Position numbers and translations under genes: made by a program | Shown here: piece by piece, positions 1-41,222 of the stretch | How positions within the stretch are numbered: position 1 is the stretch's first letter | Layout of the letters: the number at the start of each line of letters is the position of its first letter | Origin: a phage | Sequence record: NC_105863.1 | Length of the DNA: 41,222 nucleotides | Reading direction: 5' to 3' (one strand) | The notes under the pieces: model-generated | What the model was told of the DNA's origin: nothing | What the model saw: only the letters and a program-made list of their open reading frames with translations | Databases searched by the model: none

Positions 1-588
1 ATGCGCTCTGATGGTCAGACGCATATGCAAGGGGATTCTATGAAGCTGAAACTCAAGCAGCCATCGCCAGAGGTGGTGCAAGCTGCACATGAAGAAGCTG
101 TTAGTGCAAACCGCCGCCGTAAACGACCGCGCGGTAAACAGAGCCTTTATCAATCATCCCGTAATTCCGCCGCGTTGTGGGACCCGGACTATTGTGACGA
201 GTTAATCCGGTTCTTCGACCGCACGTCATGGGAGGCAATGCCTACCGGGGCACACGGAGACATGAAAGCCGTTATCGCGGATAAACCCCCATCGCTGGCC
301 CGCTTCGCCTTACACATCGGCATCACTATCCCGATTATTAAGCTGTGGCTGCGCGAGGTTCCTGCATTCGCTGAAGCATGGGAAACGGCGCAGGCGCTGG
401 AAGAGGCCTATTTCACTGAGACAGGAGCCGCTGGCATCTCTGCTACGTTTGCTGCCGCTAAGCTGGGCCTTAGCAAAGAGAAACCAGTTGAATCGACCGA
501 AGAAACAGCACCTACCGAGATTATTTTCAGTGTTGCAGAGCCTGTAGGTAAAATCGTAACAACGAACATGGGCGAGGTAGAGGAATGA
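1..588 (+). CDS. putative terminase small subunit (DNA-binding packaging protein)
   Basis: ORF immediately upstream of and overlapping (ATGA) the large terminase; basic patch RRRKRPRGK. ATG at 40 (MKLKLKQ..) has a better Shine-Dalgarno (AAGGGGA at 28-34) than ATG at 1, so the true start may be 40. Confidence 0.5.
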   Translation: MRSDGQTHMQGDSMKLKLKQPSPEVVQAAHEEAVSANRRRKRPRGKQSLYQSSRNSAALWDPDYCDELIRFFDRTSWEAMPTGAHGDMKAVIADKPPSLARFALHIGITIPIIKLWLREVPAFAEAWETAQALEEAYFTETGAAGISATFAAAKLGLSKEKPVESTEETAPTEIIFSVAEPVGKIVTTNMGEVEE

Positions 589-1835
589 GTATTCAGCTAT
601 CGGCCCCTCAGGCATTGTTTCTGAATTGCGATAACAAATACAAAGCCTATGTCGGCGGTTTCGGCAGCGGCAAGACATTTGTCGGCTGCCTTGACCTGCT
701 TACGTTTATGCTCAAGCATCCAGGTACGCGCCTGGGTTACTTCGGCCCGACATACCCGGCTATCCGTGACATCTTCTACCCGACATTTGAGGAAGCGGCT
801 AACCTGCTCGGCCTTGATGTGCTGGTTAAATCTGGCGACAAAGAAGTCGTGGTTACTCGCGGTAAGACGGTGCTCGGTACAGTTATCTGCCGTTCTATGG
901 ATAACCCAGGCTCGATAGTCGGCTTCAAAATCGCTGCTGCGGTCGTGGATGAGCTTGATGTATTGAGCCGTGAGAAAGCTGAGCTGGCGTGGAACAAAAT
1001 AGTCGCCCGTATGCGTCTGGTTATCCCCGGCGTAACTAACCACATCTCTGTCACCACGACACCGGAAGGGTTCAAGTTCGTCTACGCCAAGTTCAAAGAG
1101 AACCCGACGCCGAGTTACTCGATGGTGCAGGCATCCACACACGAGAATGCGCGGTTCCTGCCACCGGATTACATCAGCTCGCTGACCGAGACTTATCCGG
1201 CGCAGTTGATTAACGCGTATCTGAATGGTGAGTTCGTCAACCTTACCTCCGGCAGCGTGTATTACGCATATGACCGCCGTAAGCACCGCAGCAAAGAGGT
1301 AATTCAACCGGGCGACACGTTGTACATCGGGCAGGACTTCAACGTTACGAAGAACGCAAGCGCCGTGTATGTGCAACGTAAAGACGGCTGGCACGCGGTG
1401 GCAGAACTGAAAGGTCTGTTTGATACGCCGGACACCGTGCGTGTAATTACTGAGAAGTGGAAGTCGCAGGGCCACCGCATAGTCGTTTACCCGGACGCCA
1501 GCGGCAAGAACCGCAAGACCAACTCGGCGTCAATCTCAGATATTGCGTTACTCCAGCAGGCCGGTTTCGATGTTCGCGCTAAATCCGCCAACCCTCCGGT
1601 TAAAGACCGTGTTTTAGCCGTGAATACCGCACTGGAAAAAGGTAAGCTGTGGGTTAATGACCACTTATGCCCCGAGATAGCAAAGACGCTGGAACAGCAG
1701 GCATACGACGACAACGGAGAGCCAGCTAAAGACGGCATCATTGACCATATGGCGGATGCTCTCGGCTATCCTGTAGTTTACGAGATGCCGGTGGTTAAAC
1801 CAGTAATCAACATCCCGGTGACTTTCGCACTTTAA
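585..1835 (+). CDS. terminase large subunit
   Basis: N-terminal Walker A-like YVGGFGSGKTF; 416 aa; RBS GAGGTAGAGGA upstream; followed directly by portal-sized ORF. Confidence 0.85.
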   Translation: MSIQLSAPQALFLNCDNKYKAYVGGFGSGKTFVGCLDLLTFMLKHPGTRLGYFGPTYPAIRDIFYPTFEEAANLLGLDVLVKSGDKEVVVTRGKTVLGTVICRSMDNPGSIVGFKIAAAVVDELDVLSREKAELAWNKIVARMRLVIPGVTNHISVTTTPEGFKFVYAKFKENPTPSYSMVQASTHENARFLPPDYISSLTETYPAQLINAYLNGEFVNLTSGSVYYAYDRRKHRSKEVIQPGDTLYIGQDFNVTKNASAVYVQRKDGWHAVAELKGLFDTPDTVRVITEKWKSQGHRIVVYPDASGKNRKTNSASISDIALLQQAGFDVRAKSANPPVKDRVLAVNTALEKGKLWVNDHLCPEIAKTLEQQAYDDNGEPAKDGIIDHMADALGYPVVYEMPVVKPVINIPVTFAL

Positions 1836-1846
1836 GAGGACAACAA

Positions 1847-3340
1847 ATGGTTTCCGCAAACATTAACGCAGGGCAAGGGCAGAACGTTAAAACCCGCCAC
1901 CGCCAGTACGAAGAGTATTTCCCTAAGTGGCAGAAGGTGCGACATGCGCTTTCTGGCGACCTGACATCGTATCTACGTGACGTCAGTAAGAACGAGCCGG
2001 ACCCGGTTTACGGTCGCCAGCGTCAGGCTGAATACGAAGCGGGGGCAATTTGCTACAACTTCACCAAGCGAACGCTTTCAGGCATGGTCGGCAGCGTAAT
2101 GCGCAAAGACCCCGAGATGATTATTCCGTCTCAGATGGAATACCTGACCACTAACTGTGACGGGTCGGGCGTTGGCCTGTGGCAGCACGCACAGGATACT
2201 CTGTATGAGATTGATGCTGTTGGTCGCGGTGGTTTGCTGGTTGACGCCCCCGCGGTAGAAGTAGCTACCATGGCAGAGCAAAACGAGGGTTTACTAAACC
2301 CAACAATCGCTTTCTACACCGCAGAGAATATCATCAACTGGCGTCTCCAGCGCGTCGGGTCTGTTAATCGTGTGGTTATGGTTGTATTGCGTGAGGAATA
2401 CGAGTACACCGATGGCGCGGATGAGTTCAGCCCCAACTACGGCGAGCAATACCGCGTCCTTGATATTTTCGAAGGCCAGTATCGCCAGCGTCTGTACCGC
2501 TTTAACCAGAAAGGTGCACTGATGGAAGGTGGCTATATCGAAATATTCCCGAAACTCGGTAATATTCCGGTCGGGGTGATTCCGTTCACATTCATTGGTG
2601 CAGGGAATAACGACTCAACCCCTGACGATGCACCTTTGCTGCCGTTGGCTGAACTTAATATCGGGCACTTCCGCAACAGCGCGGACAATGAGGAGTCCAG
2701 CTTCGTCGTAGGCCAGCCTACTCTGTTCATCGCCCCCGGTGAGAACATGAGCATGGGACAATGGAAAGAAGCCAACCCTCACGGAGTGCGTATGGGGTCA
2801 CGTTCCGGCCATAACATCGGTTACGGCGGCAATGCGTTTCTGGTCCAGGCCGGTGAGAACAACCTAGCCAAGCAGAACATGTTGGATAAAGAGAACCAGG
2901 CAATCCAGATTGGTGCACAGCTTATTACCCCGACGCAGCAAATCACCGCGGAATCGGCACGCCTGCAACGTGGTGCCGACACGTCCGTTATGGCGACAAT
3001 TGCACGTAACGTAAGCATGGCGTATACCGATGCGCTGAAGTGGGTTGCTGGTATGCTTGGGCTTAGTGACGGCACTGAAATTGAGTTCAAACTTAACATG
3101 GAGTTCTTCCTGCAACCAATGACCGCCCAGGACCGCGCTCAGTGGATGGCGGATATTAACGCGGGCCTGTTACCGGCTACCGCTTACTATGCTGCGTTGC
3201 GTAAGGCGGGGGTAACTGACTGGACAGACGAGGACATTCAGAACGCTATCGAGGATGCGCCGCTGCCGTTAGGTGCTGTTACTCAGGTGGCGGGGGAGAT
3301 TCCGCAGTCGGCGCAGCAACAGGACACCACTCAGCCGTAA
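1847..3340 (+). CDS. portal protein
   Basis: 497-aa ORF directly after large terminase with RBS AAGAGGA; assignment by conserved order and size, not by motif. Confidence 0.7.
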   Translation: MVSANINAGQGQNVKTRHRQYEEYFPKWQKVRHALSGDLTSYLRDVSKNEPDPVYGRQRQAEYEAGAICYNFTKRTLSGMVGSVMRKDPEMIIPSQMEYLTTNCDGSGVGLWQHAQDTLYEIDAVGRGGLLVDAPAVEVATMAEQNEGLLNPTIAFYTAENIINWRLQRVGSVNRVVMVVLREEYEYTDGADEFSPNYGEQYRVLDIFEGQYRQRLYRFNQKGALMEGGYIEIFPKLGNIPVGVIPFTFIGAGNNDSTPDDAPLLPLAELNIGHFRNSADNEESSFVVGQPTLFIAPGENMSMGQWKEANPHGVRMGSRSGHNIGYGGNAFLVQAGENNLAKQNMLDKENQAIQIGAQLITPTQQITAESARLQRGADTSVMATIARNVSMAYTDALKWVAGMLGLSDGTEIEFKLNMEFFLQPMTAQDRAQWMADINAGLLPATAYYAALRKAGVTDWTDEDIQNAIEDAPLPLGAVTQVAGEIPQSAQQQDTTQP

Positions 3341-3350
3341 GTTCACATAT

Positions 3351-3371
3351 AGCCCCGAAAGGGGCTTTCTT
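3351..3371 (+). terminator. rho-independent terminator-like hairpin (GCCCCGAAAGGGGC + T-run)
   Basis: Perfect 5-bp GC stem with GAAA loop followed by TTTCTT; same hairpin sequence recurs at 4921-4940. Confidence 0.5.
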
Positions 3372-3376
3372 ATAGT

Positions 3377-4453
3377 ATGCTATTAACTTTAGTACCACAG
3401 GGTTTAACTATGAGCTTACTTACATCCCTCATCAGCCATCAGATATGGCTGCAACGCACCGCATCCGGTGAGGTGAAAGACCTCGCACCGTTCATTCAGG
3501 AGATGCGGGATGAAATCAAACGGCAGGTGCTGTTATTCGGCGACGACGGGCGAAGCACTGCGCGGCTGAATAAACTGTTACGGGACCTTGAAGAAGCACT
3601 GACAGGGATTACAGGTGACTGGCAAACAAAGCTGACAGAAGACCTCAAGGAACTGGCGGCGTATGAGGCTGAGTGGAACGTAAAGACACTGACCGCCAAC
3701 GTAGCTGCGGAATTTGTTACGCCTACCGCTGAACAGGTGTGGGCTGCTGCCGAGTTTCAACCGTTATCGTTGAGCGACAAGCCTGTTGACTTCACTAAGC
3801 TGATGTCAGGTTGGGGTGAAACGGAAGTAGCACGTCTTGTAACCGGCGTTAAGATGGGCTTTGTACAAGGTCAAACAACACGGCAGATTGTTAAGAATGT
3901 AGTAGGCGCCGGTGGGCGGGCTGACATCTCTGAGCGTAACGCCGCTACCGTCATCCGCACCGCGCTGTCTCACGTGTCCAACGAAGCCCGTAACGAGACG
4001 TACCGCCAGAACGACGACATCATCGAGAAGTACGAGTGGGTGTCAACGCTTGACAGCCGCACCAGTACGATTTGCAGGGTCAGAGACGGGATGACGTGGG
4101 AAATTGGTAAGGGGCCGATGCCCCCTGCCCATCCGAACTGCCGGTCGTGCACGGCTCCGGTAATCAGTTCCGAGTTCGACTTCCTCGATAAAGGCGCAAA
4201 ACGCGCGGCTAAAGGCGCGGAAGGTGGCACTCAGGTAAGCGTAGACACCACTTACTACGAGTTCCTTAAACAACAACCGGCGTGGTTTCAGGACCAGGCG
4301 CTTGGTCCTGTTCGCGGTAAGATTTTCCGCAACAGCGGTATATCACCGGAAGAGTTTCGCGTAATATCTGTAGATGGTTTCGGGAATCCGCTCACGCTTA
4401 AGCAGATGGCGGAACTCGATAAACGTGTTGCTGATTATCTGAAAGGGGAATAA
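3377..4453 (+). CDS. head morphogenesis protein (minor head protein, Mu F / SPP1 gp7-like position)
   Basis: 358-aa ORF after portal; C-terminal Cys/His cluster (CRVRDG..HPNCRSC); alternative start ATG 3410. Product by synteny. Confidence 0.55.
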   Translation: MLLTLVPQGLTMSLLTSLISHQIWLQRTASGEVKDLAPFIQEMRDEIKRQVLLFGDDGRSTARLNKLLRDLEEALTGITGDWQTKLTEDLKELAAYEAEWNVKTLTANVAAEFVTPTAEQVWAAAEFQPLSLSDKPVDFTKLMSGWGETEVARLVTGVKMGFVQGQTTRQIVKNVVGAGGRADISERNAATVIRTALSHVSNEARNETYRQNDDIIEKYEWVSTLDSRTSTICRVRDGMTWEIGKGPMPPAHPNCRSCTAPVISSEFDFLDKGAKRAAKGAEGGTQVSVDTTYYEFLKQQPAWFQDQALGPVRGKIFRNSGISPEEFRVISVDGFGNPLTLKQMAELDKRVADYLKGE

Positions 4454-4914
4454 TGATGGGCTTTTTCAAAGTAACTGACGTACCGTCTCGTCGCGTAGTC
4501 CAGTACGCCCGCGTGTCTGGCTCTGGCGAGAACGTGGTGTTTATTGAAGACGAAAGTGTACTCGGAACACCAGTGGACGATATGCCGTTTGCGGACAAGA
4601 CCGGTATTGCGCTGCCAGCGGCAGGTATGCTTTACGAGATTCCGTACCTGGCGGATGCTGGTGATGTGTATTTCTCCGTACAACCGCAGGACGCTGAACT
4701 GGCAGACGGCAGCGCAAATATCGCTGTCGAAGTTAAGGCGGGCAAAGCACCATATGCGCTGACCTGGTACAAAGACGGGAAGGAAGTGGTAAACGCCCCG
4801 GAAGAGGCTCTGTCTCTGACGGTTAACGCAGTTGGTGAATACTTCGTTAAAGTCACTGATGCCGATGGTATAGAGGCCGTAAGTAAAGCAGCGAAGGTTA
4901 CTAAGCCAGAATAA
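4453..4914 (+). CDS. Ig-like domain protein (possible head decoration/accessory protein)
   Basis: 153 aa; C-terminal segment YALTWYKDGKEV..GEYFVKVTDADG resembles an Ig-like (I-set/Big) beta-sandwich signature; ATGATG overlap with upstream stop. Confidence 0.4.
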   Translation: MMGFFKVTDVPSRRVVQYARVSGSGENVVFIEDESVLGTPVDDMPFADKTGIALPAAGMLYEIPYLADAGDVYFSVQPQDAELADGSANIAVEVKAGKAPYALTWYKDGKEVVNAPEEALSLTVNAVGEYFVKVTDADGIEAVSKAAKVTKPE

Positions 4915-4918
4915 ACTG

Positions 4919-4941
4919 AAGCCCCGAAAGGGGCTTTTTAG
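4919..4941 (+). terminator. rho-independent terminator (GCCCCGAAAGGGGC + TTTTTA)
   Basis: GC-rich hairpin immediately after stop of 4453-4914 ORF followed by T-run. Confidence 0.6.
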
Positions 4942-4989
4942 TGCCTGTGATTATTCCAGTTATTCCACTCAATTGTAAATGTTGTAATA

Positions 4990-5005
4990 AACTATTCGAA
5001 TAGTT
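4990..5005. promoter_or_regulatory. perfect 16-bp palindrome AACTATTCGAATAGTT abutting a -35 element (candidate operator)
   Basis: Sequence equals its own reverse complement; half-site AACTAT/ATAGTT recurs at early promoters (26455, 30162, 32269). Confidence 0.4.
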
Positions 5006-5032
5006 GACTTTTCACCAAAAATGTGCTAAGCT
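5004..5032 (+). promoter_or_regulatory. sigma70-like promoter (TTGACT -17- TAAGCT with extended -10 TG)
   Basis: -35 TTGACT 5004-5009, 17-bp spacer, TGcTAAGCT at 5024-5032; located in 340-bp noncoding gap upstream of spanin genes. Confidence 0.45.
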
Positions 5033-5256
5033 CCACCTGAGCTTGTGAAGTATGAACAAGCGACCGCGGCGCGGGCAGGTAACGGAGCGGGACGTAAGTC
5101 CTGAGTGTAGTTACGCTGACGCGTTCGGAAGGGCCATACTCTATTGCTTGTGTAAAAAGTAACTGGTTTACTGAGATTACGCCGTTTCTATGTTTAAATG
5201 ATAAGGTCTAGCGCCCCGCTTTAAGGCGGGGCTTTACTTATCGAGAAAGGGGAAAC

Positions 5257-5643
5257 ATGAATCTTAAAGCAACTGTCGTAGCGGGAGCATGTTTCATCAT
5301 CCTGGCTTACGCACACGGCATCTACCAGTATCGCAGCGGCTGGAACGGAGGCCGGGCGAATCTCGTTTCGCAGCAACAGCAGAAAGCACAGGCTGAGTTA
5401 GCTAAGAAAACACAACGGCAGCAGCAGGATGAATCGAAGGCCGCCGCCGCTGATAACGAAGGCAAGACGAAATCAGAGGTAATCACCCGTGAAGTCGTTA
5501 AGTACATTAAAACGCCTGGCCGCAGTGTGTGCACTTTTGACCCTGAGCGCGTGCAGCTCAAGTCCCGCGCCGTCGCAAACGCCAATTCCATCCCCGGATA
5601 CGACGATGATGCAGCCGCCGTGCAAACTGGCACTGCCAAGTAA
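5257..5643 (+). CDS. i-spanin (Rz-like inner-membrane spanin subunit)
   Basis: 128 aa; N-terminal TM helix (VVAGACFIILAYAHGIY) followed by Gln/Ala/Lys-rich predicted coiled coil; RBS AGAAAGGGGA; overlaps a lipoprotein ORF in another frame. Confidence 0.65.
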   Translation: MNLKATVVAGACFIILAYAHGIYQYRSGWNGGRANLVSQQQQKAQAELAKKTQRQQQDESKAAAADNEGKTKSEVITREVVKYIKTPGRSVCTFDPERVQLKSRAVANANSIPGYDDDAAAVQTGTAK

Positions 5644-5752
5644 CGACGCGGACGAGGATTTAGCTATTGACGTCCAGAACACAGAATGTGTACGGCAACT
5701 GAGACTTAAAGTGTTCATGTTGCGGGATTACGTGAGGAATATTCTGGAATAG
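5489..5752 (+). CDS. o-spanin (Rz1-like outer-membrane lipoprotein)
   Basis: 87 aa; GTG start with RBS AGAGG; signal peptide ending in lipobox LTLSAC; Pro-rich mature part (SSSPAPSQTPIPSPDTT) with Cys residues; starts inside i-spanin gene in +1 frame and extends past its stop. Confidence 0.7.
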   Translation: MKSLSTLKRLAAVCALLTLSACSSSPAPSQTPIPSPDTTMMQPPCKLALPSNDADEDLAIDVQNTECVRQLRLKVFMLRDYVRNILE

Positions 5753-5831
5753 TTGCCTTGTATGTTGGAATAATTTATTCTTGACATGTAAATCCGGGTG
5801 GCCCGGATTCCAACGTCCAGGGGACATACTG

Positions 5832-6458
5832 ATGAGCGAAGAAGTGAAAGACGAAACTATCGAACAACAAGAGACTAAGACCACGTTTACCAAAGAAGAA
5901 GTTGACGCGCTGGTATCCGGTCTTAAAGCTAACAACGAGAAACTCTTGTCTGAAAAGAAAGCTGCCGCCGCTGCCGCGAAAGAAGCCGCAGATGCGAAGC
6001 TGAAAGCCGAACAGGAACGCGCAAAACAGAACGGCGAACTTGAGGCATTCGAGAAAACGTTGCGCAGTCAGTATGAGCCAGTACTCGCCGATAAAGACGG
6101 TAAGATTAGCAAAATGGCTGAGCGTATCCTCGGCGCGGAACGTAAATCAGTTATCAGCCAGTTGTCTGGAATGTTGATTGATGAGAGCGCAGCGGATATT
6201 ATCGCTATGATGGTCAAGACCGAATTTGACGGCGATGACGTTGTGACCAAGTTCACAGGTGCAGACGGTAATGTCATCACCACCGACGCAGAGCAATTTA
6301 AAAAGTATCTGCGTGAGCACAAAGCATTTTCGCATCTGATTAAAGCAGATGCAGCAACCGGCGGCGGGGCTTCCGGTAACAAAAATTCTACTGGCGGGGC
6401 CGGTGGTGCGGACGTAATCCAGCAAAAACTTAACGCCAAATACGGCAAACGAGGATAA
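5832..6458 (+). CDS. scaffolding protein
   Basis: Ala/Glu/Lys-rich, predicted coiled-coil ORF directly upstream of major capsid gene; likely start ATG 5832 (MSEEVKDE) with RBS; ORF track start 5781. Confidence 0.55.
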   Translation: MSEEVKDETIEQQETKTTFTKEEVDALVSGLKANNEKLLSEKKAAAAAAKEAADAKLKAEQERAKQNGELEAFEKTLRSQYEPVLADKDGKISKMAERILGAERKSVISQLSGMLIDESAADIIAMMVKTEFDGDDVVTKFTGADGNVITTDAEQFKKYLREHKAFSHLIKADAATGGGASGNKNSTGGAGGADVIQQKLNAKYGKRG

Positions 6459-6464
6459 CAGAAT

Positions 6465-7433
6465 ATGTCTCTGTCAGATATGAAGGTTTATAACGACGAT
6501 ATCGTCGGTACCACTATCGAACTGCTTGGTCAGAAAACTGACCAGTTTAACGCAGCCTCCGGTGGTGCAATTGTACTGTCTACCGCTTCATGGCGCGGTG
6601 ACTTCTCCCGTGAGTCTTTCTTTAACCAGATTGCCTCCGCTAAACGCCGCGTTGACCGTTACGCCGCTATCGCGTCTCAGGCAGCTACCGCGCTGACTCA
6701 GGGCGAGCATGTAGGCGTTAAAGTCGCTGGCGGCTTCGGACCGGTACTGTTCGAGCCTGCGCAAATGACTTGGCTTAACGAAGACCCGGCAAGCGCGATT
6801 CGTGCTATTTCCGAAGGCTTCTCTGACGCACTGTTAGCGGACCAGCTCAACACCGCTGTTGGCGCAGCTGTTGCTGCGGTATCTGGTCAGGCCGCGCTGG
6901 TTAACGACGTATCTGCAACCGCTGGCTTGTCCCTGAACGTGCTGAACAACAGCCACGCTAAATTCGGCGACCAGTCTCAGCTGCTGATTACCGACATCAT
7001 GACTGGTGCTGCTTATCACACGCTGGTAGATAAAGCGCTGACTAACGCAAACCAGCTGTTCGTTGCCGGTAACGTTATGGTTGTCGATGTTCTCGGCAAG
7101 CGTTACGTAATCTCTGACATTCCTGCGCTGTACGGGGCCGGTACTCCGAACAAGACTAAGGTCCTGTCCGTAGTTGCAAACGGCATCATCGTTGATAATG
7201 CTTCTGATATTATCAGCAACATTGATACCAGCAACGGTAACACCCGCATCCAGACCACCTGGCAGGCGGATTACAGCTTCGGCCTGAAACTGAAAGGCTA
7301 TAGCTGGGATGTCGCCAACGGCGGTAAATCTCCGCTGGACGCAGAACTGTTCACCGCGACCAACTGGGACAAAGCTGTTGCCGAGAACAAGCACACCCTC
7401 GGTACTCTGGCAATCGCCGACGCGGACAAGTAA
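6465..7433 (+). CDS. major capsid protein
   Basis: 322-aa ORF after scaffold, RBS GAGGA, followed by strong terminator at 7452-7474; assignment by synteny and size. Confidence 0.65.
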   Translation: MSLSDMKVYNDDIVGTTIELLGQKTDQFNAASGGAIVLSTASWRGDFSRESFFNQIASAKRRVDRYAAIASQAATALTQGEHVGVKVAGGFGPVLFEPAQMTWLNEDPASAIRAISEGFSDALLADQLNTAVGAAVAAVSGQAALVNDVSATAGLSLNVLNNSHAKFGDQSQLLITDIMTGAAYHTLVDKALTNANQLFVAGNVMVVDVLGKRYVISDIPALYGAGTPNKTKVLSVVANGIIVDNASDIISNIDTSNGNTRIQTTWQADYSFGLKLKGYSWDVANGGKSPLDAELFTATNWDKAVAENKHTLGTLAIADADK

Positions 7434-7451
7434 TACGGTTGGAGTAAAAAC

Positions 7452-7474
7452 AAAGGGGCTACGGCCCCTTTTTA
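7452..7474 (+). terminator. rho-independent terminator (AAAGGGGC-TACG-GCCCCTTTTT)
   Basis: Hairpin plus T-run immediately after major capsid stop codon. Confidence 0.7.
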
Positions 7475-7489
7475 CTAGGAGAAATTAAA

Positions 7490-7657
7490 GTGGAAATTAA
7501 ATACGTACCAATGCCAATTACCGTTGAGCAGAAGCGAGAATATAACCGTCAGGGGTTCCGTGTGGTAGATGCTCGTTTCGCGCCAGAAGGTGCCGTGGTA
7601 GAATCGACTAAAGAAGAGACACCACGCCGCCAGCGCCGGGCGAAATCAGAGGAATAA
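7490..7657 (+). CDS. small hypothetical protein (55 aa, GTG start)
   Basis: ORF below 60-aa cutoff; RBS AGGAG 8 nt upstream of GTG 7490; ends 3 nt before next gene start; basic C-terminus (PRRQRRAKSEE). Confidence 0.3.
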   Translation: MEIKYVPMPITVEQKREYNRQGFRVVDARFAPEGAVVESTKEETPRRQRRAKSEE

Positions 7658-7660
7658 TTT

Positions 7661-8173
7661 ATGCCGCTAATCGTGGAAGACGGGTCGATAGTACCTAACG
7701 CTGACAGTTACGTTAGTCTGGCTGACGCCCGCGCGTTAGCGGCTAATTACGGTCTTGGGTTACCGGCAGACGATACCGCCGCAGAGGTGGCCCTGCGCAA
7801 CGGCGCTACTTATGTTGGGCTTGCGGAACCTCAGATGTGCGGGCGTCGCGTATCCGCTGAACAGTCTCTGGCGTACCCACGTACAGGAACAACACTAAAC
7901 GGCTTCACCGTAGCGGATAATGTTATCCCGTCGCAGTTAATCCGGGCACAAGTAATCGCTGCGATTACGTATGGTGCGGGTACTGATGTTCGGGCTAACT
8001 CAGATGGGCGTTCCGTGCAGACTGAGCGTGTTGAGGGTGCGGTAACAGTGACCTACTTCAACAACGGCAGCAGTGGTGCTACGACCGCGATTACCGCTGC
8101 GGACGACGCCTTACGCCCGTTACTGTGTGGTGGTCTTAACAATGGCTTCTCGTTTAATGTGTACCGGGGTTAA
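7661..8173 (+). CDS. virion structural protein (head-tail joining region)
   Basis: 170-aa ORF in head-tail connector block between capsid and tail genes; no diagnostic motif recognised. Confidence 0.35.
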   Translation: MPLIVEDGSIVPNADSYVSLADARALAANYGLGLPADDTAAEVALRNGATYVGLAEPQMCGRRVSAEQSLAYPRTGTTLNGFTVADNVIPSQLIRAQVIAAITYGAGTDVRANSDGRSVQTERVEGAVTVTYFNNGSSGATTAITAADDALRPLLCGGLNNGFSFNVYRG

Positions 8174-8175
8174 AA

Positions 8176-8790
8176 ATGGCGAAGACTAAATCTGAGATAT
8201 TTACCCTTATAGGGCAGGAGTTACCCGACAACACGACGGGGCTTATCACTCCGGCCAAGCTGCGCGGTGTTCTTACGCAGAGGGCTGACTCACCTATTTA
8301 CGCCACTCCTGGCGTTAAAGAGGTTGAAGTTCTCCGTGCCGCGTCCACTGTAATACAAGCACCATCCGCAGTGGGCACAGCATTGCAGTTAACTTTCGGT
8401 CCCGCGCATGGTAGCGCATCTGACCCGGTAATGATTAATGCAGCGGGTCTGGTTACGTTCAACACTGCGGGCAACTACACCGTTCGCATCAAGTTACAGG
8501 CGGGGCGCACTGGAGCGAGCGGGACGTCCGTCCTGTTATCGCGCATTCTTCTTAACGGCGCACAGTACGGCTCGCCAGCAGCTACTAAACTGGTAAGTGC
8601 TGATACTACAATCCCGATTGAATCTCGCGTCGTTATTAACACAACCGCAGGCCAGACGTTTGCCGTTCAGATTATGCGGGATAGTGCCGGGACCAACTTC
8701 GGCGGCGTATATCCGCAAGTTGCTACCGTAACCGCATGGGGTACAGCACCATCCGCATTACTGGTTATTTCGAGACTGGAGGCCGCCTGA
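8176..8790 (+). CDS. virion structural protein, function unknown
   Basis: 204-aa ORF, Thr/Ala/Gly-rich, tightly packed in structural block. Confidence 0.35.
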   Translation: MAKTKSEIFTLIGQELPDNTTGLITPAKLRGVLTQRADSPIYATPGVKEVEVLRAASTVIQAPSAVGTALQLTFGPAHGSASDPVMINAAGLVTFNTAGNYTVRIKLQAGRTGASGTSVLLSRILLNGAQYGSPAATKLVSADTTIPIESRVVINTTAGQTFAVQIMRDSAGTNFGGVYPQVATVTAWGTAPSALLVISRLEAA

Positions 8791-8884
8791 TGAATAAGTT
8801 CACATGTGGTGTAGTTTTTGGTTTTCTTACCGCGGTAGTCTTGCACAGTTACGGTGTTCTTTTGACGCTGCAAGAGGTGCTAAA

Positions 8885-9244
8885 ATGAGCGCCGCTTTCA
8901 GTAAACGTATGCAAGGCGTGGGTACGCGCCTGCTAACCAAATTCGGTAGCACGGTATCTCTGATTCGCGCTGGTTCAAAAGTATGGGATGAAGTTCTCGG
9001 TGAGTACGTCTGGTCTGCGGATGAAGTGTTGCCGTTGAAGGCCGTTCCGGTTCCGGTAAACGCGGGACTGGTAAACGGTACGACGATTCAGGCTGGCGAC
9101 ATGATTGTTAAAGCCGATTACAACGTCGTTCCGAAGATGGAAGACAAGGTGCAATTCGGCGGCGAGCAATGGTCCATCGTAGCTATTGAGAAGAAGATGG
9201 TTAACGATGACGTCGTGGCGTACTTTATTCAGGTGAGAAAATGA
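8885..9244 (+). CDS. head-tail joining / head closure protein (putative)
   Basis: Start ATG 8885 with RBS AGAGGTG (ORF track 8804); ATGA overlap with next gene. Confidence 0.35.
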   Translation: MSAAFSKRMQGVGTRLLTKFGSTVSLIRAGSKVWDEVLGEYVWSADEVLPLKAVPVPVNAGLVNGTTIQAGDMIVKADYNVVPKMEDKVQFGGEQWSIVAIEKKMVNDDVVAYFIQVRK

Positions 9245-9636
9245 GTTTCGCGCTCGATGTCTCTAAGTTCGTGGAAAAGGCGAAGAAGAACCCTGAGAAG
9301 GTGATGCGTCAGGTGTCTATCAAGCTGTTTTCCGCTATTATAAAGGCGAGTCCGGTAGACACGGGCCGCTTTCGTATGAACTGGATGGCATCTGGCGGTA
9401 CTCCTGCTTCCGGGATTACGGACGCTACGGATAAATCAGGAAACACAGCAACCGGAAACGCTACGAGTTTCGTGCTGAAAGCCGCTGACTGGCATGAGTT
9501 CACGCTGACAAATAATCTGCCGTATGCGCAACGGCTGGAGTATGGTTGGTCGCAACAGGCGCCAGCCGGGGTTGTCAGGACTAATGTGTCTCGCTTCCAG
9601 CAACTCATTAACGAAGAAGCCAACAAGGTGAAATGA
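9241..9636 (+). CDS. neck / tail completion protein (HK97 gp10-like, putative)
   Basis: 131 aa; motif TGRFRMNW..LPYAQRLEYGW resembles gp10-family neck proteins (from memory); ATGA overlaps both neighbours. Confidence 0.4.
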   Translation: MSFALDVSKFVEKAKKNPEKVMRQVSIKLFSAIIKASPVDTGRFRMNWMASGGTPASGITDATDKSGNTATGNATSFVLKAADWHEFTLTNNLPYAQRLEYGWSQQAPAGVVRTNVSRFQQLINEEANKVK

Positions 9637-10049
9637 TGGGCTACTTTGAGGACTTAACAAAAGCGTTCGATGTTCCGCTGGTAGCCTTCGGAACCGCCAA
9701 CGGCATCAAGGTCGCGCTTGAAAACATCGACGCGCCGACGTCAACCGATACGCCATATCTGGCAAGTTACATGTTACTGGCGGATACCGAGCAAGCAGAT
9801 TTGTTCTTCACGGAACAACGCGCGGGTGTTTATCAGGTCGACATTAACTACGCATCGGTGAAAGGTAGCGCGCCAATCAATAAAATGGCAGACTTACTTA
9901 ACACGGCATTCAAAGCAGGTAAGTCATTTTCTCGTAACGACATCTGCGCCGAGGTTCAATCGGTTAGCCTGGGGCCGCTGATTGTAGAAAACGGATGGGC
10001 CAAACGACCATTGTCAATTAACTTTATTGCATTCACCAAGAGGCTGTGA
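9633..10049 (+). CDS. tail-associated structural protein (putative tail terminator/completion)
   Basis: 138-aa ORF immediately upstream of major tail gene. Confidence 0.35.
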   Translation: MMGYFEDLTKAFDVPLVAFGTANGIKVALENIDAPTSTDTPYLASYMLLADTEQADLFFTEQRAGVYQVDINYASVKGSAPINKMADLLNTAFKAGKSFSRNDICAEVQSVSLGPLIVENGWAKRPLSINFIAFTKRL

Positions 10050-10051
10050 AT

Positions 10052-11218
10052 ATGGCTACAACTCCTTTTAAGGGCGCGAATACCGCGCAATTCTATGTGG
10101 CGGAAGTCACCCCGGGCGTAACACCGACTAACCCGGTCTGGTCACCGTTGCGTAACACTGGCGGTGTTCCTGCTATCACCCGCGACACGCTGACCTCCAA
10201 CGAACTGGACGGCAGCCGTGAAACTACATCCATCCGCACCGGTAACAAACAGGTTAGCGGTGAATACGCGATCGAGCTTAGCTCGAAAAGCCAGGATGAC
10301 TGGCTGGCTGGTGCTTTAGGCTCTACGTGGCAATCCGGTGTTTCCCTGTCCAGTCTGTCGATTACCGTCGCACCGGCGGGCAAGACGTTCACACGCGCTA
10401 CCGGCAGTTTTATCACTGACGGAGTTGGGGTAGGCGACCTGATTGCATTTACCGATTTAACAGGCGATAACGCAAAACCATTTATTGTTACTGCAGTAAC
10501 GGCTACGGTTGTTACTGGTGCGGGCATCCAACACACCCTGACCACCGAGACAAAAACTAGTAAGGCTAAAACCGGCGACACGCTGGAAACCGGTAACACG
10601 TGTAAGACGTTCTCTATCCTTACCTGGTACAAAGGCCAGTGCGGCGGTACTGACGCGTACACGTTAACCAAAGGCGTGGAAGTTTCTGGTTTTACCATCG
10701 AACAGGCTGTTAACGCGATGGTAACTGGCAGCTTCCCATTCATCGGTCGCAGTCAGGAGATTCTCACTACGCCGCCGACCGGTTCCAACTTCTCATCTGT
10801 TACTTTTGGTGATGAGCCGTTCTCTTCGGTTGACGTTTCCGTGTTCGATGGCTCTACGCCGTTGCGTTGTGATAGCCTTACCATCACCAACGACAACAGC
10901 GCGTCCGCGCAGTTCGAACTCGGCAACACTAACGTGGCCTTTGTGGAACGTAGCCGCGCGGCTAACACCTTCTCCATCTCCGGCAAGCTGTACGACATGG
11001 CTATGATTCAGAAGTTTATCAACGAGCAACAGGTAGAGATTAACTCTATTCTGGCGGGGGTAAACGGGGCTATGTCTTTCAGTTTGAAACGTGCAGAACT
11101 TACGGCGGTTACACCTGAGATTGGAGGACCTGAGTCAATCACTCAGTCTATTGAAGGCCAGGCTACTGGCAACCAGTACCAGTCGTCTATTGTTATCCAG
11201 CGTATCACCTACGCATAA
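10052..11218 (+). CDS. major tail protein
   Basis: 388 aa from ATG 10052 (RBS AAGAGG); Thr/Ser/Gly-rich; followed by strong bidirectional terminator; position before chaperone/tape-measure genes. Confidence 0.5.
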   Translation: MATTPFKGANTAQFYVAEVTPGVTPTNPVWSPLRNTGGVPAITRDTLTSNELDGSRETTSIRTGNKQVSGEYAIELSSKSQDDWLAGALGSTWQSGVSLSSLSITVAPAGKTFTRATGSFITDGVGVGDLIAFTDLTGDNAKPFIVTAVTATVVTGAGIQHTLTTETKTSKAKTGDTLETGNTCKTFSILTWYKGQCGGTDAYTLTKGVEVSGFTIEQAVNAMVTGSFPFIGRSQEILTTPPTGSNFSSVTFGDEPFSSVDVSVFDGSTPLRCDSLTITNDNSASAQFELGNTNVAFVERSRAANTFSISGKLYDMAMIQKFINEQQVEINSILAGVNGAMSFSLKRAELTAVTPEIGGPESITQSIEGQATGNQYQSSIVIQRITYA

Positions 11219-11220
11219 AA

Positions 11221-11256
11221 CTAAGGCCCCGTTTGGGGCCTTAGTTTTTTTTTTCT
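11221..11256. terminator. bidirectional rho-independent terminator (AAGGCCCCGTTTGGGGCCTT + T11)
   Basis: 8-bp GC stem with T-run on plus strand and AGTTTTAT on minus strand; sits between convergent major tail gene (+) and kinase gene (-). Confidence 0.7.
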
Positions 11257-11810
11257 TACAAACCTAATTTTAAAGCAATGTCTATAACGTTCGATTTAAC
11301 GTCACCCGGTATGATGTAGGTGTCGTAATCTTTTACACCATCAACGCCATACAGATAACCACGGCTGTCCCCCTCAAACGTATAGCCGTCACGATGAAGG
11401 CGAACGATTCGCACGTCATGCCCGACGGCGACGATAGGGGAAACTTCACTGGCGAATCCCCCGTCGGACACTACAAAAACTTCGTTGCCGTCGGGCAATC
11501 TTCCGGCAAGATACTTACCGAAATAATCGTCACCGAATACCGGTTTAATGAATTGCTCAGAAATGGCAATCATGAACTGACGCCGAGACAACCCGTTAAG
11601 GAAACCCTCTGGCTTTTCTTTCCGCGCCCGGTCGTCGTAGCCGTCGAGAAACTCGCGGTAAGCATCCTGGCCTAACGCAGCCATAGCAATATTGAACATC
11701 GGATTCTTGAAACTGGCGACACCCTTCGCAAAGCCCATTTCTACCAGCGCCCTAGCAAGTGTGTCTTTCCCGCAGCCCGCAGGACCATTAAGAATAATTA
11801 CCTTAGCCAT
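11256..11810 (-). CDS. P-loop nucleotide kinase (dNMP-kinase-like)
   Basis: Walker A GPAGCGKDT at N-terminus; 184 aa; last gene of a three-gene minus-strand operon; family assignment from motif only. Confidence 0.55.
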   Translation of the reverse strand: MAKVIILNGPAGCGKDTLARALVEMGFAKGVASFKNPMFNIAMAALGQDAYREFLDGYDDRARKEKPEGFLNGLSRRQFMIAISEQFIKPVFGDDYFGKYLAGRLPDGNEVFVVSDGGFASEVSPIVAVGHDVRIVRLHRDGYTFEGDSRGYLYGVDGVKDYDTYIIPGDVKSNVIDIALKLGL

Positions 11811-12295
11811 TATTTATCACTCCCATGTGGTTTTAAGTGTGTAGAGTTCCCGTTACAGTCGTATTCAGTAACTGCGTGAGTGGTTATGCCGAGTTCGCGG
11901 AAATGCTTTATTACCGCTGGAGAGTCGTCGAATGCACACAAGATTCTCTCCGGCCCAATAGCACGCAACACCTCTTCTTTAATTACGATGTCTTTTCTGT
12001 TGTCGTGTTTGCTGCGCATGATTAACTGATAAAATTCGACGCGGTGGCGCTGCAACCACATTCTGGTTTCTTTTTCCGCGTCATCACTACGGCCTGTTAA
12101 GATAATAACGGCATAGCGACGATTAAGGGCGTTACACAGTTCGATGTTATCTTTAATGGGTGCATCGTCTTTGCACGCCATGTTAAATGGTTTCCACGCC
12201 CAGGTTTCGCCGTAGTTATCTTTCGGCAGCAGGTGTAAACGATGAGTACCATCTGCCAATGTCCCGTCTAAATCGAAAATCACAATATCTTTCAT
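11810..12295 (-). CDS. HAD-superfamily phosphatase (nucleotidase / polynucleotide phosphatase-like)
   Basis: N-terminal HAD motif I IVIFDLDGTL; 161 aa; start overlaps upstream stop. Confidence 0.6.
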   Translation of the reverse strand: MKDIVIFDLDGTLADGTHRLHLLPKDNYGETWAWKPFNMACKDDAPIKDNIELCNALNRRYAVIILTGRSDDAEKETRMWLQRHRVEFYQLIMRSKHDNRKDIVIKEEVLRAIGPERILCAFDDSPAVIKHFRELGITTHAVTEYDCNGNSTHLKPHGSDK

Positions 12296-13422
12296 CCAAG
12301 CATCTCCGGTGAAATAGTTAAACGTGCGACCTCGCCATATTCGGCGCTATAAGTAATTACGTTTGCACTGCGGCCCGACATCCACCCACCGCGGGAGGCA
12401 TATGCATCTTTAGCCGCGAGAGTGCGGTGTTGCTCAACAATCATGTTACGGCTTTCTACAATCTTTTGGTGGTGCAGGTGACCCACGTGGGCGTAGCTGT
12501 AAACACTCTCGCCGAACGCTTTGCGGAACTTGGCGATCATAACCGGTTCGATAGCATCGAAGCGTGCTTTATGGCCGTGGTGAAAGAACAGCGTAGTTTT
12601 GCCGTGTTGCACCATCTTGTAAACATCCGGCGACGTATCGACGAACACACGCGGCTCATTGTCGTACAGCGTACTAAACATCTCAGCTAACCAAATCATT
12701 CCGCTTTCGTCGTGGTTACCTTGCACGATAAGCAAGCGAACATTTTTATGTTTAACGAGAGCCATATCAATGACACGGCGGACCATACGAATCATGTAGC
12801 GTACAAGTTTCTGATAGCGGGTGTCAGCGTCAAGAACATGACCACTGGCAGGTGTAACGGCGTCCAGACTATCGAAATGCGCAAGGTCGCCCAGCAGATT
12901 AATAACTCCTGTTCCGGCATCCGGTGCTTTCTGGAACGCTGCGTCGAACCAGCGGGAGAACAGGTCTTCCGCAATCTTCATGTCCCAGTCGTCGCCGCTC
13001 TCGTCAGCCCAGGCCAGCATACCGAGATGGAAATCAGACACAGTGTAAAGGTTGAGTAGCTTGTCGTCTCGTTTGGCGCGAACGGCTTTAACAGGTGCAA
13101 CTGGTGTAATCTCCGACTTCATGCCTTCGATTACGGCTTTCATCAATTCAACCTGACGTTCGGCATCGGTGTCGGTCTTAACCCATTGCAACTTGGTGTT
13201 GCCAAACTCATCCACCAGTGATGACGTTCCTTTAATCTTGTAGCCGTCCGGTACAAGGTAACTAACGTCACGCCCGTGGCCTACACCTTTCTTAGCCAGC
13301 TTCGCTTTACGGATACGAATAACGCGGTCGGAGATGCCGTATTTACGGGCGATGTCGATATTCTTCATACCGGCGTTCAATTCTTCCTGTAACTGTTCGT
13401 CGGTTATTTTCTTCCTGGCCAT
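12292..13422 (-). CDS. calcineurin-like metallophosphoesterase with N-terminal HTH-like domain
   Basis: Motifs SDFHLG, LGDLAHFD, QGNHDE, FFHHGH, VGHLHH match metallophosphoesterase motifs I-V; N-terminal 60 aa resemble an HTH (KYGISDRVIRIRKAKL). Confidence 0.6.
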   Translation of the reverse strand: MARKKITDEQLQEELNAGMKNIDIARKYGISDRVIRIRKAKLAKKGVGHGRDVSYLVPDGYKIKGTSSLVDEFGNTKLQWVKTDTDAERQVELMKAVIEGMKSEITPVAPVKAVRAKRDDKLLNLYTVSDFHLGMLAWADESGDDWDMKIAEDLFSRWFDAAFQKAPDAGTGVINLLGDLAHFDSLDAVTPASGHVLDADTRYQKLVRYMIRMVRRVIDMALVKHKNVRLLIVQGNHDESGMIWLAEMFSTLYDNEPRVFVDTSPDVYKMVQHGKTTLFFHHGHKARFDAIEPVMIAKFRKAFGESVYSYAHVGHLHHQKIVESRNMIVEQHRTLAAKDAYASRGGWMSGRSANVITYSAEYGEVARLTISPEMLG

Positions 13423-13459
13423 GCTTATTCCTCGTGTTTAGGATTTGGCCTATACTAGC

Positions 13460-13651
13460 TCACTTCTCTTTGACATTCGAGTTGCACGCCCAGATTAAGA
13501 TAAATACCCACGGCAGCAGAATCCAGCCAAGAAACAGGTTAGCCATGAATATCGCTAACTTCGCTTTATGGCTACGCATATGGGCCACTAAAAACGGGAT
13601 AAAATAAACTAAAACGATAATAATTAAGAAGAACATAGTAATACCTGTCAT
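13460..13651 (-). CDS. small two-TM membrane protein
   Basis: 63 aa, two hydrophobic helices (FFLIIIVLVYFIPFLVA; LFLGWILLPWVFILIWA); first ORF downstream of the minus-strand promoter at 13686-13722. Confidence 0.4.
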   Translation of the reverse strand: MTGITMFFLIIIVLVYFIPFLVAHMRSHKAKLAIFMANLFLGWILLPWVFILIWACNSNVKEK

Positions 13652-13685
13652 GGTGTAGTTCCTGTTTGAGTTAACATTGTTGGTG

Positions 13686-13722
13686 TAAGTGAATAGTATC
13701 CTATTATGTTGGGGTGTGCAAG
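13686..13722 (-). promoter_or_regulatory. sigma70-like promoter (TTGCAC -17- TACTAT), inverted duplicate of 35824-35860
   Basis: Reverse complement of 13686-13722 is identical over 37 bp to 35824-35860; reads TTGCAC, 17-bp spacer, TACTAT on minus strand, upstream of minus-strand ORFs 13651 down to 11256. Confidence 0.5.
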
Positions 13723-13828
13723 TAATGTGTTAGAATTATTTTGCGCCTAGTGTCGCACACGAAAAGCGGGTGGTTCCCGCCTGGCGCATTAACCTTAACC
13801 AGTAACCTCTTAACCAAAGGATTAAATA

Positions 13829-14245
13829 ATGAAACTTTCTGATTTTTATTACGAAGCTGAGGCCGAAAAAGGCGCGCGTATGCCGATCCCCCTGAAAGAT
13901 GGTACGGACTCAGGGGAATGGCTTAATGTTGTTTCTCCTGAGGCAGACGTTGCCGTTAAGGCCATGCGAGCATTTACGCTGGCGTACCGGGCGGCGTTAG
14001 GCAGACTGAAACAGCTTCGTGATAAATGCGAAGAGACGAAAGATTTCTCGGAATACAACATTAAGATGGAAGACGCAGCGACGGACCTTAACCGCCAGTT
14101 AGCACTTGAACTGGTTAACGGTTGGAGTCTCGACGATGAATTTAATAAAGAGAACTTGAATACTCTTTTCTCACAGTATAAACGACTCGCCGAACACGTT
14201 GTTGTTTTCCATAATGGACAGCTTCGCCAATTGCAGGAAAAGTAG
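13829..14245 (+). CDS. tail assembly chaperone (G-like)
   Basis: 138-aa acidic ORF immediately upstream of tape measure gene with overlapping downstream ORF in -1 frame. Confidence 0.55.
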   Translation: MKLSDFYYEAEAEKGARMPIPLKDGTDSGEWLNVVSPEADVAVKAMRAFTLAYRAALGRLKQLRDKCEETKDFSEYNIKMEDAATDLNRQLALELVNGWSLDDEFNKENLNTLFSQYKRLAEHVVVFHNGQLRQLQEK

Positions 14246-14250
14246 ACGCG

Positions 14251-14610
14251 TTGCTCCAGTTCGCCCGTTGGAACTTCATAACCCGCCACAAACGGCGGGA
14301 ATTTGACAGTATTGCCGATGGGCATAAAGCTGCGCTAATTGCTATGGGGGTTATGCAAGACGCGCCGGAAGCAACGCAGGACGCCGGGCCAGAATGCCCC
14401 CCTGAGCTACTAACCACCTTCGAGAAGTACCGGGAAATCAAATTTACCCGCCGAGTGGATGACGACGGCATCAAGATGTACCCGCGCGAACAGTTACGAT
14501 GGTCGGATTTAGTGGCGTACAGCACCGTTTCAGGCCAGAATATAGGCATGTTTGAATCTGACATCATCATGAGCTTAGACGCTATTTTCGAGGGTAGAAA
14601 CGATGGCTGA
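14251..14610 (+). CDS. tail assembly chaperone second ORF (T-like; possible -1 frameshift extension or separate TTG-start gene)
   Basis: -1 frame is open from 14215, overlapping end of 13829-14245 ORF; TTG at 14251 preceded by AGGAAAAG; ends with ATGA-type overlap on tape measure start. Confidence 0.4.
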   Translation: MLQFARWNFITRHKRREFDSIADGHKAALIAMGVMQDAPEATQDAGPECPPELLTTFEKYREIKFTRRVDDDGIKMYPREQLRWSDLVAYSTVSGQNIGMFESDIIMSLDAIFEGRNDG

Positions 14611-16942
14611 TGTAGCTAGTTTAGTTGTAAAAGTATCGGAGCAAGGCGCGAAAGCTACATCAGACCGTCTTGATAACCTTTCCAAGTCCGCAAAGGTAGC
14701 CGGAGCTGCGGTAGCGGGCCTCGCTTCCATCGTCGCCGCTACCGCGTACAAGGCCGCACAGGAACTGGTAGACTCCCAACGGCAACTGGACAAGATGTCC
14801 GCCAGCCTGAAAACACTAACAGGAAGCACGCAGGGTGCAAGACAGGCATTAAGCATCCTGCAAGACTTCGCGCGCGACACCCCGTATGGTCTTGAACAGG
14901 CGGTAGAAGGATTCCGTAAACTTGTGGCGCTTGGTCTTACACCGTCAGAAGAAGCGTTGCGCTCCTACGGCAACACCGCCGCTGCTATGGGTAAAGACCT
15001 GAATCAGATGATTGAGGCCGTTGCAGACGCCAGTACATTTGAATTCGAGCGCCTTAAAGAGTTCGGCATCAAGGCCAAGCAGAACAAAAACGATGTTGAA
15101 TTCACGTTCCAGGGCACTACTACGGTGGTTAAGAAGAGCGCTGCCGATATCGAGCAATACCTGCTCAACATTGGTAACGTAAACTTCGCGGGTGCTATGG
15201 CGGACCAGGCCAACACACTCAACGGCGCTATAGCCAGCGCCAGCGATTCCTGGTCGCAGTTAAAAATGACACTGGCTACCAGCCTTGATGTTGGTGCGCT
15301 TGCAGGACCTATCCGGTACATTGATGATTTAATCCAGGAACTTAACGCACAGGTAGCATCCGGCGAACTTGCCGCCGAGATGCGTATGTGGGGTGACATC
15401 GCATCAGAAGTAGGAAGCGCGATAGAGATGTCGTTCGATGCCGCTTTTGGTTTCGTCGGTGACGCGATAAACGGATTAAATGAACTTTGGGATTTTAGCA
15501 GTAAAAGTATTACCGATAGCGGCGAACAAACGGCGACAACCATCGCGGAATCAGCCGCCGATGCGCTCGATTTCATCGCGGAAGAATTTACCGCGATGGA
15601 GCGCTTCTTTGAAGATATGGTTAAAGGGGCGCAGGACGCAGGCCGTTTAGTGAAAGCGGCCCTCACTCCGGGGGAATCGGTAGATGTAGCAAAAAACATC
15701 AACTTCCAACTTGGTATGGCCCTGGACACCCAGCGAGATGTAGCAGACCTGACGCGTAAAAGTTTCCGTGAGCAGGTGGAGGCGCAGCAAAATATCATCG
15801 CGCTTAAACGAGCGGCATACGACATAGACAAAGAAGCCGCTAAGGAAGAAGGGCTTAGTAAATTTAAGGTAACTGGTACCGGTGGTGAATCCGAAGATGA
15901 TAGCACCGGCGTAAAAGCCGCTAAGAAAGCTGCGGATGCTTTCGAGCGCCAGAAGAAAGCCGCCGAGGATTTCTACTATCAGTCGATCCATCTTAATGAT
16001 GACGTATTCCAGAAAATAGAAGCCAACCAGGAACAGCAGTTATCCAAGCTACAAGAGTTTTACGGCAATCAGCTTCTTAGCGACCAGCAATACGAGAACG
16101 CCAAAACCCAGATTATTCTGGAGGCGGACACCGCACGTCGGGAAGAACTTGCTAAGCGGGAGAAAGAACGGCAGGAAAAGCAGCAGAAAGGCGACGACTT
16201 CATTGCTCAGATTATGGGTCAGAATGCCACTGAGCTTGAGCTTCTAGACATCCAGGAACAGCAGAAACTGGCGGTAGCCGATAAGTACCGTGAGCAGGGG
16301 CTTATTAGTGAGACGCAGTATCAGGCCGCGCTTAACGCCATCAACGAGCAGTACGCCACGAAACGTGCCGACGCAACGGCAACCGCCTTTGGTAACATGG
16401 CTTCAAACATCGGGTCTGCGTTGGGCGAGGCTTCTGGTGCGTATAAAGCATTCGCTATCGTACAGGCCACTATAGCCACGTACACCGCAGCTATTGAGGC
16501 GTACAAGTCAACGGCAGCTATCCCTGTAGTTGGCCCGTTCCTGGCCCCTGTAGCCGCTGCCGCTGCCGTTGGTGCAGGTATGGCGCAGGTTTCCGCTATC
16601 CGGTCCGCGCGTGAACAGGGCGGACAGTTATCCGCAGGGCAGGCTTCCACCATCGCAGAACGCGGTAAACCAGAAGTTATTATGCCGGCTGGCGCATCTC
16701 GTGTTCGCACAGCACAGCAGATGAAAGAAATTATGGGGCAAAACGGGTCTTCTTCCGGCCCGTCTAATGTTACTATCGTAAACAACACGAGTTCTCAAAT
16801 CGGCAACGTATCCACTGAGCAAGATGATGAGGGCCGTTTGCGAATCATCATCGAGGAGCAGGTGGCTGCCTCTTTGCAGAACAGCAACAGCAAGATTAGC
16901 AAGGCCCGCAAAGCCACAAGAAATGCGCCGGGGTTTAAATAA
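14603..16942 (+). CDS. tail tape measure protein
   Basis: 779 aa, Ala/Gln/Glu-rich with long predicted helices; RBS GAGGG; position after chaperone pair. Confidence 0.8.
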   Translation: MADVASLVVKVSEQGAKATSDRLDNLSKSAKVAGAAVAGLASIVAATAYKAAQELVDSQRQLDKMSASLKTLTGSTQGARQALSILQDFARDTPYGLEQAVEGFRKLVALGLTPSEEALRSYGNTAAAMGKDLNQMIEAVADASTFEFERLKEFGIKAKQNKNDVEFTFQGTTTVVKKSAADIEQYLLNIGNVNFAGAMADQANTLNGAIASASDSWSQLKMTLATSLDVGALAGPIRYIDDLIQELNAQVASGELAAEMRMWGDIASEVGSAIEMSFDAAFGFVGDAINGLNELWDFSSKSITDSGEQTATTIAESAADALDFIAEEFTAMERFFEDMVKGAQDAGRLVKAALTPGESVDVAKNINFQLGMALDTQRDVADLTRKSFREQVEAQQNIIALKRAAYDIDKEAAKEEGLSKFKVTGTGGESEDDSTGVKAAKKAADAFERQKKAAEDFYYQSIHLNDDVFQKIEANQEQQLSKLQEFYGNQLLSDQQYENAKTQIILEADTARREELAKREKERQEKQQKGDDFIAQIMGQNATELELLDIQEQQKLAVADKYREQGLISETQYQAALNAINEQYATKRADATATAFGNMASNIGSALGEASGAYKAFAIVQATIATYTAAIEAYKSTAAIPVVGPFLAPVAAAAAVGAGMAQVSAIRSAREQGGQLSAGQASTIAERGKPEVIMPAGASRVRTAQQMKEIMGQNGSSSGPSNVTIVNNTSSQIGNVSTEQDDEGRLRIIIEEQVAASLQNSNSKISKARKATRNAPGFK

Positions 16943-17442
16943 TGACCGACTTATATTTCCCACGTAGCCTTAAGCCTATTGTGTCGAAAGGTTACTCAAT
17001 GACCAGACGTAACAACGTCTGGAGTGTCGATTTAGCCGGTGGCGGGGTGCGTCAGGGCCGTGACACATATTACGACGTGTTCCCTGTTAGCGTAACCCTG
17101 ATTACATCCGCAATGGGGCGACAGGCGTTTCTGTCATTCCTTGAAAAAGTAGACGGCGGTGCGTCAAGTTTCTGGATGGCGCACGACTTCGGCATGGGTA
17201 TCGAGGATTATCAGGTAACCATTACGTCAACCATCGCGGAATCCACCGAAGACGGCATTAACTGGACGATTACTTTCACGGCAACCGCTGAGAAATCGCC
17301 GTTCCAGGACCTTGAGAACCAGTGCCTGATTAACAATCTGCCGGATTTGTACGGTTGCTATGGTGACGGGCTGGGGTGTTTCCTTAAAGCCTACGGAACT
17401 GCACAATCAACGTTTCCACGAATTTGGGACCCGATGCAATGA
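16942..17442 (+). CDS. minor tail protein (distal tail, gpM-like position)
   Basis: 166 aa; start shares base with tape measure stop (TAATG). Confidence 0.4.
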   Translation: MTDLYFPRSLKPIVSKGYSMTRRNNVWSVDLAGGGVRQGRDTYYDVFPVSVTLITSAMGRQAFLSFLEKVDGGASSFWMAHDFGMGIEDYQVTITSTIAESTEDGINWTITFTATAEKSPFQDLENQCLINNLPDLYGCYGDGLGCFLKAYGTAQSTFPRIWDPMQ

Positions 17443-17954
17443 GCCAGGAATCAGTAGAAGCAGCCTATCGCTGTAAGCTGGCGTCTAACCCGGACGGCGA
17501 GATGGACTACATCACGTTGCAAATCAGCCACCCGTTGCTGTCAAAGACCTACTATCTTGTGCGCGGGCTACAGGAACTTACAGCAACACTGGAAACCGGC
17601 GAAACAATCACGTTCGAACCCACCCCGATGGAGGCGTCGGGGGCCGCTAACAACAGTGATATGGACCAGACGACGACGTTTACTCTACCGGATATTCTCA
17701 ATCAACTGGACGATGAGATGGATAAAATCCCGATGAGCAATACCGAGTTGCCGAAATTTGTCTTCCGCCGTTACGTCAGCACCGACCTGTCTTACCCGGC
17801 TGACGGCCCGGTCGTGTACGAGTTGCAGGCCATTAACCAGGAGAAGGGAGAGTTTTCTGCGGACGTCGGTACACCTATGCTGAACCAACGAAGCACTGGT
17901 ATACTGATGACACCTAAAGAGATACCGTTATTACGCGGCCTGTTGACCACATGA
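17439..17954 (+). CDS. minor tail protein (gpL-like position)
   Basis: ATG 17439 overlaps upstream stop (ATGA); ORF track start 17424. Confidence 0.4.
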   Translation: MSQESVEAAYRCKLASNPDGEMDYITLQISHPLLSKTYYLVRGLQELTATLETGETITFEPTPMEASGAANNSDMDQTTTFTLPDILNQLDDEMDKIPMSNTELPKFVFRRYVSTDLSYPADGPVVYELQAINQEKGEFSADVGTPMLNQRSTGILMTPKEIPLLRGLLTT

Positions 17955-18316
17955 ATATTAACGACTACACGGGCATACCTTACGACTTTCGTAAACGTAA
18001 TTGCTGGCATCACGTGCGCATTGTACGGGCGGATGCTGGGTTAGAGACACCGGCGTTCGACGTCACAAGCCCAACGGCAATTAATGAAGCGTTCGACGAA
18101 GGCCATCGTGACACGAAGGGGCTTACGAAAATAGATAAGCCTGAAAACTTCTGTGCGGTGCTTATGGGGTATCGCCGTGGTGGTCGTATCGTGTGGCACG
18201 CAGGAGTATACTTCGACGGGATGGTTAGCCATTGCGAGCTTGCTTCTCGTCAGGTACGGCTTGACAGGCTGGCGGACCTCAGAGACACGTACACGGAGAT
18301 TGAATTTTGGCGATAA
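17951..18316 (+). CDS. minor tail / tail assembly protein (gpK-like position)
   Basis: 121 aa; Cys-His pair (RNCWHH) possibly papain-like, as in lambda K-type proteins; ATGA overlap upstream. Confidence 0.35.
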   Translation: MNINDYTGIPYDFRKRNCWHHVRIVRADAGLETPAFDVTSPTAINEAFDEGHRDTKGLTKIDKPENFCAVLMGYRRGGRIVWHAGVYFDGMVSHCELASRQVRLDRLADLRDTYTEIEFWR

Positions 18317-20862
18317 TCCTGCACTACACGCGAAACGCTGATGGCGCTTTCGACCGTACAAAACACGTCGGGATGCCGATGGAGTTTGTCGTTAACCGTA
18401 TCCCGGACGGCGTGCCGGTGCGCGTCTACCTGGGCGAGATTGGCGATGATACTGATGTCACCGACGACTTCGACGCGCTTAAAGATGAAGACGCTGTGTA
18501 CCACATTATTGAGGGTGCGGGTAGCGGGGCGCTCGGTGCGGTTAGTAAGGTGTTTGGTTTTATCCTTAAGCCAATCGCCAAGTTGTTTGGGTTGAACATG
18601 TCCGCAAACGCCAACTACACGGCGACTAACAACCAGACAACATCGCCTAATAACAGTCTCACAGACCGCTCAAACAAACCACGCCCTTACGAGCGCTCTT
18701 ATGACATCTGCGGGACTGTGCAGACAATCCCTAACGACCTGATGCAGACGTATAAAGCGTTCAACTCCACGGGTGCTTTGCTGGAGTATTCGTATTATGA
18801 CGCGGGGCGTGGGCATCTGCATATTGAGGCTGATGGCGTAACGGAAGGCGACACCCTGATAAGCGACATCACAGGTTCTTCTGTTGCCGTATACGCGCCG
18901 TATACTTCCCCGAACAACACCGCATCGCCGCAACTACAAATCGGCGACGTCGTTGACCAGAAACTCTATGTGACATACTCCAACGACGACGTTGACGGTA
19001 TTGTGCTGAAAGCACCAAACGACATCGGAGCTAACCCAAGCTCCGACGGCACCGCCAAACGTATTTCAAACACCGGCTACATTTATGACCCGTCGGGTGA
19101 CTCTGCTTTTTCTGAGTTTCTTAGCGTCGGTGATGTCGCAGTGTTGAGCAATTTCGACGTTGCTGATGTCACTAACCTGAACGGCTCGTTTGAAGTTTTA
19201 TACGTCGACGACTTCGAAGTAAGATTAGCGGTAAACAGTGCGTCTAACTGGGCAGCGTTGACCAGCGGGCAGACGTACACGTTAACAGAGCGTTCAGATA
19301 CGTTTATGGGCCCGAGCAACACCTATGACGTATCCCTTACCGACTGGTATTACATGGTGCGCGGAGAAGTTGACCGAGTACTTGCTAACGTTGCCGGGCA
19401 GAACGGCCTCTACAAATACGACGGCGGCTATAATCGCACCAGCGTAACGGTAGAACTCCAGTACCAGATGATTGACTCTCGGCGCAACCCATTGAGCGAT
19501 ATTTACACAGTACAGGCTACAATTACCGGTAATAGCACGGATTACGTCGGTACGTCTATCTACGGGCAATTGCCTACTGCATCGCGTTTCCGCGCCCGTA
19601 TGCGCCGTATAACGAATTTTGATAAGGACTATAACGGTACAGTAAGCGACGAGATAACCTTCATCAACCTGTACGGGCAGTCGCTGGACACAACCCCACA
19701 CTACGGCAACCGAACTACCGTGCATTGCGCACGTAAACAGACGCCGCGTGCCGCCAGTATCGACAACCCAGAACTGCGCATGATTGCGACCGAGATGTGC
19801 TACAAATATCTAGGTAATGGGGTATTCGACCCAGTAATGACGCCTAATACACAGGCGGTGCAGTCGCTAATCAGACTGGCGCGTGACCCGGCGGTTGGTA
19901 ATCTGGAGCTGACAACGGCAAACATGGACAAGTTACTCGCCGTGCAGGAAGAGATTGAATCTTATTTTGGCAGCGAATTAGCCGGGCAATTCTGCTACAC
20001 GTTCGACGACTACGACACGACGATGCAGGACATTGTTCAGACCATAGCTGAAGCCGTGTTCTGTACTGCGTACCGTAAAGGCGCGGACATTATGCTGCGT
20101 TTCGACCGTCCGGTTGCAGGGCCTGAAATGGTGTTCACCCACCGTAGTAAGACGACCGGTACGGAGAAATGGACCCGCACGTTCAACGATTCTACGACCT
20201 ACGATAGCCTGTCGTTCTCGTACATCGACCCGGATACGAACGTACAGGAAACGATTTATATCCCGGAAGAACTCGGTGCAAATACGGAGGAATACGAATC
20301 AAAGGGCGTGCGTAACTACCAACAGGCATACTGGCTGGCGTGGCGTCGCTACCAACGCAATGTGTTAAGTAAAGTTGTCGTAGAGTTCGAAGCTACTGAA
20401 GAGGGTGCGCTCGCCACACCCGGCGGCGTAATCAGCGTGGTTAAAGGTTCACGTATTGCGCCACAGGACGGCTATGTTGTTGCCGTTAATGGGCTTACGC
20501 TGACGCTGTCACAGCCCATTACGTTTACCCCCGGCGATGACCACTCCATCATTCTTAAGAAACGCGACGGCTCGGTGCAGAGTATCTCTGTTATCAAAGG
20601 AAGCCACGACCGCGAAGTGATTATGCTCTCCGCGCCGGAAGAAGCAATCTACACGGGGAATAGCGCACTAAAAACTGAGTTTTCATTCGGCAACGAAGCA
20701 AGGCATAATGCTCAGAAGATAGTTGTTTCTTCAATCGACCCTGGCGACGACCGCACGGTCAAGATTACTGGCTACAACTATGACGACGGATTCTACAAAT
20801 ACGACGGCGTCGCGCCATACGGCAGCGGTTTCTCCGACGGATTCAGCAATGGTTTTAATTAA
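18307..20862 (+). CDS. tail tip / host specificity protein (J-like central fibre protein)
   Basis: 851-aa ORF after minor tail genes; TTG start at 18307 with RBS GGAGA 8 nt upstream; size and position typical of siphovirus tip protein. Confidence 0.55.
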   Translation: MAIILHYTRNADGAFDRTKHVGMPMEFVVNRIPDGVPVRVYLGEIGDDTDVTDDFDALKDEDAVYHIIEGAGSGALGAVSKVFGFILKPIAKLFGLNMSANANYTATNNQTTSPNNSLTDRSNKPRPYERSYDICGTVQTIPNDLMQTYKAFNSTGALLEYSYYDAGRGHLHIEADGVTEGDTLISDITGSSVAVYAPYTSPNNTASPQLQIGDVVDQKLYVTYSNDDVDGIVLKAPNDIGANPSSDGTAKRISNTGYIYDPSGDSAFSEFLSVGDVAVLSNFDVADVTNLNGSFEVLYVDDFEVRLAVNSASNWAALTSGQTYTLTERSDTFMGPSNTYDVSLTDWYYMVRGEVDRVLANVAGQNGLYKYDGGYNRTSVTVELQYQMIDSRRNPLSDIYTVQATITGNSTDYVGTSIYGQLPTASRFRARMRRITNFDKDYNGTVSDEITFINLYGQSLDTTPHYGNRTTVHCARKQTPRAASIDNPELRMIATEMCYKYLGNGVFDPVMTPNTQAVQSLIRLARDPAVGNLELTTANMDKLLAVQEEIESYFGSELAGQFCYTFDDYDTTMQDIVQTIAEAVFCTAYRKGADIMLRFDRPVAGPEMVFTHRSKTTGTEKWTRTFNDSTTYDSLSFSYIDPDTNVQETIYIPEELGANTEEYESKGVRNYQQAYWLAWRRYQRNVLSKVVVEFEATEEGALATPGGVISVVKGSRIAPQDGYVVAVNGLTLTLSQPITFTPGDDHSIILKKRDGSVQSISVIKGSHDREVIMLSAPEEAIYTGNSALKTEFSFGNEARHNAQKIVVSSIDPGDDRTVKITGYNYDDGFYKYDGVAPYGSGFSDGFSNGFN

Positions 20863-20874
20863 AGAGGACTCTAT

Positions 20875-23829
20875 ATGTCAAGCGGATGCGGTGACGTTTT
20901 AAGCCTGGCGGATTTACAAACCGCCAAGAAACATCAGATTTTCGAGGCCGAGGTTATCACTGGCAAATCCGGCGGTGTCGCCGGTGGTGCCGATATTGAT
21001 TACGCGACAAATCAGGTTACTGGACAGACCCAGAAGACGTTACCTGCCGTGTTGCGTGATGCTGGTTTTAAACTGGCAGATTTTGATTTCACGTCAGGCG
21101 GTACACTATCCGCTAACGACCGAAACACCGCAGTTTTGTGGCCGTCGTCCTCTGGCGGTGACGGGGATTGGTACTATTGGTTGGGTGCTCTACCAAAAAT
21201 TATCCCAGCGTCATCCTCCCCGCAGTCCACCGGTGGCGTGGCAGATGGGGCGTGGCAGCCTGTCGGGTCGGTCATACTGCGGCAGCAAATATCTGATGTA
21301 AACGGTGCAATTCTGTACCCAGATTTACATGTGGCGCGATGGAAGGACGAATACGACCCGCGCGCATGGGGCGCCGTGGGCGACGGCGTAACTGATGATA
21401 CTCAATCTATTTTTAATGTATTAGCAGCTTCCCCCAACAATTGGATTATAGACGGCAGGGGTTTGACTTATAAAGTTTCCCAATTACCTGACATTAGTAA
21501 ATTTAAGAATGCTGCATTCGTTTACGAGCGCGTAGCCGGGCAACCGCTTACTTATGTAGCTGATGGCTTCTTTAACGGCTCACTAACTAAGGTGACGGAT
21601 ACCCCGTTCTACAACGCATGGACGCAGGATAAAACTTTCGTCTACGACCATGTTATTTACGCCCCGTTTATGGCGGGCGAACGACATGGTGTTCAAAACT
21701 TACATGTAGCTTGGGTTCGCTCTGGAGACGACGGGCAGACTTGGTCAATGCCTGAGTGGTTGACTCCAATCCATGCTGACTATAATGCTAGTGTTTCTAC
21801 GAACAGAGTTAACTACCACTGCATGAGCATGGGTACGTGCGGCAACCGATTATATGCAGTTATAGAAACCCGCTACTTATCTAATATGCGGATGAAGAAG
21901 GCAGAACTTTGGTCACGCCCAATGCCGTATTTTAGACACCCAACCGGCGGAATAACTATTAGTTCTGGCTCCACTACTGCTACCATTGTTATAGAAAATC
22001 ATGGCCTAAAAGCAGGAGATGCGGTTAACTTCTCTAATACATCGGCAACTGGCGTATCGGGTAATATGACGGTTGCGTCTATAATTAACCGAAATACGTT
22101 CACTGTTACGCTCTCAAGCCCTGCGAGTTCCACCATAAACAATGCGGGTGTTACCTGGAACTTCGCAACGCGATTCTGGGACAGCCCGTGGGAAATTACC
22201 GAATTGCCGGGGGTAGCATACTCCACTAACGCTGATTTGTGTGTCACGGAGACACATAGTTTTGCGGTTATAGATGATACTAACTACACTATCGCTGTCG
22301 GCTATCACAACGGCGATGTGTCCCCTCGGCGTCTCGGCGTCTTGTATTTTAGTAACGTGTATGACAATCCAGGCGTATTCGTTCGTCGCACTGTCGCTCA
22401 GGCATACGCTGATAACGCTTCTGAGCCGTGCGTGAAAAGTTATGGAGGTGTGCTCTACCTTACCACACGCGGCACATTACCTACTTCCCCTGGCTCTACA
22501 CTGGCGATGAGCACCGATTCAGGGCAAAACTGGAGCTACTTGCGATTTCCGAACAATGTACATCACTCCAATCTTCCGTTCGCTAAAGTAGGTGACTATC
22601 TCTACATCTTTGGTACAGAACGTGCCTTCGGCGAGTGGGAAGGTGGCGAGCAAGACAGCCGCTATGAAGGTTCGTATCCACGGACCTTTATGTGCAAAGT
22701 TAATGTGTCGTCATGGCCCTCATCTTTAGATGATGTTCAGTGGTTTAATATTACCGACCAAATATACCAGGGTCATATCGTTAACACTGCTGTCGGCGTC
22801 GGCTCGGTCTGTGTTAAAGATGGCTGGTTGTACTATATCTTTGGTGGGGAAGACTTCTTCTCTCCCTGGAGCATCGGGGATAACAGTGCGAAGTTATGGT
22901 ACAAGCATGATGGGCATCCGGCTGACTTATATAGCTACCGGATAAAGATTGAAGGCCACCCGTATGTGTCACGTGATTTCAAATACGGAGCAACTCCTAA
23001 CCGTACACTACCTGTCGCAATGGGTGTAGATGGTGTCCGTCATGTAGAAGCACCTTTGACGTTTGACAATGATATAAGCGTGTACTCCCTGCGTGTAACG
23101 GGGTTGGAATACGATGGCACACAACAGTCTGCCGTGCGTGCACGGTTTGATGGTGATTACGGGCTGATTTCAAAAACAGTCCCGACTAAAACTCCATCGG
23201 GTCAACGACTGATTGTTAGTGGCGGTGATGGCGCATCCAGTTCCGACGGTGCATTGCTGCAACTGTACGGGTCGAACCATGCAACGCCTAACAGGGCTAT
23301 TATGTATGCGTCAGGAGGCTTCTACTCATACGACAATTTCCTTCCTTACTTAGACTCGCAAGTGTCTTTAGGTTCGGCAGGTAATAGGTGGACTACGGTG
23401 TACGCGACCACCGGTACGATAAACACGTCTGATGGTACACTTAAGACGAATAAAGAGGAAATTGAGGGACAACTCCTTACCGCATGGGAGGATATACATG
23501 TAATATCTTTTAAGTGGCTTGAAAGCCTAGCAATCAAGGGTGACACTGCAAGGATACACTTCGGTGTGATAGCCCAAGATGTGCGAGACATCTTGGTCAA
23601 CCATGGGCTTATGGAGAAAGATTCTACCGATTGTAAATATGCTTTCTTGTGCTACGACCCAATTGAAGCTGCGTATGATATTGATGAAGATGGCCAGACT
23701 GTACAAGTATCCCCTCCCGGCGGCAGATGGGGGGTTAGGGCGGACCAGATGTTCTTCATAGAGATTGCCTATCAGCGTAAGAAGATGCGCGAGTTCGAGA
23801 AGAGGCTGGCAGCACTAGAAGATAAATAA
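20875..23829 (+). CDS. tailspike / capsule depolymerase with C-terminal intramolecular chaperone (peptidase S74-like) domain
   Basis: 984 aa; two Asp-box (BNR) motifs SGDDGQTW and STDSGQNW; GAVGDGVTDDT motif typical of beta-helix glycosidases; C-terminal segment from about 23428 (TSDGTLKTNKEEIEGQ..) resembles the auto-cleaving chaperone of endosialidase/tail-fibre proteins. Confidence 0.75.
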   Translation: MSSGCGDVLSLADLQTAKKHQIFEAEVITGKSGGVAGGADIDYATNQVTGQTQKTLPAVLRDAGFKLADFDFTSGGTLSANDRNTAVLWPSSSGGDGDWYYWLGALPKIIPASSSPQSTGGVADGAWQPVGSVILRQQISDVNGAILYPDLHVARWKDEYDPRAWGAVGDGVTDDTQSIFNVLAASPNNWIIDGRGLTYKVSQLPDISKFKNAAFVYERVAGQPLTYVADGFFNGSLTKVTDTPFYNAWTQDKTFVYDHVIYAPFMAGERHGVQNLHVAWVRSGDDGQTWSMPEWLTPIHADYNASVSTNRVNYHCMSMGTCGNRLYAVIETRYLSNMRMKKAELWSRPMPYFRHPTGGITISSGSTTATIVIENHGLKAGDAVNFSNTSATGVSGNMTVASIINRNTFTVTLSSPASSTINNAGVTWNFATRFWDSPWEITELPGVAYSTNADLCVTETHSFAVIDDTNYTIAVGYHNGDVSPRRLGVLYFSNVYDNPGVFVRRTVAQAYADNASEPCVKSYGGVLYLTTRGTLPTSPGSTLAMSTDSGQNWSYLRFPNNVHHSNLPFAKVGDYLYIFGTERAFGEWEGGEQDSRYEGSYPRTFMCKVNVSSWPSSLDDVQWFNITDQIYQGHIVNTAVGVGSVCVKDGWLYYIFGGEDFFSPWSIGDNSAKLWYKHDGHPADLYSYRIKIEGHPYVSRDFKYGATPNRTLPVAMGVDGVRHVEAPLTFDNDISVYSLRVTGLEYDGTQQSAVRARFDGDYGLISKTVPTKTPSGQRLIVSGGDGASSSDGALLQLYGSNHATPNRAIMYASGGFYSYDNFLPYLDSQVSLGSAGNRWTTVYATTGTINTSDGTLKTNKEEIEGQLLTAWEDIHVISFKWLESLAIKGDTARIHFGVIAQDVRDILVNHGLMEKDSTDCKYAFLCYDPIEAAYDIDEDGQTVQVSPPGGRWGVRADQMFFIEIAYQRKKMREFEKRLAALEDK

Positions 23830-23830
23830 A

Positions 23831-23857
23831 ACTAAGGCCCCAAACGGGGCCTTTTCT
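23831..23857 (+). terminator. rho-independent terminator (AAGGCCCCAAACGGGGCCTTTTCT)
   Basis: 8-bp stem hairpin plus T-run directly after tailspike stop. Confidence 0.65.
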
Positions 23858-23995
23858 CTACTCTTCGGATAACTTTTCCAGTACAAACGCCAGTTGCGCA
23901 TTAGCGGCGTCTCTTTGCTGCCGTAGTCGCAGAACCTCTTCTTCTAGTTCCTTGATACGTTTTTGCAATGCTGGAATCGGGGCTATGATGTTCAT
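23858..23995 (-). CDS. small coiled-coil protein (45 aa), translationally coupled to helicase
   Basis: ATG at 23995 overlaps helicase TGA (ATGA); sequence MNIIAPIPALQKRIKELEEEVLRLRQQRDAANAQLAFVLEKLSEE; below ORF-track cutoff. Confidence 0.3.
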   Translation of the reverse strand: MNIIAPIPALQKRIKELEEEVLRLRQQRDAANAQLAFVLEKLSEE

Positions 23996-25416
23996 TTCTT
24001 ACCTCTTCTCTTCATATAATTAAGCAATTCTTCCTGGACCGATTTCTTCTCGTCTGTACGCGCGGCAACAACCTCGTCAAGAGTGTCTTTAGCGACTATG
24101 TGATAAAGGAACACCGGGCGCTCGTGGCCAGCCTGTTTCTGGCGGACCGGGCCTATACGCTCGACAACCTGCAAATAGTGCTCAAGATTCCAGCCTTGCG
24201 AAATAAACGCCAGATGATGCCCGCCGTCCTGTAAATTCAAACCATGCCCGGCTGACGCCGGGTGCACGCATAAGATTTCGATTTCGCCACGGTTCCACGC
24301 TTCCATCTGCTTATTACCCTTCGCACCTTTGGCGAACGCCTGCGCCTGCGGGAATCGCTTAAGGATGCGCTCCAGTTCATGCTTAAACTGATAAGCCACA
24401 AGTAACGGTGCGCCCTGTAACTCCTCGACAATGGACTCGAGCGCATCCAGTTTCGTATCGTGCACTTTCTCCCAGTCTTTCGTTGCCTCACCGTCCGGCC
24501 CTGACACATATACGGCGCCGGATGCAATCTGCAAACACTTTGACGTCTTCGCTGCGGCGTTAGCCGCTTCTACTTCCCCGCTCTCCAGTTCCGCGAATAA
24601 CTTCTCCTCCATATCGATGTACGCCTGGCGTGCTTTCTTCGGCAGGTCTATTTCAACCGGTACGATAATCGGCGCTTCGCAACCGAACCACTCGGCAGCG
24701 TCAATCGTGAGACTAATGTCTTTCATCTTCTGATGAATTTCATTATCTGCACCCGGTCGCGCATGATACTCTCGCGCCATCGCCGACTTACCTTTCTGGA
24801 CAGAGTTAAACCATCGGTCGGTGAATGCCGTGTATGAAGAACCGAGGCGCTCGCCTGCGTCGATAAACCAGTTCTGACCCCACAAGTCTTTGAGGCCGTT
24901 CGGTGACGGCGTACCAGTAAGGTTGATGAAACGCTTAACCTTACCGAATGCCACTTTACTAAGCGCCTTTGCCCGCTTGCTGCCACCTGAACGGCTACGG
25001 AAAGATTTCAGTTTCGTGCTTTCATCGGCAACAATAACCGTAAAAGGCCAGTCGTCTTTGCCGTAGTAGTCAATCAGCCACTCGATAACTTCGTAGTTAG
25101 TGCACACCACGTTAGCATCTGACTCCAGCGCCGCGATGCGGCGTTTCTCTGAACCTGTCGCATCTACGACACGCAGGCACGGGAATCGCCATTTCTCTTG
25201 TTCTGCCGGCCATGTACCTGATGCAACGCGCAACGGGGCGAGAATTAACACGCGGTCGTCGTCCGTAAGTTGCCCGTTGCGGAACAGGCGGTTTAAAGTC
25301 CACAGGACGCTGCCAGTCTTCCCGGCGCCCATGCTCGCCCAAATATTACAGCGATGGTGCTGCAACATGAACGAGGTCATGAGCTTCTGGTATTCGCGCC
25401 TTTGAAACTTACTCAT
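23992..25416 (-). CDS. SNF2-family (superfamily 2) DNA helicase
   Basis: Walker A ASMGAGKTGS, DExx-like IVADESTKLK, C-terminal helicase motif VI-like QVVERIGPVRQ; 474 aa. Confidence 0.75.
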   Translation of the reverse strand: MSKFQRREYQKLMTSFMLQHHRCNIWASMGAGKTGSVLWTLNRLFRNGQLTDDDRVLILAPLRVASGTWPAEQEKWRFPCLRVVDATGSEKRRIAALESDANVVCTNYEVIEWLIDYYGKDDWPFTVIVADESTKLKSFRSRSGGSKRAKALSKVAFGKVKRFINLTGTPSPNGLKDLWGQNWFIDAGERLGSSYTAFTDRWFNSVQKGKSAMAREYHARPGADNEIHQKMKDISLTIDAAEWFGCEAPIIVPVEIDLPKKARQAYIDMEEKLFAELESGEVEAANAAAKTSKCLQIASGAVYVSGPDGEATKDWEKVHDTKLDALESIVEELQGAPLLVAYQFKHELERILKRFPQAQAFAKGAKGNKQMEAWNRGEIEILCVHPASAGHGLNLQDGGHHLAFISQGWNLEHYLQVVERIGPVRQKQAGHERPVFLYHIVAKDTLDEVVAARTDEKKSVQEELLNYMKRRGKK

Positions 25417-26233
25417 TTACGGCCCCCATAAACGCCTTTATAAATTCGGCGGCTACTTGCGGGACGATGGCATTGCCGTAACCGCGCAATCGTCCCACTC
25501 TGGCGGGTATCCCATTAGCCAGCGGGAATGCGCCGGGTTCAACCGGCCGGAACTTTCCATCACGGCATCCGAGCCAGTCAGCATCTGACCAGAAGCCGTG
25601 GTGCGGGTTGGTTGACTCGCTTTCAATCCCTGCTCTGTTGAGTAGTCCAGCCTGTCGAATGTTCTGTCCCTCCCGTCCGTGCGAATCACTGTCTCTCCAC
25701 TCCCTCTGAAGTCGTTCGCTGTCGGTGTAGGCCAGTTCGTGCGCGCCAAAGAAGAGTCGTTCTCTTTTGTGCGGTGCGCCGACGCTACAAGCTGGGAGTA
25801 CAGCAAACCCGACGGCGTAGTCTTCTCCTTCCAGGTGAGCTTGTAAATCGCACATCCACGATTTTGCAATTGCTGCCGCAACCTGCTCCCCAAAGATGAC
25901 TGGAGGGCGGCACTCGCTGATGAGGTCGAGGAAGACCGGCGCGAGGTGTCTCGGGTCGAACTGTCCGAGTTGCTTTCCCGCCGCGCTAAACGGTTGGCAA
26001 GGCGGGCTTCCCGTCCAGAGAGGCGCATCTTCCGGAACTCCCGCAAGTCTGAGCGCGAGAGGCCAGCCGCCGATACCCGCGAAAAAATGACACTGGGTGA
26101 ACCCGTCAAGGTCTTCTGGCTTAACTTCGGTAATGCTTCTTTCATCTACAACTCCAAAAGGTATGTGACCCTGTTTTATCAACTCACGCAGCCACGCGGC
26201 TGCGCCTTTATCCCATTCATTGTAATAGTTCAT
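25409..26233 (-). CDS. DNA (cytosine-5)-methyltransferase-like protein, compact
   Basis: Motif I FFAGIGG, motif IV PC dipeptide in [16 protein letters not shown]-like FGEQV, motif VIII-like KRERLFF, C-terminal [11 protein letters not shown]; only 274 aa so the variable/target-recognition region is unusually short. Confidence 0.65.
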
Positions 26234-26421
26234 TTCGCCACCAGAACTAACTCTTTACGCCCGAACGCCGTAACGTTACCGGTTACATCTTCGATAACCA
26301 GTTTACCGTTCGACTCGACGAACACCGTATCAACGGCAACAGGTTGACGTGTCTTAACGTTGAAAATCATGTCACCCGGTACGATGTCACGTGCTGGTTT
26401 GCGGTCATATTCGTGTTTCAT
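26230..26421 (-). CDS. hypothetical protein (63 aa)
   Basis: ORF immediately downstream of minus-strand promoter 26455-26483; ATGA overlap with methyltransferase gene. Confidence 0.4.
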   Translation of the reverse strand: MKHEYDRKPARDIVPGDMIFNVKTRQPVAVDTVFVESNGKLVIEDVTGNVTAFGRKELVLVAK

Positions 26422-26451
26422 TTCTCAATTCCTTATATTGTTGGTGTATGA

Positions 26452-26736
26452 CTAACTATAATAGTTCGCTATTAGGTCGTCAACCTGTTTAAACGAACCA
26501 ACGACAAAAACATTCGCACCACGTTTACGCATACGCTCGTGCTCACGTAACTGGTGTGGGTCTGGCTTCGTGTTTTCGTCTTTCTTAACCTCGACGAACA
26601 AGACGATGCCGCCGGGTAGAATTACCAGCAGGTCGGGAGCGCCGGAGCGCCCCTCATAGGAAAGTTTACGAACGAGGCCGCCGATAGCCTCGAATCGCTC
26701 TTTTGCGTATTTCTGGATGCGCCCCTCTTTAGTCAT
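26452..26736 (-). CDS. VRR-NUC domain nuclease
   Basis: 94 aa; PD-(D/E)XK-type core GAPDLLVILPGGIVLFVEVKKDE characteristic of VRR-NUC proteins. Confidence 0.65.
   Translation of the reverse strand: MTKEGRIQKYAKERFEAIGGLVRKLSYEGRSGAPDLLVILPGGIVLFVEVKKDENTKPDPHQLREHERMRKRGANVFVVGSFKQVDDLIANYYS
26455..26483 (-). promoter_or_regulatory. sigma70-like promoter (TTGACG -17- TATAGT) with palindromic AACTATAATAGTT core
   Basis: Minus strand reads TTGACG, 17 bp, TATAGT; plus-strand sequence 26454-26466 is the near-perfect palindrome AACTATAATAGTT. Confidence 0.5.
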
Positions 26737-26885
26737 GGGCGCAGAATCCAGGTAATGAAAGCCCCACCTAGAACGGCGACACCGACAAACTTAAAGAACA
26801 GGCCGTAACAGAACATCGCGGCTATTCCCGCACCGAGTAACAGCGCGAGCATGGTTACTATCGTCCAAAATACAAACATTGTCAT
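26733..26885 (-). CDS. small hydrophobic membrane protein (50 aa)
   Basis: MTMFVFWTIVTMLALLLGAGIAAMFCYGLFFKFVGVAVLGGAFITWILRP; ATGA overlaps at both ends (with VRR-NUC start and preceding micro-ORF); below ORF-track cutoff. Confidence 0.35.
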   Translation of the reverse strand: MTMFVFWTIVTMLALLLGAGIAAMFCYGLFFKFVGVAVLGGAFITWILRP

Positions 26886-26971
26886 AATACGCACCCCTCA
26901 CGTTTCGTATGTTCAATACCGCAGCGCGGGCAGATTCGACAGTCTTCTTCATAAAACCAGTAAATTTTCAT
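26882..26971 (-). CDS. Cys-rich micro-protein (29 aa, possible zinc ribbon)
   Basis: MKIYWFYEEDCRICPRCGIEHTKREGCVL; CxxC-x2-C and a fourth Cys; ATGA-coupled to flanking micro-ORFs. Confidence 0.3.
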   Translation of the reverse strand: MKIYWFYEEDCRICPRCGIEHTKREGCVL

Positions 26972-27099
26972 TCCAGCACCCACAGATAAATTGCGATGAA
27001 CATGCCCAATATGGCAACCATCATGCCGTATTGACCCTCGTGACAGTAAACACCGGCGGCGAATCCAGCCAGTACCGCGATAATCAGTTTACTTGGCAT
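26968..27099 (-). CDS. small hydrophobic membrane protein (43 aa)
   Basis: MPSKLIIAVLAGFAAGVYCHEGQYGMMVAILGMFIAIYLWVLE; start overlaps 3' end of polymerase gene in another frame. Confidence 0.35.
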   Translation of the reverse strand: MPSKLIIAVLAGFAAGVYCHEGQYGMMVAILGMFIAIYLWVLE

Positions 27100-29269
27100 A
27101 ACGCTTCATCTCCGCGCCTTCTGCTACAAGAGGGAACCCCTCGGCCCACTCTGGTAATTCGCACATCAATCGTTCCAGTTCTGCGACATTGTATTCTGGT
27201 AAATCTGGTGTCTCGCAGATAATCTCATCGTGAACATGAAGCACAATCGGGTAGCCGTTTGCTTCGACGTTCAGCAGTGCATTAGCCAGCAAATCACGGC
27301 ACAGCGCCTGAGTGCAGTTTTCCACCAGTTTACCAGAGTAGGTGTACTGGAAGCCCCACTGACGGGTTAACTGGTTTTCGCCCTGGTACTTGATGCGCAC
27401 GTTGGTAGACACCCTCCCGTCTTCGTCTGTCTCTTTCGACACGCTTAGCCCAACACCCGGATAAGACATAACGCGGCCCGACGGCAACGTCATCCGCAAC
27501 CACCAACCGGCGACTTTGTTGCCGTTGTTGTCCGTTTCTACGTTGCGCGAAAACTTAACTCCCCGCGGCCCTGCGGTGAACTCTTTGCCCGGATTGCGGA
27601 TAGCTGCCATAGCTGCGTCTTCAATATCCCGCCAGAAAGCTACTGTTTCCGGGTGTGACTCACGCCACATACGCTTGATAGCGTCGCAGGTACGCCACAC
27701 TTTCTTATCAAGAATATAAGATGGTCGGTCATCATTTTCACCTGGACGTGGTGGTCGCTTGGCTTCCTGAATACGCGCCCACTCATATCCACGTGCGGTA
27801 GCAGCCCAGATGTGGTCAGGGAAAGTCCCGTCCATTGTTTTTGCCATATCAACAAGGTCAAGGCCGAGGTTCTTGGCGAACTGTACGAATGCGCCGACAC
27901 CACCCGCGTAGCCAAGTCCAAGTTCACATGCCTTACCAATCTGGCGTAAGTCTTTACGTTCTTTCTTAATGTAATCCGGCTCCATGCCGAACATCTTGCC
28001 TGCGGTTACGCAGTAAATATCCAGCCCGGCACGGAACGTATCAAGCGCGGTTTCTTCGCCAGCCAGCCACGCCAAACCGCGGCCTTCAACGTTCGAGTAG
28101 TCGGCGACGACAAACTTATGTCCGGCTTCCGGGATAATGCAGCTGCGAACCGTAGATGCCGTTAGCTTGGCTACATCAAAACGGCGATGTGCTCGGCCCT
28201 TAAGTAATGCTGAAATACCTTTATCCAGTTCATCATCGTGATAGTACCCACGCGCCAGGTTCTGCGGCTGGAAGCCTTTACCAGCAAATCGTAACGTACG
28301 TTTAGCTCCACCATACTGGATGCAACCGCGACGGCGGTCGTCAGACGAGCGGCCTAACAGCAGCGGGTTATATTTCGTTGACGCAGTGGATGCCACCCCG
28401 AGGCGCATTTCTATAATCGTGCGGGCGTCGTCCGGTAAATCATCGTCAGCAAGCAGGTCGTTAAGCGTAGACTTCTGCGCGTTGTGGATGCGATGCGCAG
28501 GCGCCAGTTCACGCAGAATCGGCAGGAAGTCCTTACCTGTAAGCGAGCCGCCGTATTTACGTCGGGCTTCTTCCTGTAACTGTGCCTTGTGTTTCTCCAC
28601 AGCTTCAATTGCGGCTTCCGCCAGCGCAACGTCGACCTTAAACCCGCGGTCGTTAATTAACTGGTCCAGTTCCAGTACACGGTCTTCGAACTCGGAGTTA
28701 CCCCAACGCGGCAACTTATGGAACACTTCACGCATCGCGGTGATGTCGCTAACGGCGTACTTGATGAACAGCGCCCACTCATCCGGGTGCGTTTCAGCAG
28801 TGTAGCGGCGAATTTTGTAGTTCTTCGGCGTCGGTTTAGAGAAACGCTGAATAAGCGCTTTGCCTCGTTTGTCTTTCGCGTTGTCTGCAGACACGCCAAG
28901 CACTTCGCACAATGCGTCGAGTGAACCCGGCAGCGCGTGACGAAACGCCCAAATCATCGTATCAATGGTGTTGCTTACGGGAATATCAAAACCCCAGCAG
29001 TGCTTCATGATGAGTCTGTCGAACATTGAGCCGTTGTGCCACACCATCTTAATACGGCTGTTTGGTTTCACCAGACGGCGTAACGCGCGGTGCAAATCAC
29101 CCGGCATGTCGCCGCCGTTGGTGCAATCCCATACCTGTACAGGCTCGTCGTCAAAAGCATAGGTACAGATAAGCACTTCGGTAGTCTGGTGTTCGGCATA
29201 AGCGTAGGAACCGACTTTCTTTAAATCGGCTTTGGAGAATGTTTCAAAGTCCAGGTATAAATAGCTCAT
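27089..29269 (-). CDS. DNA polymerase I (family A) with 3'-5' exonuclease domain
   Basis: Exo I motif YLDFETFS; motif A-like DYSNVEGRGLA; motif C HVHDEIICE; ATG 29269 has RBS AAGGAAAAAGAA (ORF track begins at TTG 29323). Confidence 0.9.
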   Translation of the reverse strand: MSYLYLDFETFSKADLKKVGSYAYAEHQTTEVLICTYAFDDEPVQVWDCTNGGDMPGDLHRALRRLVKPNSRIKMVWHNGSMFDRLIMKHCWGFDIPVSNTIDTMIWAFRHALPGSLDALCEVLGVSADNAKDKRGKALIQRFSKPTPKNYKIRRYTAETHPDEWALFIKYAVSDITAMREVFHKLPRWGNSEFEDRVLELDQLINDRGFKVDVALAEAAIEAVEKHKAQLQEEARRKYGGSLTGKDFLPILRELAPAHRIHNAQKSTLNDLLADDDLPDDARTIIEMRLGVASTASTKYNPLLLGRSSDDRRRGCIQYGGAKRTLRFAGKGFQPQNLARGYYHDDELDKGISALLKGRAHRRFDVAKLTASTVRSCIIPEAGHKFVVADYSNVEGRGLAWLAGEETALDTFRAGLDIYCVTAGKMFGMEPDYIKKERKDLRQIGKACELGLGYAGGVGAFVQFAKNLGLDLVDMAKTMDGTFPDHIWAATARGYEWARIQEAKRPPRPGENDDRPSYILDKKVWRTCDAIKRMWRESHPETVAFWRDIEDAAMAAIRNPGKEFTAGPRGVKFSRNVETDNNGNKVAGWWLRMTLPSGRVMSYPGVGLSVSKETDEDGRVSTNVRIKYQGENQLTRQWGFQYTYSGKLVENCTQALCRDLLANALLNVEANGYPIVLHVHDEIICETPDLPEYNVAELERLMCELPEWAEGFPLVAEGAEMKRYAK

Positions 29270-29391
29270 TTCTTTTTCCTTAAATCCAGTGCCTTCGTTT
29301 TGCTGAGTCTTATTTTCATACAATCACGGCAAATCCACACATGCCTGTACCCGGCGCGGTACTCATCCGCGTACCACGGAAGTGGCTTCAT
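29266..29391 (-). CDS. micro-ORF (41 aa) translationally coupled to DNA polymerase
   Basis: MKPLPWYADEYRAGYRHVWICRDCMKIRLSKTKALDLRKKK; its TGA overlaps polymerase ATG (ATGA); below ORF-track cutoff. Confidence 0.25.
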   Translation of the reverse strand: MKPLPWYADEYRAGYRHVWICRDCMKIRLSKTKALDLRKKK

Positions 29392-29431
29392 ATATCGGTA
29401 TACGTGCTTACAGAAAAACATTATTTTCGAC

Positions 29432-29463
29432 CCTTAGTAAAAAGGCCCAATGAAGGGCCTTAG
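29432..29463 (-). terminator. rho-independent terminator on minus strand (AAGGCCCTTCATTGGGCCTTTTT)
   Basis: 7-bp GC stem plus U-run read on minus strand, just downstream of DUF2815-like gene stop (29481). Confidence 0.55.
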
Positions 29464-29480
29464 TTAAATTGATTCAGTTA

Positions 29481-30107
29481 TTAACGGCGACGACGTTCGC
29501 GGCGCGGTGCTTCATCTTCTTCGTCGTCTTCCAGGTCGTTGACGCTTGCAGCGACTTTAGAACCACCGAACGCTTTACCTTCGCCTACGTATTTAATCGC
29601 CAGCAGGTTAACCCCGAGAACTTTATATTTCTGGCTGAACCAGATTTCGACGCTTACGTTAGCGACGCAGCCGCTGTAAACCTGTTCACCTTCAATCTGT
29701 TCGCCGTCTACATTGAAGTCCTGTTCTACCTGAGTCTCGCCTTTTTTAGAGGTTACAATCAGTGGCTGTTTCTGTGCCTTCGCTTTGAAGTAGAAGCCTT
29801 CCGGGAAGTCTTCAAACGGATTGTCACGCTCGGCAATGTCTTTAATCGCGCATTTATCCATGTGCTTTCCTTCGCCGTAGTTGGACTTCATCCACTTCTC
29901 TGCGGCGGCTGCGCCTAACGCTTCTTCAACTACAGCGTAAACAGTGTCGTAGAGCGCATCGATTTGAGCATGGTCAGACGGCAAGATGATAGTCGCGCTG
30001 TACTGGCCTTTAGTGATCGAGCCATCATCGTTTTCACGGTCTTTTTCGCGTTCGAATACGTTAACCCAAGCAGTGTTTACTTTACGCAGATTTAATTTAA
30101 TACCCAT
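29481..30107 (-). CDS. conserved phage replication-module protein (DUF2815-like; possible ssDNA-binding protein)
   Basis: 208 aa with acidic tail DLEDDEEDEA followed by RRERRRR; conserved position between Cas4-like nuclease and DNA polymerase; family assignment from memory. Confidence 0.45.
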   Translation of the reverse strand: MGIKLNLRKVNTAWVNVFEREKDRENDDGSITKGQYSATIILPSDHAQIDALYDTVYAVVEEALGAAAAEKWMKSNYGEGKHMDKCAIKDIAERDNPFEDFPEGFYFKAKAQKQPLIVTSKKGETQVEQDFNVDGEQIEGEQVYSGCVANVSVEIWFSQKYKVLGVNLLAIKYVGEGKAFGGSKVAASVNDLEDDEEDEAPRRERRRR

Positions 30108-30161
30108 CTTAATTTCTCGCTTTTCAGTTTACTCCGGGAAGCTGCCCGGCCAGTGATTAGA

Positions 30162-30190
30162 ACTATAATAGCTAACTATTCAGGTGTCAA
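30162..30190 (-). promoter_or_regulatory. sigma70-like promoter (TTGACA -17- TATAGT) with palindromic CTATAATAG core
   Basis: Consensus -35 and near-consensus -10 on minus strand in the 55-bp gap between nuclease and DUF2815-like genes. Confidence 0.55.
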
Positions 30191-30194
30191 CCCT

Positions 30195-31460
30195 TTATTC
30201 CAAATCTTCTTCACTAACCCGATTCCACTCAGGCCGTTTATCGTCCACCGTTGCAACACATGGCGCACCTGGCTTACGGGTAATAAACGGCTCAAGCGCT
30301 GCCATCTCATCCGCAGAAAGAACTTTTGCTGCCTCCGTAGGGGACATCAATACCTCTTTTTTGAGAATGTCGCCGTGTGACACTTCAATCGCATCGGCAT
30401 CTTTCCACGCACGATTACCCGGGCGACCTTCTACCAGTTTGTACCCTGGCACTTTCTTACCGGAATGCAATGCGGCGGACATCGCTTTCTCAACCTTGTC
30501 GATGTGCTGGCGTAACAGCGGCAACTTCTCATACTCAACTACGAGTTGCTCCGTCGTCAGTTCCAGCACAAAGTCGTCTTCAAGTTCTTCCGCCAGTACA
30601 GAATTAACCGTCTTTGTACGCGCGGCACACTGTTCAGAGAACCGGCACCACTGGCAACCATCGACCGACGGTTTAAAGTCCGACGCTTTCAGGTTCTTCT
30701 TTCCACGGAAATAAGCATCAAGCGCTAACAGTGCCCGTTTCTGTGCGAACTTAGCGAACAGTTCCAGACCTTCGACCGAGATATCCCACTCCGACGCACA
30801 CCCCGCGTACGGCTGGAAGATGACCAGGCGCACTACTGTGATGTTATAACGTCTCTTGAGTCGGCGATAAACACCGAGAGCGTAAAGCATAAGCTGCTTG
30901 TTTTCTTTCGCTTCGACGCGATGCCGTCCTGTTTTCAGGTCACCAATAATGAGCATGTGCTCGTCGGTGTTTGCCAGTTCCTGTACGGCAACAAGGTCAG
31001 CAGTTCCGAACGTTTCAACGCCTTCGTAGCCTGGGTGCAACACCTCAGTAAGATTGACGCGCATTTCCAGCTTAGCGTAAGTCGCTACGTCGATAATCGC
31101 TTTGCAGTAGTCGGTGTACTTGCGCACCTGCTCAATCATGTCCGCCGTAATCAGTACCGCGCCTTTCATTGGGCTGATTAGCGCCTTAATCTGGCCTTTA
31201 CCTTCATCCAGCACGTAAGCGCCGACTTCACGCTCTAATGGCAGAGCAGTGCCTTTGATGTACTGGTTAAGGTGCATCTCCGCTATGGTGTGGCATGCAG
31301 TCCCTGTAACGGCGGCTTTACCAGACGTGTTGGGAATATCTTTCTCACAGGCCAGTGATGCACTGCACGCCAGCCACTTTTTAGCGCCAGACGGCGACAG
31401 TAAGGCGTGCACATCGTTATTGCCGCCGCGTTCCTTTAAAATCATACCCTGCTCTCCCAC
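30195..31460 (-). CDS. PD-(D/E)XK nuclease, Cas4/RecB-like with Fe-S cysteine cluster (DUF2800-like)
   Basis: IIGDLKTG..E.K nuclease core; N-terminal Cys (WLACSASLAC) plus C-terminal CQWCRFSEQC (Cx2Cx5C) as in Cas4/AddB-type 4Fe-4S nucleases; 421 aa. Confidence 0.7.
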   Translation of the reverse strand: MGEQGMILKERGGNNDVHALLSPSGAKKWLACSASLACEKDIPNTSGKAAVTGTACHTIAEMHLNQYIKGTALPLEREVGAYVLDEGKGQIKALISPMKGAVLITADMIEQVRKYTDYCKAIIDVATYAKLEMRVNLTEVLHPGYEGVETFGTADLVAVQELANTDEHMLIIGDLKTGRHRVEAKENKQLMLYALGVYRRLKRRYNITVVRLVIFQPYAGCASEWDISVEGLELFAKFAQKRALLALDAYFRGKKNLKASDFKPSVDGCQWCRFSEQCAARTKTVNSVLAEELEDDFVLELTTEQLVVEYEKLPLLRQHIDKVEKAMSAALHSGKKVPGYKLVEGRPGNRAWKDADAIEVSHGDILKKEVLMSPTEAAKVLSADEMAALEPFITRKPGAPCVATVDDKRPEWNRVSEEDLE

Positions 31461-31714
31461 TGGTCAATTAAATGTCGTGTCTGGTGATGGCAATGCATGG
31501 CCCACCCGTACATCGACTCGAAGACATAAAAGTCAGGTTTGGCGAAAGTCGTGCGCTTAATCTGCGACACGTGACGGCCTATATCTTTAGGCCGTGGTAC
31601 TTTGCCTAAGTACGCCATCTCTTCCATCTGGTGCGAGCCAGACGGCGCACGTAACAGCCATAGCGCCTCTGTGCTATCCCGCCTGTCTACGGCGCGGTAG
31701 AGTTGGTAAATCAT
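31442..31714 (-). CDS. hypothetical protein (90 aa)
   Basis: ORF overlapping nuclease gene start by 19 nt; Cys/His-containing (WAMHCHHQTRH). Confidence 0.4.
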   Translation of the reverse strand: MIYQLYRAVDRRDSTEALWLLRAPSGSHQMEEMAYLGKVPRPKDIGRHVSQIKRTTFAKPDFYVFESMYGWAMHCHHQTRHLIDQWESRV

Positions 31715-31757
31715 AATTCCGACCCTCAGTTAAAGCGGCCCGAAGGCCGCGGGATAG

Positions 31758-32237
31758 TTATTCTTCTTCGAAATACTTGTTCTTGATTGCTGTCAGGCGT
31801 TCCAGGTATTCAGCCAGGTCTTCGTCTTTAATCGCAGCAATCTTCATCTTCTTACCGGTAAACTCTTCCAGCAGTTCGTCAGAATCGTCGCACGCGGCAT
31901 CGCTTGGGCCTTCGTTAATCGCATCGTCGATAGCCTGAATCTGGTCACGAAGAGACTGGTAGTCGACTTCTTCTTTCTCTTCTTTCTCTTCTTCCGGCTC
32001 TGGCGTTGGTTCCTCTACTTTAGCTTTACGCGGCTTGCGTTTGGGCTTCTCTTCTTCTGCCGGTTTAGTGTCAACGACGTCTTCACCTTCTACCGGGATT
32101 TCTTTCGTTACTTCTTTCACAACAGTAGGCTCTATTGTTGCAGTTTCGGCAACGACAACTTGTTTCGCACTGTTCGCAGCAATCAGTTCATGTGCAACTA
32201 CGAAACGTTCCAGTAATACTAAGAATTTCTCTAACAT
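31758..32237 (-). CDS. highly acidic early protein (low-complexity Glu/Pro/Lys-rich)
   Basis: 159 aa; runs such as PEPEEEKEEKEEVD; strong RBS GAGGAG; first gene downstream of promoter 32269-32297. Confidence 0.5.
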   Translation of the reverse strand: MLEKFLVLLERFVVAHELIAANSAKQVVVAETATIEPTVVKEVTKEIPVEGEDVVDTKPAEEEKPKRKPRKAKVEEPTPEPEEEKEEKEEVDYQSLRDQIQAIDDAINEGPSDAACDDSDELLEEFTGKKMKIAAIKDEDLAEYLERLTAIKNKYFEEE

Positions 32238-32268
32238 TATTTATTCTCCTCTCGTTTGGTATGGGCTA

Positions 32269-32297
32269 ACTATAATAGTGAACTATTCACTTGTCAA
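32269..32297 (-). promoter_or_regulatory. sigma70-like promoter (TTGACA -17- TATAGT) with palindromic AACTATAATAGTG core
   Basis: Consensus -35/-10 on minus strand in divergent intergenic region 32238-32361. Confidence 0.55.
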
Positions 32298-32361
32298 TGG
32301 GCTTTTCTAAAATAATTAATATGGTACTATTCACATATCAACTGACTAAGGAGTAATTGAC

Positions 32362-32577
32362 ATGCTACCATCTGAACTAAGCATCCGCGTAGAACAGCGC
32401 CGTAAAGAACTCGGCATCTCCCAGCGCCGTCTGGCGATCCTCACCGGCGTTTCCCAGGGCGCTATTAACCAGCTTGCGCTTGGGGTGACTCAGGACGTCC
32501 GCCCGGCGACGCTGTTTAAACTGGCGGAAGTGCTGGAAGTAGACGCCAAGTGGCTGGCGTTCGGTGAAGGGGCTTAA
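32362..32577 (+). CDS. XRE-family helix-turn-helix transcriptional regulator (Cro/CI-like)
   Basis: 71 aa; HTH signature ELGISQRRLAILTGVSQGAINQL; RBS AAGGAG; only plus-strand gene inside the minus-strand early block. Confidence 0.7.
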   Translation: MLPSELSIRVEQRRKELGISQRRLAILTGVSQGAINQLALGVTQDVRPATLFKLAEVLEVDAKWLAFGEGA

Positions 32578-32593
32578 CGCCCCTTTCTTTTTA
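32566..32593 (+). terminator. rho-independent terminator (AAGGGGCTTAACGCCCCTTTCTTTTT)
   Basis: Hairpin overlapping stop codon of regulator gene, followed by T-run. Confidence 0.6.
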
Positions 32594-32594
32594 C

Positions 32595-34820
32595 CTATTC
32601 CAAATCTTCCTCAGTAACCACTAGCATTTCATTCGGTTCGTATATTGTCTTCGGCCTTAATCTATCCACTATTCTTTCAGGTATACGATATGTTCTCGGT
32701 ACTACTTCGCCATTAACATCGCAGCCTAGCATTAGTTCGCCATCTTTCAGCATTTTATCAAGATGGGTGTTAGTCACAGAAAAGTCACCGGAACGGGCCA
32801 CTATCTGCTGCTGGGTAAAACCGCGACCTGTATCATCTGACTGTTGCAGGTCTTCCAGTGCTGAAAGTATTGACTCCTTCCTTACTTCATCCCTGCCGCG
32901 GTTAACTTTTTCCTTTACTTTTTGTTTACCTTCGTTAGTTAACCCTTCTTCCCGCTCTTTCTCCTCGTCAGTTTTGAACGGCTCGAAGCCCCACGGCATC
33001 AGAACAAGCGCCTTGTGTGGTTCCGGCAGGTCGAGGTTTACGATTGTGCCGTATTCCTCTGTGCTACCGAGGAACTCCACCGCGCGGTACTCTTTCGCTG
33101 GCGGTGCTTCGCGGAACTGTACCGACTCAAGCACCATTCCAACCGTTTTCTGTTGGGGGCCGTGCTTAAATTTCGAGTGGTATACGTTTATCTGACGGTC
33201 GGTTGCACGTTCGATTGTCAGTTCCACGTCGACACCCGCATACAGCGCCCCGCTGCCACGGGCTTTCTTTCCCCCCTTCGGTGTATGGTGAACAACGCCC
33301 ACCGCGGCTTTGGTTGCGTCGCGTACTTCTTTCAGTATGGCGATAACTTTACCCATGCCGATTGTCGTCGACGAACTGTTCTCGTCGAACTTATCAATCG
33401 TCAGGGCCAGCGTCTGGTTAAGGGTGTCGAATGCGACCATACCAATAGGCTCGCCGTTGGCGGTTTCGCGCATCCTGCGGATTAGCGCGGGAATTTTTTT
33501 ATCACCATGCGCCGTGAGTACCTCACCCATGTCGATGACATGCACATAATCTTTACCTTCCCTGCCATATTTAGCCGCGAGTGCGTCAATACGTGTGCGT
33601 GTAGCTGCGCCACCTTCACCGTCGATATAGAAATGGTGGCAACGCTGGGTGTCTGCCCCCGCAAACCGGTACCCGGCGGCGCTAAGGTACATCACCCCCA
33701 GCGTATAGAATGATTTATATGTGCCGGATTCCCCGACGATGTCCCAGATGCAATCCGATGGCATGTACCCTTCAACGACGAAATCAGCCTTTACCGGTTC
33801 AGGTAACTCGTCATCGTCTTCAAGGTCTTCCAGTGTACAAGTTACAGGCTCCTCGTTCTCTGTGCGGTGCAGTTCTTCAATCTCTTCATCCGGTAAATCA
33901 GGCAGAGCCGCACGAATGCTGTTAATACTGATAGGTTGCTTGTCTACGTTAAGCTCGTCCGGAAGGCCGCACATACGCAGGGCCAAATGTTGTCGGCGGT
34001 TAAGCTCAGTGCAAGCGCCGTTGTTTGTGTGCTGGCACACGAAGCGCACCTCTTTACCGTCAAGCATGATGCTGGTGGAGCCTTTGCCTGTATGCAGATG
34101 TTCATTAGGGCATGGCACTTCATACCCTCGGCCGGAAGATAAAGCGTCAAGGCCCAGCTCGGCTTCGCAGAAATGAGCTATATCTGCGTTAAGCCCGTGC
34201 TCATCGGCGGCAAGTGTCTTAGCCTCGCGTTTACGCAGCCCCATCTCTTCGGCTTTCTTGATGTACCGCTCCGCACGGATAACACGCCCTTCTGTAACCG
34301 TTATCTTAGACTCTTTATGTGGCAGGTAGATGAGGCGGTTGCCGTCTTCCGTGCAGTGGTCGCGCAGCGATTCATCTATTTCTAACTCGGCACAAATAGC
34401 ACGTTGCACCATCCACGCGTCGTTAGAGTTAAACGGAGTGCGAGCCGGTACGAGGACGCGGAAAGCGTAATCACCGTTTTTACACGCGTGCTGATGTGAC
34501 GCCGTTGTGTGCAGAATATTGAAGAACGGTGCGTTCTTGAATTTGCGGGTAAGGTCGCGGTACTGAGTACGGTTGAGATGGTCGAAGTCAAACTTAACCA
34601 CACTGTCTTCCAGAATCGCGTTCTTACGGCGACCGCCAACCGGCGCAATAGCTTTCTGCTTAATCTTGGCCGCGTCGTACTCTTCCTTAGTCCATGACGG
34701 GTCTACGGACAGACGCTTCGATGTATCGCAGACATACTCTACAAACTGCTCCAGTGGCATTTCACGGGCTACCGGGTTTTTATCGAATGTGTTACGCAGC
34801 GTTGCAAAAACAATATTCAT
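32595..34820 (-). CDS. DNA primase / replicative helicase-type protein (N-terminal primase-like region, C-terminal RecA-fold ATPase)
   Basis: 741 aa; Walker A GESGTYKS and Walker B-like MVAFD in C-terminal half; central Cys/His cluster CPNEHLH..CQHTNNGAC. Confidence 0.65.
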   Translation of the reverse strand: MNIVFATLRNTFDKNPVAREMPLEQFVEYVCDTSKRLSVDPSWTKEEYDAAKIKQKAIAPVGGRRKNAILEDSVVKFDFDHLNRTQYRDLTRKFKNAPFFNILHTTASHQHACKNGDYAFRVLVPARTPFNSNDAWMVQRAICAELEIDESLRDHCTEDGNRLIYLPHKESKITVTEGRVIRAERYIKKAEEMGLRKREAKTLAADEHGLNADIAHFCEAELGLDALSSGRGYEVPCPNEHLHTGKGSTSIMLDGKEVRFVCQHTNNGACTELNRRQHLALRMCGLPDELNVDKQPISINSIRAALPDLPDEEIEELHRTENEEPVTCTLEDLEDDDELPEPVKADFVVEGYMPSDCIWDIVGESGTYKSFYTLGVMYLSAAGYRFAGADTQRCHHFYIDGEGGAATRTRIDALAAKYGREGKDYVHVIDMGEVLTAHGDKKIPALIRRMRETANGEPIGMVAFDTLNQTLALTIDKFDENSSSTTIGMGKVIAILKEVRDATKAAVGVVHHTPKGGKKARGSGALYAGVDVELTIERATDRQINVYHSKFKHGPQQKTVGMVLESVQFREAPPAKEYRAVEFLGSTEEYGTIVNLDLPEPHKALVLMPWGFEPFKTDEEKEREEGLTNEGKQKVKEKVNRGRDEVRKESILSALEDLQQSDDTGRGFTQQQIVARSGDFSVTNTHLDKMLKDGELMLGCDVNGEVVPRTYRIPERIVDRLRPKTIYEPNEMLVVTEEDLE

Positions 34821-34945
34821 TTCTTTTTCTCCGCACGTTCTAAGGCTTCCTGCATACGGCGCATTGCGCGGTTCATCTTTACCGGTGCGAAGAAATCAGC
34901 GCCATGTTTCTGGCGGCGTAGCTGTGGAACTATTAACTTTGTCAT
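34817..34945 (-). CDS. micro-ORF (42 aa, basic) translationally coupled to primase-helicase
   Basis: MTKLIVPQLRRQKHGADFFAPVKMNRAMRRMQEALERAEKKK; RBS AAGGA; TGA overlaps primase ATG (ATGA). Confidence 0.3.
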   Translation of the reverse strand: MTKLIVPQLRRQKHGADFFAPVKMNRAMRRMQEALERAEKKK

Positions 34946-35013
34946 TGTATAATCCTTGTGCTTACTTTGATGATTTGTACTTTAGCCCCGACGTTCTGGC
35001 GTTGGGGTTTCTT

Positions 35014-35226
35014 TTATTTATCGCCCGCAAACCACGCGTGCGCAGAATCATAGAAACGACATTTACTTAACACGTCTACTGGCATCTTAATAATGCGTGT
35101 AGGTTCCGACAAATGATTAGGCTTACATATTTCTGCATAGAATCCGCTGTCAGTAATTTCTGACGCAAACTTAAACCAGTATTTAACTTTACCGTTTTCA
35201 AAGTAACAACCCATACGTCCAATCAT
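35014..35226 (-). CDS. hypothetical protein (70 aa)
   Basis: ORF with ATGA overlap on upstream HTH gene stop. Confidence 0.4.
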   Translation of the reverse strand: MIGRMGCYFENGKVKYWFKFASEITDSGFYAEICKPNHLSEPTRIIKMPVDVLSKCRFYDSAHAWFAGDK

Positions 35227-35405
35227 TTCACGTTCTCCTTAATCCATGCTTCAACTTTATTACGGTCAAATGTACCTGGTAAACGGCGACCCATAACCTT
35301 AATACAACAATCAGGGAATTTACCACTGCGCAACCAGTTATTAATTGTCTGACGTGTTACCCCAATACGCTCGGCTACTTCATTCTGTGTCATGTAATGT
35401 TGCAT
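35223..35405 (-). CDS. small helix-turn-helix DNA-binding protein (60 aa)
   Basis: MQHYMTQNEVAERIGVTRQTINNWLRSGKF.. is a classic HTH; ATG 35405 has RBS AGGAGA; ORF track start 35519 would run through the promoter, so the shorter form is preferred. Confidence 0.55.
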   Translation of the reverse strand: MQHYMTQNEVAERIGVTRQTINNWLRSGKFPDCCIKVMGRRLPGTFDRNKVEAWIKENVK

Positions 35406-35436
35406 TTCTATATCTCCTGTTTGTTTGGTGAAGCTG

Positions 35437-35465
35437 AGTATAGGATAGCGGGAATGTAAAAGCAA
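35437..35465 (-). promoter_or_regulatory. sigma70-like promoter for leftward early operon (TTGCTT -17- TATACT)
   Basis: Read on minus strand about 30 nt upstream of HTH gene start. Confidence 0.45.
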
Positions 35466-35502
35466 CCAATCCCTGCAATATTTAATCTTTACAAAAAAGT
35501 TA

Positions 35503-35532
35503 TTGAAAGTTCTTGACACATGTTTGTATAAT
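35503..35532 (+). promoter_or_regulatory. sigma70-like promoter for rightward transcription (TTGAAA -18- TATAAT)
   Basis: Consensus -10 TATAAT at 35527-35532; divergent from 35437-35465. Confidence 0.5.
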
Positions 35533-35559
35533 GGTTTTGGGACTTGTATATATTACGGA

Positions 35560-35591
35560 GTTGACGAACCCTCCCCGAGGGATTCGTCAAC
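35560..35591 (+). promoter_or_regulatory. long imperfect inverted repeat / hairpin in rightward leader (GTTGACGAACCCTC-CCC-GAGGGaTTCGTCAAC)
   Basis: 14-bp stem with one bulge, no T-run; lies in a 350-bp noncoding AT-rich region. Confidence 0.4.
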
Positions 35592-35824
35592 CCCTCCCAG
35601 ACAGCTGAGATGCTTGTTTTAGGGTTTAAGGATAAGTGTATCTAAATCTCATTTAAAGAAGTAACCCACTGAAATATCTACTGTTTCTTAATGTGCCGTA
35701 GATTCGCAACCGTAAAAATGTAACGATTATTGGGCAGGCTTAAGGCCTACCCTTTAGTTACCAAGTAATAAGAATAAAGGCACAACCTTCCCTAAAGAAT
35801 CACAACGGCAACGTAACTAATCTC

Positions 35825-35853
35825 TTGCACACCCCAACATAATAGGATACTAT
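35825..35853 (+). promoter_or_regulatory. sigma70-like promoter (TTGCAC -17- TACTAT), copy of 13686-13722
   Basis: Part of 37-bp exact inverted repeat; about 35 nt upstream of gene 35888. Confidence 0.5.
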
Positions 35854-35887
35854 TCACTTATCGAAACGAGACAGAGGAGTGAGGGTT

Positions 35888-36073
35888 ATGTTTAAACGTG
35901 GTCAGTTGGTTAAATACTCCGACGATAAACACGGCATAATTGAATTAAAATCTGCTTTATTTCCAGGAAAGTACGTAGTTACCGTGCAAAATGTGAGAGG
36001 AGTAAATTCACAAATATACGTAGCGGAGGAGAACTTAAAACTCATCGGCAACAATTTTAAATTTAAAGGGTGA
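35888..36073 (+). CDS. hypothetical early protein (61 aa)
   Basis: ATG 35888 with RBS AGAGGAG (ORF track GTG 35879). Confidence 0.45.
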   Translation: MFKRGQLVKYSDDKHGIIELKSALFPGKYVVTVQNVRGVNSQIYVAEENLKLIGNNFKFKG

Positions 36074-36074
36074 A

Positions 36075-36278
36075 GTGATGGAAGAATTATTTGAAGAACT
36101 GAAACATCATGATTTCGAGGAAATATATTTCGTAGCTGAACGCTACGAGGTGCATCTGGCGGACGGTATAACGGTTATTACATCTACCAGCGAGCGAATG
36201 TTAAATAGCTTACGAGCAATACGAACGGCATCGAATCATGATGCTTGTGCCGACGACGCTGAGGGAGGTTGCCGTTAA
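36075..36278 (+). CDS. hypothetical early protein (67 aa, acidic)
   Basis: Tightly follows previous ORF. Confidence 0.4.
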   Translation: MMEELFEELKHHDFEEIYFVAERYEVHLADGITVITSTSERMLNSLRAIRTASNHDACADDAEGGCR

Positions 36279-36481
36279 TGCGAATCCGTATAACTGACCG
36301 CAGGCTTGTCCGTATAACTGACCGCAGGCTTGTCCGTATAACTGACCGCAGGCTTATAGATTTCGGTATCTCGGTAGGTGATGTTTTTCCGGCGTTCAGC
36401 ATCAACCATTATGGTTTTATGATTGAGTACAAAGGGTCGTTATTGTTCGTGTATCGGGATGAATGTGAGGTTCTGGTATGA
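36269..36481 (+). CDS. hypothetical protein with RITDRRLV x3 repeat (coding status uncertain)
   Basis: TTG-start ORF whose N-terminus is encoded by the tandem DNA repeat; supported only by ATGA coupling to the next ORF. Confidence 0.3.
   Translation: MPLMRIRITDRRLVRITDRRLVRITDRRLIDFGISVGDVFPAFSINHYGFMIEYKGSLLFVYRDECEVLV
36286..36355. repeat. tandem direct repeat, 3 copies of 24 bp (CCGTATAACTGACCGCAGGCTTGT)
   Basis: Copies at 36286-36309, 36310-36333 (identical) and 36334-36355 (22/24); both strands stay open across it. Confidence 0.9.
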
Positions 36482-36633
36482 GAGAAGCATTTGAACGGTG
36501 GGCTGTGGTCGAGGGTCTGCCGGTTAACAAGGGTTCAAAGAAAGAGTACCTGAACGTTAAGACGCGTCTCGCGTGGCGGGCGTGGAAAGCTGGTGTGCAA
36601 TCCTTGATTGAAAGAGGTGTGAGGTATGGGTGA
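36478..36633 (+). CDS. micro-ORF (51 aa)
   Basis: ATG overlapping upstream stop (ATGA); MREAFERWAVVEGLPVNKGSKKEYLNVKTRLAWRAWKAGVQSLIERGVRYG. Confidence 0.3.
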   Translation: MREAFERWAVVEGLPVNKGSKKEYLNVKTRLAWRAWKAGVQSLIERGVRYG

Positions 36634-36826
36634 GTGGATTAAGTGTAGTGAGATGCTGCCGGGTAATGGGTATACGGATAAAGAGTTCCTGGTGTATGAA
36701 ACGTTAAATAACGCAGTTCAGCACGACTATTACATAGTTCCTGATGACGGGAGAAAGCCTTTCTGGAATCACTACGATAAGTACGTGACGCACTGGATGC
36801 CGTTACCCGAGCCGCCAGAAGTGTGA
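36626..36826 (+). CDS. DUF551-like small phage protein
   Basis: 66 aa; N-terminal EWIKCSEMLP and C-terminal THWMPLPEPPE match the DUF551 pattern as I recall it. Confidence 0.45.
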   Translation: MGEWIKCSEMLPGNGYTDKEFLVYETLNNAVQHDYYIVPDDGRKPFWNHYDKYVTHWMPLPEPPEV

Positions 36827-36960
36827 TGTTCAATAGTTTGGGATTTTACTGAGTGACTTACGCTGCTACACAGCAGCGTACAACTTTAACTTAGTGTCGT
36901 CAAAAGGCGACACTTTCATCAAACGCAACAATCTAAGCGGCTATTGCAGGAGATGCAACA

Positions 36961-37134
36961 ATGATTACTAAAGAACAGGCTGAACGACTAATCACGTTAA
37001 TCGACACGATGGTTGATGCTAAAACCGATTTAGCAACGGCGACAGAGGAATCCGCTACCTGGTCGCTTGAAGAAAGAGAGGCAGAAGCGGAAAGGGAGTT
37101 ACTGGCGTTCATCGACTCTGTAACACACCAATAA
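36961..37134 (+). CDS. small hypothetical protein (57 aa)
   Basis: ATG 36961 with RBS AGGAG; below cutoff; coordinates approximate (counted by hand). Confidence 0.3.
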   Translation: MITKEQAERLITLIDTMVDAKTDLATATEESATWSLEEREAEAERELLAFIDSVTHQ

Positions 37135-37141
37135 AATTTAC

Positions 37142-37170
37142 TTGCACACTAAGATAGAATAGGCTACTAT
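37142..37170 (+). promoter_or_regulatory. sigma70-like promoter (TTGCAC -17- TACTAT), third member of TACTATTCA family
   Basis: Same -35 and -10 hexamers as 35825-35853, with related spacer (AATAGGcTACTATTCA). Confidence 0.5.
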
Positions 37171-37201
37171 TCATTTACACAAACGAGAGGGGAGACAGAA
37201 T

Positions 37202-37330
37202 ATGAAAGATTATAGCGAAGTAACTTTAGGTGAGTTGCAGGACGAGTACGAAGATATGCGCTACCCGTTCATCTGCGACGGGGACTACAACGGCGTCTAT
37301 AACGGGGTGAGCGAAGAATATGAACACTAA
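37202..37330 (+). CDS. micro-ORF (42 aa, acidic)
   Basis: RBS GAGAGGGGAG upstream of ATG 37202; coordinates approximate. Confidence 0.25.
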   Translation: MKDYSEVTLGELQDEYEDMRYPFICDGDYNGVYNGVSEEYEH

Positions 37331-37799
37331 AAACGAAATATTCGAGTACCTGATCGACCAGCTACGGCAGCAGGTAAATAACAGCCGGAGCGAAGACCTG
37401 GCGCATGAGGTGCAGTCACTTAAGAATCAGTTACGTGATGCGTCAGAACATATTAAGGAGTTGCATAAGGCGTTGGCTACAGCTACAGGTGACATAGGCG
37501 CTTATATAGCAGCAGAGCAATCTGGTTGCCGTAAGGAAGATACTCAGTACAACGCCTGGAGGCCGCATTATGGTGCACGACAACCTGTGCCGGATGGGAC
37601 TATGGTATTTATCCGGTATCGCAACGGGGTGGAGCCGAAACACAGTGTAGCAGCAGAAAAGCGGTCGTGGATTTGGGATGGAACATACGCAGACATAGTG
37701 GAATACAAGATTGACACACAGGAATGTGAACATGACTATCGTTTGGTTCTGTGGTGTAGCGACTTACAGCAGTGCTCTAAATGCGGGGTGATCAAATGA
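37320..37799 (+). CDS. hypothetical protein with N-terminal coiled coil and C-terminal CEHDYRL..CxxCG motif
   Basis: 159 aa; C-terminus ECEHDYRLVLWCSDLQQCSKCG shared with ORF 40064-40312. Confidence 0.45.
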   Translation: MNTKNEIFEYLIDQLRQQVNNSRSEDLAHEVQSLKNQLRDASEHIKELHKALATATGDIGAYIAAEQSGCRKEDTQYNAWRPHYGARQPVPDGTMVFIRYRNGVEPKHSVAAEKRSWIWDGTYADIVEYKIDTQECEHDYRLVLWCSDLQQCSKCGVIK

Positions 37800-37999
37800 C
37801 CAGCATATTATTTATCTGGGTACTGTCCGCGGGCCAGATGCAACTCACGGCATCAGAAACGTTTTATTCGATGGAGGCGTGCCAGTCTGCGGCACGCGCC
37901 GCAGAGAACGCACACTTCCTGTTTCAGGGCGACAAGCCCAACGATTCAGAGGTACGCGCTATCTGCTCACCTAAGCGACTTGGTAAACAGGAGAAATAA
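37796..37999 (+). CDS. small protein with hydrophobic N-terminus (possible secreted/membrane)
   Basis: ATG 37796 overlaps upstream stop (ATGA); MTSILFIWVLSAGQ.. N-terminus. Confidence 0.35.
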   Translation: MTSILFIWVLSAGQMQLTASETFYSMEACQSAARAAENAHFLFQGDKPNDSEVRAICSPKRLGKQEK

Positions 38000-38292
38000 T
38001 GTCGTTAGCAACTGACATCCTGAAACGAAGCGGCCTTGCGCCGCTGTCGCCGAGAGCTAAAACACAGATATACAAGCGCCGCCGTAATGCGCTGTACCCG
38101 GAGATTCAGACCAGACGCAAAGCTATCCGCGCCTGTGGATTCCAGAACGGGAAGGCCGTGAATCTCGGTGAGTTCAAGACAAAGGAACGCGCCGCTATCG
38201 CTAATAGGCTATTTAATTACTGGAAATCGCTGGGGTACGATGATATTCCAACGAAACCGCAGAGACGACAATACATATGGAGACACAAATAA
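37999..38292 (+). CDS. hypothetical basic protein (97 aa)
   Basis: ORF with TAATG overlap on upstream gene. Confidence 0.4.
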   Translation: MSLATDILKRSGLAPLSPRAKTQIYKRRRNALYPEIQTRRKAIRACGFQNGKAVNLGEFKTKERAAIANRLFNYWKSLGYDDIPTKPQRRQYIWRHK

Positions 38293-38367
38293 ACCGTTAT
38301 TAGGATAATTCCTACCCGTGGTATCCTCCAGTTACTGCATACTTAATACGCACCCGGAGGATTCATC

Positions 38368-38676
38368 TTGGATAAATTTACTGAAACAGTGACGGGGTGG
38401 CTTCTCGCTGCCGCACTGGTCGGAGGGGTTATAGGACTACGACAACATAAGTCCGTTATCTCCGGCCCTATCGACGGCTTCTGCTTTATTGCAACGGGCT
38501 TCACCAGCGCCGTATTTGGCGCACCTCTTGCGGCTCAATGGTTTGGTATTACCGGTGAGCGCGAGATAGCTGGCCTCGGATTCATCATTGCCATTCTCTG
38601 GATGCCTATCTATTCCCGCCTTTCTGGCATCGTATCGGGCGGCGATATTGCCCGCCCAGGAGGACCGCATGACTGA
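38368..38676 (+). CDS. holin (three predicted TM helices), TTG start
   Basis: TTG 38368 preceded by GGAGG at 7 nt; three hydrophobic segments; directly upstream of endolysin. Confidence 0.55.
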   Translation: MDKFTETVTGWLLAAALVGGVIGLRQHKSVISGPIDGFCFIATGFTSAVFGAPLAAQWFGITGEREIAGLGFIIAILWMPIYSRLSGIVSGGDIARPGGPHD

Positions 38677-38941
38677 GTTATTCTGGTTTGTCGTAATGCT
38701 GGCAATGGGCGCTTCGTCCCTGTTCAACGTGTATAATGAACGCGTGGACGACGGGCTGTTCGGGCGTGTTCTCTATATCCTGACTGCTATCGTCTGTGCC
38801 GCCGGATGTATTCACCTGTTACAGGGCAGCATGTCGCCTACGCTGCCTGAGACATTAATCACATTAGTCGCGCTGCGCCAGATTCGCCAGGCGTGGCTGT
38901 CATACGGAGGGCATAAGCGTGTCTCGAAATATTTCAGATAA
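38669..38941 (+). CDS. second lysis-associated membrane protein (two TM; holin/antiholin candidate)
   Basis: ATG 38669 with RBS AGGAGG; 90 aa; overlaps holin 3' end and endolysin 5' end. Confidence 0.45.
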   Translation: MTELFWFVVMLAMGASSLFNVYNERVDDGLFGRVLYILTAIVCAAGCIHLLQGSMSPTLPETLITLVALRQIRQAWLSYGGHKRVSKYFR

Positions 38942-39407
38942 TGGATTGCATTTCTGCGCCGCGTTCGAGGGATTCCGCGGAACTGCGTATCGCGCTACGC
39001 CGAACGAGAAGTACCTGACTATTGGTTATGGTCACTACGGGCCAGACGTAACACCAGGTAAGACCATCACACCAGGACAAGGCCTCCTGTTACTGAATCG
39101 CGATATGGCTAAGGCCGTAGCTGCGGTCGATGCAGCAGCACACCATTCGCTGACACAGGCACAGTTCGACGCTGTGTGTGACCTGGTGTATAACGCAGGT
39201 GCTGGCGTGATTGCGTCTACTACGGGCACAGGCAAGGCACTGCGTTCTGGTGCTATTACGACGCTGCGGGCTAAGCTGGCGCTGTTCATCAACCAGAACG
39301 GCAAACCGTTACTTGGCCTGCGTCGCCGTACCGCAGGACGTCTGGCATTGTTCGACGGTAAACCGTGGCAGGAGGCTGAGGCAATCGGGCGTGCGGTGAA
39401 AGGTTGA
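38919..39407 (+). CDS. endolysin, T4-type lysozyme (glycoside hydrolase family 24)
   Basis: N-terminal catalytic signature AAFEGFRGTAYRATPNEKYLTIGYGHYG; GTG start with RBS GGAGG. Confidence 0.8.
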   Translation: MSRNISDNGLHFCAAFEGFRGTAYRATPNEKYLTIGYGHYGPDVTPGKTITPGQGLLLLNRDMAKAVAAVDAAAHHSLTQAQFDAVCDLVYNAGAGVIASTTGTGKALRSGAITTLRAKLALFINQNGKPLLGLRRRTAGRLALFDGKPWQEAEAIGRAVKG

Positions 39408-39471
39408 CACCTAAGACTAATCCGACGATACTTAAATCACCTCCTGTTCCATCCCTCTGCTCTCCAGTTTT

Positions 39472-39504
39472 ATCCCGGCCCTGACCCAGCCGGGATTTTT
39501 TTTA
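39472..39504 (+). terminator. rho-independent terminator (ATCCCGG..CCGGGAT + T8)
   Basis: 7-bp stem followed by eight T after endolysin gene. Confidence 0.6.
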
Positions 39505-39587
39505 TCTATCTTCCGCAATGACTAGTTGACTATTACTCTCACACCAATTATATTTACTCCATCGACAACGAGAACGGAGTAGAGAAG

Positions 39588-39737
39588 ATGAAAATCACAG
39601 ATACCGAAGCATTCAAAGATGCGCAACTGATGGCACGCATCGCCGTTAGTAACCTGAGCAACAGCATTCCTGCGGACGCGTTCTGGTTCGCCGCGATGCA
39701 GACACTGAAAGCAGCTTATGCAGGAGAGAAGAAATGA
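39588..39737 (+). CDS. small hypothetical protein (49 aa)
   Basis: ATG with RBS; chain of ATGA-coupled small ORFs follows. Confidence 0.3.
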   Translation: MKITDTEAFKDAQLMARIAVSNLSNSIPADAFWFAAMQTLKAAYAGEKK

Positions 39738-39889
39738 GCGAACAAGGTCAGATAAGCCAACCGTTACGCGTAGGTCGTAAAGTAAGTCACACTCCGTTCC
39801 CGACACGCGAGGAACTGATGAAACGTAACAGTTTCCCTGGGCCGGACAAGAACAAGTATCTCAATCGCATGTGGGGAGAGAAGAAATGA
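39734..39889 (+). CDS. small hypothetical protein (51 aa)
   Basis: ATGA-coupled; below cutoff. Confidence 0.3.
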   Translation: MSEQGQISQPLRVGRKVSHTPFPTREELMKRNSFPGPDKNKYLNRMWGEKK

Positions 39890-40071
39890 CTGACCGTGAA
39901 TACGAAAAGATGATGGTAGAGGCTGTTAACGGCGGCGTAGACATCGGTCACGTGATGCACGTCCTGAATACTAAAATCGCAGTAGCTGAGCAGATGGTTG
40001 AGTCGCTTTACGGGACACGCCGTGAACTGATTAACCGCTTCAACCTGAACAAGGGTGATACCAATGCCTAA
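39886..40071 (+). CDS. small hypothetical protein (61 aa)
   Basis: ATG 39886 overlapping upstream stop (ORF track 39871). Confidence 0.4.
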   Translation: MTDREYEKMMVEAVNGGVDIGHVMHVLNTKIAVAEQMVESLYGTRRELINRFNLNKGDTNA

Positions 40072-40312
40072 AATCACAATCGCATCACTCGAACGCCGTA
40101 TTATGGTGCTCGAGTCAGAGAAACAGACGTTAGGCGGGCAACTGTCGATTAACGGTGAGTACCAGTTAGCCGCATTTAAGGTTCTTCTCATGTTGTTGAG
40201 AGGAGAAGAGGAAAAGATGAACGCCTGCGAGCATGATTACCGCCTGCATTTAGTTGATGGGGTGCATCGAGCCACATGCTTAAAATGCGGTAAAGCGTAT
40301 GGAGTCGCCTAA
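40064..40312 (+). CDS. hypothetical protein with C-terminal CEHDYRL..CxxCG motif
   Basis: C-terminus ACEHDYRLHLVDGVHRATCLKCGKA parallels 37320-37799 ORF. Confidence 0.45.
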   Translation: MPKITIASLERRIMVLESEKQTLGGQLSINGEYQLAAFKVLLMLLRGEEEKMNACEHDYRLHLVDGVHRATCLKCGKAYGVA

Positions 40313-40481
40313 ACCAGTAGTAATTGATGGTGTCCTGTGGAAACCCTACTCGGTTAACCATATCGACGCCGACGGGAAGAAGTTTAGTTTCTACATTTTT
40401 GCAATTAGCCGTGAGCACGCCGCCTGTGTGGTCGACGATATACGAGAAACGGCGGGGCTTGGTGATGAGATAGTGGGGTGA
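40299..40481 (+). CDS. small hypothetical protein (60 aa)
   Basis: ORF-track ORF in operon of coupled small genes. Confidence 0.35.
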   Translation: MESPKPVVIDGVLWKPYSVNHIDADGKKFSFYIFAISREHAACVVDDIRETAGLGDEIVG

Positions 40482-40483
40482 TT

Positions 40484-40654
40484 ATGTTCAGTGACATTAA
40501 CGCGGCAATCGAAGAAGCAATCTGGCGTCGTTACAACGGCGAGCAACAACGGCACTTTTGCCTGGTGCAACGCGGTAACATGGTTGCCGTAGTGCAGGAC
40601 CGCGATAACAAATATCCGAATGCGATGTGGACAACGAGGAATTTCTTAGGATGA
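40484..40654 (+). CDS. small hypothetical protein (56 aa)
   Basis: ATG 40484; coordinates approximate. Confidence 0.3.
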   Translation: MFSDINAAIEEAIWRRYNGEQQRHFCLVQRGNMVAVVQDRDNKYPNAMWTTRNFLG

Positions 40655-40887
40655 TTACCAGCATTCCAAACCTGATTAAAGAATACGGCACGATGGCTGA
40701 GACATGCCGACAAACCGGCATCAACGAAATGACGATTGCCAAGTACAGCAAAGACGTTAACTGCGAGCGCCATGTAATTTATAACAACCGTCTGATGACG
40801 CACGTTAAGACAAGCCCGGTGTTATTCACGCGCAGGGGTATCACTAAAACTGAGCAACGTATTGCTAAAGAGGAGAGCGGGGAATGA
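40651..40887 (+). CDS. small HTH-containing protein
   Basis: AETCRQTGINEMTIAKYSKD resembles an HTH; ATGA-coupled. Confidence 0.4.
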   Translation: MITSIPNLIKEYGTMAETCRQTGINEMTIAKYSKDVNCERHVIYNNRLMTHVKTSPVLFTRRGITKTEQRIAKEESGE

Positions 40888-41042
40888 TTAGTATTCTGGA
40901 GTTCATCGACAACCAAGTTTGGTACGAGCCAGAGTTAAATAAGTATTCAGTTAATGGGAAAATATTTCGGCGCAAAGGCCAGGCGGAGCGTTACGCAGCT
41001 AAACTATACCGTCAGCTTGTCAAGGATGGTTTCTTCAAATGA
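40884..41042 (+). CDS. small hypothetical protein (52 aa)
   Basis: ATGA-coupled; coordinates approximate. Confidence 0.3.
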   Translation: MISILEFIDNQVWYEPELNKYSVNGKIFRRKGQAERYAAKLYRQLVKDGFFK

Positions 41043-41143
41043 GACTACTAATCATCCCTAACGCCCGGGCCATTCCCGTAGCTAACGACCATTACGGCGG
41101 CGACGGTAAAAGAGCACCACGCCACGACCTATACAACTGATAC

Positions 41144-41168
41144 AAGCCCTCTACCGAGGGCTTTTCTG
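41144..41168 (+). terminator. rho-independent terminator (AGCCCTC-TACC-GAGGGCT + TTTTC)
   Basis: Hairpin plus T-run after the small-gene operon. Confidence 0.5.
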
Positions 41169-41196
41169 TACATCCTGCCCAATCACCTTATATAAT
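41167..41196 (+). promoter_or_regulatory. candidate promoter (TGTACA -18- TATAAT) near window end
   Basis: Consensus -10 TATAAT at 41191-41196 with weak -35; would face the terminase genes if the genome is circular or permuted. Confidence 0.3.
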
Positions 41197-41222
41197 CCCT
41201 TTAGACGCGTAGGGCGCGTCTG

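What the first reader, a model, noticed from the sequence alone, without database searches (positions are those of the whole stretch)
26733..27099. Three ATGA-coupled micro-ORFs (membrane / Cys-rich / membrane) hidden between polymerase and VRR-NUC genes
The 350-bp stretch looks intergenic on the ORF track (cutoff 60 aa; one spurious plus-strand ORF). On the minus strand it encodes three consecutive micro-proteins, each start overlapping the previous stop in ATGA: 43 aa hydrophobic, 29 aa with CxxCxxC...C, 50 aa hydrophobic. Small membrane proteins inside a replication operon are candidates for superinfection exclusion or host membrane remodelling.
Basis: seen in the sequence. Interest (0 to 1): 0.45.

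Follow-up and report, generated by a model that had tools for sequence, protein, structure and literature searches.

The report
Three tiny coupled phage genes
Three very small genes (two membrane peptides flanking a 29-residue cysteine/histidine peptide) really are encoded between the DNA polymerase and VRR-NUC nuclease genes of this Kagunavirus-type coliphage, but related genomes already list them as hypothetical proteins and their function is still unknown.

Summary
On the minus strand, ORF1 (27099-26968, 43 aa), ORF2 (26971-26882, 29 aa) and ORF3 (26885-26733, 50 aa) tile the gap between polA and VRR-NUC. ORF2, ORF3 and VRR-NUC start in ATGA overlaps. ORF1 instead overlaps the polymerase end by 11 nt. 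Across about 60 related loci all three frames stay open. Their dN/dS values (0.19, 0.065, 0.18) are in the range of the flanking essential genes (0.09, 0.13), and no other frame looks coding. They are not hidden. They match PHROG families 10404, 38225 and 14925 (unknown function), and many GenBank relatives such as Bas70 annotate them. The new context is that the pol/VRR-NUC junction is a cassette hot spot, with 12 architectures in 56 non-redundant loci. ORF2 is in every Jersey/Kaguna-type locus sampled. ORF1 and ORF3 are optional and can be replaced by other small genes or HNH endonucleases. ORF2 has no homologue outside the clade, and its conserved ligand candidates are C14, C17, H21 and C27, not the first Cys. 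Superinfection exclusion is untested, and the genome already carries a T4 Imm-type gene elsewhere. Verdict: real, ordinary, already catalogued accessory micro-genes of low to moderate interest.

The parts
27089..29323 (-). Family A DNA polymerase gene (longest ORF; relatives annotate a shorter start). Its last 11 nt overlap ORF1 and its C-terminal codons carry ORF1's Shine-Dalgarno sequence.
   Evidence: PF00476, PF01612; annotated as DNA polymerase in relatives.
27110..27113 (-). GGAG Shine-Dalgarno for ORF1, 10 nt upstream of its ATG, inside the polymerase coding sequence.
   Evidence: Sequence. GGAG or a close variant (GAGG in one allele class) is present upstream of ORF1 in the loci listed.
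26968..27099 (-). ORF1: 43 aa, two hydrophobic segments (L5-Y18, M26-L42) joined by the conserved loop YCHEGQYG; phrog_10404; optional in the clade.
   Evidence: 223 phage records; dN/dS 0.19.
26977..26981 (-). GGGTG Shine-Dalgarno-like element 5 nt upstream of the ORF2 ATG, inside the ORF1 coding sequence.
   Evidence: Sequence; conserved context atctgtGGGTGctggaATGA.
26882..26971 (-). ORF2: 29 aa, hydrophilic, with a CPRCG knuckle plus H21 and C27; phrog_38225; present in every Jersey/Kaguna-type locus sampled; ATGA overlap with the ORF1 stop.
   Evidence: 444 records; dN/dS 0.065.
26892..26899 (-). GAGGGGTG Shine-Dalgarno embedded in ORF2 codons R24-C27. It serves whichever gene follows ORF2 (ORF3 here; the 64-aa protein, the 25-aa peptide, HNH or VRR-NUC in relatives).
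   Evidence: (junction sequences of 11 loci).
26733..26885 (-). ORF3: 50 aa, almost entirely hydrophobic, rich in small-xxx-small motifs (GAGIA, GVAVLGG); phrog_14925; optional; ATGA overlaps at both ends.
   Evidence: 120 records; dN/dS 0.18.
26452..26736 (-). VRR-NUC / Holliday-junction-resolvase-like nuclease gene. There is no obvious Shine-Dalgarno of its own in this architecture, and its start overlaps the ORF3 stop (ATGA).
   Evidence: phrog_93/5702; PF08774, below cutoff; annotated as VRR-NUC or resolvase in relatives.

Best explanation
The stretch holds three genuine, translated micro-genes. They are read from the replication-operon mRNA by ribosomes that initiate at Shine-Dalgarno sequences embedded in the preceding gene and/or re-initiate at overlapping stop/start codons: pol to ORF1 (11-nt overlap), then ORF1 to ORF2 to ORF3 to VRR-NUC (ATGA overlaps). 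They are not one functional triplet. ORF2 is a clade-restricted core gene of Jersey/Kaguna phages. It is a 29-aa soluble peptide whose conserved C14-x2-C17-x3-H21-x5-C27 set (CPxCG knuckle) most likely binds one metal ion (inferred). It acts in the cytoplasm during the replication phase (inferred). ORF1 and ORF3 are optional helical inner-membrane micro-proteins (inferred from hydropathy). They sit in a cassette hot spot at the pol/VRR-NUC junction, where small genes and free-standing HNH endonuclease genes are swapped precisely at start codons, probably by recombination or homing-associated co-conversion (inferred). Where present they are kept by purifying selection (shown) but are dispensable for replication (shown by natural variants). 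They are therefore best read as accessory factors that act on host or competitor membrane components. Exclusion of other phages is the leading but unproven specific role.
For: Coding status. dN/dS is 0.19 / 0.065 / 0.18 in the called frames, against 0.9-3.4 or ubiquitous stops in the other five frames. There are no internal stops in 42/50/25 distinct sequences. Third-position variability dominates: 20 of 25 ORF2 codons vary at position 3. The flanking benchmarks are polC 0.088 and VRR-NUC 0.127. Start codons change only between ATG and GTG while the 4-nt overlap is kept. A 116-nt deletion in a Jerseyvirus clade fuses the first 7 codons of ORF1 in frame to ORF2 (MLSKLII-YYFREEDC...), which preserves ORF2 translation from the ORF1 start. 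Shine-Dalgarno elements lie 5-10 nt before each ATG. All three give full-length PHROG matches with E-values of 1e-22 to 1e-34. Distribution: ORF2 is in 444 phage records, ORF1 in 223 and ORF3 in 120, essentially all Salmonella/Escherichia Guernseyvirinae. ORF2 is in 60/60 sampled loci whose VRR-NUC is at least 84% identical, and in none of 29 more distant loci. Hot spot: there are 12 architectures among 56 non-redundant loci, including alternative occupants (a 64-aa phrog_25645 protein, a ~25-aa single-TM peptide, HNH genes or an HNH remnant). ORF3 presence is independent of the adjacent polymerase allele, Fisher p=0.59. Membrane character: GRAVY is 1.35 and 1.76, and AF2 predicts a helix over residues 2-48 at pLDDT 93 for ORF3. 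There is no Rfam match and no convincing internal promoter or terminator.
Against: No expression data (Ribo-seq, proteomics) exist for these genes in any relative that I could find. Metal binding, membrane insertion and every functional statement are inferences. AF2 on ORF2 was uninformative (pLDDT 60). AF2 on ORF3 gave one continuous helix and not a hairpin, so the topology is open. Part of ORF2's C-terminal conservation could reflect the embedded Shine-Dalgarno and not the peptide, although synonymous changes do occur there. SETP3 has lost the ORF1 ATG (ACG). Singleton frameshifted versions occur in raw assemblies, so ORF1 is under weak or lineage-specific constraint. The pairwise dN/dS values are averages over non-independent, recombining sequences.
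Confidence: 0.75

Rival explanations
1. Superinfection exclusion. ORF1 and/or ORF3 insert in the inner membrane early in infection and block DNA entry of secondary phages, in the manner of T4 Imm or HK97 gp15.
For: They are small, very hydrophobic, helical peptides expressed with early/middle genes. They are optional, with rapid presence/absence turnover among close relatives, as expected for genes in phage-phage competition. From general knowledge, exclusion is the commonest proven role of small phage inner-membrane proteins.
Against: Neither matches PF14373 or any exclusion or defence family. The genome already encodes a canonical Imm_superinfect protein at 13463-13651 (49 bits against a cutoff of 27.9). 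No experiment exists. Hydrophobicity alone is not specific.
Confidence: 0.2
2. ORF2 is a dedicated accessory subunit of the replication/recombination machinery. It would be a metal-stabilised mini-protein that binds Pol A, VRR-NUC or DNA, and its position between those two genes reflects stoichiometric co-translation.
For: It is present in 60/60 Jersey/Kaguna-type loci, whatever else occupies the slot. Its purifying selection is at least as strong as on the polymerase C-terminus (0.065 against 0.088). When ORF1 was deleted the frame was preserved so that ORF2 is still translated. It is always directly coupled to pol upstream and carries the Shine-Dalgarno for the downstream gene.
Against: More distant phages with homologous pol and VRR-NUC lack it completely (L059-L088), so those enzymes do not intrinsically need it. 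It has no homology to any known replisome component. No interaction data exist.
Confidence: 0.2
3. Translational relay only. The ORFs exist merely to carry ribosomes from pol to VRR-NUC, and the peptide sequences are irrelevant.
For: Every junction is a stop/start overlap, and VRR-NUC has no clear Shine-Dalgarno of its own in this architecture. Open frames are maintained even after deletions.
Against: Amino-acid sequences are strongly conserved while synonymous sites vary freely: pS 0.24-0.43 against pN 0.04-0.06. Relatives place VRR-NUC directly after ORF2 or directly after pol, so no relay of this length is needed.
Confidence: 0.03
4. Decaying remnants of larger genes, for example of the HNH homing endonucleases that use this slot. 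Under this reading ORF2's Cys motif would be a relic zinc finger.
For: HNH genes and an HNH N-terminal remnant (Jersey_40) occur at exactly these junctions. One depositor labelled the 32-aa form of ORF2 'HNH endonuclease'.
Against: Profile comparison of ORF2 with the three HNH proteins found in the slot gives probabilities of 3% or less, matching only CxxCG. There is no HNH hit in Pfam or PHROGs for ORF1-3. Purifying selection and constant length across the clade are not what pseudogene fragments show.
Confidence: 0.03
5. Lysis-timing proteins: ORF1 and ORF3 act as holin/antiholin-like small membrane proteins.
For: Their size and two hydrophobic segments resemble class II/III holins or pinholins.
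Against: The lysis cassette (two holins, endolysin, spanins) is elsewhere in the genome of close relatives. There is no holin family match. They are transcribed with replication genes on the opposite strand from the lysis genes, and they are often absent.
Confidence: 0.04

Closest known systems
PHROG families phrog_10404 (ORF1), phrog_38225 (ORF2) and phrog_14925 (ORF3), and the corresponding 'hypothetical protein' CDSs in GenBank Guernseyvirinae (e.g. Bas70_0041/0040/0039, CPT_Sciku_039/038)
   Same: Full-length HMM matches with E-values of 4.5e-32, 2.5e-22 and 8.9e-34. The genomic position is identical and protein identity is 84-98% (Bas70) or up to 100% in other records. These are the same genes.
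   Different: Nothing structural differs. Those entries carry no function, and several relatives leave the ORFs unannotated.
T4 Imm-type superinfection immunity proteins (Pfam PF14373 Imm_superinfect)
   Same: Small (about 60-80 aa) two-TM inner-membrane phage proteins made before lysis. ORF1 and ORF3 have a similar size class and hydrophobicity.
   Different: There is no sequence match. ORF1 and ORF3 are shorter (43 and 50 aa). The true family member in this genome is a different gene at 13463-13651.
CPxCG zinc-knuckle / zinc-ribbon mini-proteins (e.g. haloarchaeal Brz, PMC2253796; the knuckles of S27ae, Nop10 and RpoM)
   Same: ORF2 contains an exact CPRCG knuckle, and PDB profile hits align only on that motif. 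Like the haloarchaeal proteins it is a stand-alone micro-protein.
   Different: The E-values of 2.6-7 are not significant. ORF2 has one knuckle followed by a single His and a single Cys, not a second CxxC. At 29 aa it is about half the size. Metal binding is untested.
Retroviral-type CCHC zinc knuckle (Pfam PF00098, C-x2-C-x4-H-x4-C)
   Same: The same ligand types in the same order, spanning the same 14 residues (C14 to C27).
   Different: The spacing is C-x2-C-x3-H-x5-C, and no Pfam hit appears at E<=1. This is a resemblance from my own knowledge of the motif, not membership.
Free-standing homing-endonuclease insertion hot spots between conserved phage genes (e.g. T4 mobE, which mobilises itself and flanking DNA; PMC2790892 abstract)
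   Same: Different HNH genes sit at the pol/ORF1 and ORF2/VRR-NUC junctions in relatives, an HNH remnant is present in phage Jersey, and flanking markers are mosaic.
   Different: The window itself has no HNH gene in this slot. Homing activity and co-conversion here are inferred, not shown.

Membership tests
PHROG phrog_10404 / phrog_38225 / phrog_14925 | Significant full-length match to the family HMM | tested here: met
   E = 4.5e-32 (1-43 of 43), 2.5e-22 (5-32 of 36) and 8.9e-34 (1-49 of 50).
Protein-coding gene (as opposed to a chance ORF) | Purifying selection on the amino-acid sequence in the called frame only, with the frame kept open in relatives | tested here: met
   dN/dS is 0.19/0.065/0.18. 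The other frames give 0.9 or more, or carry stops. There are 0 internal stops in 42/50/25 distinct sequences.
Protein-coding gene (as opposed to a chance ORF) | Direct evidence of translation (ribosome footprints or peptides) | not testable with these tools
   No expression data were found in the literature searched.
Translationally coupled operon genes | Stop/start overlap with the upstream gene, plus a Shine-Dalgarno sequence inside the upstream coding sequence | tested here: met
   ATGA at 26971-26968, 26885-26882 and 26736-26733, and an 11-nt overlap of pol and ORF1. SD elements are GGAG, GGGTG and GAGGGGTG. Actual coupling was not measured.
Imm_superinfect (PF14373) superinfection immunity proteins | Pfam HMM hit above the gathering score | tested here: not met
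   There is no hit for ORF1 or ORF3 at E<=1. The positive control in the same genome scores 49.1 bits against a cutoff of 27.9.
Imm_superinfect (PF14373) superinfection immunity proteins | Blocks DNA entry of a superinfecting phage | not testable with these tools
   Needs plating or DNA-entry assays.
Holins / antiholins | Encoded in the lysis cassette next to the endolysin, and/or a match to a holin family | tested here: not met
   The holins, endolysin and spanins are elsewhere in Bas70 and phage P. There is no holin hit in Pfam or PHROGs.
Zinc ribbon / CPxCG zinc finger | Two CxxC(-like) knuckles supplying four ligands | tested here: not met
   Only one CPxCG knuckle (C14, C17). The other conserved candidates are a single H21 and a single C27, and C11 is replaceable by R or F. 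PDB profile hits are non-significant.
Zinc ribbon / CPxCG zinc finger | Binds Zn2+ | not testable with these tools
   Needs metal analysis of the peptide. AF2 was uninformative.
CCHC zinc knuckle (PF00098) | C-x2-C-x4-H-x4-C spacing and a Pfam HMM match | tested here: not met
   The spacing is C-x2-C-x3-H-x5-C, and there is no Pfam hit at E<=1.
HNH endonuclease (as the 32-aa form of ORF2 is labelled in OR525704) | HNH catalytic motif, or significant similarity to HNH proteins | tested here: not met
   hhalign probability is 3% or less against the three HNH proteins of this slot. There is no HNH family hit.
Known anti-phage defence components (PADLOC-DB) | HMM match | tested here: not met
   0 families at E<=1 for ORF1-3 and for two alternative cassette proteins.

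The most novel reading that the evidence does not exclude
ORF2 is a 29-residue metal-binding peptide that has become an indispensable, clade-specific cofactor of the Jersey/Kaguna replication-recombination machinery, for example a partner of Pol A or of the VRR-NUC resolvase. It has no detectable relative among 1.84 billion representative proteins. The optional membrane peptides ORF1 and ORF3 would modulate or localise it. That would make it one of the smallest dedicated phage replication factors, and a case of a lineage-restricted (possibly de novo) micro-gene becoming core.
Probability: 0.1. Interest if true: 0.55.

Novelty: already known. Interest (0 to 1): 0.22.

Why it matters
As a discovery it matters little. 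The genes are already deposited as hypothetical proteins and are grouped in PHROGs. It has some value as a worked example: micro-ORFs below usual annotation cut-offs can be validated from comparative data alone, and annotation across more than 400 Guernseyvirinae genomes is inconsistent (ORF2 is often unannotated, and once it is mislabelled as an HNH endonuclease). Two points would be worth an experiment in an engineerable phage of this genus. First, a 29-aa Cys/His peptide is under purifying selection at least as strong as on the polymerase C-terminus and is universal in the clade. Second, the pol/VRR-NUC junction is a start-codon-precise cassette exchange site shared by micro-genes and homing endonucleases.

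Tried and rejected
1. Non-coding or structured-RNA reading: no Rfam match at E<=1, no convincing internal promoter or terminator, and a codon-position substitution pattern that is typical of coding sequence. Rejected.

2. The alternative frames: the 123-aa plus-strand ORF (26851-27222) and the 53-aa minus-strand ORF (26952-26791). Stops are common in relatives, or dN/dS is 0.9-3.4. Rejected.

3. Remote homology for ORF2. The search for homologous proteins refuses queries under 40 aa. A concatenated ORF1+2+3 query returned only frameshift fusions, stop-codon read-through forms and gene-caller over-extensions from the same clade. These look like natural fusions but are singletons from raw assemblies, and the database seems to hold few very short proteins. 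Exhaustive phmmer against 1.84e9 representatives found only ORF2 itself plus a junk tandem-repeat translation. The PDB profile search matched only the CPxCG motif at E>2. Pfam and PADLOC found nothing.

4. ORF2 as an HNH relic: hhalign probability 3% or less. Rejected.

5. AF2. The ORF2 model has pLDDT 60 and no secondary structure, so it is uninformative. The ORF3 model is one long helix and cannot decide between a hairpin and a single span. No fold search was attempted, because it would be meaningless at this size and confidence.

6. Literature. No functional, transcriptomic or proteomic data on these genes turned up in Guernseyvirinae papers. The CM001 lead yielded only a genome-length match.

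7. Retrieving OM810255 to confirm the identity of the window: it is not in the collections.

8. Programmed frameshift joining ORF1 to ORF2: considered because ORF2 lies in the -1 frame, but I did not see a slippery heptamer on reading the junction sequence. No formal test was run.
Full report
OBSERVATION. The family A DNA polymerase ORF ends with TAA at 27091-27089. ORF1 runs from ATG 27099 to TGA 26968 (43 aa, MPSKLIIAVLAGFAAGVYCHEGQYGMMVAILGMFIAIYLWVLE). ORF2 runs from ATG 26971 to TGA 26882 (29 aa, MKIYWFYEEDCRICPRCGIEHTKREGCVL). ORF3 runs from ATG 26885 to TGA 26733 (50 aa, MTMFVFWTIVTMLALLLGAGIAAMFCYGLFFKFVGVAVLGGAFITWILRP). The VRR-NUC gene starts at ATG 26736. ORF2, ORF3 and VRR-NUC each begin inside an ATGA overlap. 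ORF1 instead overlaps the polymerase by 11 nt, which is a small correction to the finding. Only 5 of 5000 dinucleotide-preserving shuffles of the 367-nt stretch are fully tiled by ATG-initiated ORFs of at least 20 aa.

WHAT THE WINDOW IS. The 1-kb region matches 623 phage records, nearly all of them Salmonella/Escherichia Guernseyvirinae (Kagunavirus, Jerseyvirus), with 96% as the best identity. It matches no complete E. coli genome. The window length of 41,222 bp equals the length tabulated for Kagunavirus UTI-CM001 (OM810255) in PMC12919940. That record is not in the collections, so the identification is an inference. The three ORFs lie in a minus-strand operon: Gp2.5/Enc34-type ssDNA-binding protein, Pol A, ORF1-3, VRR-NUC, a 63-aa ORF, a C5 cytosine methylase and an SNF2 helicase. 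No convincing promoter or terminator lies inside the stretch.

ARE THEY GENES? I collected 79 IMG/VR loci through the VRR-NUC protein and nine GenBank loci, then located the polymerase C-terminus, ORF1-3 and VRR-NUC in each. All 60 loci with a VRR-NUC at least 84% identical carry ORF2, 51 carry an intact ORF1, and 26 carry ORF3. In the called frames there are no internal stops in 42, 50 and 25 distinct nucleotide versions. Variable sites concentrate at third codon positions. Nei-Gojobori dN/dS is 0.19 (ORF1), 0.065 (ORF2 core) and 0.18 (ORF3). The same loci give 0.088 for the last 121 polymerase codons and 0.127 for VRR-NUC. The other two sense frames give 0.86-3.1. Of the antisense frames, those out of register give 0.9-3.4. 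The one whose third positions coincide mirrors the low value, as expected, but carries stops in 40-100% of sequences. Start codons vary only between ATG and GTG, with the 4-nt overlap retained. Each start is preceded by a Shine-Dalgarno element inside the upstream gene: GGAG 10 nt before ORF1, GGGTG 5 nt before ORF2, and GAGGGGTG 6 nt before ORF3. Synonymous divergence in ORF2 is high (pS 0.43), so the conservation is at the peptide level and not at the RNA or DNA level. There is no Rfam match. I conclude that all three are real coding genes, and that the 123-aa plus-strand ORF is spurious.

THEY ARE ALREADY CATALOGUED. The three peptides match PHROG families 10404, 38225 and 14925 over their full length (E from 1e-22 to 1e-34). 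All three families are of unknown function. Bas70, Sciku (with annotated ribosome-binding sites), ULINTec2, fPoEco01, Bas71 and others annotate them as hypothetical proteins. The closest relative Esher4 and the 2010 K1-phage records do not. By tblastn, which is independent of annotation, ORF2 occurs in 444 phage records, ORF1 in 223 and ORF3 in 120.

THE JUNCTION IS A CASSETTE HOT SPOT. Among 56 non-redundant loci there are 12 architectures (SETP3 is mis-binned there and is really ORF1(no ATG)-ORF2-HNH). After ORF2 one finds any of the following:
- ORF3;
- a 64-aa soluble Cys protein (phrog_25645), with or without ORF3;
- a ~25-aa single-TM peptide;
- an HNH endonuclease (SETP3, Sciku) or its N-terminal remnant (Jersey_40);
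- nothing, in which case ORF2 gains a ...DEYA tail overlapping the VRR-NUC start.
Two unrelated HNH genes can sit between pol and ORF1. The swap point is exact: the GAGGGGTG element in ORF2 codons R24-C27 is followed 5-6 nt later by the start codon of whichever gene comes next. A Jerseyvirus clade carries a 116-nt deletion that fuses the first seven ORF1 codons in frame to ORF2 (MLSKLII-YYFREEDC...). This removes the ORF1 hydrophobic hairpin but keeps ORF2 translated. SETP3 has ACG in place of the ORF1 ATG. ORF3 presence is independent of the neighbouring polymerase allele (Fisher p=0.59), which indicates recombination. More distant relatives (VRR-NUC 69% identical or less) have none of the three ORFs. 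Their slot holds an HExxH protein (phrog_1365), a DNA methyltransferase, an HNH gene or nothing. Free-standing HNH homing endonucleases are known to mobilise flanking DNA (T4 mobE, PMC2790892 abstract). That this drives the mosaicism here is my inference.

THE PROTEINS. ORF1 (GRAVY 1.35) has two hydrophobic segments joined by the nearly invariant loop YCHEGQYG. ORF3 (GRAVY 1.76) is hydrophobic throughout, with conserved small-xxx-small motifs. AF2 predicts ORF3 as a helix over residues 2-48 at pLDDT 93, but in single-sequence mode this cannot separate a hairpin from one long span. ORF2 is hydrophilic. In 20 distinct variants C14, R16, G18, T22-C27 and E8-D10 are invariant, and P15, C17, E20 and H21 are at least 90% conserved. 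C11 is replaced by R or F in several phages, including the isolate Golestan. The likely ligand set is therefore C14/C17/H21/C27 (a CPxCG knuckle plus His and Cys), not CxxCxxC...C. AF2 on ORF2 was uninformative (pLDDT 60).

HOMOLOGY. Pfam gives nothing above threshold and PADLOC gives nothing. A PDB profile search aligns only the CPRCG motif to zinc-ribbon knuckles at E=2.6-7. The large protein database returned only frameshifted, read-through or over-extended versions from the same clade. An exhaustive phmmer scan of 1.84 billion representatives found only ORF2 itself and a junk repeat. ORF2 is unrelated to the HNH proteins that share its slot (hhalign probability 3% or less), so one depositor's label of it as 'HNH endonuclease' is unsupported. 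ORF2 is a clade-restricted ORFan.

MECHANISM. Shown: these are coding genes under purifying selection, physically set up for coupled translation from the replication-operon mRNA. ORF2 is universal in the clade. ORF1 and ORF3 are dispensable and exchangeable. Inferred: ORF2 is a soluble metal-knuckle peptide acting during replication, and ORF1 and ORF3 are inner-membrane helical peptides acting as accessory factors. I put about 0.2 on superinfection exclusion specifically for ORF1/ORF3, and about 0.2 on ORF2 being a partner of the replication/recombination enzymes. The exclusion idea is weakened, though not excluded, by a canonical Imm_superinfect gene (PF14373, 49.1 bits against 27.9) at 13463-13651. 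The relay-only, pseudogene and holin readings are rejected on dN/dS, on profile comparisons, and on the location of the lysis cassette.

VERDICT. The functional speculation remains untested. This is an ordinary feature of a phage accessory-gene hot spot. The one modestly notable element is a 29-aa Cys/His peptide that is core to the clade and has no relatives elsewhere.

CAVEATS. The dN/dS values are pairwise averages over related, recombining sequences. IMG/VR contigs may contain sequencing errors. No expression data exist.

Noticed in passing
window 13463-13651 (-): A 63-aa two-TM ORF is a bona fide Imm_superinfect (PF14373) protein, scoring 49.1 bits against a cutoff of 27.9. It is 71% identical to the 'superinfection immunity protein' P_11 of phage P AB-2017, which lies in an island within the tail module of that relative.
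   Followed up: partly
whole window: The window length (41,222 bp) equals the genome length listed for Kagunavirus UTI-CM001 (OM810255) in PMC12919940 Table 2. The accession is absent from the searchable collections, so the identity is only inferred.
   Followed up: partly
L006, L020, L042, L047, L051-L053, L058 (e.g. L006:463-573): A Jerseyvirus clade carries a 116-nt in-frame deletion that fuses the first 7 codons of ORF1 to ORF2 (MLSKLIIYYFREEDC...). ORF2 is therefore translated from the ORF1 start that overlaps the polymerase stop.
   Followed up: yes
L014, L021, L024, L032, L034, L039, L055, L056 (e.g. L021:2310-2504): An alternative cassette after ORF2 encodes a 64-aa soluble Cys/His protein (MSNKPFSKKLAALVDMPEWEF...CAGCTHKG...), phrog_25645, of unknown function. 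It occurs with or without ORF3 downstream.
   Followed up: partly
L017:2424-2501, L070:2424-2501, L031:2430-2501: Another alternative occupant is a ~23-25-aa single-TM peptide (MTMLTTIMIIVAVFLGVAVLSKVTD). It shares its first codons and a GVAVL motif with ORF3, so it may be an internally deleted ORF3. It has no PHROG match.
   Followed up: no
L007/L043 (SETP3) around L007:1073: The ORF1 start codon is ACG instead of ATG (a synonymous TAT>TAC change in the overlapping polymerase codon), while the rest of ORF1 stays open. This could be a recent inactivation or non-canonical initiation.
   Followed up: partly
L009 (OR525704.1) 1329-1427: The 32-aa form of ORF2 is deposited as 'HNH endonuclease'. 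Profile comparison with real HNH proteins gives a probability of 3% or less, so this looks like a mis-annotation.
   Followed up: yes
window 26455-26483 (-): A promoter-like site, TTGACG-17-TATAGT (10 of 12 matches), lies inside the 3' end of VRR-NUC. Phage Jersey's record annotates a promoter at the same relative position. It would drive the 63-aa ORF, methylase and helicase genes.
   Followed up: no
L059, L061, L063, L067 (between pol and VRR-NUC): More distant relatives carry a 120-133-aa protein with an HExxH motif (AHECxHA), phrog_1365 of unknown function, in the same pol/VRR-NUC slot. L062 carries a 215-aa DNA methyltransferase there, and in L060 pol abuts VRR-NUC directly.
   Followed up: partly
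window 29266-29421 (-): A 51-aa ORF containing Cys (MFFCKHVYRYMKPLPWYADEYRAGYRHVWICRDCMK...) lies between the SSB and polymerase genes and overlaps the longest polymerase ORF's upstream extension. Phage P has an HNH endonuclease at this junction. I did not test it for conservation.
   Followed up: no
proteins P0001-P0014: Raw-assembly databases contain singleton frameshift or read-through variants that fuse ORF1 to ORF2 or ORF2 to ORF3. They are probably sequencing errors or rare variants, and they surface only because the database seems to hold few proteins as short as the intact ORFs.
   Followed up: partly

Follow-up and report, generated by a model that had tools for sequence, protein, structure and literature searches.

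A 434 Cro-type regulator and candidate operators in palindromic promoter cores of a virulent Kagunavirus

The operators of phage 434 are 14-bp dyads, whose half-sites of 4–5 bp lie about one helical turn apart. Among the described systems, 434 Cro (PDB 2cro, 3cro) is the one that the small regulator considered here resembles most. The regulator has 71 amino acids (aa) and the same five-helix HTH fold, with ~40% identity over 62–65 aligned residues, and its recognition helix starts with glutamine, as does that of 434 Cro with Gln28. In addition, its candidate operator is also a 14-bp dyad, and its gene is read rightward from a divergent control region and stands, in six lineages, before a replication gene. 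On the other hand, there are clear differences from 434. The Kagunavirus is virulent, and it lacks a CI partner, a tripartite OR and lysogeny; it carries two sites 44 bp apart and at least five more that are dispersed over other promoters; and its half-site is AATAG, compared with ACAA in 434.

Two further kinds of systems are worth comparing. Repressor C1 of phage P1 has many operators around the genome, and gp71 of mycobacteriophage L5 has its ‘stoperators’; both proteins are lysogeny-maintaining repressors with asymmetric sites. Our locus is similar in that one small phage repressor occurs together with a short site repeated over the transcription units, and different in that the phage is virulent and the sites are dyads placed on promoter cores. 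The restriction-modification controllers C.AhdI and C.BclI are small, self-regulating XRE dimers that bind dyads in their own promoter, and they are close fold matches of the regulator. However, these controllers come with a linked restriction-modification gene pair and act on adjacent C-boxes, and the Kagunavirus locus has neither. The reading of the regulator as such a C protein has been rejected, since its gene is monocistronic, the neighbouring genes encode a 159-aa protein and a primase-helicase, and the C5 methylase lies 6 kb away.

The DNA analysed is a stretch of 41,222 bases, called the window below. It runs from the small terminase gene, which is the first, to the last small gene, in the same gene order as phage Sciku, and is a complete genome of a Kagunavirus (subfamily Guernseyvirinae). 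A 1.5-kb piece around the locus matches 441 phage records, all of them E. coli Kagunaviruses or Salmonella Jerseyviruses, and the best of these reach 93–94% identity. We propose, with a probability of roughly 0.55, that the regulator is a Cro-only, self-limiting repressor of 434 Cro type for early and middle promoters, which would act on the leftward promoter PL and on other dyad promoters of this virulent phage.

The regulator gene and its control region

The features of the locus, by coordinates in the window, are the following.

32362–32577, plus strand: xre/cro-like gene, ATG to TAA, 71 aa, single-domain HTH_3
32348–32353, plus strand: Shine-Dalgarno sequence AAGGAG, 8 nt 5' of the ATG
32566–32594, plus strand: intrinsic terminator of the regulator gene; the hairpin (32566–32586) overlaps the stop codon and is followed by TTTCTTTTT
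32322–32330, plus strand: predicted extended −10 promoter of the regulator, TGgTACTAT (TG at 32322–32323, TACTAT at 32325–32330)
32269–32297, minus strand: leftward promoter PL, TTGACA (32297–32292), 17 nt, TATAGT (32274–32269); 11/12
32273–32341, listed without strand: two 25-nt direct-repeat promoter/operator modules (32273–32297 and 32317–32341), 80% identical
31758–32237, minus strand: first gene of the PL operon, 159-aa acidic protein, PHROG 3127
32595–34820, minus strand: primase-helicase gene (AAA_25), convergent on the regulator gene
35223–35405, minus strand: second small HTH protein, Pfam HTH_17, excisionase/MerR-like PHROG 66

At the protein level, the regulator matches Pfam HTH_3 (PF01381) over residues 11–65 with 43.2 bits (cut-off 23; E = 4e-11), and PHROG families of transcription regulators match it at an E-value of about 1e-10. 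The best sequence match among solved structures is 434 Cro (phmmer, E = 1.1e-6), with residues 6–68 aligned to 4–64. An AlphaFold single-sequence model has five helices and a pLDDT of 81, and its best Foldseek match is again 2cro (TM 0.77/0.84, rmsd 1.6 Å, 40% identity), followed by 434 repressor, HipB, SinR, restriction-modification controller proteins and P22 c2. The predicted recognition helix covers approximately residues 32–39 (QGAINQLA), and all of the seven proteins aligned, which include 434 Cro and 434 repressor, have glutamine at its first position. With ~70 aa in a five-helix fold, and with neither a C-terminal oligomerisation domain nor a peptidase domain, the regulator has the form of 434 Cro. 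Overall, it is a single-domain XRE repressor of the 434 Cro type, which is a known kind of protein. An antitoxin of the HipB/HigA type has also been considered and was rejected, since the gene has no co-directional neighbour and its terminator stands directly 3' of the stop codon.

The initial annotation had described a plus-strand gene of the XRE family, of Cro/CI type and with its own terminator, which faces a strong leftward promoter across a divergent control region of 124 bp. This description is borne out by the open reading frame with its AAGGAG, the HTH_3 match, a U-run on the plus strand, 434 Cro as the closest solved relative, and the TTGACA-17-TATAGT promoter (11/12) opposite the gene. 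The terminator hairpin has a folding energy of −14.9 kcal/mol (z = −2.15), and the U-run 3' of it exists on the plus strand only. As the terminator is one-way, leftward transcripts of the helicase should, judging from the sequence, probably run antisense through the regulator gene and on into the PL operon.

The intergenic control region (32238–32361) contains two predicted promoters. PL is predicted to drive the 159-aa gene together with the exonuclease operon. On the minus strand, only one other intergenic site in the window reaches 11/12. The promoter of the regulator itself has a weak −35, in fact almost none, and its counterpart in Jerseyvirus reads TTGCAC-17-TACTAT. As a class, promoter-like sites are not enriched in the control region (3 found, 3.1 expected). 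In addition, folding of the region does not exceed that of shuffled controls on either strand (z = −0.3 and −1.1), and an Rfam search of it has returned no family match; a role of the palindromes at the RNA level has been rejected on these results.

For 36 distinct Kagunavirus coding sequences of the regulator gene, the dN/dS is 0.055 at a mean dS of 0.26, and the variable codons comprise 44 purely synonymous and 14 protein-changing ones. That is, the gene is under strong purifying selection and is not decaying. Against this mean dS, 37 distinct Kagunavirus sequences hardly differ at positions 32292–32361, and the control region is thus conserved far beyond the neutral expectation. In the closely related phage K1B4, the ortholog of the regulator is gene 004, a plus-strand coding sequence of 216 nt between gene 003 and the helicase gene 005, both of which are on the minus strand. 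Among the gene classes reported from infection RNA-seq of K1B4 (PMC12645636), gene 004 is placed in the ‘middle’ class, and the HTH_17 gene 008 is one of only four genes classed as ‘early’.

All nine lineages compared have the helicase gene as well as the XRE and 159-aa genes, and in each of the nine the 159-aa gene is syntenic with the regulator. Six of them, namely St162, AH01 and four metagenomic lineages, share one gene order: the leftward 159-aa gene, the divergent promoters, the regulator, (a small gene) and the primase-helicase. Everything past the divergent promoters is rightward there, with the primase-helicase downstream of the regulator and on its strand, and this order of a leftward gene, divergent promoters, regulator and replication gene mirrors the lambdoid cI-cro-O-P topology. 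In Kagunavirus, Jerseyvirus and the lineage L047, the helicase block is on the opposite strand and the HTH_17 gene has been added at its head (compared over 32595–35519 of the window, L009 10385–12685 and L010 42850–45141). By parsimony, with six lineages against one clade, the inverted block would be the derived state. Such an inversion would explain why the regulator is a lone, monocistronic plus-strand gene with a terminator of its own. The gene had been taken to be embedded in the early leftward operon, which is not supported: its two leftward neighbours are separate transcription units, and the layout would go back to the inversion.

The 14-bp dyad in promoter cores

The two 25-nt modules of the control region are 44 bp apart, start to start, and their common core is a 14-bp dyad, AATAG-N4-CTATT. 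What the initial annotation had called palindromic promoter cores is this dyad, and its identification is what is new here. Its copies on recognisable promoter cores number seven, two of which are in the control region of the regulator. They are given below without strand.

32274–32287: candidate operator OL, perfect dyad AATAGTGAACTATT, at −25..−12 in the PL spacer
32318–32331: candidate operator OR, AATATGGTACTATT, one mismatch, overlapping the regulator's own −10
30167–30180: AATAGCTAACTATT, in the spacer of a leftward TTGACA-17-TATAGT promoter; SSB and DNA polymerase operon
26460–26473: AATAGTTCGCTATT, in the spacer of a leftward TTGACG-17-TATAGT promoter; methylase and SNF2 helicase operon
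35841–35854: AATAGGATACTATT, in a divergent control region, overlapping the −10 of a rightward TTGCAC-17-TACTAT promoter
37158–37171: AATAGGCTACTATT, overlapping the −10 of a rightward TTGCAC-17-TACTAT promoter
13692–13705: AATAGTATCCTATT, in a divergent control region, with a leftward TTGCAC-17-TACTAT promoter

In the whole window, the dyad occurs six times exactly and four times with one mismatch, compared with 1.07 expected sites, and none of 100 shuffled controls reaches ten sites. It is the most frequent palindrome besides the G+C-rich terminator stems in the window, in Sciku and in a Jerseyvirus. Six of the seven core dyads are wholly non-coding, where non-coding DNA makes up 10.6% of the window (P about 1e-5), and both intergenic 11/12 promoters of the minus strand are overlapped by a dyad. 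GTGAA-N3-TTCAC has been considered as another palindrome and set aside, as it is not enriched (3 sites, 1.4 expected).

Two geometries can be distinguished. At 32274, 30167 and 26460, the dyad occupies the spacer, at −25..−12, of strong leftward TTGAC(A/G)-17-TATAGT promoters. At 35841, 37158 and 13692, it covers the −10 of TTGCAC-17-TACTAT promoters, each with a Shine-Dalgarno sequence and a start codon downstream.

For the conservation of the dyads, we have anchored the alignments on the flanking sequence, so that the motif search introduces no bias. At 32274, the arms AATAG/CTATT are invariant in 37 distinct Kagunavirus sequences; variation is seen at three of the four central bases and also, with indels, from the dyad to the −35. 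At 30167, 26460, 35841 and 37158, the arms are likewise invariant or nearly so and the centre varies. The spacer positions held by the dyad arms are not read by sigma-70, and the fixed arms should therefore be constrained by something else. That the palindromic promoter cores are the targets of the regulator, as had been suggested at the outset, is the best available hypothesis for these sequence patterns.

The motif has already been listed for phage fBC-Eco01 (record OM272052.1; L001 4633–4652) as tgAATAGTa-ccTATTat-T, where it was given to a ‘phage-encoded RNA polymerase’ (PMC9825357). The PHIRE ‘phage promoter5’ of fBC-Eco01 is at the same place as the candidate OR. However, no RNA polymerase gene is found in the window or in the annotated relatives, and the listed sites look like sigma-70 promoters with an operator. 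None of the ortholog records and papers found links the motif to the regulator. A dyad regulon, if true, would set right the published attribution of the motif to a non-existent phage RNA polymerase, and would offer a compact handle on expression timing in an engineerable 41-kb phage.

Proposed action of the regulator and competing explanations

In the mechanism we propose, the regulator would bind the dyads as a dimer, as 434 Cro does on its 14-bp operators. Since the dyads are at −25..−12 or −19..−6 of the promoters, this binding would exclude RNA polymerase. As the regulator accumulates, it would turn down the replication and early operons, PL first, and at the weaker site, the one with a mismatch in the regulator's promoter, it would hold down its own synthesis. 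Such a circuit would correspond to the lytic half of the lambdoid one built on Cro, and would have no CI, no integrase and no bistability.

Only two HTH proteins are encoded in the window, the XRE regulator and the HTH_17 protein. Homologs of the latter occur, among the nine lineages compared, only in Kagunavirus, Jerseyvirus and L047, which is intermediate between them. The HTH_17 protein has been rejected as a general dyad binder, since it has no homolog in the complete genomes of AH01, where the dyad is recoded, and St162, or in four other lineages; the other ‘DNA binding protein’ of AH01 is not HTH_17 either. By analogy with 434, a 71-aa protein of the 434 Cro type would be the expected kind of reader for a 14-bp dyad, and we infer from the sequences that the XRE regulator would be the protein that binds the dyads.

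The comparison between lineages bears on how far such binding may extend. In Pantoea phage AH01, a compensated dyad, AATAC-N4-GTATT, is present at about eight promoter-like sites, among them both sites beside the AH01 regulator gene. Lineage L071 has the half-sites TTAGC-N2-GCTAA, and St162 has only loose variants, TATTAG-N4-GTA(A/T)TA. The regulators of Kagunavirus and Jerseyvirus are 46–48% identical and their recognition helices differ (SQGAINQL and SQSLITHL, respectively), whereas the half-site AATAG is common to both; in Jerseyvirus, the two dyads adjoining the regulator gene are the most degenerate ones. A comparable divergence is known between 434 Cro and 434 repressor, which bind the same operators. 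In view of this precedent, the helix difference weakens the case and does not refute it. No code that relates recognition helix to half-site can be derived from the four lineages.

A wider form of the proposal holds that one Cro-like protein has a genome-wide regulon, with the dyad in essentially every sigma-70 promoter core, one dyad often being shared by two back-to-back promoters, and with half-sites (AATAG, AATAC, TTAGC) that are recoded symmetrically along with the regulator. We regard this as possible and hold it only tentatively. If an operator is present on every promoter, the escape of the late genes from repression stands against the repressor reading. In the regulator-carrying lineages L058, St162/L062, L063 and L073, no clear recurrent dyad has been found in the sequence available, and de novo repeat discovery in L058, L063 and L073 gave no recurrent AT-rich motif, so the dyad regulon cannot be extended to all carriers of the regulator. 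If the genome-wide regulon were true, a single small repressor would time or throttle the whole transcription programme, and the recoded half-sites would provide a natural set of orthogonal repressor/operator pairs. General concepts would stay unchanged even if the dyad regulon is true, since small XRE repressors on dyad operators are textbook knowledge.

That the regulator is kept in lineages with no recognisable multi-promoter dyad also speaks for the strongest of the alternatives, namely that it acts only locally, on its own divergent region, and that the genome-wide dyads belong to a promoter cassette read by RNA polymerase or another factor. Downstream of the dyad promoters there is a shared leader, (C)AAACGAGAGGAG, with a Shine-Dalgarno sequence (32240–32262, 35858–35875, 37176–37195), so that promoter, operator and leader recur as one cassette, as duplicated cassettes would; the spread of this cassette contributes to the repetition of the dyad. 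The flanks of the motif are polar (tg...at), and at four sites the motif overlaps the −10 hexamer TACTAT, for which reason part of the dyad conservation could come from contacts of RNA polymerase or from cassette spread. We nevertheless consider a purely local action unlikely. The spacer arms are invariant next to spacer bases that vary, which sigma-70 contacts do not explain; the change in AH01 from G..C to C..G is symmetric; and no other DNA-binding protein is conserved across the lineages.

There is little chance, in our estimate, for a dual role like that of C proteins, in which low levels of the regulator activate promoters with a weak −35, namely those of the form TTGCAC-17-TACTAT and the regulator's own, and high levels repress them. 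The dyads lie over the −10 or in the spacer and not 5' of the −35, where class I/II activators sit, although the −35 is indeed poor at four dyad promoters and almost absent at the regulator's own. Likewise, two sites of unequal quality adjoin the gene, but at 44 bp from each other they are not adjacent as C-boxes are, and the presence of C.AhdI and C.BclI among the close structural matches is not accompanied by an adjoining restriction-modification gene pair.

We would give similarly small credit to the idea that the regulator acts mainly on others, either by shutting the early promoters of superinfecting relatives, as a homo-immunity in the absence of lysogeny, or by binding host or prophage promoters. 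A repressor that works in trans on all early promoters would as a matter of course block another genome of the same type too, and the half-sites differ among lineages as immunity specificities do. However, the DNA binding required is the one already assumed in the main explanation, so that this would be an added consequence of it rather than an alternative; besides, relatives annotate a separate superinfection-immunity gene.

Lysogeny, earlier annotation and further observations

Pfam scans of the large open reading frames of the window have found terminase, portal, capsid, tail, polymerase, helicases, methylase, phosphatases and nuclease, and no integrase or recombinase. None was found in three fully annotated relatives either, and neither CI nor an S24 peptidase was found in the window. 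With the whole genome in the window, there is nowhere outside it for a hidden integrase. When 5,426 complete E. coli genomes were searched with 10 kb around the locus, no prophage turned up, and there is no close relative in 185,579 species-representative genomes. Hidden lysogeny has been rejected on these searches, and the phage is strictly virulent (lytic). The impression of an apparently virulent phage with no lysogeny module, gained earlier from the DNA, has thus stood up to the search for an integrase in the large open reading frames of the complete genome.

The one hit in the species-representative genomes is a Jerseyvirus-type regulator, 46% identical to the protein in the window, on scaffold22 (L092, 18,987 bp) of Taishania pollutisoli, an unrelated bacterium; phage DNA contaminating the assembly is a more likely source than a prophage.

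On the other hand, the term ‘transcriptional switch’, used for the locus at first, is not supported, because no opposing repressor is present: the 159-aa protein of the divergent gene has no Pfam domain, no HTH and no peptidase. Instead of a lambdoid tripartite operator, there are two dyads, one per promoter. Since no CI stands opposite the regulator, the circuit would be Cro-only negative feedback rather than a bistable switch. It is very improbable that the gene is a remnant, now in decay, of the immunity region of a temperate ancestor, or that it forms one half of a genuine lysis/lysogeny switch with its partner elsewhere, for all that the six-lineage order mirrors cI-cro-O-P: a dN/dS of 0.055 and a nearly invariant control region exclude decay, the complete genome has no integrase, CI or S24 peptidase, and the 5,426 E. 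coli genomes and 185,579 species genomes contain no prophage copy and no close relative, respectively.

The regulator gene itself is not new. Orthologs with 91–96% identity at the same Kagunavirus locus have already been annotated publicly, as Sciku gp47 (‘transcriptional regulator Cro’, with similarity to 434 Cro cited), JSSK01_59 (‘transcriptional repressor’) and fBC-Eco01 gp52; other labels are ‘XRE family transcriptional regulator’ and ‘hypothetical protein’, and more than 400 Guernseyvirinae records carry such orthologs overall. Our literature searches have found no paper that tests the function of the regulator, and one Kagunavirus paper states that no repressor is present. This matters in practice, as the use of Kagunaviruses and Jerseyviruses in therapy and biocontrol has been widely suggested, and they also serve as engineering chassis. 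A ‘repressor’ is taken in some papers as a sign of a temperate phage, and according to others these phages lack one; once the gene is shown to be a Cro-only lytic regulator without a partner for lysogeny, the ambiguity over this marker disappears.

Several other features of the genome have been observed. The tailspike gene (20875–23829, plus strand) encodes a complete endosialidase with an N-terminal extension, beta-propeller, beta-barrel, tail-spike domain and S74 chaperone, from which it follows that the phage targets the K1 polysialic acid capsule. Accessory enzymes are encoded in 11256–13422 and 25409–26233, both on the minus strand. Among them are an AAA_18-like kinase (a weak match, under the Pfam cut-off), a PNKP-type HAD phosphatase, a metallophosphatase and a C5 cytosine methylase; the first three are possibly an RNA or DNA end-repair set.

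In Sciku, the coding sequence annotated as ‘superinfection immunity protein’ (14024–14353) contains a dyad promoter at 14256. In the window, the open reading frame that matches it (within 13652–13850) ends short of the dyad at 13692. Comparing the two, the start codon in Sciku may have been called too far upstream.

In addition, a type I-E CRISPR array of E. coli 2017.09.02CC (NZ_AP025214.2; L091 1351–1928) has nine spacers, of which four match this phage. Two matches are exact, one in the control region between the two dyads (32293–32325, minus strand) and one inside the regulator gene (32526–32558, plus strand); the other two, at 31583–31615 and 5291–5323 (both minus strand), have 2 and 3 mismatches. 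Three of the four targets are no more than 1 kb apart, a clustering that would fit primed spacer acquisition.

Follow-up and report, generated by a model that had tools for sequence, protein, structure and literature searches.

The region at 35406-35887 of NC_105863.1 raises a simple question: what does a phage do with a long non-coding stretch placed between its two early operons? The record is a Kagunavirus genome (Guernseyvirinae) of 41,222 nucleotides, analysed at its full length and referred to below as the window. The original prediction described a divergent early control region with a strong inverted repeat, and proposed that it serves either as a replication origin or as a regulatory element acting at the RNA level. 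By the gene table of the relative Bas71, no non-coding stretch of these phages is longer than this locus. In sequence records it has been left unannotated or overlaid with spurious small ORFs. In print it figures only among the promoters and terminators predicted in silico for phage fBC-Eco01 (PMC9825357), and a literature search covering transcripts, non-coding RNAs and termini found no description of an RNA or control element at this position in Kagunavirus or Jerseyvirus. The best explanation of the data assembled here is that the locus serves a virulent Kagunavirus as its immediate-early control region.

Genomic setting and promoters

The 901 bases around the hairpin locus matched 199 phage records at 80-99% identity, all of them Escherichia Kagunavirus or Salmonella Jerseyvirus within the Guernseyvirinae. 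The intergenic region itself matches 389 records, 20 of them along its full length. In annotated relatives the leftward operon comprises an HTH regulator, two small genes, the primase-helicase and the remaining replication genes, and the rightward series passes from small early genes to the lysis genes and then to the terminase, head and tail genes. The HTH gene was classed as early in the only Kagunavirus RNA-seq study (PMC12645636); in the literature on Kagunavirus and Jerseyvirus transcripts no transcript mapping was found for any relative. Ten ORFs near the leader gave matches only to HTH_17, DUF551, DUF7438 and PHROGs without known function. Among these ten no N-like or Q-like protein was identified, although a small novel protein could escape such a search, and a search of the neighbours of the locus for an arginine-rich N-like protein was negative. 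The idea that the neighbouring HTH protein is an AlpA-type antiterminator was set aside, as its match to HTH_17 is no more than generic and solved relatives with an E below 0.017 are lacking. Distant loci encoding HTH proteins (L038-L042) had unrelated contexts. No phage RNA polymerase is annotated in Bas71.

The region is AT-rich and free of ORFs, as had been proposed: its GC content is 0.39 compared with 0.51 for the window, and no plus-strand ORF of 40 or more amino acids occurs in it (a 39-residue ORF with a TTG start begins inside the promoter). A small-ORF reading was dropped, there being none on the plus strand, while minus-strand ORFs annotated in BASEL records are not intact in the window.

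All three promoter sites of the original prediction are present. When judged by the sigma-70 criterion (hexamers near TTGACA/TATAAT, spacer of 16-18 nt), the plus promoter at 35503-35532 (P1) is the best rightward match; three matches of 11/12 exist in the genome and P1 is the sole rightward one. Its predicted start lies at ~35539-35541, its -35 and -10 hexamers are invariant among the 10 phages that share the leader version of the window (type A, below), and its equivalent is annotated as a host promoter in fBC-Eco01. The minus promoter at 35437-35465 is weak by consensus (8/12, under the threshold of the scanner); its -10 is retained in the compared A, B and C/Jersey variants, and its equivalent in relative S101, TTGATT-17-TATACT, was flagged at 9/12. 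The second rightward promoter (P2, 35825-35853) reaches only 7/12 by consensus. It lies inside a 37-nt block with an exact repeat at 13.7 kb, and its 18-nt core is found in 6 copies in the window against 0 expected, forming a family of six sites. In fBC-Eco01, 7 'phage promoters' with the same consensus as P2 were predicted by PHIRE (PMC9825357). The block GAATCACAACGGCAACGTAAC that precedes P2 is absent upstream of the other P2-type sites. The coordinates of all features are collected in Table 1.

Table 1. Features of the divergent region and of the second cassette, with positions in the window
Feature	Position	Strand	Description
Late promoter	4990-5032	+	Perfect palindrome AACTATTCGAATAGTT (4990-5005) abutting -35 TTGACT (5004-5009), 17-nt spacer, extended -10 TGc-TAAGCT (5027-5032)
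Structured 5' domain of late cassette	5037-5149	+	Paralogous to B-type early leaders
Late intrinsic terminator	5213-5239	+	GCCCCGC-TTTAAG-GCGGGGC, then TTTACTT; strong (5213-5232)
HTH protein gene	35223-35405	-	Pfam HTH_17, phrog_66
Leftward promoter-like site	35437-35465	-	HTH-primase/helicase operon; -35 TTGCTT (35465-35460), 17-nt spacer, -10 TATACT (35442-35437)
P1	35503-35532	+	Near-consensus sigma-70 promoter, TTGAAA-18-TATAAT, A-rich tract upstream; 11/12
Predicted A-type non-coding leader RNA	35539-35760	+	~220 nt, P1 start to terminator-like hairpin
Reported hairpin, extended by two G-C pairs	35557-35594	+	Apical element of the 5' domain
Core words AAGTAAC, ACTGA, TTTCT, TGCCGTAG	35661-35700	+	Common to all leader variants and the late cassette
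Near-invariant 3' module	35690-35790	+	Common to A-type, C-type Kagunavirus and Salmonella Jerseyvirus
Intrinsic-terminator-like hairpin	35732-35759	+	GGGCAGGC-TTAA-GGCCTACCC, then TTTAGTT; flanking stem GTAAC/GTTAC (35720-35724/35757-35761)
Block GAATCACAACGGCAACGTAAC	35797-35817	+	Just upstream of P2; kept in all Kagunavirus variants, nearly so in Jerseyvirus
P2	35825-35856	+	TTGCAC-17-TACTAT (35825-35853), overlapped by near-palindrome AATAG-N4-CTATT (35841-35854)
RBS and start of first rightward small gene	35873-35890	+	AGAGGAG..GAGGG and ATG (35888); MFKRGQL..., phrog_12538

A predicted structured leader and a terminator-like hairpin

The inverted repeat reported at 35560-35591 is real. 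Its arms (35560-35573 and 35577-35591) pair over 14 bp, with one bulged A and a loop of CCC; a repeat search, which found only 4 close inverted repeats in 41 kb, gives it as 35557-35571/35580-35594. Folded as a 40-nt segment (35557-35596, -23.8 kcal/mol), it is tied for the most stable in the window. Genome-wide, this energy alone is borderline because block-shuffled whole genomes reach -21.4 to -24.0 kcal/mol; set against shuffles of the 39%-GC intergenic region (-11.4 +/- 1.9), the hairpin at -24.0 kcal/mol is clearly exceptional, with 0 of 300 as low. It is invariant among the 10 A-type phages, and unrelated hairpins occupy the equivalent place in the other leader variants.

A transcript from P1 would carry this hairpin near its 5' end and would run for ~220 nt to the terminator-like hairpin, where the A-type leader RNA is predicted to end. 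The leader has a minimum free energy of -63.4 kcal/mol (z = -2.86 against dinucleotide shuffles) and the lowest nucleotide diversity of the locus: among the 10 A-type phages it is 1.7%, compared with 5.6% in the adjacent HTH coding sequence and ~5% in the flanks. The leader is thus about 3 times less variable than neighbouring coding sequence, which indicates purifying selection on non-coding sequence. Because it is invariant across the ten phages, it offers no covariation. The same A-type module is present in the BASEL phages Bas71, 72, 75 and 76, which grow on an E. coli K-12 derivative.

Searches for known relatives or targets of this RNA were negative within their scope. Rfam gave only chance-level matches over 35400-35900 even at E up to 10, and none for leader variants B, C and D at E up to 1; the whole-window scan returned only int-alpA, at 13740-13804. 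Reading of the sequence found no boxA word in 35539-35760. Complementarity between the A-type leader and the phage genome was limited to matches of 11-14 nt (E 1.7 or more), and neither the A-type nor the B-type leader had a blastn match among 5,426 E. coli genomes, a search that would reveal a host mimic or antisense target.

The terminator-like hairpin lies within a 3' module found in 334 phage records of both genera, 223 of them with at least 80% of its length. Variation in the alignment of this module is confined to the hairpin loop. In the relatives fBC-Eco01 and S101 the sequence GGGCAGGC-TTAA-GGCCTGCCC followed by TTTAGTT is called a plus-strand terminator, and the equivalent of 35732-35759 is annotated as such in fBC-Eco01; in these relatives the stem has 9 bp with 7 G-C pairs and is followed by TTTAGTTA. 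One relative has a G.U in the stem, which would pair on the plus strand only. The phage of the window alone carries A for G at 35749, so that C35735 faces A35749 and the pair is broken. This C.A mismatch costs 6.7 kcal/mol (-17.1 to -10.4 kcal/mol), and the scanner makes no terminator call in the window. The U-tract that follows (UUUAGUU) is weak and interrupted, with 5 U in 7 positions. Transcription may terminate at this hairpin. The stretch had been described as a 350-bp structured leader. Structured it is, but it is probably not a continuous 5' UTR of 350 nt, because the terminator-like hairpin divides it.

Exchangeable leader variants

The layout of the locus was compared in forty IMG/VR loci and several GenBank records. 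From this alignment, P1 and the ~200 nt that follow appear as a swappable module with at least 4 unrelated versions: A (that of the window), B, C (together with a Jerseyvirus form) and D. The first 64 nt beside the HTH gene are common to types A and B. Each version has its own near-consensus rightward promoter directly upstream and continues into stable G+C-rich hairpins. In a multi-variant alignment all versions then converge on the short words (G/C)TCTATT, AAGTnnCTGA, TTTCT and TGCCGTAR, after which comes one of three alternative terminator-like hairpins, then the block GAATCACAACGGCAACGTAAC and P2. The 35690-35790 module is absent from B-type and D-type phages. In types B, C, D and Jersey the word AAGTnnCTGAT is a perfect IHF consensus on the complementary strand; that of type A is imperfect, and no perfect IHF site occurs in the intergenic region of the window.

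The version of the leader does not track the neighbouring proteins. An identical HTH protein accompanies types A and B, and a primase-helicase that is 97% identical (N-terminus) occurs both with the A/C and with the B/D 3' modules. No paralogues of the C-type and D-type domains were found elsewhere in the genomes, each occupying one place per record. A search across IMG/VR for distant relatives with the gapped degenerate pattern AAGTNNCTGA..TGCCGTAR was uninformative, being swamped by chance matches.

Evidence for selection on RNA folding

All four leader types fold better than dinucleotide shuffles of themselves, with z of -2.86 for A, -3.87 for B, -3.41 for C and -3.28 for D. In type B, a long-range helix is formed by CCGCGGNGC and GCN'UU(C/U)GG. 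Two G.U pairs in it are invariant, and one position is seen as U-A, A-U and C-G. In the alignment 96.4% of cells are paired, compared with 30-44% when the partners are slid, and the covariation score is 0.216 as against 0.132 in shuffles (0 of 500 as high). The inner hairpins of type B have been swapped for unrelated hairpins in three subtypes. Type C and its Jersey form fold into a rod in which four helices are stacked, with a hypervariable cap for which four alternative hairpins occur. Here 98.9% of cells are paired and 4 pairs have changes on both sides, while the one-sided changes all give a G.U on the plus strand that would be a C.A on the opposite strand. The compensatory changes in types B and C/Jersey, together with wobble pairs that are tolerated on the plus strand only, therefore indicate that the unit folds as RNA.

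A second cassette before the lysis genes

A search with the B-type leader revealed that nearly all relatives, A-type phages included, have a paralogue elsewhere in the genome, with ~78% identity. In the window this late cassette occupies 4990-5256, with 5004-5239 spanning promoter to terminator. Its promoter has the same sequence as in B-type early modules, and fBC-Eco01 annotates promoters there; a palindrome is present at this promoter and at P2, and absent at P1. The RNA has the hairpin and helix of type B, with UUCGGAAGGGCC and CUCUAUUG, followed by AAGUAAC and CGCCG. Directly after the terminator come the RBS and ATG (5257) of an Rz-like spanin gene. Because a terminator but no promoter precedes that gene, expression driven from the late promoter would need read-through. 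Further plus-strand terminators in the long rightward unit lie at 3351 and 11217, and good promoters there are few. The cassette is 95-99.6% identical in 179 records; the diverged Jerseyvirus T102 has kept the helix and the single-stranded words and has its own terminator.

When early B-type and late copies were aligned together, the helix was found in 15 of 15 sequences, with two positions that show three pair types each. A covariance model built from this joint alignment (R1: the hairpin, the CCGCGGNGC/GCN'UUCGG helix and UUCGGAAGGGCC..CUCUAUUG) has a single strong match in the window, at 5037-5149 (122.8 bits, E = 1e-33), and among 65 loci its matches are confined to late copies and early copies of type B. 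The A-type leader was tried as a member and gave no match (6.6 bits, E = 5.6); it is accordingly not a homologue of the B/late domain, and the two have only their architecture and the short 3' words in common. From sequence comparison, promoter, leader and terminator appear to behave as one cassette, and a cassette of the same design lies ahead of the spanin, scaffold and capsid genes.

Possible functions of the leader

Our main reading, to which we assign a probability of roughly 0.45, is that the leader is a cis-acting RNA that sets read-through of the terminator, by attenuation or by processive antitermination. Host RNA polymerase would start at P1 and transcribe the ~220-nt structured leader, the reported hairpin first. 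It would then meet the conserved terminator-like hairpin at 35732-35759, upstream of P2 and the small early genes. The leader would set the fraction of polymerase that passes this promoter-proximal terminator into the long rightward unit, and possibly later terminators too, in the manner of lambda PR'-tR', of nut or of HK022 put, and transcripts ended at the terminator would build up as a small RNA. That the lysis and structural genes are preceded by another cassette built in the same way points to such read-through control rather than to a replication origin. Several observations run against it: the weak U-tract, the stem mismatch in this phage, the lack of covariation in type A and the lack of an R1 match. 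No alternative antiterminator pairing was found. Because P2 lies between the terminator and the early genes, these need no read-through from P1, which also counts against this reading, and one shared polymerase-binding or ligand-binding fold is hard to reconcile with four 5' domains that are unrelated in sequence.

A trans-acting sRNA and a passive processing or stability element are reasonable rivals. The locus might be a stand-alone sRNA gene producing an abundant early RNA of ~220 nt that acts on host or phage targets, or that occupies a host protein or a defence system as a decoy or sponge, with the swapped 5' domains as alternative 'warheads'. A promoter, a structured RNA and a terminator are the anatomy of an sRNA gene, P2 frees the downstream genes from P1, sequence conservation inside each type is strong, and the exchange of at least 4 unrelated 5' domains among near-identical phages is typical of accessory or anti-defence loci. 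We nevertheless regard this as unlikely, since the searches found neither extended complementarity to the phage's own genome nor similarity to E. coli genomes (blastn), the U-tail is weak for an Hfq-type sRNA, and the late paralogue, directly before a gene with no promoter between, better fits a role in cis. The hairpins could also be sites for processing by RNase III or RNase E, or stability elements of the early mRNA, such that one long hairpin would serve as well as another; models are the T7 R0.3 site and the lambda N leader. Hairpins that are unrelated in sequence but alike in size and position in all variants, and the long C/Jersey rod of four stacked helices with its hypervariable cap, are in keeping with a passive element. 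It is nonetheless improbable, given that conservation within types exceeds that of neighbouring coding sequence and extends to single-stranded motifs and junctions (e.g., UUCGGAAGGGCC and CUCUAUUG), and that the conserved terminator and the duplicated cassette are left unexplained.

The two remaining explanations place the function in the DNA. A transcription-activated origin of the T7 kind, in which P1 transcripts prime replication or open AT-rich DNA beside the replication genes, would suit the position between divergent operons and next to the primase-helicase operon, the GC content of 39% and strong promoter, the T7-like replication set (Gp2.5-like SSB, family A polymerase, primase-helicase), the IHF-consensus word in most variants, and a minimum of cumulative GC skew at the locus. 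That minimum, however, coincides with the switch in gene orientation. Neither iterons nor any repeat family with 3 or more members were found in 35406-35887, and the region has no DnaA box (TTWTNCACA), whose single match in the genome, at 5149, is within chance. A repeat of 3 x 24 bp at 36285-36356 was considered as iterons and rejected, being a variable-number repeat present in 1-3 copies and only in some relatives. The 3' modules differ among phages with a 97%-identical primase-helicase, showing no co-variation with initiator type, and the plus-strand G.U covariation indicates selection on RNA rather than on duplex DNA. We therefore consider an origin, one of the two functions first proposed, highly improbable here. 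Its counterpart, an RNA-level regulatory element in a divergent early control region, has fared better: it is supported by the promoters of the variants, folding better than shuffles, covariation, the terminator of relatives and low leader diversity. Least probable of all, and very remote in our estimate, is that packaging is initiated at the near-invariant 3' module, which would then be the pac site. Cleavage at pac of phage P1 requires IHF, and an IHF-like word adjoins the module. Five Jerseyvirus records in GenBank are opened at points that correspond to 35665-35708, and Jerseyviruses package by a P1-like headful mechanism (PMC10783031). Those five records, however, seem to come from one submitter because their accession numbers are consecutive and their naming style is the same, and their start bases differ. 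The templet record has no terminal repeat, PhageTerm found no termini in the A-type phage fBC-Eco01 (PMC9825357), the module is missing from B-type and D-type phages, and the terminase genes are ~5-6 kb away. The ends of IMG/VR contigs were considered as a sign of physical termini and proved uninformative.

Comparison with known systems

The nearest functional analogues are lambda PR'-tR', the nut sites and the HK022 put RNAs. At lambda PR' a 194-nt '6S' leader is followed by the terminator tR' and antitermination is brought about by Q. As in lambda PR'-tR', a strong host-type promoter is followed by ~200 nt of non-coding leader and an intrinsic terminator before a long operon, a layout seen in both the early cassette (35503-35759) and the late cassette (5004-5239), the latter likewise standing before lysis and structural genes. 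The terminated lambda leader accumulates as a small RNA, and the palindromes found here abut or overlap promoters. The differences are that the leaders studied here are under structural selection, as seen in their covariation, that the early cassette is followed by a second promoter, and that no Q-like protein was identified. The Q mechanism is not known to require structural selection on the leader RNA.

The put RNAs of HK022 are ~70 nt long, have two stem-loops, bind the zinc-binding domain of the RNA polymerase beta' subunit and act without other factors (PMC9378689). Like putL and putR, the leaders are structured RNAs just after a strong early promoter, with two copies per genome on different operons and terminators downstream. 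As in putL, the transcript has an early -10-like word, here TATATT at 35549-35554 (PMC9378689). Their placement is also similar, the hairpin lying ~20 nt past the predicted start and the terminator-like hairpin ~195 nt downstream. The RNAs here are ~200-260 nt long with at least 4 unrelated 5' domains, whereas put RNAs resemble each other; on a comparison with the description of put, this size and the four unrelated domains argue against homology.

The nut sites of lambda and P22 and the rrn leaders share with these RNAs a hairpin followed by a conserved single-stranded word. The nut boxA, GCUCUUUA, is resembled at 6 of 8 positions by (G/C)UCUAUUG in types B, C and D and in the late cassette, but the boxA consensus (C/U)GCUCUU(U)A is not matched, and the A-type leader lacks even the variant word. 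Riboswitches and attenuators resemble the B/late domain, in which junction nucleotides are conserved, peripheral stems vary and covary, and the RBS is immediately preceded by an intrinsic terminator. Unlike them, the leaders match no Rfam family and show no antiterminator pairing; as the four 5' domains are unrelated, a riboswitch reading would call for four different sensors. With the T7 R0.3 region and primary origin the locus shares strong early promoters, T7-like replication proteins and, ahead of the first early gene, a non-coding sequence that is AT-rich and structured. It differs in having no recognised phage RNA polymerase, in its terminator and second promoter, and in evidence that favours selection on RNA pairing.

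Significance for the Guernseyvirinae

A broader and speculative proposal, which we think unlikely, is that the Guernseyvirinae carry an undescribed class of exchangeable cassettes of promoter, structured RNA and terminator, at least 2 per genome, in which the nascent RNA would reprogram host polymerase to read through terminators, or sense a cellular signal, and so give temporal control to phages with no recognised phage polymerase, N or Q. Under this proposal the early operon and the set of lysis and structural genes would each be preceded by a cassette, and the four unrelated 5' domains would represent separate solutions or types of specificity.

Among candidate phages for the therapy and biocontrol of E. 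coli and Salmonella, Kagunavirus and Jerseyvirus are some of the most often isolated, and ~390 GenBank records match the locus. The leaders are candidates for new RNA families in Rfam, and the compact combination of promoter, leader and terminator may provide parts for engineering such small genomes. The modular leader RNA and its late paralogous cassette would offer a testable handle on how these phages pass from early to late expression with host polymerase only.

Leader variation and the ends of related records

Beyond the overall plan of the early leader, several details vary among relatives. Position 35749, within the conserved terminator stem of the leader's 3' module, is A in the window and G in the other A-type relatives (ten compared, the window alone differing); the A disrupts one pair of the stem and takes its stability from -17.1 to -10.4 kcal/mol. 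Read on the complementary strand, the conserved word AAGTnnCTGAT matches the IHF consensus (WATCARNNNNTTR) perfectly in the B, C, D and Jersey leader variants (e.g. L003, L024, L035 and L061); the A-type leader of the window (35661-35680) departs from this consensus at one position (TTTCAG).

Five Jerseyvirus records in GenBank (templet, sidste, horsemountain, blauehaus and dunkel) are linearised inside the same 45-nt stretch of the 3' module, equivalent to 35665-35708 of the window. The templet record is cut at GTGC|CGTAGATTC, and no terminal repeat was seen in it. This shared linearisation may reflect how such records are customarily curated, or it may hint at physical ends (pac).

Salmonella Jerseyviruses (L061, L062) have 1.0-1.2 kb of unannotated sequence on the right-hand side of the HTH gene. 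This stretch carries repeated modules (GCCG(T/A)A(G/A)GATTC, a hairpin, then AGAATAAAGGCAC), a second strong terminator and, at position 1511 of L061, an unannotated homologue of the first rightward gene of the window. Two forms of the primase-helicase exist; one shares about 97% identity with that of the window, the other about 69%. In a comparison of L004, L007, L008, L009, L012, L015 and L021, the 69% form accompanies the B2 3' hairpin (GGTGCCTTCGGCACC, with a CTCA repeat just before it) in the 6 loci with the leader 3' end present; L009 ends before the hairpin.

Small ORFs and a late cassette

The small ORF 36269-36481 contains three 24-bp units in perfect tandem array (TCCGTATAACTGACCGCAGGCTTG, 36285-36356), and among relatives the copy number is 1, 2 or 3; the gene itself is missing from many of them. 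BASEL and other records annotate small minus-strand 'hypothetical protein' ORFs within the leader; the window does not preserve these as ORFs, and they are probably annotation artefacts. B-type early leaders are paralogues of a late cassette (4990-5256), for which Rfam gave no match. A 36-aa 'hypothetical protein' (Bas71_0007) is drawn over this cassette in the annotation of BASEL records.

Features of the window and of related records
Feature	Position	Strand	Context
Near-palindrome copy	13690-13707	-
Near-palindrome copies	30165-30182; 32272-32289; 32316-32333; 35839-35856; 37156-37173
Second cassette (promoter, structured RNA, terminator)	4990-5256	+	Directly 5' of Rz-like spanin gene
Leader ORFs, L002/L059 (Bas71); also L187-L189, L191	35852-35953; 36041-36220 (Bas71)	-	Record annotation
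Unannotated stretch, L061 (S101)	919-1917
Unannotated stretch, L062 (SS3e)	945-2175

A putative operator

The near-palindrome TGAATAGT-nnn-CTATTAT (AATAG-N4-CTATT) occurs in 6 copies in the window. It fills the spacer of the two 11/12 leftward promoters (30190-30162 and 32297-32269) and overlaps the -10 of P2, the second early promoter; at the late promoter the same half-site is present, everted (AACTATTCGAATAGTT, 4990-5005). A leftward promoter of the P2 type (13722-13685) flanks an Rfam match to int-alpA RNA at 13740-13804 (+; 36.9 bits against a gathering score of 35.8), which is bordered on its other side by the gene for the tail assembly chaperone (start codon ATG 13829). The near-palindrome is probably an operator for a phage regulator, and the HTH_17 protein encoded beside the early leader is possibly the regulator that acts there.

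Follow-up and report, generated by a model that had tools for sequence, protein, structure and literature searches.

The window analysed here, a stretch of 41,222 nucleotides, is the complete genome (~41 kb) of Escherichia phage UTI-CM001, a K1G/K1H-like siphophage (Kagunavirus, Guernseyvirinae). UTI-CM001 is strictly lytic, was isolated from Swiss wastewater and serves as an engineering scaffold that can be rebooted from Gibson-assembled PCR fragments (PMC10359290). The locus of interest is a small rightward gene, tightly packed between other small genes, with an array of three tandem 24-nt units at its 5' end (Table 1). A 2-kb query around the array matched 345 phage records, the best being fTaEco01, K1H, K1G and K1ind2/3 with 93-99% identity, and gave no match among 5,426 complete E. 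coli genomes, on which ground a prophage or bacterial origin of the segment was rejected. The product translated across the repeat matches UMW88020.1 of UTI-CM001 exactly, and the ORF is annotated as a CDS in relatives too. The original prediction started this ORF at a TTG at position 36269; ATG 36278 is the likelier start, given the GGAGG motif 9 nt upstream and the overlap with the upstream ORF, the TAA of which shares one base with the ATG (TAATG). The GGAGG motif is kept in relatives, including the distant ones. The TAATG overlap is consistent with translational coupling to the upstream ORF and, with the TGA of the repeat gene (36479-36481) overlapping the next start codon in turn, the packing is, as judged from the arrangement of the reading frames, that usual for a translationally coupled operon of small phage genes. 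By its agreement with the consensus, the sigma-70-like promoter appears to head this rightward operon.

Table 1. Features of the repeat-bearing locus (positions in the window)
Feature	Position	Strand	Basis or note
Near-consensus sigma-70-like promoter (putative), TTGAAA-18-nt spacer-TATAAT	35503..35532	+	Consensus match, 11/12
Upstream small ORF, 67 aa	36075..36278	+	CDS annotation in fTaEco01 and UTI89UKE1
Shine-Dalgarno-like GGAGG, 9 nt before ATG 36278	36264..36268	+	Read from sequence
67-codon repeat gene, hypothetical protein UMW88020.1, PHROG 30395 member	36278..36481	+	ATG 36278 to TGA
Three head-to-tail 24-nt units, TCCGTATAACTGACCGCAGGCTT[G/G/A]	36285..36356	+	Tandem Repeats Finder, repeat search, shuffle control
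Downstream small ORF, 51 aa, phrog_15836	36478..36633	+	ATG overlaps repeat-gene TGA (ATGA)

Several other features of the region and of the genome deserve mention. Past the promoter, the AT-rich divergent intergenic region contains an inverted repeat with 15-nt arms and an 8-nt loop (35557-35571 and 35580-35594). Divergently from the small-gene operon, the minus strand encodes a predicted MerR/excisionase-type helix-turn-helix (HTH) protein (35223-35519; phrog_66, E = 1.6e-11), the counterparts of which are annotated as HTH proteins in relatives and which may be the early regulator. Two genes downstream of the repeat gene lies a gene for a DUF551 protein (36626-36826, plus strand; PF04448, E = 6e-12), which the records of several GenBank relatives wrongly name 'valyl-tRNA synthetase' or 'glycosyl hydrolase'. 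A segment of ~70 nt that comprises the 3' end of the upstream ORF, the Shine-Dalgarno-like motif and the first seven codons of the repeat gene (36230-36300) is identical at 60-68 of 71 positions in the distant relatives 590B, HSE2 and Snoke, whereas the gene bodies in these phages are only ~72% identical, and many BLAST matches in relatives start abruptly at ~36224; the segment looks like a conserved gene boundary or a mosaic recombination joint. Elsewhere in the genome, the sole Rfam match is to the int-alpA RNA (RF02996; 13740-13804, plus strand; 36.9 bits against a gathering score of 35.8), which is unexpected for a strictly lytic siphophage.

The array begins 7 nt past the ATG. When run on the whole window, Tandem Repeats Finder reported it at 36285..36355 with a period of 24, 3.0 copies, 100% matches and a score of 142, by far the strongest tandem array present. 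A repeat search placed the units at 36285-36308, 36309-36332 and 36333-36356; the third differs from the other two solely in its last base, A in place of G, and the periodicity is perfect over 71 of the 72 nt. The 22-mer core CCGTATAACTGACCGCAGGCTT occurs exactly three times in the window with up to three mismatches allowed, and in none of 100 dinucleotide-preserving shuffles. The three tandem 24-bp direct repeats of the original prediction are therefore real, although their third copy, described as matching at 22 of 24 positions, matches at 23 of 24 in the register used there (36286-36357). The array is in frame and encodes RITDRRLV-RITDRRLV-RITDRRLI, so that the peptide RITDRRLV proposed for all three units is correct for units 1 and 2 and wrong for unit 3. 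Below, arrays are denoted by the last base of each unit, with G yielding Val and A yielding Ile. Both strands indeed stay open across the array, as had been observed, with minus-strand ORFs at 36184..36405 and 36275..36409; these were rejected as coding, the openness being due to the repeat and the constraint being confined to the plus frame.

The number of units varies among relatives. A GenBank census, based on the match span of a 179-nt query in carriers of close orthologs and verified on fetched sequences, identified three units only in K1G and K1H beside UTI-CM001, two units in seven phages (K1ind2, K1ind3, fTaEco01, fTaEco03, fKuEco01, UTI89UKE1 and Esher4) and a single unit, the commonest state, in ~18. 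Scanning the unit through IMG/VR and JGI/ENA metagenome contigs, where other 18-mer matches were unrelated chance occurrences, yielded 17 orthologous loci, ten with one unit, six with two and one, K1H itself, with three. Neither the GenBank relatives nor the 17 contig loci contained an array of more than three units. At the protein level, two-unit forms of the type [I,I] are found on 126 contigs and those of the type [V,I] on 93, and they are geographically dispersed (USA, Finland and Switzerland). All multi-unit alleles reside on one protein backbone (PAFSIN), which is also that of a one-unit protein (P0016) present on 19 contigs. The closest comparison involves UTI-CM001, K1G and K1ind3, for which a gapped alignment shows no mismatches and no gaps in the 210 nt that precede the array or in the 284 nt that follow it, indels occurring further out. 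On these 494 nt of identical flanks, the three phages carry the arrays [G,G,A], [A,A,A] and [G,A], respectively. The array is thus the only variable site there, and its copy-number change exceeds the point-substitution rate of the flanks, three different arrays being set in invariant sequence.

The 67-aa product matches PHROG 30395 with E = 1e-38, residues 19-67 aligning to positions 3-51 of the 51-position profile. In a collection of 5.8 billion proteins, PHROG 30395-type proteins form a small family confined to this phage group. Family members are 51, 59 or 67 aa long, corresponding exactly to one, two and three units, and we infer that the normal, ancestral form of the gene encodes 51 aa with one unit. 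The search for deep homologues with phmmer against 1.84 billion representatives recovered Kagunavirus orthologs only, apart from summed weak matches to large repetitive cadherin-like and GW-domain proteins, which we regarded as uninformative; Pfam gave no significant match for the window protein. The distant orthologs in 590B, HSE2 and Snoke keep the N-terminal MRIRITD, followed by an unrelated 11-residue loop and then by the conserved FGVSVGDEF...ECEVL core. Among six orthologs (15 pairs, Nei-Gojobori method), dN/dS is 0.10-0.33 in 14 pairs, the remaining pair being saturated at synonymous sites, and the differences within the unit among relatives are synonymous (CGT/CGA, ATC/ATT and ATA/ATC). 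The constraint therefore acts on the protein rather than on a DNA motif. Across the array it is seen in the plus frame only, and the dN/dS values show that this frame is coding.

The AlphaFold2 model of the 51-aa form, built on the family alignment, has a pLDDT of 95.6 and consists of a strand (residues 2-5), a helix (residues 8-13) and four further strands, a high-confidence prediction of an SH3/FeoA-like small beta-barrel. Foldseek matches to this model include SH3, Hfq, the SH3-like domain of ScaR and the FeoA-like PA4359, with probabilities of 0.8-0.99 but E > 0.1, and an HHpred FeoA note in the fTaEco01 record agrees with this result. The Pfam FeoA profile (PF04023; threshold of 23 bits) has no match in the window protein or in P0002, and the 590B ortholog reaches 12 bits (E = 0.23), under the gathering threshold; hence, the SH3/FeoA-like label is limited to the fold. 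An assignment as AbrB-like or double-psi beta-barrel was dropped in favour of the SH3-like one because the PDB profile search gave only weak, GD-box-like matches to designed double-psi barrels (E ~0.07), Pfam was blank and the AlphaFold2 fold is SH3-like. The unit corresponds to residues 4-11 of the 51-aa form, where strand 1 ends, the chain turns and the helix begins. In the AlphaFold2 model of the 67-aa form, the last unit occupies the native place of strand 1 and the helix start, and residues 1-16 are without secondary structure, with block-mean pLDDT values of 43 (residues 1-10) and 68 (residues 11-20). The two extra units are thus modelled as what is probably a flexible, arginine-rich, disordered N-terminal tail of 16 residues. 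As a separate observation, the relatives EC3-1 (L006), L010 and L011 carry a hydrophobic micro-ORF of 23 codons (V/MNNYPFILI(I/V)SAVYV.HAL.G.V) inserted between the upstream gene and that for the SH3-like protein, with an ATGA overlap, and in the metagenome protein P0008 the micro-ORF is fused in frame to the SH3-like protein.

Taken together, these data make it highly probable that the array arose recently, by an in-frame tandem triplication of eight codons at the start of a small gene that genuinely encodes a protein; to judge from its sequence, it is an ordinary coding variable-number tandem repeat (VNTR) of the slippage type. A slippage-prone repeat had been the fallback of the original prediction, and the occurrence of one to three units on flanks that are 100% identical favours it. 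The starting point would have been a one-unit gene for the 51-aa SH3/FeoA-like beta-barrel, in which the 24-nt segment ATCCGTATAACTGACCGCAGGCTT, with a 2-nt AT microhomology at its borders, would have been duplicated for the first time to give the two-unit allele; so short a microhomology is not diagnostic of the origin of that duplication. An A-to-G substitution in the upstream unit would then have converted [I,I] to [V,I]. Once two identical units were in place, replication misalignment (slippage) or unequal homologous exchange could add or remove whole units, and the reading frame would survive because 24 is a multiple of 3. K1G and K1H would have passed from one unit through [I,I] to [I,I,I], and UTI-CM001, in a separate expansion, from [I,I] through [V,I] to [V,V,I], with the first unit copied again. 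Two parallel A-to-G changes are implausible because the 494 flanking bases carry none, so that spread of the variant by unit duplication, that is, concerted evolution, is the natural explanation. The pattern of the arrays appears as the signature of slippage or unequal exchange, a mechanism deduced from the allele series; the sequence of steps, and the view that the extension is nearly neutral, are likewise inferences. The last unit would retain the native strand 1 and helix role, with the 16-residue extension tolerated by the protein. Arrays could also have changed backgrounds through recombination between phages. Because two-unit alleles are common (>200 contigs) and one of them is fixed for the I-to-V change, the extension is stably inherited, and it could have a function.

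A stronger version of this last idea, that copy number itself is functional at the protein level and that selection keeps the two- and three-unit tails as an adaptive, contingency-like coding VNTR, strikes us as unlikely. With each unit, the N-terminus of an SH3-like early protein would be extended by an arginine-rich octapeptide (net charge of +2), and the length of the tail might, for example, tune binding to a host target or nucleic acid. It is similarly doubtful that recurrent gain of the octapeptide tunes a host-target interaction, with lineages switching tail length by slippage as a device of rapid evolution in host takeover. The abundance and wide dispersal of the two-unit alleles, a three-unit expansion that seems to have arisen twice, the frame-preserving length of the unit and the concentration of all multi-unit alleles on the PAFSIN backbone would fit such selection. 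However, a single ancestral duplication would confine the multi-unit alleles to one backbone just as well, no structure is predicted for the extra units, one-unit alleles (P0016) persist on the same backbone and no array longer than three units was found.

Less probable still is the reading preferred in the original prediction, namely, that the units are iterons bound by a replication initiator or partition protein; within the coding sequence, they would serve an initiator, such as the 741-aa helicase-primase (32595-34820, minus strand), or another early DNA-binding protein. Perfect direct repeats in triplicate ~750 nt from the minimum of the cumulative GC skew and the divergent promoter region, with the AAA_25 helicase-primase and the HTH protein encoded nearby, speak for this reading, and iterons within genes have a precedent, the lambda ori iterons lying inside gene O. 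The check attached to it was a comparison of copy number across relatives, in which variability was to count against binding sites. Such variability was observed: one unit is the commonest and ancestral state, and one to three are found even on identical flanks. The unit lacks dyad symmetry beyond TATA, and no fragment of it of at least 11 nt recurs elsewhere in the genome on either strand, 9- and 10-mers being at chance level. Unit changes in relatives are synonymous, and the distant orthologs swap the second half of the unit for unrelated loop-coding sequence. The identity of the copies, in turn, points to a recent duplication rather than to maintained sites. With a GC content of ~50% in the array and of 40-51% in the array plus the next 100 nt, there is no strongly AT-rich neighbour; the AT-rich block (35100-36100, 33-43% GC) ends ~185 nt upstream. 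The skew minimum lies at 35-36 kb, where the direction of transcription switches, in an AT-rich region 400-700 nt upstream of the array, and the divergent intergenic region (35503-35594) is, on its sequence features, a better candidate for an operator, attenuator or origin than the array. Nothing about the replication proteins of the phage, the AAA_25 helicase-primase and a family A polymerase, specifically leads one to expect iterons of 24 bp. In the region examined, no ParB-like gene was noticed, and we found nothing relevant on origins of replication in the literature on Guernseyvirinae. Thus, as far as the sequences tell, every testable defining feature of iterons fails at the array.

A role in RNA structure or regulation at the translation start was also considered and rejected, with folding no better than that of shuffled sequences (z of +0.5, +1.2 and +1.5 for one, two and three units); Rfam searches found nothing in the array region. 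Finally, an error of assembly or sequencing in this genome has next to no probability as the source of the repeat: short tandem repeats can be mis-assembled from short reads, but this one, at 72 nt, is shorter than a typical read, its three-unit structure is also present in the independently sequenced K1G and K1H, and two-unit arrays occur in many isolates and metagenome contigs, the agreement among independent genomes and contigs effectively excluding an artefact.

Accordingly, the appropriate annotation for the locus is a coding VNTR within a PHROG 30395 gene, not an origin or regulatory element. The array offers a convenient strain-typing marker for K1G/K1H-like Kagunaviruses, with one, two or three units and a G or A junction base, which also covers the therapeutic scaffold phage UTI-CM001, and it illustrates, on a small scale and cleanly, the concerted evolution of a phage gene. 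Should the length of the tail turn out to be functional, the array would become a modest case of a host-takeover protein tuned by repeats. Beyond annotation, its significance is small.

Comparison with known systems places the array most naturally among coding repeats. FeoA and DtxR-type SH3-like domains resemble the predicted small beta-barrel in fold; the repeat gene has no iron-transport context. As in lambda and in phage P4, where the ori/crr octamers are bound by the alpha primase-helicase, the direct repeats are situated in or close to a phage's early and replication genes, recalling gene-internal origin iterons. However, the number of known iterons is conserved among relatives, whereas here it varies from one to three; known iterons are usually spaced, whereas these units abut exactly; and known iterons often are internally symmetric and flank an AT-rich unwinding element, neither of which applies here. 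The likeness to in-frame coding tandem repeats of the VNTR or minisatellite type is closer: the units are perfect, arranged head to tail and a multiple of three in length, copy number differs between otherwise identical genomes, and junction variants spread in concert, in this case from [G,A] to [G,G,A]. Compared to typical coding VNTRs, the array is very short, with at most three units, and is located in a tiny globular protein of 51 aa, where what the unit duplicates is not a linker or low-complexity segment but the first beta-strand together with the beginning of the helix.
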